Source: Octopus bimaculoides
Lineage: Eukaryota
DNA: 64,000 nucleotides
Assembly: GCF_001194135.2 (NCBI RefSeq)
Contig: NC_069004.1
Span: 1,041,610 to 1,105,609, forward strand
Reading direction: 5' to 3'
Shown here: in pieces, positions 1-64,000 of the stretch
Layout of the letters: the number at the start of each line of letters is the position of its first letter
How positions within the stretch are numbered: position 1 is the stretch's first letter
The notes under the pieces: generated by a model
Databases searched by the model: none
Told to the model about the DNA's origin: nothing
What the model saw: the letters and a program-made list of their open reading frames with translations, nothing else
Made by a program: the position numbers and the translations under genes

Positions 1-614
1 GCCCATTCCAGCAAGGGAAAATGGGTGTAAAAACGTACTTCAAAGTACAATTTAATTTACAATTTTGGAGGACAACATTCAAGAGGGAATATGCACTGTC
101 TAGTTTGGTTCATTGATTTTTTACAAACAACACGAATAGCGACCAAATTTGTGACTAGGGACAATGAAGATGATGCTTCTCAAAAGGACAGGTTTCTGTT
201 GACTGAAGGGAAAGCAAAGCTTTCAAATTTTGGCACAAGGCCAGCAATTTCGGGGAAGGAGGTAAGTCACTTACATTGACCCCCAGTGTTCAGCTGGTAC
301 TTCATTTACTGACCCCAAAAGCACAAAAGGCAAAGCCGACCTCAGTGGAATTTGAACACAAATGAAAGGCAGCTAAGCGTTTTGCCCAGCATGCTGCCTT
401 ATTTCTTTTTAATATTAGAATATGACGGAGATTTGCCAATATATTTAATATAGCTTCCCTTTTCTTTAAAGGTGACATGGCTTCTATTTCTAGCAAGCTA
501 TATGTCCATGTACAGGCTCACTCGTTAGCTTGTTTTATAGCCTTTACTGTAAGATACCAACGATCCATCCTGCAGTGAATATGACACGTGGAGATGAATA
601 GGTTTTGAAAGATT

Positions 615-1065
615 TTGTAACGTAGGAGTGATAAACATTGTAACACATTGCGACTGAACAAGAATATCTTGTCATAGAAGAAACATTGTAACAAAAATTC
701 TTGTAACTTAAAAAACATAACTTAACACATTTGTAACATAACAGGTTAACAAGCAATGAAACCTAACAAAATATATTGTAACATAACAAACTGTAACCCA
801 AGAAACATTGTAACAAACACTGTAACATAGCAACAAAGAAATTGCAACATAAAAAGTGTAACAACATTAATGTGCCAACAAATAATGTAACACACAGCCT
901 AAAAAATATTGTAATCTGACAAGTAACATAAGATTGTAACATAGCAATGCAACAAACATTGAAAGATAAATACTGTAACAAACATTGTGACACAAGAAAC
1001 AAGTGTAACAAACCTTATAAAGTAACAAGAAACATTGTAACATAAGAAACACTTGTTATGTTACA
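615..1065. repeat. Degenerate array of TGTAAC(A) motifs
   Basis: About 18 copies of (T/C/G)TGTAAC or close variants at irregular 12-40 nt spacing, ending in an inverted copy (tgttatgttaca). Confidence 0.75.
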
Positions 1066-1174
1066 AAGTATTTGAATTCAGCAATAAAATTACAAAATAT
1101 AAACTAACAAGGAATAAAACTGGATTTAACGATAAACTACATCATAGTTTGAAATACTAATGGTGACTGCCTGC

Positions 1175-1404
1175 TTAACCTTTTTGGCACCATATTTCTG
1201 TGGATATACGCTGCCTTGCTTACAGTTAATTAAAAAAACAACAAAGAATTTAGTAAAATATCTGTGTCATTATTAGGCTGACAGTTTGGAACTGAAATGA
1301 ATATGACATCTTGATGGGTGGTTTTAAGTTAGATCAGTTTAAAACTGGGAGCTTGTATTGTAGAAGCAGGGACTGTCTCAGGCAGTTGGTATCAAAAGGG
1401 TCAA
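1175..1404. mobile_element. piggyBac-like MITE (TTAA-flanked)
   Basis: ttaa|cctttttggcacc ... ggtatcaaaaggg|tcaa. Related sequence at 59618-59831, 11600-11770, 20830-21020 and 28297-28390. Confidence 0.65.
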
Positions 1405-4400
1405 TGCAGTTTGACCATCTGGTTTGGTGTACTTTCTTGATATAAAGTCATCCACCCCCAACTAATTACCCAGAGACGAAAATTGTCCAAGTTATTTAAG
1501 AAACCACCTTGACAAACTAACATCAACCATATCATAAATTGTGTCTAAATTTTGGCACAAAGCCACCTTAGGGATTGATAACACACAGAGGCAGTTTAGA
1601 CACCAGATTGTCTTTCTTGTTTGCTTTCAGCATAAAAGCTTTGTTCACATATGGACCTCAAACTTTCCCAAAACCGTCTGAAAACCCCCACATAACCATT
1701 TTTGTCCACAATGCAGAAATACAAACTCACAACACGTGTGGAACTGAAACCAACAAGCATTCTCTAAATAATGGCTCATCCAAAACTCTGTTATCTCATT
1801 TTATTGTCTGATGATAGCCTCAGCTACTTGCCAAACTCTATGTCCTTCCTCACAAAATATATTATTTTATTCTTTTACTAGTTTCAGCTCAAGTGCTGCA
1901 GCCATGCTGGAGCACGGCCATTAACTTCTCCAAAACCACAATTCTGTCCATATTTTTCTCTAACAGCTAATATACAATACTTCAACTTAACATTAATCAA
2001 ATTATACCTTAATTAGCTTTCATTAAACTAACCTTATGCACTGCTACATTTGCACTAAAACCTAGCCACATGCATGATTACAGCAAACTATGCACTCTCA
2101 ACTCCAGAGTTTAAATCATGTCCTGTTACATCAAACATTTAAAAACAACAAACAACTTATGAATACTCTCTAACCAAAGAGACATTCGCCACAAAAGTAT
2201 TTCTACTACGACCGAGAATTCTAATGAGTAACCAGGTTTTGTTTTAAAAAATTTACCTTAGAAGGTATGTAATGATGTATACAAATTTTAGCCATTTCAC
2301 ACACCTTCAAAATGAACTCATCTAAACAAACGGTCTATGTCTGAACCTGGTGGTTTAAAATGTATTATTACTGGTGGTAGTTGTAGTAGTAGTAATAATA
2401 GCAGTTGTTTTCACTAACATTGCACACACATTAGTATACACAGCATGCACAATGACTGACCATTCTGAAGTAAACAGTCGATGTCCAAATTACTAGCATC
2501 AACTGCAGGAAATCTACACAACCACCACACTCATTTGACATGCAAATCAATAATTCCATAAAGAAGCTCAAGTAATATAAAGACTTGTGTGTGTGTGTGT
2601 GTGTGCGGAAAAAGAAAAAAGCAATGGGGTTGAGCTGAAAGTTTAACTGGAAGAGCTGGATGTACTAACACAAATTTATTAATACTACCAGTAATTTTAG
2701 AGGGAAAGTTGCTCATCAAAGCATGCAGAAAGACTCATTATTTCAAATCCTAGTTTTTTTTTTTTTAATGTTCTTTTCCCCTACCCCCACTGAAGTAAAA
2801 ACAGAAAATAAAAAAAATCAACCTTAGATTAGTTTTATTTTTTAAAATGTAGTCAAACACCAACAATAAAACCACAATGTGTATTTAGGGGAAAAAAAAA
2901 TATTGTTTTAAAAATAAAACAAAATAAGCCAACATTAATTAGCAAGAAATACACAAGAAGTTATTTTTCTTTACTGCCCTTTTTTTAAATACTAAAACTA
3001 TAATAAAAGTGTTTAGCAGGAACAGGGGAAAAATAAAACTTCCCTGAAAAATATCAGGATAAAAAAACAAACAAACCCCAAAACAAAATCCCTGTCACCA
3101 AAACAATCAACCAATAAATAAATAAATAAAAAAAAACTATTTACAACACCCAAAAGAAAAATCTTTTTCAGAAGTCAAATTGGCTGCTGTGGGCTCAGAA
3201 GCTACCGAAAAAAAGGGTCACTGAAGAGTTAACCTGATGTAAAAAATTAGGAGGAAGAAGTTTCATAAAGCAACTTGAAGGTAAAGAAATTCTTCAAATC
3301 CTTCAAAAGAATATATATACACATAATGTATATGATATGTATATGATATGACAAATGTATGTGTGATTCTTAAACATTCTAAAAGAAAATATTTCAAGGA
3401 TATCAGCTAGTCCCACATTTGGAAAATGGTGGGGTTTGTGTTGGTACAGCATTCAGCATTTTCTACTTTGTAAAGATTCCCCTAAATTTCTAATTAGCTT
3501 CAATTTAGCTCAAACAATGAAAATCTAAAAACCTGACTTGTGTTATCAGAAACAGATGTCTGAATGAATCAGGGTGGTACTTAAACTGTTAAATATCTGC
3601 TGTTTTAAAGGGACTTTGGAACAGGAGAAATTGTTTCATTAAATAGAAAAGAAAAATATATTATTAATACAATATTGATAATGGTTTCAAATTTTGGCAC
3701 TGGGCCACCCTTTTTTTTTTTTTGGCGGGAGGGGGAAGTCGATTATTTCAACCCCAGTAGTTAACAGGTAAATTATTTTGTCAACTCCAAAAGGATGAAA
3801 GACAAAATCAACCTTGAAGGGATTTAAATCTGAACCTGGAATGTAAAGAGTTGGAAGAAATATCACAAAGCAGTTTTCAGAAGGTCAAACAATTCTGACA
3901 ACTTAGTTGTAATAACAATCCTTTCTGCTATAGGTACAAGGCTTGAAATTTGTGGGGAGGGGGCTACACTGACCCCAGAGTTTGACCAGTACTTATTCTA
4001 CTGACCCCAAAAGGATGAAAGGCAAAGTTGACCGTGGTAGAATTTGAACTTAAAATGTAGAGACAGAAGAAATGCTGCTAAGCGTTTTGCCTGTCGCTCT
4101 AACGATTCTTCCAGCTTGCCGCCCTAGTAATAATAATGATAATAATGGTAGAAGGAATGATGATAATTTGTGAGTAAAATGATATGCTGATCAAATGGAT
4201 GGAACAATGTTTATTAAAAAACAAAAGTCTATGATAATTTGATTGAAAAATGATGTTTATGATGAAAGAAATATCCCAAGGGGTTTTTCCAATACGTATC
4301 TACCAATGTAAGAACTCGTAGAATTATCTAGAAAATGAGTGAGTAATAAAGAACATTCACTGAGATGCTGCCATGTTATGATATGAAGCTGTGAAAATTA

Positions 4401-5092
4401 ATACAAAAATGAAATCAAAAAAGGTTATTAGAAAAGTCATTGAAAAAAAAAAAAAAACCGAGGAGATATGTGAAGATATATTTATATGAAGAATTATCAG
4501 GAAGGTTTTTTTGGCAGTTGAGAGACGAGTCACTCAGTCCATTCTAGAGTTGCTAGAAAGCTCAAATCAGCCAAGATGAGTGGTGCATTGGAAAGGGGCC
4601 TACTCACTGTTTGAATGATAATCCCTCCTTCGTTGGTTATTTCCTTGTTCTATTGAGAAATGAAAATTTTATGTTAAAGCTTTGCCAACTGGAAAAAAAA
4701 TATTCCATGATTGATTGAGTCAAGTGTTAGTGAGGGTTAGTTTAGAATGGAATTAATTTACTGCCGGCTGCTGGCATATCTTACGTGGCTGGAATTTCGT
4801 TGTTCAATTCATCCTTTGCCAGAGATAGAGAAAGAGAGACAGGAAGCGAGAAAGAAAGAGAGAGAGAGAGAGAGAAAGAGAGCGAGCGAGTGAAAGAATA
4901 GGTTTGTTTTTGTATTACACAGTCACATCGTTAACGTTGTCCCTAACTGAGGGAAATTATACTTCAATTAATTTAGCCTAGAAGTATCAACTACAGTGAG
5001 GGTGGCATTGCTCAGATCGTTAGCTTATTACCTATGATATTTCAGCATTTAATGGTCAATGACAGCAATTTATGGTGAAATAAAAGTTTGTT

Positions 5093-5160
5093 CTAGACTT
5101 TGCAACAAATAGCGGAACGCAGACAGTGAGTCCAAACTTCAGGTCCAGGAAACGGTTTGG
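5093..5160 (-). CDS. Candidate terminal coding exon: (A)KPFPGPEVWTHCLRSAICCKV*
   Basis: Acceptor ctttcttgtgtttaattttag|CC is phase-1 compatible with the donor at 8537. The frame is open to TAG at 5093-5095. No homology support. Confidence 0.35.
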
Positions 5161-5921
5161 CTAAAATTAAACACAAGAAAGAGCATCGACTATTTAAAAT
5201 TTCCTGCTTGTTGAAGAGCAGATCGGTGTCTTCATTTTATTTTTCATAGTCAAGACAAAAAAAAAATAAAATGCTTAATATACAAGGCATTGCCTTGTTT
5301 TATTTTATTTTTTTAGTGTCACATAAGCTAGGGTAGCCATTGCTTATGACAAAAGAAAAAAGAGAAATAAGGAAAAAAATAAAAAGTGTTCTCTGGAAAT
5401 GGTTTAAATTTGCAAATAAAGCATAAAATTGCTGTCAAAGAGAGCAAATGGAACATTTAGGGAAGAGCCTTAAGCAAAGGAAAACACAGAAGCACAAGGA
5501 AATTCTAAATGGAAATATCTCCACGAAGGCAGCAATGGAACTTCTGAAGAATTCTATAGAAAAGCAAAGCCAAATAAATATGAGCAAAGCAGGATAATTC
5601 ATCAATTCTGACTTTACATTGATAGAAATTATTCACACTGATGTATAACACACTCTCACACACACACTTGTAGATATATATACATACATGATATAGCTAT
5701 TTTCTAATTTTTTTATTGAGATAACTAAACTAAGAATCGAAGAATTCTGATGGCCAGGAAGTCAACAACTTAAAGATTTATGTGCATCATCCTACCTACC
5801 ACGAGAGAGAGAGAGACTGAGGTGTCTGGAACTGGTGGAGGAATTAATGAGTGTCCTGACATTATTAATATAATATGATAACAGTTTCCTTCTGAGTACT
5901 TTATGTACATTACTCTACAAC

Positions 5922-5924
<3 letters not shown>

Positions 5925-5966
<42 letters not shown>

Positions 5967-5976
5967 NNNNNNNNNN

Positions 5977-6007
<31 letters not shown>

Positions 6008-6048
6008 GAGAGAGAGAGTGAGTGAGTGAGAAAGAGAGAGAGAGAGAA
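5925..6048. repeat. (GA)n microsatellite containing a 10-N gap
   Basis: Seen directly. Many other (GA)n, (CA)n, (TA)n and (TAA)n tracts occur across the window. Confidence 0.95.
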
Positions 6049-8536
6049 TGGTGTCTAGTGGTTGTAAAATTAATGAGTGTATTTACATGGTCTCAGCCTT
6101 TAACTTAGAACAAAGAAAAAGTCCAACAGTAAAAGTCAAATGCCATAAGCTATGAATCATAGAAAAGACGGTGCAAGGGAAAAGTTTGCTTTACTATGCT
6201 GGAATGGCTAAAACACATCTATTTAAGTGGCTCTACGTGGTTCCACTAACCGTTTCTCATTCCTGTTATTTTCTGAAGTTGCCATCAGCAAATAAGAACT
6301 AACTAAAAGCATATCTCTTACATAGATGTGTGTGGTGCCCTCTGCATGGTTATCGATATAAAGGGAGATAATTACTTCCTCACAGTGTGAGGCAGGCTTA
6401 GAAATTTGACGGTAGCCGTGGAAAAGAAATGAAGTGCCTTAGTCAAGGATACAATGCACTGCCCAGTTCAGGAATCGAACTCACACACTTATGACCATAA
6501 ATTCTAACCACTTGGCTATGTGTCTTCACACACTAAACTAACAGCAAATATCATTTGTTGCTTTGTTATATTATTCACCATGTTGGTCATGTTGCCTTTA
6601 CAGAATAGAGACAGCTTAAAGCAATGAGGACTCTTTTAGTCTTGTGGAGCACAAAGCAACCCCACAAGTGTTGGTACTCTGAAGAAATGCTTTTAGTTCC
6701 CTCTGGAACAGGGAACAGGGACAAACTAAGATTATACGAAACTCTCAAGTCTTGCTGGGCAAAGATATGCTCTTGTGTGCCAGTGACTCAAATAGAATTC
6801 ACCCCAGTACATATTGGGAGATGGTTGGTTTTAGGAAGGCCACCTAACCATTGAAATCATGCCATAAGTGGAATGTATGAACAAGAATGGTTCATTTGAT
6901 CAGTCCAATCTGTGTTTGCATGCAAAGCAGATGTAAAATGAGGATAATGGTACAGATCTTTTACTGTATAAAACAACAAAAAAAAACCCCATTAAAAATA
7001 ATGATCTTGTATCACACAGACTTAACTGCATGAAAATGTGCAAATAACTTTAGATCAAATTGTAGTGTAGGGAAATTTGAAAATAGTAGCTTAATGTAAT
7101 CGCTAATTTCAGGTGTGGCTATAGATGCACCTTTGTACATTTGAGGTGTGTCTGTAAAGTCACTCAGAATAGGTCTTATACTACATAAGGGATTAGGTTA
7201 ACCAAAGGTCTTTTCCTTGGATAATAATAATATAGCGAGATTCCAGGTTTCCTTTTACATGTAAAATAAACAAAAAATAAATCACACAAATGCAAATCAA
7301 GATAAAAATCAATTAATACAATTAAAATGAAAAAAAAGAGAGAAAAGCATTTAAAGCCAGGGAATCAATACTGGGACCAAAAAGAAGAAAAAATCTTTTT
7401 AGTTTTTTTTTGACGACCAAGAGAAAAAAAAAACAACAAAAATAAACAATACAATGATTGGTAAAAGATTAAAGACAAAATGGCAAGACATTTAGATCAG
7501 ATACAAAAAATAGGGGAAAATCTAGTTGCAATCAACCAAGCTGTGATATGAGATGATCAAAGGGGACCACTCAGTGTATCTTGCCTACAGGAAAAGGGTT
7601 GAGCAGCAGGGCTGTCACCTCTTCTCCACAAACAGGCTAGAAAACTTCCAAGAGAAAGCAGAGATCCTAGCAGAGGTGGACAGACACTAATGTGCTGTAA
7701 GAAAGCACAGAAAGAAACGGTTTCCAAGAGGGAAAAAAGAAAGAGGTGATAGTCTCGCTGTTATTAAGAGTGGTTTGTGCTTCAGAAGTTTGCTTCTCAA
7801 CTACATGGCTTTGGGTTCAGTTCTATTGCATGGCACCTTGAGTGCCTTCTTCAAAGCCAATGCCTTGTGAGGGAATTTGGAAGACAGAAACTGAAACAAG
7901 CCCATCACAGGCACGTGTGTTTGTGTACTCTTGTCAAAACATCATGTGATGGTTTGTAAGATGAGCATCGTCGTCATAAATGTGATGTTGTTCATATCCA
8001 GTCTTCCACAAGAACAGGTCTGGTCATGAGGAAATATTACCTTACTTGGAAAACAAGGTAAAGATTGGTGACAGAAAGGAATCAGGGTGAAGGAAATCTG
8101 CCTCAACAGATTCTGTCTGACCCAGTCAAGCATGGACAGTAAACGTTAAAGGGTGATGATGATGTTAATAACTTCGTTAATTAAATATTTGATGGTTTGG
8201 CAACATAGATTGATTAAATAAGTACCCAACTTTAAAAAAAAAATGTACTGGGGTTGATTTGCTTGTCTAAATCTGAAAAGGGTGGTGCTCCAGCATGGCT
8301 GCACTCCAGTGAGACAAAGATAAGTAAAAAAAAAAGAGGTTTTAAATTTTCGTTGTTGAAGAAATAATTTATTTTTCCTTCATCAAAATATTGTAAGGTT
8401 TGAGAAGAGACCAGATTTGGCTGGATTAAATACTAAAGGATTAAAAGTAAACTCTGCTCTTCTGGTGCAAGAATCCAGGGGAAGATTAAGGACGAACATT
8501 TGTAAAAAAAAGTTGAATAACTGAAGTGTAACTTAC

Positions 8537-8723
8537 CACTCAATGTAAAGCTAGAGTCTTGCTGGTTGCGAGCACCGCTTTGAGTAAGTGGTCGAGCATG
8601 GAATGGTTGAAGATCATGTAAAATAGGATTATCTGACTTCCTTGTGTCAAATTCCTCAGGAGCCATTATTTCAACAACAGTTCCAGTGTATGGGTCACGT
8701 TCAACTTTTTTGGGCATCCTTGC
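8537..8723 (-). CDS. DPYS: DPYS/CRMP exon (187 nt): ARMPKKVERDPYTGTVVEIMAPEEFDTRKSDNPILHDLQPFHARPLTQSGARNQQDSSFTLS(G)
   Basis: ctttag|GCA ... AGT G|gtaag. Has the VxRxPYxG and RNxQDSSFxLS C-terminal motifs. The 5' phase cannot be checked because of the gap. Confidence 0.88.
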
Positions 8724-9454
8724 CTAAAGAATACAAGAAGAGAATATTATTGTATAATCGTATTTATTTATTTGCATATCATATGCATTCATGCACAAGG
8801 TCCTTCGTCCTTAAGACTTGCTCTGTTTTGGTGCAACAAGTGCCACAAACCCAATACTTACCAGGTTGCAGGATTTGTATGAAGTAACCTTTTCTTATAC
8901 AAACTGCTAAAGAGCAGAAAGGGTGGTGGAGGGGCTCATCTGATCTGGGTCTCATAGGGTGTGTGGGTGACCTTCTTCTGGAAGTACTTCTGTTACCTGC
9001 TAATTAATCTAAAGCTGGGATCCTGATAGGTGTTACTACCCTGGATTAGGGTAGACTTGGGAACAATAATGGCCAAGGAGGGGGTCCACACTACTGATAG
9101 TATCATCTCTGCAAGCAACCCACTCCTCATATACTTTCAATATATAGGTGTAGACATGGCTGTGTGGTAAGAAACTTGCTTCCCAACCACATGGTTCCGA
9201 GTTCAGTCCCACTGCATGCCATGTCTTCTATTGTAGCCTCAGGCTGACCAAAGCTTTGTAAGTGGATTTCGTGGATGGAAACTGAAGGAAGCCCATCATA
9301 TATATATATATATATTTATTTGACTAAAGGTGGTGCTCCAGCATGGCCGCAGTCAAATGATTGAAACAATTAAATGAATAGAAGAATATCATATTTACAA
9401 CCAAGGCGGAGAAGTGGCGGAATTGTTAGCAGAGCGGGCAAGACGCTTTGCAGC

Positions 9455-9950
9455 NNNNNNNNNNNNNNNNNNNNNNNNNNNNNNNNNNNNNNNNNNNNNN
9501 NNNNNNNNNNNNNNNNNNNNNNNNNNNNNNNNNNNNNNNNNNNNNNNNNNNNNNNNNNNNNNNNNNNNNNNNNNNNNNNNNNNNNNNNNNNNNNNNNNNN
9601 NNNNNNNNNNNNNNNNNNNNNNNNNNNNNNNNNNNNNNNNNNNNNNNNNNNNNNNNNNNNNNNNNNNNNNNNNNNNNNNNNNNNNNNNNNNNNNNNNNNN
9701 NNNNNNNNNNNNNNNNNNNNNNNNNNNNNNNNNNNNNNNNNNNNNNNNNNNNNNNNNNNNNNNNNNNNNNNNNNNNNNNNNNNNNNNNNNNNNNNNNNNN
9801 NNNNNNNNNNNNNNNNNNNNNNNNNNNNNNNNNNNNNNNNNNNNNNNNNNNNNNNNNNNNNNNNNNNNNNNNNNNNNNNNNNNNNNNNNNNNNNNNNNNN
9901 NNNNNNNNNNNNNNNNNNNNNNNNNNNNNNNNNNNNNNNNNNNNNNNNNN
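9455..9950. other. Assembly gap truncating a DPYS exon
   Basis: N-run. Other large gaps at 35919-36111, 41330-41880, 46516-47325 and 60927-61254. Confidence 0.99.
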
Positions 9951-10022
9951 AACACGTCCATATACAGTTTCAGCAAAGGGTGGCATAGGAATGAAACGAC
10001 CGAGCCCTTGAGATACTTTAAG
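9951..10022 (-). CDS. DPYS: DPYS/CRMP exon, 3' end lost in the gap: LKVSQGLGRFIPMPPFAETVYGRV...
   Basis: tttcag|CTT. The frame runs into the N-gap at 9455-9950. Contains the GxGRFIPxxPF motif. Confidence 0.93.
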
Positions 10023-11105
10023 CTGAAATTAATAATAAAATAATAAAAAAGGGGATTTTAATATTAGATTAGAAATAATTAAAATTAGAGGGAATTTACA
10101 AGAATGAGTTAAATTAAATGAGCTTTTGATAATCTTGGTGTAAAAAATTAAATTGATTACATTTACACACATATGCACATGTTTTTAAGTTATGAAACAA
10201 TTTGTTGTGATATTTGAATTTTCTTATTGTTAAATAAAATTTCATCAAACTATTTCTCAGTCATTTAATCTCCTTATCCTCTTCTCTCGTATTCTATATT
10301 CCATATGTTTTGTAGAATGATACATTAAGGAGCTTTTCTTATGAGGATGGCTGGATTACTTGAAACCATATATTGTGACTTACATTTATATATATATCTC
10401 TTTTTTTTTTTGGAAGAGTGAATCTCAAAGCACATAAAGCTATAAACAGTATGTGAATATTGCAAAACCAGAAAAACACACACACAATGAGCCTGACAAA
10501 GGCTAGCACACTGAAACTTGAAGATCTCTTTTCTTTTTGTTAAAGTTTAATACACACATTCTATTAAAAGGTATTGAATGATTCTTCAGTTTAATGTTAA
10601 ATTGCTTTTATACAGAACTTCACACACACACACACACACATGAGAGAGAGAAAGAGAGTGGCTATGTCTCTTGAGGAATGACTGAAAGAGTATGATTCCT
10701 GAATACAAACAGCTAAGTTGGGGTTCCTGTGAAATGACATTACTTGTAGAATGTGTAACTGGGAGATCAGAGAAGCAGCGTTCCAGGTAGAGCTGCTACT
10801 TGTCAGAACTGAGAGATCACAGCTCTAACCCCATGGACATGGGGTAAGAATATCTTGGGGGGGGGGGGGATGAATCAATGGACAGGTTTTTACAAGGCAA
10901 ACCAATCAGCAGGAGACCCAGAGTAAGATGGTTGGATAACAAAACTTCCATCAGCTCAGTTGGTCTTTGTTGGCAAATCCAGCCAGAGCAAGTGATGACT
11001 GTTGCTTCAGATAGGATGCAACGGAACGCTGCCCTGATGATCCTCCCAAGAATAAGTGGGTGAATGAGATGAGATAAGAGAGAGAGAGAGAGAGGCTTTT
11101 CTTAC

Positions 11106-11285
11106 CTGGCCTTCATCTAAGACGACATGTCCTCCCATTATGACATATAATGGTACTCCATGGCAAACCATACCCTCAAAAATATTAAAATCACAGGCCT
11201 GGTGATGAGTTTTAGCAGAGATTGTACGAGTTGCATTTGGATCCCAAATAACAAGATCAGCATCTGAACCTACAGCGATTCGCCC
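11106..11285 (-). CDS. DPYS: DPYS/CRMP exon (180 nt): [60 protein letters not shown]
   Basis: tttag|GGG ... CAG|gtaag. Contains the [15 protein letters not shown] motif. Confidence 0.97.
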
Positions 11286-11820
11286 CTAAAAAAAATAAAA
11301 ATAATAATAAACAAACAATAATAAAAGACAATGTCTGAGATGCATTTAAGAGAGTAAGTGAGCAATTACCATATTTACTTGTATATAAATTGCAATATTT
11401 TTATACTTGATTTTAGCTGGAAAAACTAGAGTGTGACTTTTACGAAGAGCAAAGCTAAAACTATGAAAGGAAAAAAAAAAATTTATATCAAAATTTAACG
11501 CTAAATTAGGAGTGTGGCTTCTATGTGAGTAAATATGGTAATTCATTCTTAATATTTCCAATGCAAATTTAGGAAACGAAAATAAACCTTTCCATTACAT
11601 TTCTATGGAAATACACTTCCATTGTTTCAATTACCTTTAAAAATAGGAAGAATTTAATAAAATAAGAGCCGTTATTATTCTGGTGTTTGGAACATATTAA
11701 CATTGAAATTTCTGAGGAACTTTTAAATTTACATGTCTTTAAAACAGGATGTTTGCATCCTAGATTTAGATGAAGTTTGAAATTAGAATTAAAAAATATA
11801 AGGGAGATAACTGTTCTTAC

Positions 11821-11904
11821 CTTCTGGGGATAAATATTAAATATCTTAGCTGCGTTAGTACTGGTTACTGCCACAAATCTACATGGATCCATTTTCCCAG
11901 ATTG
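11821..11904 (-). CDS. DPYS: DPYS/CRMP exon (84 nt): [28 protein letters not shown]
   Basis: ttctag|CAA ... AAG|gtaag. Phase 0 to 0. Confidence 0.97.
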
Positions 11905-12257
11905 CTAGAAAACAGAGACAATATTCAGAAATTTTACTGTAGGACTTAATAAAGTAAAATAGTGCAGACATTTAAACACATTTACACAAATAAAAAAAAG
12001 AAAAGAAATTTAGATGAACAGAATGCCAAATCTTTTAATGTTAGATAAATTTGTAGACGAGTGTGATCAAAGTATATTTATTGATAGGTATGGCCAAAAA
12101 TGTCATAGAAAGATGTAATCAGATTTGTAGACCACTGTGGTCAAAACAAAGCTATAAACGGGACATTCAAAGCAGATGTGGTCTGAGGAAGGTACGATCA
12201 AAACAGGTGTAAATGAAGAAAGATTTTGTAGAAAGACAAAAGTGATTGAATACATAC

Positions 12258-12399
12258 CACACCCTTTTCCCAAATCACAGACATTCTGTCTTCCACTCCA
12301 TTAACTCCATTAGGTATGCGTCTAAAATCATCTTTACCCAATGCCTTTTGTTCAGCATTAAATGTACAGTTATCGGTACCTGTACATTGTAGGTCATTG
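12258..12399 (-). CDS. DPYS: DPYS/CRMP exon (142 nt): [47 protein letters not shown]
   Basis: ttctag|C ... GTG|gtatgt. Contains the catalytic Asp (GTDNCTF) and [12 protein letters not shown]. Confidence 0.97.
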
Positions 12400-12665
12400 C
12401 TAGAAAATAAAGGAAGAATCATTAGAATTGACCACGGCAAAGGAAGAACATGGGGGGGGGGAGTGGAGAGAAGGATCCTCATAAGAAGAGGACAAAGGAC
12501 CAGAACAAATAGGGAGATCACAGTGCTAGCAAAGACTCCTCAAACCCATGCAAGCATAGGAAAGTGGATATAAAATGATAATGACCCTAAGGTGTAGTGC
12601 TGTGGGACTGAACCTGAGACCCCAACTAATGTAACAACAATAAAAGAAAAAGTATCAATAATTAC

Positions 12666-12822
12666 TTTGATAAAAGATCCATCAAATAACCTGGGGTAGT
12701 TGTATCTGCTCTAAGGGGTGGACTCATAACATGACCAGCAGCATGGCGCCAACATTTGTTCCAATAATGTGTTCCATCCGTACCTAAACTAGCTGCTATT
12801 GGTTCACCAAAAACTATTTTTC
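12666..12822 (-). CDS. DPYS: DPYS/CRMP exon (157 nt): [52 protein letters not shown]
   Basis: aacag|GA ... AA|gtaat. Phase 1 to 2. Contains GEPI...SPPLR. Confidence 0.97.
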
Positions 12823-12951
12823 CTGTTAACATTAAAAAACAAAAGAGTACATTAAACTTAATCAAAACAAGAAAGAAATACATATTTATGGAAAATCCAT
12901 TAAGTTCAATCCATGAAGTGCTAAGTTAAAATAACCCTCCACGTAGCTTGG

Positions 12952-13098
12952 TTAATATAAATACATCATTGAAAGGCAAATTCACTGTGGCATTTGTCCA
13001 GAAGTAACATCTCTAATGTACAAAGCATATCCAGAAGAGATATTATCTCTGGACACATGCCACAGCAAATTTGCCTTTCAATGATGTATTTACATTAA
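12952..13098. repeat. Near-perfect inverted repeat (51-bp arms, 45-nt loop), MITE-like
   Basis: Arm 12952-13002 versus the reverse complement of 13048-13098 is 47/51 identical. Both ends are TTAA. Confidence 0.9.
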
Positions 13099-15577
13099 AT
13101 ATGACATAGAGGGAGCAATTAAGTTATGAATTTAATAATATATGTGCAGATATGATTTACAATGATATATTCTTTACAAGGATATATTATAGTTAAGAGA
13201 AATTCAAAATTTAGGTTTTTTTTTTACAAAATCAGTTAATATAGTTTGTATATGTTACATTCAAATAAACATCAGATGTATATACATACACTTTACATCC
13301 ACGCACATACAATCATACAAACACATGTATGCACACACATAACATACATACAAATGTCTACCACATGGTCCTGTAGATGCATTCACATATATGTGAATGC
13401 ACCTACATGACCATGGTGTATACACACGCATACATCACATGTATGCAAACACACACTACATTATATGCAAACACCCCCACCCACCTACATCCCACCACAC
13501 ATAAACACCCTGGCATAGAATTTCAAAAACACACACCAACACGTATACGAAAACATACTTACACATATGCACATGCAAATATACTTACACACAAATACAT
13601 TTCAGTACACACACACACACACCCTTGAATACTTATCTAAGATTTATTTCAAAACAAGATATAGCAATGAAAATTGATAATAAATAATAGAATTCGTAGA
13701 CAAAAAAGAAAAAGAAAAAAAAGGTGGGAGGAGTGGGGGAGGATGCAACACAAGGCAGACATTTTGATGTCATTCACAGTGGACCAATACTAATAACTTA
13801 CTGCAATGAAAATGGTGGACTAATTATACATTTGCACAAGTCTACCAAGGTCATAGTATAAATATAAACTTGCATCTACACATTATATTAACATATATTA
13901 CACATTACATTAGCATATATAATAATATGCTGGACCTACTGACTGTTGGGTTTCTAAGAACCAATGTTCCCTAATTGTCTAACAGATCTATGCCGGCCTT
14001 TTCAAATATGGGCAGAATTCATTCAGAAGGATTTTTACAGTTTCTTTCCATCTAATTTCACTCATCGATCTTGAGACAGCCCTGGGTTATGAAGTACCAA
14101 ACATCAGGATCAAAATTAGGACCTCCTGAATGTAAAGTAAACTTTTTTTTTTTTGTAGTAGCTCTAGAAGTGGAGATAATTATAATGACTCAACAATTTA
14201 TGCCATGCATGGTACTTGATGTATTTGTTACATTTTGTCATAGTTGACCGGCACAAACCAAGTTTATCAATGTATTTCATTTGTAGTTAGCCTACGGTTC
14301 ACTGGTTTACAGTATTATTTCCCTGACTTGTTCAACCACCACCACCACCACCATTTTTGAATACTAAATATCTTCCTACATAAAAGAGTGAACTAGTAAG
14401 GCAGTGGGAGGAGCTAATAACCTTCAGACACTCAAATATGTTGGGGTTTTTTTTTCTTCTTCTCATCAACAAAAATGATCTTTAAGCATTCCTTATGGTT
14501 GAATAAATCATTTTGCTGTGTTTTGTACAATTCTCTAAATTCAGTCATGTTTTGCTAATAAACTGAAGGGAATGTCACCATTGCCACAAATGCGTGTGAT
14601 ATTTATTCCTCACCCACAATTACGTAAGCAATATTCTAGTGTATTACATGGTGTTTTGTTAGAGGTTAGGAATATAATATGATTTTTCTTGTGAAGAGAA
14701 ATCGGTACTTCTGAGCCCTGTTTTTGCCTCTGCAGAGGACATGGAGAGTTTACCATGAGATATTGTGAAAGCTGGCCTTGTTTCCTTCAAATGTATATTT
14801 TTGTTTTTTTATTAACCTCTTCATTCCACTTGAAATCAGTCTACACTTAAGAAAGACATTTTTTGCTATTAATGATAAAAAGCAAAACAAAAAAAATCAA
14901 CCATGCTTTTATTATTGAATAAAAGAGTTATCTAATCTTCATTTGCTACCATTTCCAGCTATTTTGTTATGTCCCTTAACACTTGAAGGAAGTCCTTTGC
15001 CAGAAAAGAAATCAGAGCTCAACAAATAAATATTATATTACTAAAGAATTAACTGAATGTACAGTCTGTTGGCACAAAACTGTTTGTTATCATAAAATGT
15101 AACACTTGAAAAGTGTTATGGTACGTGATAACGTGATTATAATTTGGCATAACTCACATTATGTTATCATGTACTGCAAACACTTGAAGAGAGCTTACTG
15201 CCAAAATATCAGAACTTAAATCCGAAAATACGATGTCTATTACTCAGAAATTATGAAAACATTACAGAATCTGTCAGTGCAGCACAGTTAGTGCAATGGA
15301 ATCACCGTTTCCTTGTTGACCTTGCCTAATGATAAGTATGGAAGATCCAAGACGATAAAATAGTAAAATACGAGAAAGAACTTGATTAACGAGTCTTTTT
15401 TTCTCGAGAGAGTTTATACCTAGGATTAAATTATACAATCTTTTAAAACAGTAGGGTGTGTACAGAAGGTTGAAAGACCATGTAGAAGCTCTTTCAGAGG
15501 ACTGGATTGTTGTTTAGCTCTGAGCCAGATCTGATTGAACAGACTTTTGATCAAGGGCATTCAAACTCTGACCATCC

Positions 15578-15613
<36 letters not shown>

Positions 15614-15989
15614 GCTGGCAGAATTGTGAGCACACCTGAAAAAATGTTAAGCAGCATTTTTTCCAGTTTTACATTCTGAGTTCTGCCGAGGTTGACTTTG
15701 CCTTTCATTCTTTCGGGGTCCATAAAATAAATACCAGTTGAGTACTGGGGGTCAATGTAATCAACTAACCCGCTTTCCTCAAATTTCAGCCCTTGTGCCT
15801 ATTGTAGAAAGGATTATTATAACAGGGCCTGTCAGTGAGCAAAACAGTTGTGAGCAAAGGGCAGAGTCATTAGAATAAGGGAGAGATTTTGCTTTGCAGT
15901 ATTCGTTGGGACTGTCGGGGCTCAGAATTCGTGTCCTGCTGGGGTCAGTTTCACTATTTCATCTGGGCAGAGGAGAAGACCCAGAAGGA

Positions 15990-16225
15990 TTGCAGGGGGG
16001 GAAAAAATGTGGTGGGGACAAGAAGCAACTCCAGAGAGGTGCAAGAAAAGGATGGCCAGATAAGAGATTCCCAAAAGATTGTGGGGTGGAAGAGGACTGG
16101 ACTAAGAAGGGTAGGATCTGAGATGCACAGCCAGGGGGAGGAGGACAGGGTGAATCAGATAAGGTCTGGGTGGAGGGGTTATACAGCTAGCTAGTTCAGA
16201 GAAGAGGTCGTTGGGGTCAGTGTGA
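15990..16225 (-). mobile_element. Degenerate 3' end of a CR1/L2-like LINE ORF2
   Basis: Minus-strand peptide ...FSELASCITPPPRP...HP..VQ...LW resembles the CR1/L2 ORF2 C-terminus (SELAxCxPPP). Recognised by pattern only. Confidence 0.45.
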
Positions 16226-16531
16226 ATGTGCAAGTGTAGCAGTAGTGGTGGTGGTGGGGCAAACTTTAATTTAAAACCTCCCTCCCTCCACCATTTCAGT
16301 TCATTAAGTAGAAAAATAAATAAATAAAACAAAAGCAAACAGACATTACCTGTATTAATTAATAATAATAATAATAATAATATAACAGTTACAACAACTA
16401 CAGAGCACACAGTATATATACATATATAATATGCACACACAAATATATACAGCATCAGAAGCTGGCATCATTCAATTGCTGTCTTCAGGCAGCAGTAGCA
16501 GCAGCATCATCTAACTGAGCATTAGGCCTAC

Positions 16532-16652
16532 CTGATCTGCGAGCATCGGCTATTGTTTCAGCAGATGCTTTACTCATAACTTTAACCACATACAGTGGGC
16601 AGTTGGCCTGGTTGGCGATGGTGAGTGCACGTTGTACAGCTTCTTTTTCAAC
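16532..16652 (-). CDS. DPYS: Mutually exclusive exon B (CRMP type, Lys): [41 protein letters not shown]
   Basis: 121 nt, phase 0 to 1. Acceptor attgtag|GTT, donor G|gtaggc. Open frame, 24/40 aa identical to exon A, with His replaced by Lys. Not in the ORF track. Confidence 0.93.
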
Positions 16653-16935
16653 CTACAATATGAATGTCCCTTGTGAAAGCAGGATATATCGAACAGAAAA
16701 GTACACAGCCCCACACACACACACACACATACACATGTGTGTGTGTGTGTGTGCGTGCGTGTGTGTACAAATAGGAAGAGAGGAAAGAAGAAAGAGCATT
16801 TATTGAAACAAAATTATGTAAATTGCAAGAGAAACAATAGTAAAAGTGAGTAGCAGAAATTATTTCAGATCAAATTTAAAGGTTTAGATCAAATTTTAAA
16901 CGATTCAAAACAGGTTTTTCTTGGGGTTGTAATTA

Positions 16936-16971
<36 letters not shown>

Positions 16972-17972
16972 AGAAATTACACAAGAAAGGAAAAACATCT
17001 ATGGTTGATGTGAGCATGTATGTATTGATGTGTATGTGTGTACCTATCTATTTAATAAATAGACACTGTGGCTTAACCATAGAGTCTAAACAGGGAAGGT
17101 GAATATATATATATATATATAGGGTATGAGGGGGTTTAGTTCACTGGTGATCTAAATGAATAGGTACACTGAGTAAGTACCTTGGTTTTATGTCCTTTTC
17201 ATCTGTATGTGTGTACATATGATATTTTCAATTTTTTTTTTTACATTAGTAATAATAACAATAATTTCAGCAGAGATGACAGTCAGATAAGCCATGTTTA
17301 AATTAATAAGAAAAATAGAATATTTTTTACTACTATATCTACTATTGTCAGCTGGTACAATAAACATAAATTGCTGAAAAAAATAAATAACAGAAAACCC
17401 GGTTTATCAGGGTTAAGAGATTAGAGTCAAGGTTTATAAACAAGGTGGAAAAAGATTGATAAAAAAGATCATCATCACTCTAGCCACCACCACCACCATA
17501 AACTTTGAAACTAGAAAATTACTTGCACCAAATTAAAACATTAAAAGTGTCTGAAAAACTGTTCACTATTTCACCAATTATTATTTGGTTTTAAAAACAA
17601 AAATTGAAGGATGTATCTTAAAAAAAAAAATCTTCCCCATCTTTTCCAAGACAATATTTGGACTTCCTTAATTTTTAACATCTCACTTTTTATGCTTGCA
17701 TGAATTAGACAGCATTTGTTGAGGCAGATTCTTCATTGGCTTGAAATCAATCCTTCCCATCATCATTTGATGTCCACTTTTCCATGCTTGCAAGGCCCAG
17801 ATGAAATCTGCTGAGGCAAATTTTCTATGGCTGGATGCCCTTCCTGTTGCCAACACTCATCTGTTTCCAAGCAAGGTAATATTTACCATGGCCAGACATA
17901 TTTTTAGAGAAGACGGGAAACATATTTACAACCACCATGTGATATCAGGACAAGAGTCCACACATACATATA

Positions 17973-18197
17973 CAGTGGAACCTTGACGTATGAACACAGA
18001 AACAGGCAACAACAGTTGGCGACAAGCAGGGAGTATCAGCAGGAAGAGAGTGTCGGTTGCTGTTTGGGTTTTGCTCAGGGCACATTCCAGGCTTTCTCTT
18101 GAATTTCCTGACGAGAAAAATAGTTTTAGTTTACAAACATTTCGGGTGACAAACGACCTTCAGGAACAAATTGAATTCATATATCGAGGTTCCACTC
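17973..18197. mobile_element. Tigger/pogo-like MITE
   Basis: TA|cagtggaaccttgacgtatgaa ... ttcatatatcgaggttccactc gives about 22-nt imperfect terminal inverted repeats. Confidence 0.75.
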
Positions 18198-18482
18198 TCT
18201 ATTTATTTATGATGGGGCTTCTTTCAGTTTTCATCAACCAAATCTACTCACAAGGCTTTGGTTTGCCTGGAATGAAGACATTTACCCAATGTGCCATGAA
18301 GAGGGACCAAATCTGAGACCACATAGGAAGCAATGCCTGCACTTATAAAGTGGTAAAATAGGAAAGATGGGGGGGAATTGGTGAAAATTGTGAAATTAAT
18401 TTTCTTTCTGAAATTTTGTTTGGAAAAAAAAAATTGTGCAACAAATTTTCTAGTGATCAAATTCTCAAGTCATAGGACAGAC

Positions 18483-18603
18483 CTTCCTTCCGTGCCAATG
18501 AAACACTATCAGCAGCAGTCTTGCTCATTACATGAACAACATAGAGGGGGCAGTTAGCCTGATCGGCAATCATAATCGCTCGGTCTGTTGCTTCAACTTC
18601 CAC
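18483..18603 (-). CDS. DPYS: Mutually exclusive exon A (DHPase type, His): [41 protein letters not shown]
   Basis: 121 nt, phase 0 to 1. Acceptor ttttctacaag|GTG, donor G|gtctgt. Keeps the Zn-ligand His in VVHVMSK. Confidence 0.95.
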
Positions 18604-19699
18604 CTTGTAGAAAATTGAAAAACAAAAATAAAGAAAAGAGGCATGCAAATGCAACAAAGCCACAAAACATTCAGCGATGAACAAAATAAAATGGAAAACA
18701 AAAGGTGACATAAAGTGATAAACATAGCAAACACAGGTGCACAGAGGTGGAAGCATCTATATGTATGTATATATGTTGGGTAACTGATGATGTGTGGCAT
18801 GACTGCATAATATCTATACACGCTATGTAATCCTTTCAGCAGTTTACTGAAACATGCATATGTTCTGTAAAGCTCTGAATACCATACCTGTTTTCTGCAT
18901 ATGATTTCTCTATGTATAAAATTTAATTGGTATTCATATATAAACACTTTGAGTTCTCAAAATAATGGAAGTTTTTGTGAAGAAAATTTTAGGCTTTTAA
19001 GTTTCATTGCAGATTCTCACGACAATCCCATGCCATTATCCAATCCTACTCTGCCACAGTCCAGTACTAGATTATCATTGTCCAAGACTAGTTTATTATT
19101 GTCTATACTAGATTACAACTGTTCACTCACAGAATAGCATTGTGTAATCTCAGAGTTCCTATAAAGTGATTGTGTTCAGATGAGACAAAATGAAACTACA
19201 AGAGCTGATGACTGAATACCGAAACACCATCATACCCCCCCCCCCACTCTTCCTTCTTTCGTCACAAAGGTCAAAGCTGTGATTCCTCAGTTGTTGCTCT
19301 TGTACAGCTCTTCTTCAGAACTGTAGTTTTTAGTGAGCAGCATTTCAAAAGTGAAGAAACGAATATATATCTACTGAATTTAATGATTTACAAGGAGTCC
19401 CGTTACCTTCCATAATTTTCAGATCTTTATCTAAATTATTTTTCTTTTAATTGCCAAGATTTTAAAACCCATACCAACGCTATCTGAGGGTTAAAAGAAA
19501 AGATACTGCTTCTTGGAAGTTAATCATCTTTATCAATACTTAAAACATAAAAATCTTTTGAGAGACTTCTCAGATATTGCAAGAAAATATTACTAGCAAT
19601 AATCCACCCTGATAGACATCAAGGGTGGATTTTAAAAACTGCAATGTTGAGGTGGAATATTTTGAATAGTGATTTGGAGTTGGAGCCTCAGTTCAATGT

Positions 19700-20075
19700 T
19701 GTCTACAACCTTGTTTTGGCAACTCTTGCGATGATGCTAGTTGTGCTGTTCCTTTGGTTCCATCAGTGACTTGGAGGAGCAGGGATATGCTGCATGGGCA
19801 ACAACCGGTGCTTCACACCATACTGCCTAGGTTAGTCCACATTACCCTGTAGGGAGCACAGAGCTGGTTTCCTGGTTTCTCTGGCATATATATCCCTCTC
19901 TGGAAATGGCAACAGTCATTCACAGGGTCACTCATTTTTGTCAGCTGAGTGGACTGGAGTAACATGAAATGAAGCATTTTGCTCAAGAACACAACACATT
20001 GCCTGGTCCAGGAAATGAAACCACAATCTTATGATCGTGAGTCCAACACCCTAACCTCTAAGCCATGTGCCTCCA
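19700..20075 (-). mobile_element. tRNA-derived SINE (family D here)
   Basis: Head gtggaggcacatggcttagaggttagggtgttggactc...ggtttcatttcc followed by gtgttcttgagcaaaatgcttcatttc. Related copies near 6310-6535, 23820-23960, 27195-27320 and 30187-30340. Confidence 0.75.
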
Positions 20076-21027
20076 CTGCCTCAGATTGGCTCCTATCAAA
20101 CACTCTACACTGGACAGACAGAACTGATCGACACAATGAAGAGCAAGGCCTACAATCTGAGAATGATTTCCTCCCAACAGTGTTGGAGGTCTTGAAAGAC
20201 ACCATGGGTGATGCAGGGCTTTCTTTTCTGACTCAGCAAATAAAAACATAAGACACTCAGTCAAAAAACTCAAATAGCCTGGCTTTAAAACTAGGGGTGA
20301 TAACAGATTCCTGAGGGGTTCCTGAGAGTTTACTAGGGAAAAGGATTTAGCTGGCATGCTTATGGGATATACTTAAACAGTATGGAGGTAGTTGCTTATG
20401 TACCTTGCTTTGTAATGACCATACGAAGAAGGTCAATTGGACAAATGAGTTCCAAGCAGTGGCTGGAGACATTTGTCATGCCGAGTGCAAGTGCACTGGA
20501 GAGAAAAAAAAAAAATAATAAAAGCAAGACGAAGGCCAGAGTAGGTGTTAAAATCTGCTACACAAGTAGAAACACAACAAAAATGGATGGTGCATGCTTG
20601 GTTAAAAACTTAAGGGTTACAAAACACAAATGAATATGCTGTGTGGTAAACAGACCACTAGAATTCACCTCAGATTGAGAAAAGTGGATGTTAAAACCAA
20701 TAACAATGGCAGCAATGAAGATGATGATGAAATGTGTTGTTGGAGATAAGGAAATGTGGTGAAATATTTTTAACAAAACAAATTGGTGATTCAGTATTGA
20801 TTTCTGGCAAAAATTATTTTTTTTTTAGCATTAATACTTAACTTTTAAAAATAATGAATTTGGAGGGATTTAGTAAAATAACCAACTTTTCCATTCATTG
20901 GGATATTAAGCTGGTGTTTGGGATATCACAGAATATTCTTAGATGCAAATTATGGTGGAAGGCATTTAATTTGAATATAAATAAATTTTTAAAACTCCAG
21001 TTTTGTATCAAAGAACCAGAAGCAGTA

Positions 21028-21393
21028 CAAGTGCCCCATTGTATGATAATTTGCTGTAAGAGCTGAGACTTGTGCAAATTTTTGTCTTGAAGTACGAGCG
21101 GAAATCTGGAGTACGAGCACACAAATCGTCCCATCTTTAAGGTGATTCAGTTAATAAAACCAGTTTACATATGTCTTTTGCATTCTCTTTCTTTATAATT
21201 GTCATTTCAATTGTAACTACACCTTTTCTGTTTTAAAACCCATAAAAAATTATTTTGAGTGGTTTTTAGGGGCTGGAACAGATTAATTATATTTTAGTTA
21301 ATTTCAATGGGGAAAATTGATTTGTAAAACGAGTAAATCACAAGACGAATTCAGTCATGGAATGAATTAAAATCGTACTGTGAGGTAACTCTG
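21028..21393. mobile_element. Tigger/pogo-like non-autonomous element
   Basis: TA-flanked, and ends ...ggggctggaacagattaat...caatggggaaaattgatt...gaattaaaatcgtactgtgaggtaactctg|ta. Confidence 0.6.
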
Positions 21394-22464
21394 TATTAGC
21401 TTGCTTGTAAATAGGTGAAGGGCATCCAGCCATAGAAAGTCTGCCTCAATAAACCTCACCTGACCCATGTAAACATGGAAATGTGGACACTAAATAATGG
21501 TGATGATGATTCACTGGCACATTTTAATCAGTGTACTTAATAAATACTGGTTTCTTAGATTACAGCAGATGACCACATATTAAAGGGTGAGTGGCATGGC
21601 TGGCTGGTTGGCAAGACTGACTTGGATCTATGACATATACATTTTATAGACTCTTGGAGAGGCAAAAGACAAAGATGATCTGGGTGGAATTTGATCTGAG
21701 TGAAGAAGGATGAAACAGAAATGGAACAAGACCTCTTCTTCTCATTCCACAGCCTTAATACCATTCTCGAAGAGTGTTACACCAGCCAGACATTCTAACT
21801 ATGAGTACGTATTTTGTTTGTTTTTATTTATTGTATTTTAGTATTGGTTTTTATGGGGTGGTGTGGGGGAGAAGAGCAATAATAAAATTAGTTATAGTAC
21901 CATTTTGTTAGCCTCAAGGATTTCAGCATTAACAGGATGAGATTTAAAGATTCTCAAGAGATTAGTGTTGTAACTAAGAAACACACACACACAGCCAATC
22001 AATAAAAGAGCCGCGTTTAAGCATTTGGAAACAAAAGTGCTTTGAGTGAAGAAGAAGAAGAAAAAAAAAAGGCACCAAGGTGTTGTAGCTTGCTTTGAAG
22101 TATTGTGAGGAAAAAATGAAATAAAATAATGAACGTGAAAAGTCTAAAGTTTAATAACCATCATATTTCCAGTACAAAGGTCCATCATCAAGAGCAAACA
22201 GTCAAGAGGTGTTAGTCTATACAGTAACAACTCTGATGGTGGGAGCAATGGGCAACCGTCAGCACCACCAGCCTCAATACAGGTAGTTCTATCACAGCTT
22301 CTACCAGCAACTTACCATTGCTCTCACTGTGATCTGTGGCCACCCTTTTGGGTATGGCTACTGCTGCTGCTACTATGATTGCCCATTGCAACCACCACTA
22401 CTCACAGGGACACTGCAGGGGTTGCTGCCTTCACAGCGATCAACATGACTGGTTCTGTATAGAT

Positions 22465-22612
22465 TAGGCATGGGCAACCTTTTTCAAGAACTGAGCCACA
22501 CAAGACATGGCTTAGCATCAGGAAGGCTGCACTATTAACAAAAATCCAAGGTCGTTTTTTGGTTAGGTTTGTCATTCAGAAAGATTCATGGACCACAGGT
22601 TGTCCATGACTA
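22465..22612. mobile_element. hAT-type MITE
   Basis: TIRs taggcatgggcaacct / aggttgtccatgacta (14/16 match). TSD not preserved. Confidence 0.6.
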
Positions 22613-22625
22613 ACACGCTATGGAC

Positions 22626-22883
22626 CAGTGGTTCTCAATAGGGGTCCACATGACCTTTAGGGGGTCAAAACAAGATTCTATTGTTAATATTTTTCTGCAA
22701 TAAATTGATTATACTTCTACGGCACACAAAATATTTTAATGTTTTTTTTTTATTACAATTCCCAATAATAATTAATTATGATAATATAAAAGGAGTTTTT
22801 AAATGTGGAATGGTTATTAGGGTCCACCTGAGTAGAATGGAGATCAAACAGGTCCTTAGGTAAGAAATGGTTGAGAAGCATTG
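22626..22883. mobile_element. hAT-Charlie-like MITE
   Basis: TIRs cagtggttctcaa / ttgagaagcattg. Flanks ctatggac / gtctagac (5/8 match; gtctagac fits the Charlie target consensus). Confidence 0.7.
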
Positions 22884-24345
22884 GTCTAGACCAACGCTTC
22901 CTGACTGTTTACTTCTGATGATGGGAATTTGTGCCTGAAAATCATGAAGGTTATTAAGCACACCATGTGAAAACTATAAAGTCTAGTGTGCAGTAGTGAT
23001 GGTGATGATGATGATAGTAACAAATGAATATATTACCAATTATAATGAATTACGAGAAAAAAATACAAACATAGATATAAAAAAAAAAAACAAATTAACT
23101 TCAAGAAAAAAAAAAGGTAACAGATGATAAATTACAAGAAGTAGAGTAAATTTTAAGACAAATTCATTGAAAAGATTAATTAACATCAAATATTTAAATA
23201 TCTTGTTTGGAATGATTGGAGATGAAAAATATCAAGAAATTTTAGCTTAATGACATCGTTAAATAATACTAATGCGGGTTATATATAAATAAATGAATCT
23301 GTTAGAATTTCTGATAATGAGCTTTCGGTTGTTTAAATCAACTGAGTCTGTATCTCACAGACCCATGCAACCTTAACGTAATCTTCAGATGGAGTCGGCA
23401 TGCCAGAGTGACAAGGCAGGACTTTTGGATTACGAGTGGAATCCTACAATCTATCAGATGAGATTCCATACAGCTTCCACTTAGCTGATCTTACTTGGAA
23501 GGCTTGGATGGACCCTGTTGCAATGGTAAAAGGAACTCACAAAGATGCCATGCAGAGGGGTTGAAGCCTTGTCCTGGTGATTACAAAACAAACATCTTAA
23601 CCAGTTGGCCATCTACTACAATTCCTGTTAGCATAATTGAATACTTCTGTCAAGGCTTTCTCTCTATCCCTCATTTTCATAATTTGGAACTGTGAGTTTT
23701 CCTCGACTTTTTAGACCTAAATACACGCATGACAGCAGCCATTTCATTTAAGCTTTTGAGTAAGATTGAGAAAATGGAAACTGAGGAGACTATGGTTTCT
23801 TACTTTCAAGAGAAGGGTGTTATCCCTAAAAGAATATAGATTCATGATGGTAGTTTTGATTCCTGGACTAAACAGTAAGTTGTGTTCTTGGGTGAAACAC
23901 TTCATTTGACATTGCACTAGTCCACTCTACTGGCAAAAATAGACACTCCTGCAATGGACCAGCATACATAAAATACTATAGTGGTCAGGGAATAATTAAT
24001 GATTCTAACACAGGTGCAAGGGCACAAATTTTGTTGGGGACAGGACATAGTCAACGACATCTCTGCCCCATCGTCCATCATCAGTACTTTATTTCGCCAG
24101 CCATGGAAGGATGACAGGCGAAACTAATATCAATGTGATTTAGATTCAGAACATAAATGGTTATGACAAAATACCATGAAGTATTTTGTCTGGTTCTTTC
24201 TCCATTCCTGTCACTTATTATCCTTGCTTTTAGAGTTTAATTGAAAAATACCAAATTGAAGTTCTTTGATATTTTTCATTGAAAAGAAAAGAAAATTTGC
24301 CAAAATATTTAGAGAGAGATTTTAAAATGAAGACAGATGACTTAC

Positions 24346-24414
24346 CTCTTCAGGTCGACACATTTCATGTCCTTCTGGCCCTGTGATACCCATAGCGATC
24401 AATTCCTTAGATTT
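24346..24414 (-). CDS. DPYS: DPYS/CRMP exon (69 nt): [23 protein letters not shown]
   Basis: ttacag|AAA ... GAG|gtaag. Phase 0 to 0. Contains the GITGPEGH motif. Confidence 0.96.
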
Positions 24415-53170: not shown

Positions 53171-56100
53171 AGAATCCACATTCACCCACCACCAAAGAAA
53201 ACAAAAGAAAGTGTAAATATTTCTACAAGATTATGTTTAGAATATCTGAGAAGAATGTATGATTGTGAAGAATGAGGAGTGAAGTTGAAAAATCGTTTTC
53301 AACCTTTCTATCGTTTTAAGAGAGCTGAAAATCTTATATTAGACATTCACGATGTTAGAGCAATCACAAAGAAATCTGGCGAAGGCAAATAATTATATAT
53401 ACAGAGCAATGAAACAAAGGTTAAGTTAAACAGCATATTACAAAACAAGTCGTTAAAATAGAATGTAATTATAGCAGGCACTCACAGACAAGAAAGAAAG
53501 AATGGTAACAGAAAAGTAGACCAAACATCTCAGTTTAAAAGTAGAACTGTTAACATTATGGCACTGATTGTGACAGCGCCACCACCACCACTGCCAATTA
53601 ACAACAAAACATCAAATGATTAAACTAACGAGGCAATAAACCAACAAAGAAGCCTTCAAGTTGCTCGATTTAATAAAGCAGCCAAATTCTTCTCTCAAAG
53701 AACATCTCTGTAAATAAGTTACTCAGACACGCCATCATCTTAACCATAGTTAAGTTAGTGTCCCTAATGAGTATATCTTTTACTTGCTTTAGTCTTGCTT
53801 TGCAGCCATGCTGGGGCATCACCTTGAAGAATTTTAGTTGAACAAATCAACCTCAGCACTTCTTTTTTGTGTTTGTAAAGCCTGGAACTTATTCTATCAG
53901 TTTCTTTAGCTGAACTGCTAAGTCACATATTGTGAATACACCAACACCAGTTGTCAAGTGGTGGTGGAAGACAAACACACACACACAGACAGGCTTCTTT
54001 CAGTTTCTGTCAACCAGATTCACTCAGAAGGCTTTGTGAGGCTAAAGTAAAAGCACTTGCTCAGTTGCCATGCAGTGGGACTGAACTTGGAACCATGTGG
54101 TTGGAAAGCAAACTTTTTACAACACAGCCACACCTATTGAGAGAGGGAGAGAGAGAAACAGCAACAGAGAAAGAAAGAGGAAGAAAAAGAGACAGAGAAA
54201 GAAAGAACATTTAAGAAAAAGGAAATAATGTTGTCATGCAAGGAACATTAAAGATCTGCTGAAAAATATTCTATTATCATCCTTTTAATGTCCACCTTTC
54301 CATGGGTCAGACAGAGTTTTTATGGATGTCCTATAGGGTTACCAGCCCTTACTTGTTTCCAAGCAGATTAAGTAATGAAAAAAAAAAATATTAGTCATTG
54401 AATAATATTTTAATTATTTTTGGCAAAGACGGGAGACAATCCAGTACATGTTTCAGTCTTGTGACTTCATCAGCAAAGCTTAGACATCACCATATTTGCC
54501 TTAGTAATAAATGTACAAATTGTTTTGAGAATTGCAAGTTAGAATTCATGGAAAAGCAGGCTTAGCACTTAAAATAAATATATAAAAACAAAAAACAAAA
54601 CCCACTTAGAAAAGCAACCAAATCCATGACACAAGCTTGAAGTTGATGATGAATGACAATGAGTCAAGTTCCTCTTTAGCTCAGATTACTAAATTAGGAT
54701 TCTGATTCTGCAAGTACAGACTTAACTGTAATCCTCCTGGGGTCGATGAAATATGTAATCCTAATACATTGGATCTTATCTTGTGTGTTGAACTGGCAGC
54801 TAAATATTGACTATTTACAGAGCTACTTCTATATCATGGGTATACTTAATAAGAGATGATCACCAGCTAATAATACCAACACCATGCAATAATCCTGTTA
54901 ATAATAATAATAATATAATTAAAAACTATTAGAAATTCTTGTTCAGATTATTTTTCAAAAGAAGCTGTTAGGATATAATTACAGCATGAAATACTATTTT
55001 TGGTTATGTGGAATTTATCTTGGGCTAAATCAAAGTAGGGATGAGTAACTATACAGTTATTTAAGTCATCAGAAATAGTAGTCAAAAGCCCCTCAAATTA
55101 CATATTGACACAGGTGTGGCAGTATGGTTAATTTCTAAATTGTGTGGTTTAGGATTTAATCCCACTGCACAGCTTCTTGGGCACCTGCCGCCTTCTACCA
55201 TTATTCCTGTCCAATCAAAGTCTTGTAGACAGAAGCTGAAAGAAGCCTGTCATGTGTCTGTGTGTATAAATAAATAAATNNNNNNNNNNTATATATATAT
55301 ATATATGTGTGTGTATATATACACATATATATATATGAGAGAGAGAGACGAGTGTGAGTTGATATTTTTGATGGTTTACTTATTTTCTCTCCAGTTTCTT
55401 CCTGTATTACATTCCGGTCGTTTCCTCATGTTAAACTGTTAATCCTTACACATTTTTGTCTCTCTCCCCTTTTTTTCCTCTCATCCCTTTTTGTTGAAGA
55501 ATGTAGGCTCAAAACGTCAAAGACTTTCCCATTCTTCCTGAGCGTCAAACTAATACACCTGCTTGTTGTTCCCCCACCTGTCTTCGTCTTTTGTTTACAG
55601 CAAATTTGAACTCTCTCACTCTCTCTGTCATATGTGTATGTGTGTGTGTGAATGTATGCATGTAAATGTGAACAGATGTGAGTGTGCTTACAACCACGTT
55701 TCTCCAAAAAGTCACCGAGTTACAAGTGATGATGATGATGATGATGTTGCCATTTCAGCTATCAACAAATTGTTTGCTGGTTTTGCATCTTCAAAAATCT
55801 TTGAAATAAGAGATCCTTTACTTTAAAAACTGTTTAGTGACAGGAAAGGCATTTGGCTTCAATAATACATTAACGTGGTTGGGGAGCCAATATGTTAATT
55901 ACACACTCATGGCCACGCTCATTTGAATCCTACATCTCACAGTTTCTTATCTAATATGCAGTTAGGCAACTACCAACCAATATCTTATTTGTTATGCATG
56001 AACAATGTAATACATATTCAAATACGAGAACAATTCAGACCAGATGAGAAACAACTAATAGAGGTACAATCAGGACAAAGACTGCATTAACAGGAAAAAA

Positions 56101-57329
56101 ACTATTAAATTGTTTTTAATTAGAAACGTTAGCAGAATCTTGTTGGGAGGTAAATGATATTCAGCTTCATGTAATACAGGAAGAAACTGGAGTCGAAATA
56201 AGGAAGCCATAAAAAAGAAAAAAATCCATTAATGGTTATATAATAAATATATATATATGAACAGGGAATGTGATCCAGCTTAATTCAACAAATAGCTTCA
56301 ACATGTTTACAGAGTCTTTACGACAGGGATACCGTCTTAATTTTGTCTCAAGTGAATTTGTCACCGAGAGATGACAAATGGCATTCTCTTCACTACTTTT
56401 TGCTTTTTATTCCCCCCAGCTTTTTCTTTTTTTTTTTAACAACTTGGTGCAGGCATTGGCTGTGTGGTTAAGAAGCTCATTTAGGAACCATGTGGATTTG
56501 GGTTCAGTCCTACTGCTTAGCAATTTGGACAAGCATCTTCTACTATAGCCCCAGGCTGATCAAAGCATTGAGAGTGAATATGGTAGATGGAAACTGTGTG
56601 GAAGCTTGTATATATTTTTGCTTATGTGTGTGTTTGTACCTCCACTGCTTGACAACTGGTGTTGGTTTGTTTATGTTCCCATAACTTAGCAGTGCAGTAA
56701 AAGTAACCAATAGAATAGGTACCGGACTTTAAAAAATTAGTATCGGGATCAGTTTGTTTGACTAAATTCATCAAGCCAGTGCCCCAACATGGCCACAATC
56801 CCATGGCTGAAACAAGTAAAATATATTAAAAAAAAAGATATACTACTTTCATAAAAGAGAACAGAGATGAATGAATAGAAAAGATGCAACAAGGGCTGAG
56901 AAGAGACAGGTGCCTGAGAAGAGACAAGTGCTTGAGAAGCCCAGCCACTGAAACGGTTACAGGTTGTGATGAAAGGAATTTGACAGAGTAATTAATTAAT
57001 CAATTGATCAACTGATTAATTATTTGACTGACAATAAAACTGAAATGAAACCTAACCAGAGTGTGTGTGCATGTGTTTATTGGCAGTATGAGCCTACCAA
57101 AATATATCAGAGCTGCACATTTTTAGTGCCAAATCTACAAGTAAATCATTCCTAGATAATTAAGATGCCTGAGGTGAGAAAGACAAAAGGTTACATTCAA
57201 TGTAAGAACATGTTTAGTGTGACTCAGTGGCTGTGTATGACCCCCCCCCACAAAAAAAAAAAACTGTGTAAGAGAAAGTTTATTTAGCAAAGATGCTAAA
57301 ATATAATAAAGATTTAGAAAAAGCATAGT

Positions 57330-57705
57330 TGTGTCATTGGGAAGTTTGCTTCCAAACTACATAGTCCTGAGGATGGTTCCATTGCACAGTGCCTTGGTGT
57401 CTTCTACTATAGTTCCAGGCCAACCAAAGCCTTGTGAAAAAGCCTGTTGTTAATATATGTAAGTGTGTGTTGCTGTGTATTCTTGTCATGACATCATTTG
57501 ATGGTTGTAAACGAGCAGAAACGTTGTACAAGTGATGCCATTTGTTTCCAGTCTTCTGTGAAAACTATATCAAGCCATGGGAAAATATCCCGTTGCTAGG
57601 AGACAGGTGAGGGTTAGTAACAGGAAGGGCATCCAGCTGTAGGAAATTTGCCTCAACAAATTCCATCTGTTCCAGCATGGAAAAGTGGACATTAAAATGA
57701 TGAAG
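57330..57705 (+). mobile_element. Composite SINE: family B head plus (TG)n plus tail 2 ending in (GAT)n
   Basis: Tail motif aacaggaagggcatccagctgtag...catggaaaagtggacattaaaatgatga. Same architecture at 7775-8165, 17755-18335, 25170-25625, 40345-40745, 43540-43955 and 60375-60742. Tail-only copies at 21417-21510, 30930-31050, 31975-32140, 35420-35583 and 45800-46010. Confidence 0.78.
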
Positions 57706-59617
57706 ATGGAGCTCTGGTCTTGCCTACAGTAGATTAACAACAGATTATCTTCTGTTAATATTACATCAAAAATAGCTGGAGAAGAAAAGTATTTTAAATT
57801 TTCTTAGTTCCTTCTATCATAATATAAACTAATGTACGAGGGTAAGAAAACATTTATGTTGTCACATGATCTGCTGATGTAACAGGGCCCCCATATCTAC
57901 CTCCCTCCCTCTGTCTGCCTCAGCCTCCCAATCATCAACCTACTCCATAACATCTTTAATATGGGAACCACATGTTTTACTTGTAAGCTTCTAAGATAAC
58001 ATATTCCCACTGACCAAATGCTGAGACTAACTTTTATCTTTTATTTGTTACGGTCATTTGATTGTGGCCATGCTGGAGCGCCTGTTTTAGTCGAGCAAAG
58101 AACAGTTATGCACAGGGATGCAAACAAACAAACACTGGTCGACATGTGGTTGCAGTGGTGATGGGTGATTTCAGGAATCATACATCTGTCCAATTTATGC
58201 AACAAACCACAAGATATGGTGACAGCCATTTGAGAATTAGAAGAAAAAATAAAATAAAAAATAAAAAGCTAAGATATTTTCTCACTCCAAAATAAGGTTT
58301 AAAAACAAAAAGCAAAAGACAAAACAAAAAGAAAACTAAAATCAAGCAAAAGAAAACAAAAACAATGTGCTGTTTAATAAGAGACTTAACATGACCTCAC
58401 CAATTTATCAGCTGCTCGTAACCCAATACCAAAATGACATGCACTTTGTCTAACACAGAAGCATTTTCTGTGCCACAAAGATATATTCTTGTTGCACACA
58501 TCTAATGTTTGCAACCCATTCATCCACCCACACTTTCAGATTTCCAACTGTTTTCTTCTTCTGCTGTTCCAGTTCTCATGATGCTAACAATACGGCTAAT
58601 AATAATGGTTCCAAACTAGCAGAGTCTCTAACCTGTGAGGCAATTTCAGGGTAGTTTTGCAACTGAAGAATTGCTTCCACGACTATTTCATCATAATGTA
58701 CATTACACAGAATAATTTTCAAAGAACTAATAAAAACTACCCCCCAACCACCCCCAAAAATGTTCTTTGTCTTCCTCTCTCCGTATGTGTTGTACTCTTG
58801 AGGAATGAAGATTTGTTTTTAGCAACAAGTCTTCGTTATTGGCAGCTCTCCAGTTCTAATTAAATTCTTTGCTGGCAAATAGGCAGAATAATTAGAACAT
58901 TGGATGGTATGCCTTGTATATTTGTTCCGGTTCTCTGTGGTTTGAGTTCAAAACCTGCCAATGCCAGGTTTGCGTTTAATCTTTTTTGGGAGGTGGTGTT
59001 GCTAAAGTACAATTCAAGTGCATTCAAGTACATCATCATCATTTTAATGCTAGCATGAGGCAGACGTTTCTGCAGAAAGATGCCCTTCCAGTCACTAACC
59101 CTCACCTGTTTTCAAGTAAGGTAACATTTCCCTATAACTGAGCATGTTTACAACAATTATGCAATGTCAAGATAAGGGGACAATAACTCACACACACACA
59201 CACACAAGTGCATGCATATGTATGTATGTAGCAGGCTTTTTTCTTTTTCCATCTACCAAGTCATCATAAGGCTTTAGTCAGCCCAGGGTTATAGAAGAAG
59301 ACACTTTCCCAAGGTGTCATGTACTGGGATTGAACCAGAAACCATGAGGCCGGGATGCAAACTTCTTACTAAGCCTTGATATATTCGCAATTCTATTATT
59401 TTGTGTCTGAATCATGACAGGGTCAAGTTAACCTTTCATGCATTTGGGAAGTCAAGTTCAGGTAATAATTGTCAGTTGAACAGTGACATTAAAGCTATTT
59501 TAAGATATTGAAAGTAGCTTAAGACATGACTGTCTTTCAGCAACTTTGACATGAAATCTAATAAATGTCCAACAATCAATGTGCATAGCTTTTCTAGATC
59601 ACAAAAGCAAGACCGTA

Positions 59618-59831
59618 TTAACACTTTCGTCACAACATTTCTGTTGACAATACACTGGCTTTATATCAATTCATTTTGAAAATAATGAAGAATTTAGTAA
59701 AATAACTTTCTCATGAATCTGGTGTTTGGAAAACAAAATAACATGAAATTTTGAGGGGAGGATTTTAAATTAGATCACTTTAAAATAAGAAGTTTGTATC
59801 ACAGAACCAGGACAGGTATCAAAAGGGTTAA
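59618..59831. mobile_element. piggyBac-like MITE (TTAA-flanked)
   Basis: ttaa|cactttcgtcac ... ggtatcaaaaggg|ttaa. Same family as 1175-1404. Confidence 0.7.
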
Positions 59832-60883
59832 AGGTTTAGGCGAAGGTAGCACCAACATTTGGAGATGTATATTAAAAAAAAAAACCAAAAAATTATAGGA
59901 ATGGTAAAAAGAAAAAAAAAAACCCGAGTGAATGTTTCATTCATTTCTAAGATTTCAATACAGGAAATTACTGTTGATTGAGATAATATTTTGATAGATT
60001 TTTGCATCAGTTCAATTCTGTATGAACAGCGTGAGAAAATGAAGGAGCAGCTACACAGCCACTCATTCTGCTAGAAATAGCTGCTGATATCTCTCTCAAA
60101 TCACAGTACCATGTTAAAAACAGTACATTGGATTATGTAGCTATAAATAATTCTAAAAAGACAGGAGGGTCATGGCTCAAATGCTCAGGGCTAAACAACA
60201 TCATCATCATCATCATCATGCTGACATAGGCTGGATGGCCTGATGAGGTCCAATGAGCCAATTTCAGCTTTGGGATCATTTCTATGGCTGGAGGCCCTTC
60301 CTAATATCAAACAACATAAGGTATAATTTTAGGGTTTCTATTATAAACTTATGGAAAACTATACATATGTGTGTTTGTGCATGCTATGAGGTTAAGAACT
60401 TCACTTCTCAACCTTGTGGTTCTGGGTTCAGTTCCACTGCATGTCACCTTCAACAAGTGTCTTCTGTTACACCTTTGTGAGTGAGTTTGGTAGATGGAAA
60501 CTGAAAGAAGCCCATCATATGTGTGTGTGTATGTGTGTCCTTCCCTTGACATTGTATGACAGTTCATACAAGCAATGTCATTCGTTTCCAATCATCCATG
60601 GAAAATAGTTCGGATCATGGGGAAATATTACCTGGTTTGGAAACAGGTGAGGGTTGGTGACAGGAAAAACATCCAGCTGTAGAGAATCTGACTCAACGAT
60701 TCCCATCCAAATAATGTAAGCAGGGGAAAGTGGATGTTAAAACAAACACACACGTCATTATTGTTAGATGAAGATTTTTGTTATCGAATTCCAGGCTGCA
60801 GATTCTTCAAACCCCATAAATTCTTTGTGCAGAATACTTTTTCATTGTTTGTCAACACAAGTACTTAACAATTCATACACACA

Positions 60884-60926
<43 letters not shown>

Positions 60927-61408
60927 NNNNNNNNNNNNNNNNNNNNNNNNNNNNNNNNNNNNNNNNNNNNNNNNNNNNNNNNNNNNNNNNNNNNNNNNNN
61001 NNNNNNNNNNNNNNNNNNNNNNNNNNNNNNNNNNNNNNNNNNNNNNNNNNNNNNNNNNNNNNNNNNNNNNNNNNNNNNNNNNNNNNNNNNNNNNNNNNNN
61101 NNNNNNNNNNNNNNNNNNNNNNNNNNNNNNNNNNNNNNNNNNNNNNNNNNNNNNNNNNNNNNNNNNNNNNNNNNNNNNNNNNNNNNNNNNNNNNNNNNNN
61201 NNNNNNNNNNNNNNNNNNNNNNNNNNNNNNNNNNNNNNNNNNNNNNNNNNNNNNAAATTCTGTGGAATAAGGATTAACTCTGAGTGCTGAGTGCAGAATC
61301 TGGGAAGCAAGACAAAAAGTAGGGTGAGAGAATGAAGATGTAAGTGTATATTAGGTGTATATCTCGGTGGTGAAAGTATGCAGCTAGTTTGGTGGGGAAG
61401 AATCTATT

Positions 61409-61439
<31 letters not shown>

Positions 61440-61956
61440 GGGGTTAGGATAGTGTATTTTAAGTTAGTGGTTGTAGAGAGTTGTTGGGCTGTAGTGAATC
61501 TTCGCTAATCAGTCAGAAATGGCCTTCTTAAGTAGGCGGTCTATAGAATTGTTAGCATGTGTGGAAGCCACTGTTATCCCAGATATGTGAGCAGTGCACG
61601 AGTATGTGTATGCATACACACACACACACACGTGTGTGTATTTCAGGTCTTAAGATACTAAAAATAGAAAATATAAGACTAGGTTTAATGAAAACAAGAG
61701 TTTCGAATTTTGGTACAGGGCCAGCAGCATTTTTTTTCTTTGTTTTGAGGGGAGGGGGAAGTTGATTACATTGACCTCAGTACTTTGACCGGTACTTAAT
61801 TTATTGACCCTCAAAAGAATGAATGACAAAGTCAACCATGGTAGAATTTGAACTCAGAACCTGAAGACAAATGAAACGCCACTGAGCATTTTACTCAGCA
61901 ATGTTAATGAGTCTAACCAACTCATCACCCAGGCTTCATAAAAATAATAATAATAT

Positions 61957-62280
61957 TAACAAGAGCACTCAGAGAGCGTAAACCTCTGCCGAGGCAACAC
62001 AAACGTCCTCTCAATGATTGTCCAGAGATGATGTTTAAAATGAGAATATCTGAAATAAACTCGACTGCTCCCACAAACGAGAATATTAAAAATGAACCCG
62101 ACCACTCTCAAAAATTAAGTAAAAAAAACTGGAAAAATAATCCAGAATCCTTGTCCAGTACCGGGTGGATCCCAAAATGTAGTCAGTTTGCACCAGTCAT
62201 GAGGCCAAACATCCCTGAAAGTTTCATCCGAATCCATCAAACAGTTCTTCAGTATAAGGAGTCAGGAGAAATGCTATAAC
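61957..62280. mobile_element. Probable non-autonomous Helitron/Helentron-like interspersed element
   Basis: Starts taacaagagcactcagagagcgtaaacctctgccgagg and contains gaaagtttcatccgaatccatc...gttctt, a motif seen in HINE/Lep1-like elements. Pattern recall only. Confidence 0.4.
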
Positions 62281-64000
62281 AATAATAAAAGCTTTTTCTG
62301 AAGGTAAAATATAGCAGGAGAAAAAGTCCACTCAATGCAGTAACCTCAATGTGGTTGCTCTACTTGTGTACAAGTGATACATTGGACAATGTAGTCTTTG
62401 ACTACAAAAAGTCAGAGTGGCAACAGCTAGAATACTTCCTGGATTAGGACTGACCTTGGGTCAAACAACAGCAATTTGTTTAAATGTAAATTAATACAAA
62501 TTATATACATATATGTATCATTGTTGTTTGATGTCTATTTCCATACTGACATGCGTTGGATGGTTTGATAAGAGCTGACAAGTGACAGAACTATGCTAAG
62601 CTCCAATATCGGCTTTGGCATAGTTTTCTATAACCGGATGCTTTTCTTAAATGCCAACCACTTCACAGAGTATATTTGGCACTTTTTACGTAGTACCAGT
62701 ACTAAGCAGAAAAAGATAAAACAAAAGTAGGCATAAGGAATGTATTTACATGAAAAGTTGCATATACAAATAAATGATGCAATCAAGTCACATCTTTACA
62801 GCTGTTTCAGAGAACTGATGATTGGTGTCATAACCAGGTATGTTATGTAATATGGTCAATTTTTACAAGCTTGTAGGTGCAAACAAGGTGACATGAAGCA
62901 ACCTTAAAGATGTTACAATACATGAAGAAAATAGCCATGGTTTAAGTGACCTTATGAATTGCTCTGGTCTTAATGCTTAAAAACTATTTTGATTGTGTGT
63001 GATGGACTACGACCATGTTGGAGCATTCCTTTGATGGATGTAGTCACTCATTTCAGTATGGTGCTTATTTTGATAAATGTATGTCTGTCAAATCACTAAG
63101 CTTCTCTTTGTGTGGCTATGGATTCACGAATGTGTATGTATGCTTGTTTGTGCACTGTATACCACAGTGGCTTTTAACCATGGTCCATATAAGATTTTTT
63201 GGGTGGGTGGGGGGAGTCCATGCTACAGAACAGCAAATTGGGTCCACAGTAGTATTTTAAGGGTAAATGAAAAAAAAATTTTGCTTTAGATGTTTTGCGC
63301 AAAACAACCAGGTTTCTTTCTCTGACATTTTACATAATTCAACCTACACAAGTTAATGTGTGAAAAACAAAATAGGAATTTTGAAAGAGGCTTCCATAAG
63401 ACTATTGGTCAGTTCAGGTCATGTGGTGTTAATACTGTAGAAGTGACACCAGATACTTTATTCTCAGGCCCATTGCTTGGACAAGGTGTTGGCATAGTGC
63501 TGTTGTACAAATAAATGTATCCAGCAACACCAGTTCCTTGAATTGGGTACCACACATGGCAGGATGAAGGCCAGTGGCTCAGTTGTCGTTAAGTGGGGTA
63601 TTAACACATTAGTGGTAGCAGTTGTTATGTGGGGTTAACCGAATCTGATGGTGTTGGGTTACAACTGAGGCATGTGATCAACATCATTTGTACATCGTCT
63701 TTCCCCATACTAGCAGAGGTTATAGACCGTAAATAGATCCTCTATAACCACATACCCTGCAATAGAAAAGTGGGTGAATCTATGTTGTCAAAATTTCTGC
63801 TGTCATTGTTGTCAACAGATGGCAGGTTTCTAATTATAACAACAGACATTTCCACCTGCTATACAAAATACTTATCAAACCTGGGAATTGAAACTGACTG
63901 AAAACCTCTGCCACATACCTAAATGCACACACACATACACACACAGAGAAAGATCTATGTATGTATGTTTGTATGCATGTGTGCATACACACACACATAA

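What the first reader, a model, noticed from the sequence alone, without database searches (positions are those of the whole stretch)
16532..18603. Mutually exclusive 121-nt exons switch one gene between active dihydropyrimidinase and a CRMP-like pseudoenzyme
Seen: two exons of identical length and phase (0 to 1), 24/40 aa identical, separated by a 1830-nt intron. Including both (242 nt) or neither shifts the frame, so a full-length protein needs exactly one. Exon A reads EATDRA...VVHVMSK and exon B reads EAVQRA...[17 protein letters not shown]. Known: the His in xHVMSK is a Zn ligand of DHPase (His248 in human DPYS, from recall), and vertebrate CRMPs carry Lys here (CRMP2 ...IANQTNCPLYITKVMSK) and lack DHPase activity. 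Drosophila CRMP is reported to make DHP and CRMP isoforms from paralogous alternative exons E9a/E9b (recalled, Morris et al. 2012 Genetics). Inference: a mollusc uses the same one-gene enzyme/pseudoenzyme switch, so it is either ancestral to protostomes or convergent. The B isoform would keep the other five metal ligands and lose only this one.
Basis: partly seen in the sequence, partly recalled or inferred. Interest (0 to 1): 0.9.

Follow-up and report, generated by a model that had tools for sequence, protein, structure and literature searches.

The report
Octopus DHPase/CRMP mutually exclusive exon switch
One octopus gene carries two interchangeable 121-base exons, one keeping and one replacing a zinc-binding histidine, so it can probably make either a pyrimidine-degrading enzyme or a likely inactive CRMP-like protein; the fly has a similar switch and both octopus forms are already in public databases.

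Summary
On the minus strand, exons 18603-18483 (A, ...YVVHVMSK) and 16652-16532 (B, ...YVVKVMSK) are both 121 nt, phase 0 to 1, AG/GT-flanked, 24/40 aa identical and 1830 nt apart. Using both or neither gives an immediate stop.

The gene is the Octopus bimaculoides DPYS/CRMP homologue (100% match to RefSeq proteins). Both isoforms are already public: UniProt A0A0L8HH40 (A) and A0A0L8HI31 (B), XP_052832447.1 (A) and XP_014772445.1 (B), and O. sinensis X2/X6 (A) versus X1/X5 (B). The His is the DHPase zinc ligand His248, and CRMP1-4 chains carry Lys there. Exon A hits DHPase best in the PDB; exon B hits CRMP2 best.

The same 121-nt pair occurs in bivalves, a chiton, a brachiopod, an annelid and hemichordates. 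In Saccoglossus the order is reversed. Pancrustaceans use a longer exon with a different 5' boundary. Amphioxus and Nematostella have one copy in the genes examined.

So the one-gene His/Lys switch is real in molluscs and widespread. Single versus repeated origin is unresolved: the 40-aa tree has no deep support. I did not test tissue specificity or loss of activity. This is a new member of a known kind, of moderate interest.

The parts
18483..18603 (-). Alternative exon A (121 nt, phase 0 to 1), the DHPase type. It encodes [40 protein letters not shown] and carries the zinc ligand equivalent to His248.
   Evidence: It is 100% identical to XP_052832447.1 and A0A0L8HH40. Its best PDB hits are DHPases. 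Splice signals are suboptimal: acceptor aag and donor gtctgt, the only donor in the gene without a purine at +3.
16532..16652 (-). Alternative exon B (121 nt, phase 0 to 1), the CRMP type. It encodes [40 protein letters not shown], with Lys in place of the zinc-ligand His.
   Evidence: It is 100% identical to XP_014772445.1 and A0A0L8HI31. Its best PDB hits are CRMP2 chains (51 bits, against 43 for human DPYS). It has the weakest polypyrimidine tract in the gene (9/20 pyrimidines).
16653..18482 (-). The 1830-nt intron between exons A and B. It is bounded by exon A's weak donor and exon B's weak acceptor.
   Evidence: It is far too long for steric exclusion, and neither end has a U12-type signal.
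24346..24414 (-). Constitutive upstream exon (69 nt), [23 protein letters not shown]. Its donor (gtaagt) splices to either A or B.
12666..12822 (-). Constitutive downstream exon (157 nt), (G)[51 protein letters not shown]. It is the shared acceptor for A and B.
29287..29397 (-). Constitutive exon carrying the His-x-His metal ligands ([10 protein letters not shown]; equivalents of His67 and His69).
   Evidence: ligand list from PMC2999344
27557..27699 (-). Constitutive exon carrying the carboxylated-Lys equivalent (NSFK) and the His192 equivalent (MVHAENG).
12258..12399 (-). Constitutive exon carrying the Asp326 equivalent (TGTDNCTF).
34084..34178 (-). First core exon present in the window ([11 protein letters not shown]...). 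The alternative first exons (long and short N-termini) are not found in the window.
   Evidence: The O. sinensis gene spans about 260 kb.
32686..32759 (-). Constitutive exon (74 nt).
28484..28648 (-). Constitutive exon (165 nt).
11821..11904 (-). Constitutive exon (84 nt).
11106..11285 (-). Constitutive exon (180 nt).
9954..10022 (-). Constitutive exon (69 nt). Its donor directly abuts the assembly gap at 9455-9950.
8537..8723 (-). C-terminal tail exon (ARMPKKVERDPY...SSFTLS). The 3' boundary is approximate.
4606..4650 (-). Cassette microexon of about 45 nt (EQGNNQRRRDYHSNS), used in XP_052832447.1 but not in XP_014772445.1. Boundaries are approximate.

Best explanation
The window holds the core of the single Octopus bimaculoides DPYS/CRMP gene. 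An old tandem duplication of its 121-nt exon created two homologous, mutually exclusive exons.

Shown:
- Splicing 24346 to 18603 and 18483 to 12822 gives isoform A, which has all six binuclear-zinc ligands of dihydropyrimidinase.
- Splicing 24346 to 16652 and 16532 to 12822 gives isoform B. It differs at 16 residues, including His to Lys at the His248 site, which is the state seen in CRMP1-4 chains.
- Both isoforms are deposited for this species and for relatives.

Inferred:
- Mutual exclusion is enforced mainly by reading frame. Because 121 is not a multiple of 3, double inclusion or double skipping creates an immediate stop codon, and the transcript would be removed by nonsense-mediated decay.
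- Exclusion is helped by the A-to-B intron being bounded by exon A's weak donor (gtctgt) and exon B's weak acceptor (poor polypyrimidine tract). That makes each exon dependent on trans-acting factors.
- Isoform A is the pyrimidine-catabolic enzyme.
- Isoform B has lost, or strongly reduced, its beta-metal site and its activity, and serves a CRMP-like cytoskeletal or signalling role, probably in neurons as in Drosophila.

The same exon pair exists across Lophotrochozoa and in hemichordates. The octopus case is therefore one instance of a widespread invertebrate arrangement, which vertebrates handle with separate DPYS and CRMP genes.
For: Identity of the gene: full-length isoform A matches human DPYS 2vr2 at 773 bits, against about 680 bits for CRMPs. 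Both isoforms pass the TIGR02033 dihydropyrimidinase model and Pfam Amidohydro_1.

The ligand: His248 is a metal ligand and CRMP1 has Lys254 there (PMC2999344). His69 and His248 are not conserved in CRMPs, which lack DHPase activity (PMC7325199).

Exon-level reciprocal best hits: exon A hits DHPase best and exon B hits CRMP2 best.

Use of both exons:
- A0A0L8HH40 and A0A0L8HI31 differ at 16 positions, all within residues 237-274.
- O. sinensis X2 and X1 differ at 15 positions, all within residues 326-363.
- Intron-free transcript contigs from another cephalopod carry exon A (P0292) or exon B (P0155, P0291, P0287).

Constraint: synonymous sites are saturated while the protein sequence is conserved. 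Between octopus and that other cephalopod, exon B is 39/41 identical and exon A is 29/41, against 91% for the rest of the protein (Fisher p = 0.0006 for exon A).

Breadth:
- Annotated His/Lys isoform pairs with identical boundaries occur in Sinanodonta, Mytilus, Mya, Liolophura, Lingula and Ptychodera.
- Genomic tandem 121-nt exons with AG/GT occur in Capitella and Saccoglossus.

Fly precedent: exon 9a is non-neuronal, carries the His and supports catabolism; exon 9b is neuronal and does not (PMC8652244).
Against: - No expression data were available, so tissue specificity is unknown.
- No enzymology exists for a DHPase with only His248 changed to Lys. Isoform B keeps five of six ligands and an intact alpha-metal site, so residual or altered activity is possible.
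- RefSeq XP_ isoforms are computational models. The A-type transcript contig P0292 begins inside exon A, so only the junction from exon A to the downstream exon is directly seen there.
- Exon A evolves faster than the rest of the protein within cephalopods. That could mean relaxed constraint on the enzymatic isoform.
- Nonsense-mediated decay and the splice-site-strength argument are inferred from sequence, without a scoring model or experiment.
Confidence: 0.8

Rival explanations
1. Isozyme switch rather than enzyme/pseudoenzyme switch. Both isoforms would be active cyclic amidohydrolases. Exon B, with Lys at the beta-metal site and a net charge change from -2 to +2 over the 40 residues, would tune metal content, substrate range, regulation or tetramer partners.
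For: Isoform B retains five of six ligands, including the whole alpha site and the carboxylated Lys. Both isoforms score alike on the dihydropyrimidinase equivalog model (604 versus 601 bits). The other residues lost in vertebrate CRMPs (the His69 and Asp326 equivalents) are kept, because they are encoded by shared exons.
Against: The His248 position is His in all DHPase and hydantoinase chains aligned. Lys at this site occurs in CRMP1-4 chains, which have no DHPase activity. In the fly, the isoform without the His does not support pyrimidine catabolism. Replacements at this site in other animals vary (Lys, Arg, Gln, Pro, Asn). That pattern fits loss of a ligand better than a new catalytic role.
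Confidence: 0.15
2. One of the two exons is a non-functional duplicate (pseudo-exon) that annotation pipelines include by homology, so only one isoform matters biologically.
For: RefSeq isoforms are predictions. Exon A diverges faster than the rest of the protein among cephalopods (29/41). Exon B has a poor polypyrimidine tract.
Against: Both exons keep open frames, AG/GT sites and conserved protein sequence despite saturated synonymous sites. Both are conserved in O. sinensis (A 39/41; B identical over the exon). Spliced transcript contigs with each exon exist in another cephalopod. The same pair is retained in at least five phyla.
Confidence: 0.04
3. On origin: the octopus pair, the hemichordate pair and the arthropod pair arose by independent tandem duplications. 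This would be convergent recruitment of the same zinc-ligand exon, not inheritance from one bilaterian ancestor.
For: - Arthropod alternative exons have a different 5' boundary (after ANQ, the intron position seen in Nematostella and amphioxus) and span about 77 aa.
- Exon order is His then Lys in octopus, Mya and Capitella, but Lys then His in Saccoglossus.
- Only the His type was seen in the listed isoforms of nemerteans, Priapulus, horseshoe crabs and a sea urchin, and in the amphioxus and Nematostella genes examined.
- B exons are no closer to each other across phyla than to A exons (0.6 versus 0.6).
- Other lineages reached a His-less paralogue by gene duplication: vertebrates, amphioxus (Pro) and gastropods (Pro, Gln).
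Against: Lophotrochozoans and hemichordates share exactly the same 121-nt exon, phases and boundaries, and the same His to Lys change. Octopus exon B is 73% identical to human CRMP2 and hits it ahead of any DHPase. Mollusc B exons cluster together. Forty residues cannot resolve deep nodes, so absence of a B clade is weak evidence. The absences rest on annotated isoform lists and could reflect losses or unannotated exons; the Capitella B exon was unannotated.
Confidence: 0.5

Closest known systems
Drosophila melanogaster CRMP (CG1411) exons 9a/9b (Morris et al. 2012, Genetics 191:1227; described in PMC8652244 and PMC7954323)
   Same: One gene makes a DHPase isoform and a CRMP-like isoform through a pair of paralogous, mutually exclusive exons. 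Only one of the pair keeps a conserved zinc-binding His. In the fly, the His isoform is non-neuronal and supports pyrimidine catabolism, while the other is neuronal.
   Different: In the arthropods I could examine (cricket, stick insect, decapods, stomatopod), the alternative exon begins about 19 codons later (…ANQ|xxCPLY…). It extends through the sequence that is a separate 157-nt exon in octopus, about 77 aa in all. The replacing residue differs: Gly in the fly (PMC7954323, which numbers it 192), Arg in the cricket, Lys in crustaceans and octopus. The fly sequence itself could not be retrieved here, so its equivalence to the His248 site is inferred from other arthropods.
Vertebrate DPYS versus CRMP1-5 (DPYSL) gene family
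   Same: The same division appears: DHPase with His248 versus CRMPs with Lys at that site in the CRMP1-4 chains aligned (PMC2999344, PMC7325199). Octopus exon B is 30/41 identical to human CRMP2 over this segment. The CRMP-type C-terminal tail motif (…LSGAQ.DD…PPGG) is present in the octopus protein.
   Different: Vertebrates use separate genes, and CRMPs have also lost other ligands (the His69 and Asp326 equivalents). The octopus B isoform changes only the residues encoded by one exon. The tail is shared by both octopus isoforms and also occurs in cnidarian, amphioxus and sturgeon DHPase-type proteins, so it is not diagnostic of CRMPs.
Same-architecture His/Lys exon pairs in other invertebrates (annotated isoforms of Mya, Mytilus, Sinanodonta, Liolophura, Lingula, Ptychodera; genomic pairs in Capitella and Saccoglossus)
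   Same: They share identical exon boundaries (…EE|VE…G|G…), the 121-nt length where genomic DNA was examined (Capitella, Saccoglossus), and His versus Lys at the same residue. Order is His then Lys in Mya and Capitella, as in octopus.
   Different: Saccoglossus has the Lys exon first. The Capitella Lys exon is much more diverged (…PIYITKVNCQG…). My searches of the held paper library found no paper describing these pairs.
Frame-enforced mutually exclusive exons in general (for example PKM exons 9/10; surveyed in PMC7954323)
   Same: Homologous adjacent exons of equal length, with exactly one used.
   Different: PKM exons are a multiple of 3 and rely on repressors. Here the length of 121 nt makes double inclusion or double skipping frame-breaking. 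No docking/selector RNA structure was found.

Membership tests
Dihydropyrimidinase (cyclic amidohydrolase, EC 3.5.2.2) | Whole-protein match to curated DHPase models and to solved DHPase structures. | tested here: met
   TIGR02033 scores 604 bits (isoform A) and 601 bits (isoform B) against a cutoff of 393. Pfam Amidohydro_1 is matched. The best PDB hit is human DPYS 2vr2 at 773 bits.
Dihydropyrimidinase (cyclic amidohydrolase, EC 3.5.2.2) | All six binuclear-metal ligands present (His67, His69, carboxylated Lys159, His192, His248, Asp326). | tested here: met
   Met for isoform A: DTHTH, NSFK, VHAENG, VVHVMSK and TGTDNC align to 2vr2 (ligand list from PMC2999344). Not met for isoform B, where His248 is replaced by Lys.
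Dihydropyrimidinase (cyclic amidohydrolase, EC 3.5.2.2) | Hydrolysis of 5,6-dihydrouracil and 5,6-dihydrothymine. | not testable with these tools
   Needs a recombinant enzyme assay for each isoform.
CRMP-like (non-enzymatic DHPase paralogue or isoform) | Loss of one or more zinc ligands, with Lys at the His248 position. | tested here: met
   Exon B reads [12 protein letters not shown]1, CRMP2 and DPYSL3 chains have Y(I/V)TKVMSK. Only this one ligand is lost; vertebrate CRMPs lose more.
CRMP-like (non-enzymatic DHPase paralogue or isoform) | Neuronal expression and a cytoskeletal or semaphorin-signalling function. | not testable with these tools
   No expression or functional data were reachable. 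This is inferred from the fly (PMC8652244).
Mutually exclusive exon (MXE) pair | Adjacent homologous exons of equal length and phase, each with its own splice sites. | tested here: met
Mutually exclusive exon (MXE) pair | Transcripts contain exactly one of the two exons. | tested here: met
   Deposited isoform pairs differ only within the exon (16 positions in residues 237-274 for O. bimaculoides; 15 positions in residues 326-363 for O. sinensis). Transcript contigs of another cephalopod carry A or B. None of the 15 listed members of the Octopus cluster carries both exons. Raw RNA-seq junction counts were not available.
Fly-type CRMP 9a/9b switch (orthologous exon pair) | The same exon boundaries and the same duplicated segment. 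| tested here: not met
   Arthropod alternative exons start after ANQ and run about 77 aa, whereas the octopus exon runs from VE… to …G (40 aa). The octopus switch works like the fly switch, but its exon pair is not demonstrably orthologous.

The most novel reading that the evidence does not exclude
The His/Lys 121-nt exon pair predates the protostome-deuterostome split. It is present with identical boundaries in molluscs, brachiopods, annelids and hemichordates. On this reading, the vertebrate DPYS and CRMP genes are the gene-duplication resolution of an ancestral splice switch between enzyme and non-enzyme. Arthropods would have remodelled the pair after intron changes, and several lineages would have lost it.
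Probability: 0.3. Interest if true: 0.75.

Novelty: new member of a known kind. Interest (0 to 1): 0.5.

Why it matters
CRMPs are central neuronal cytoskeleton regulators, and their origin from a metabolic enzyme is a textbook case of a pseudoenzyme. Until now, as far as the held literature shows, the only described case of one gene toggling between the two states by alternative splicing is Drosophila.

An equivalent toggle at the same zinc ligand exists in octopus and, with identical exon architecture, in bivalves, a chiton, a brachiopod, an annelid and hemichordates. This shows that the single-gene solution is widespread, not an insect oddity.

It also makes the ancestral-versus-convergent question directly testable with existing genomes and RNA-seq. 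Because isoform B differs from an active DHPase by a single exon, it offers a clean natural experiment on what the His248 segment contributes to catalysis and to CRMP function.

For annotation: both isoforms pass the dihydropyrimidinase equivalog model, so automated naming hides the difference.

Tried and rejected
1. Competing RNA structures (docking/selector). The inverted-repeat scan of 12823-24345 found a 95-nt pair (17749-17843 and 21417-21511) that would loop out exon A. The arm is a dispersed SINE-like repeat with at least 8 copies in the window, so it is not specific evidence. An (AC)n(GT)n hairpin-capable microsatellite lies just upstream of exon B (16693-16768). I noted it but did not pursue it.
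2. Steric exclusion and U2/U12 incompatibility. Both are rejected: the intron is 1830 nt, and all sites are GT-AG without U12 donor motifs.
3. A second alternative exon at the His192 ligand. PMC7954323 reports the fly change as residue 192, which suggested this. All aligned animal sequences keep VHAENG, apart from gastropod paralogues with VRAENG. The window has a single copy of that exon.
4. Exon-level NJ tree, with the His/Lys column masked and 200 bootstraps. No supported deep nodes. Decapod His and Lys types group together only because their first 19 residues are constitutive.
5. Retrieving Morris et al. 2012 (PMC3416003, DOI). It is not held, so the fly exon sequences could not be compared directly.
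6. Genomic loci for Lingula, Liolophura, Mya, Gryllus, Ptychodera and Priapulus were not on record, and the O. sinensis gene was too long at about 260 kb. The Timema contig ends 1.5 kb after the His exon, so a second copy could not be assessed.
7. Short-query protein searches returned only fragments under 200 aa. The full-length query was the informative one.
Full report
OBSERVATION

Exon A runs 18603..18483. It is preceded by ...ttttctacaag and followed by gtctgtcc. Exon B runs 16652..16532. It is preceded by ...cattcatattgtag and followed by gtaggcct.
- Each exon is 121 nt.
- They translate in the same frame to [40 protein letters not shown] and [40 protein letters not shown].
- The two peptides are 24/40 identical.
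- The intron between them is 1830 nt.

I rebuilt the gene from a tblastn scan and hand-checked every junction. All thirteen junction-checked exons between 34178 and 9954 are AG/GT-flanked. With exactly one of A or B the frame is open throughout. With both, the protein ends …ARKEG*. With neither, it ends …RPEEEK*.

Only two copies of this exon exist in the window. At nucleotide level they are 62% identical. Third codon positions match at 13/40, and only 10 of the 24 conserved residues share a codon. The duplication is therefore old and both copies have been held by selection on the protein.

WHAT THE GENE IS

A full-length query built with exon B is 100% identical to XP_014772445.1, 'dihydropyrimidinase-like [Octopus bimaculoides]'. 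All exons in the window map at or near 100% to that protein and to XP_052832447.1. The window is therefore O. bimaculoides.

The alternative first exons (long and short N-termini) and the last coding exon were not found in the window. The orthologous O. sinensis gene spans about 260 kb.

Isoform A matches solved human DPYS (2vr2) at 773 bits, ahead of all CRMPs at about 680 bits. Both isoforms pass the NCBIfam dihydropyrimidinase equivalog model, at 604 and 601 bits against a cutoff of 393, and both match Pfam Amidohydro_1.

The mammalian DHPase metal ligands are His67, His69, carboxylated Lys159, His192, His248 and Asp326. CRMP1 has Lys254 at the His248 site (PMC2999344). A CRMP review states that His69 and His248 are not conserved in CRMPs, which lack activity on dihydropyrimidines (PMC7325199).

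In the octopus gene, DTHTH, NSFK, VHAENG and TGTDNC are all encoded by constitutive exons. Only the His248 equivalent sits in the alternative exon: His in A and Lys in B.

PDB alignments show YVVHVMSK or YIVHVMSK in DHPases, and Y(I/V)TKVMSK in CRMP1, CRMP2 and DPYSL3. Taken alone, exon A hits DHPase best (50 bits) and exon B hits CRMP2 best (51 bits, against 43 for DPYS). Exon B is 30/41 identical to human CRMP2. Net charge over the 40 residues moves from -2 in A to +2 in B.

ARE BOTH EXONS USED?

Yes, as far as deposited data can show, and this is already public.
- The cluster holding XP_014772445.1 contains two O. bimaculoides UniProt entries of 576 aa, A0A0L8HH40 (exon A) and A0A0L8HI31 (exon B). 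They differ at 16 positions, all within residues 237-274.
- It also holds RefSeq XP_052832447.1 (A) alongside XP_014772445.1 (B).
- O. sinensis isoforms X2 and X6 carry exon A; X1, X3, X4, X5 and X7 carry exon B. X1 and X2 differ at 15 positions, all within the exon.
- O. vulgaris and Argonauta hians entries carry exon B.

A second cluster (93% identical to octopus, a different cephalopod) consists of intron-free contigs of 1.3-2.6 kb from public read-run assemblies. These can only be spliced mRNA. P0155, P0291 and P0287 carry exon B. P0292 carries an A-type exon joined to the downstream exon.

Between octopus and that cephalopod, exon B is 39/41 identical and exon A only 29/41. The rest of the protein is 91% identical (Fisher p = 0.0006 for exon A). 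In cephalopods the Lys exon is thus the more constrained of the two.

I could not reach raw RNA-seq. Tissue specificity is therefore untested.

HOW MUTUAL EXCLUSION PROBABLY WORKS (INFERENCE)

The 1830-nt intron rules out steric exclusion. All splice sites are ordinary GT-AG.

Because 121 is not a multiple of 3, transcripts with both exons or neither carry an immediate premature stop. They would be substrates for nonsense-mediated decay.

The splice signals are also skewed.
- Exon A has the only aag acceptor in the gene and the only donor without a purine at +3 (gtctgt).
- Exon B has the poorest polypyrimidine tract, 9/20 against 13-17/20 elsewhere.
- The A-to-B intron is therefore bounded by two weak sites, which should disfavour joining A to B and make each exon dependent on regulators.
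- The Capitella A-type exon has a similar donor (AAG|gtctct).

A 95-nt inverted repeat brackets exon A, but it is a dispersed SINE-like element and not specific evidence. An (AC)n(GT)n tract 40-115 nt upstream of exon B could fold or bind repeat-binding splicing factors. I record it only as a lead.

HOW WIDESPREAD IS IT?

Annotated isoform pairs with exactly the octopus boundaries (…EE|VE…G|G…) and His versus Lys occur within single genes of these species:
- the bivalves Sinanodonta woodiana, Mytilus edulis and Mya arenaria
- the chiton Liolophura sinensis
- the brachiopod Lingula anatina
- the hemichordate Ptychodera flava

One Mya gene model even reads through both exons, His first and then Lys.

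In genomic DNA there are two confirmed tandem pairs.
- Capitella teleta has two tandem 121-nt AG/GT exons. The His type comes first. The second is a diverged Lys type (…PIYITKVNCQG…) that is absent from the annotated protein.
- Saccoglossus kowalevskii also has two tandem 121-nt exons, but with the Lys type first and the His type second.

The Nematostella and Branchiostoma genes examined have one His copy. Their intron lies after ANQ/ANR, not at EE|VE.

Pancrustaceans (Penaeus, Macrobrachium, Homarus, Oratosquilla) have His/Lys isoforms, and a cricket gene model contains His and Arg copies. There the alternative segment starts at …ANQxx|CPLY and runs about 77 aa, through what is a separate 157-nt exon in octopus. 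A stick-insect contig confirms that 234-nt exon and its boundary.

Only His types were listed for nemerteans, Priapulus, horseshoe crabs and a sea urchin.

Other lineages have separate paralogous genes lacking the His: vertebrate CRMPs, Branchiostoma lanceolatum (Pro), and gastropods (Pro or Gln, some with His192 changed to Arg).

ONE ORIGIN OR SEVERAL?

This is unresolved.

A exons are 72-77% identical across phyla. B exons are no closer to each other than to A exons, about 0.6 in both comparisons.

In a neighbour-joining tree with the His/Lys column masked, mollusc B exons cluster without support. Hemichordate B exons cluster at 81%. No deep node is supported.

Identical boundaries and order (His then Lys) in octopus, Mya and Capitella favour a single origin within Lophotrochozoa. 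The reversed order in Saccoglossus and the different exon in arthropods favour separate events. The similarity of exon B to CRMP2 and the shared 121-nt exon favour deep ancestry.

I put roughly even odds on repeated versus single origin across Bilateria.

COMPARISON WITH WHAT IS KNOWN

The closest described system is Drosophila CRMP. Its mutually exclusive exons 9a and 9b give a non-neuronal, His-containing isoform that supports catabolism, and a neuronal isoform that does not (Morris et al. 2012, as summarised in PMC8652244). An MXE survey reports the fly change as a zinc-binding His to Gly at 'residue 192' (PMC7954323).

From other arthropods I infer that the fly exon covers the His248-equivalent site but is a different, longer exon than the octopus one.

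The octopus switch therefore works like the fly switch. Its exon pair fails the test for orthology with the arthropod pair on boundaries.

Searches of the held paper library found no paper on this switch outside Drosophila, and none on octopus.

VERDICT

The single-gene His/Lys alternative is real, used and conserved. Catalytic loss and neural specificity remain inference. The link to the fly is functional analogy with a different exon architecture.
- It is not new at database level, because both isoforms are already deposited in UniProt and RefSeq.
- It is a new member of a known kind.
- The added value is the phylogenetic breadth shown here. That breadth makes the origin of the DHPase/CRMP split testable.

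Noticed in passing
window 16693-16768: An (AC)n followed by (GT)n microsatellite forms a near-perfect hairpin-capable inverted repeat (33 nt arms, 85% complementary). It lies 40-115 nt upstream of the weak acceptor of exon B. It could affect branch-point access or bind CA/UG-repeat splicing factors.
   Followed up: no
window 17749-17843 and 21417-21511: A 95-nt inverted repeat pair (77% complementary) brackets exon A. The arm is a dispersed SINE-like element with at least 8 copies across the window, so it is probably a chance arrangement of two transposon copies.
   Followed up: yes
window 4606-4650 (-): A cassette microexon of about 45 nt encodes EQGNNQRRRDYHSNS in the C-terminal tail. It is present in XP_052832447.1 and absent from XP_014772445.1. 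This is a second alternative-splicing event in the same gene.
   Followed up: partly
window 9455-9950 and eight other N runs: There are nine assembly gaps in the window. The 496-nt gap starts three bases after the gt donor of the exon ending at 9954. Sequence between that exon and the next (8723) is incomplete.
   Followed up: no
P0156 (Solemya velum) and P0195 (Mythimna separata) protein models: The Solemya model contains two tandem copies of the next exon (GxIVFGEP…LMDLL). The Mythimna model repeats the Asp326-containing exon four times. Either further tandem exon duplications exist in this gene family or these are annotation or assembly artefacts.
   Followed up: no
P0182, P0187, P0201, P0202, P0205, P0213 (gastropods); P0427, P0430, P0431 (Branchiostoma lanceolatum): These are separate paralogous genes with Pro at the His248 position. 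Five of the six gastropod entries (all but P0182) also have His192 changed to Arg. Aplysia-type proteins have Gln at the His248 position. The His-less state has thus been reached by gene duplication in some lineages and by alternative exons in others.
   Followed up: partly
C-termini of P0154, P0214, P0212, P0246 and others: The tail motif usually regarded as CRMP-type (R[ND]L[HQ].S.F.LSG.Q.DD…R…PPGG) is present in Nematostella, amphioxus, hemichordates, octopus and sturgeon DPYS, but not in the teleost or coelacanth DPYS checked. It appears ancestral to the DHPase/CRMP gene and not CRMP-specific.
   Followed up: partly
L004 4501-4621 (Capitella teleta): An intact 121-nt Lys-type exon (SEVDAALRCVTYADLAKCPIYITKVNCQGVADVISKARRA) lies between the annotated His-type exon and the next exon. 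It is not part of the deposited Capitella protein. Absence of a Lys isoform from annotation is therefore not evidence that the exon is absent.
   Followed up: partly
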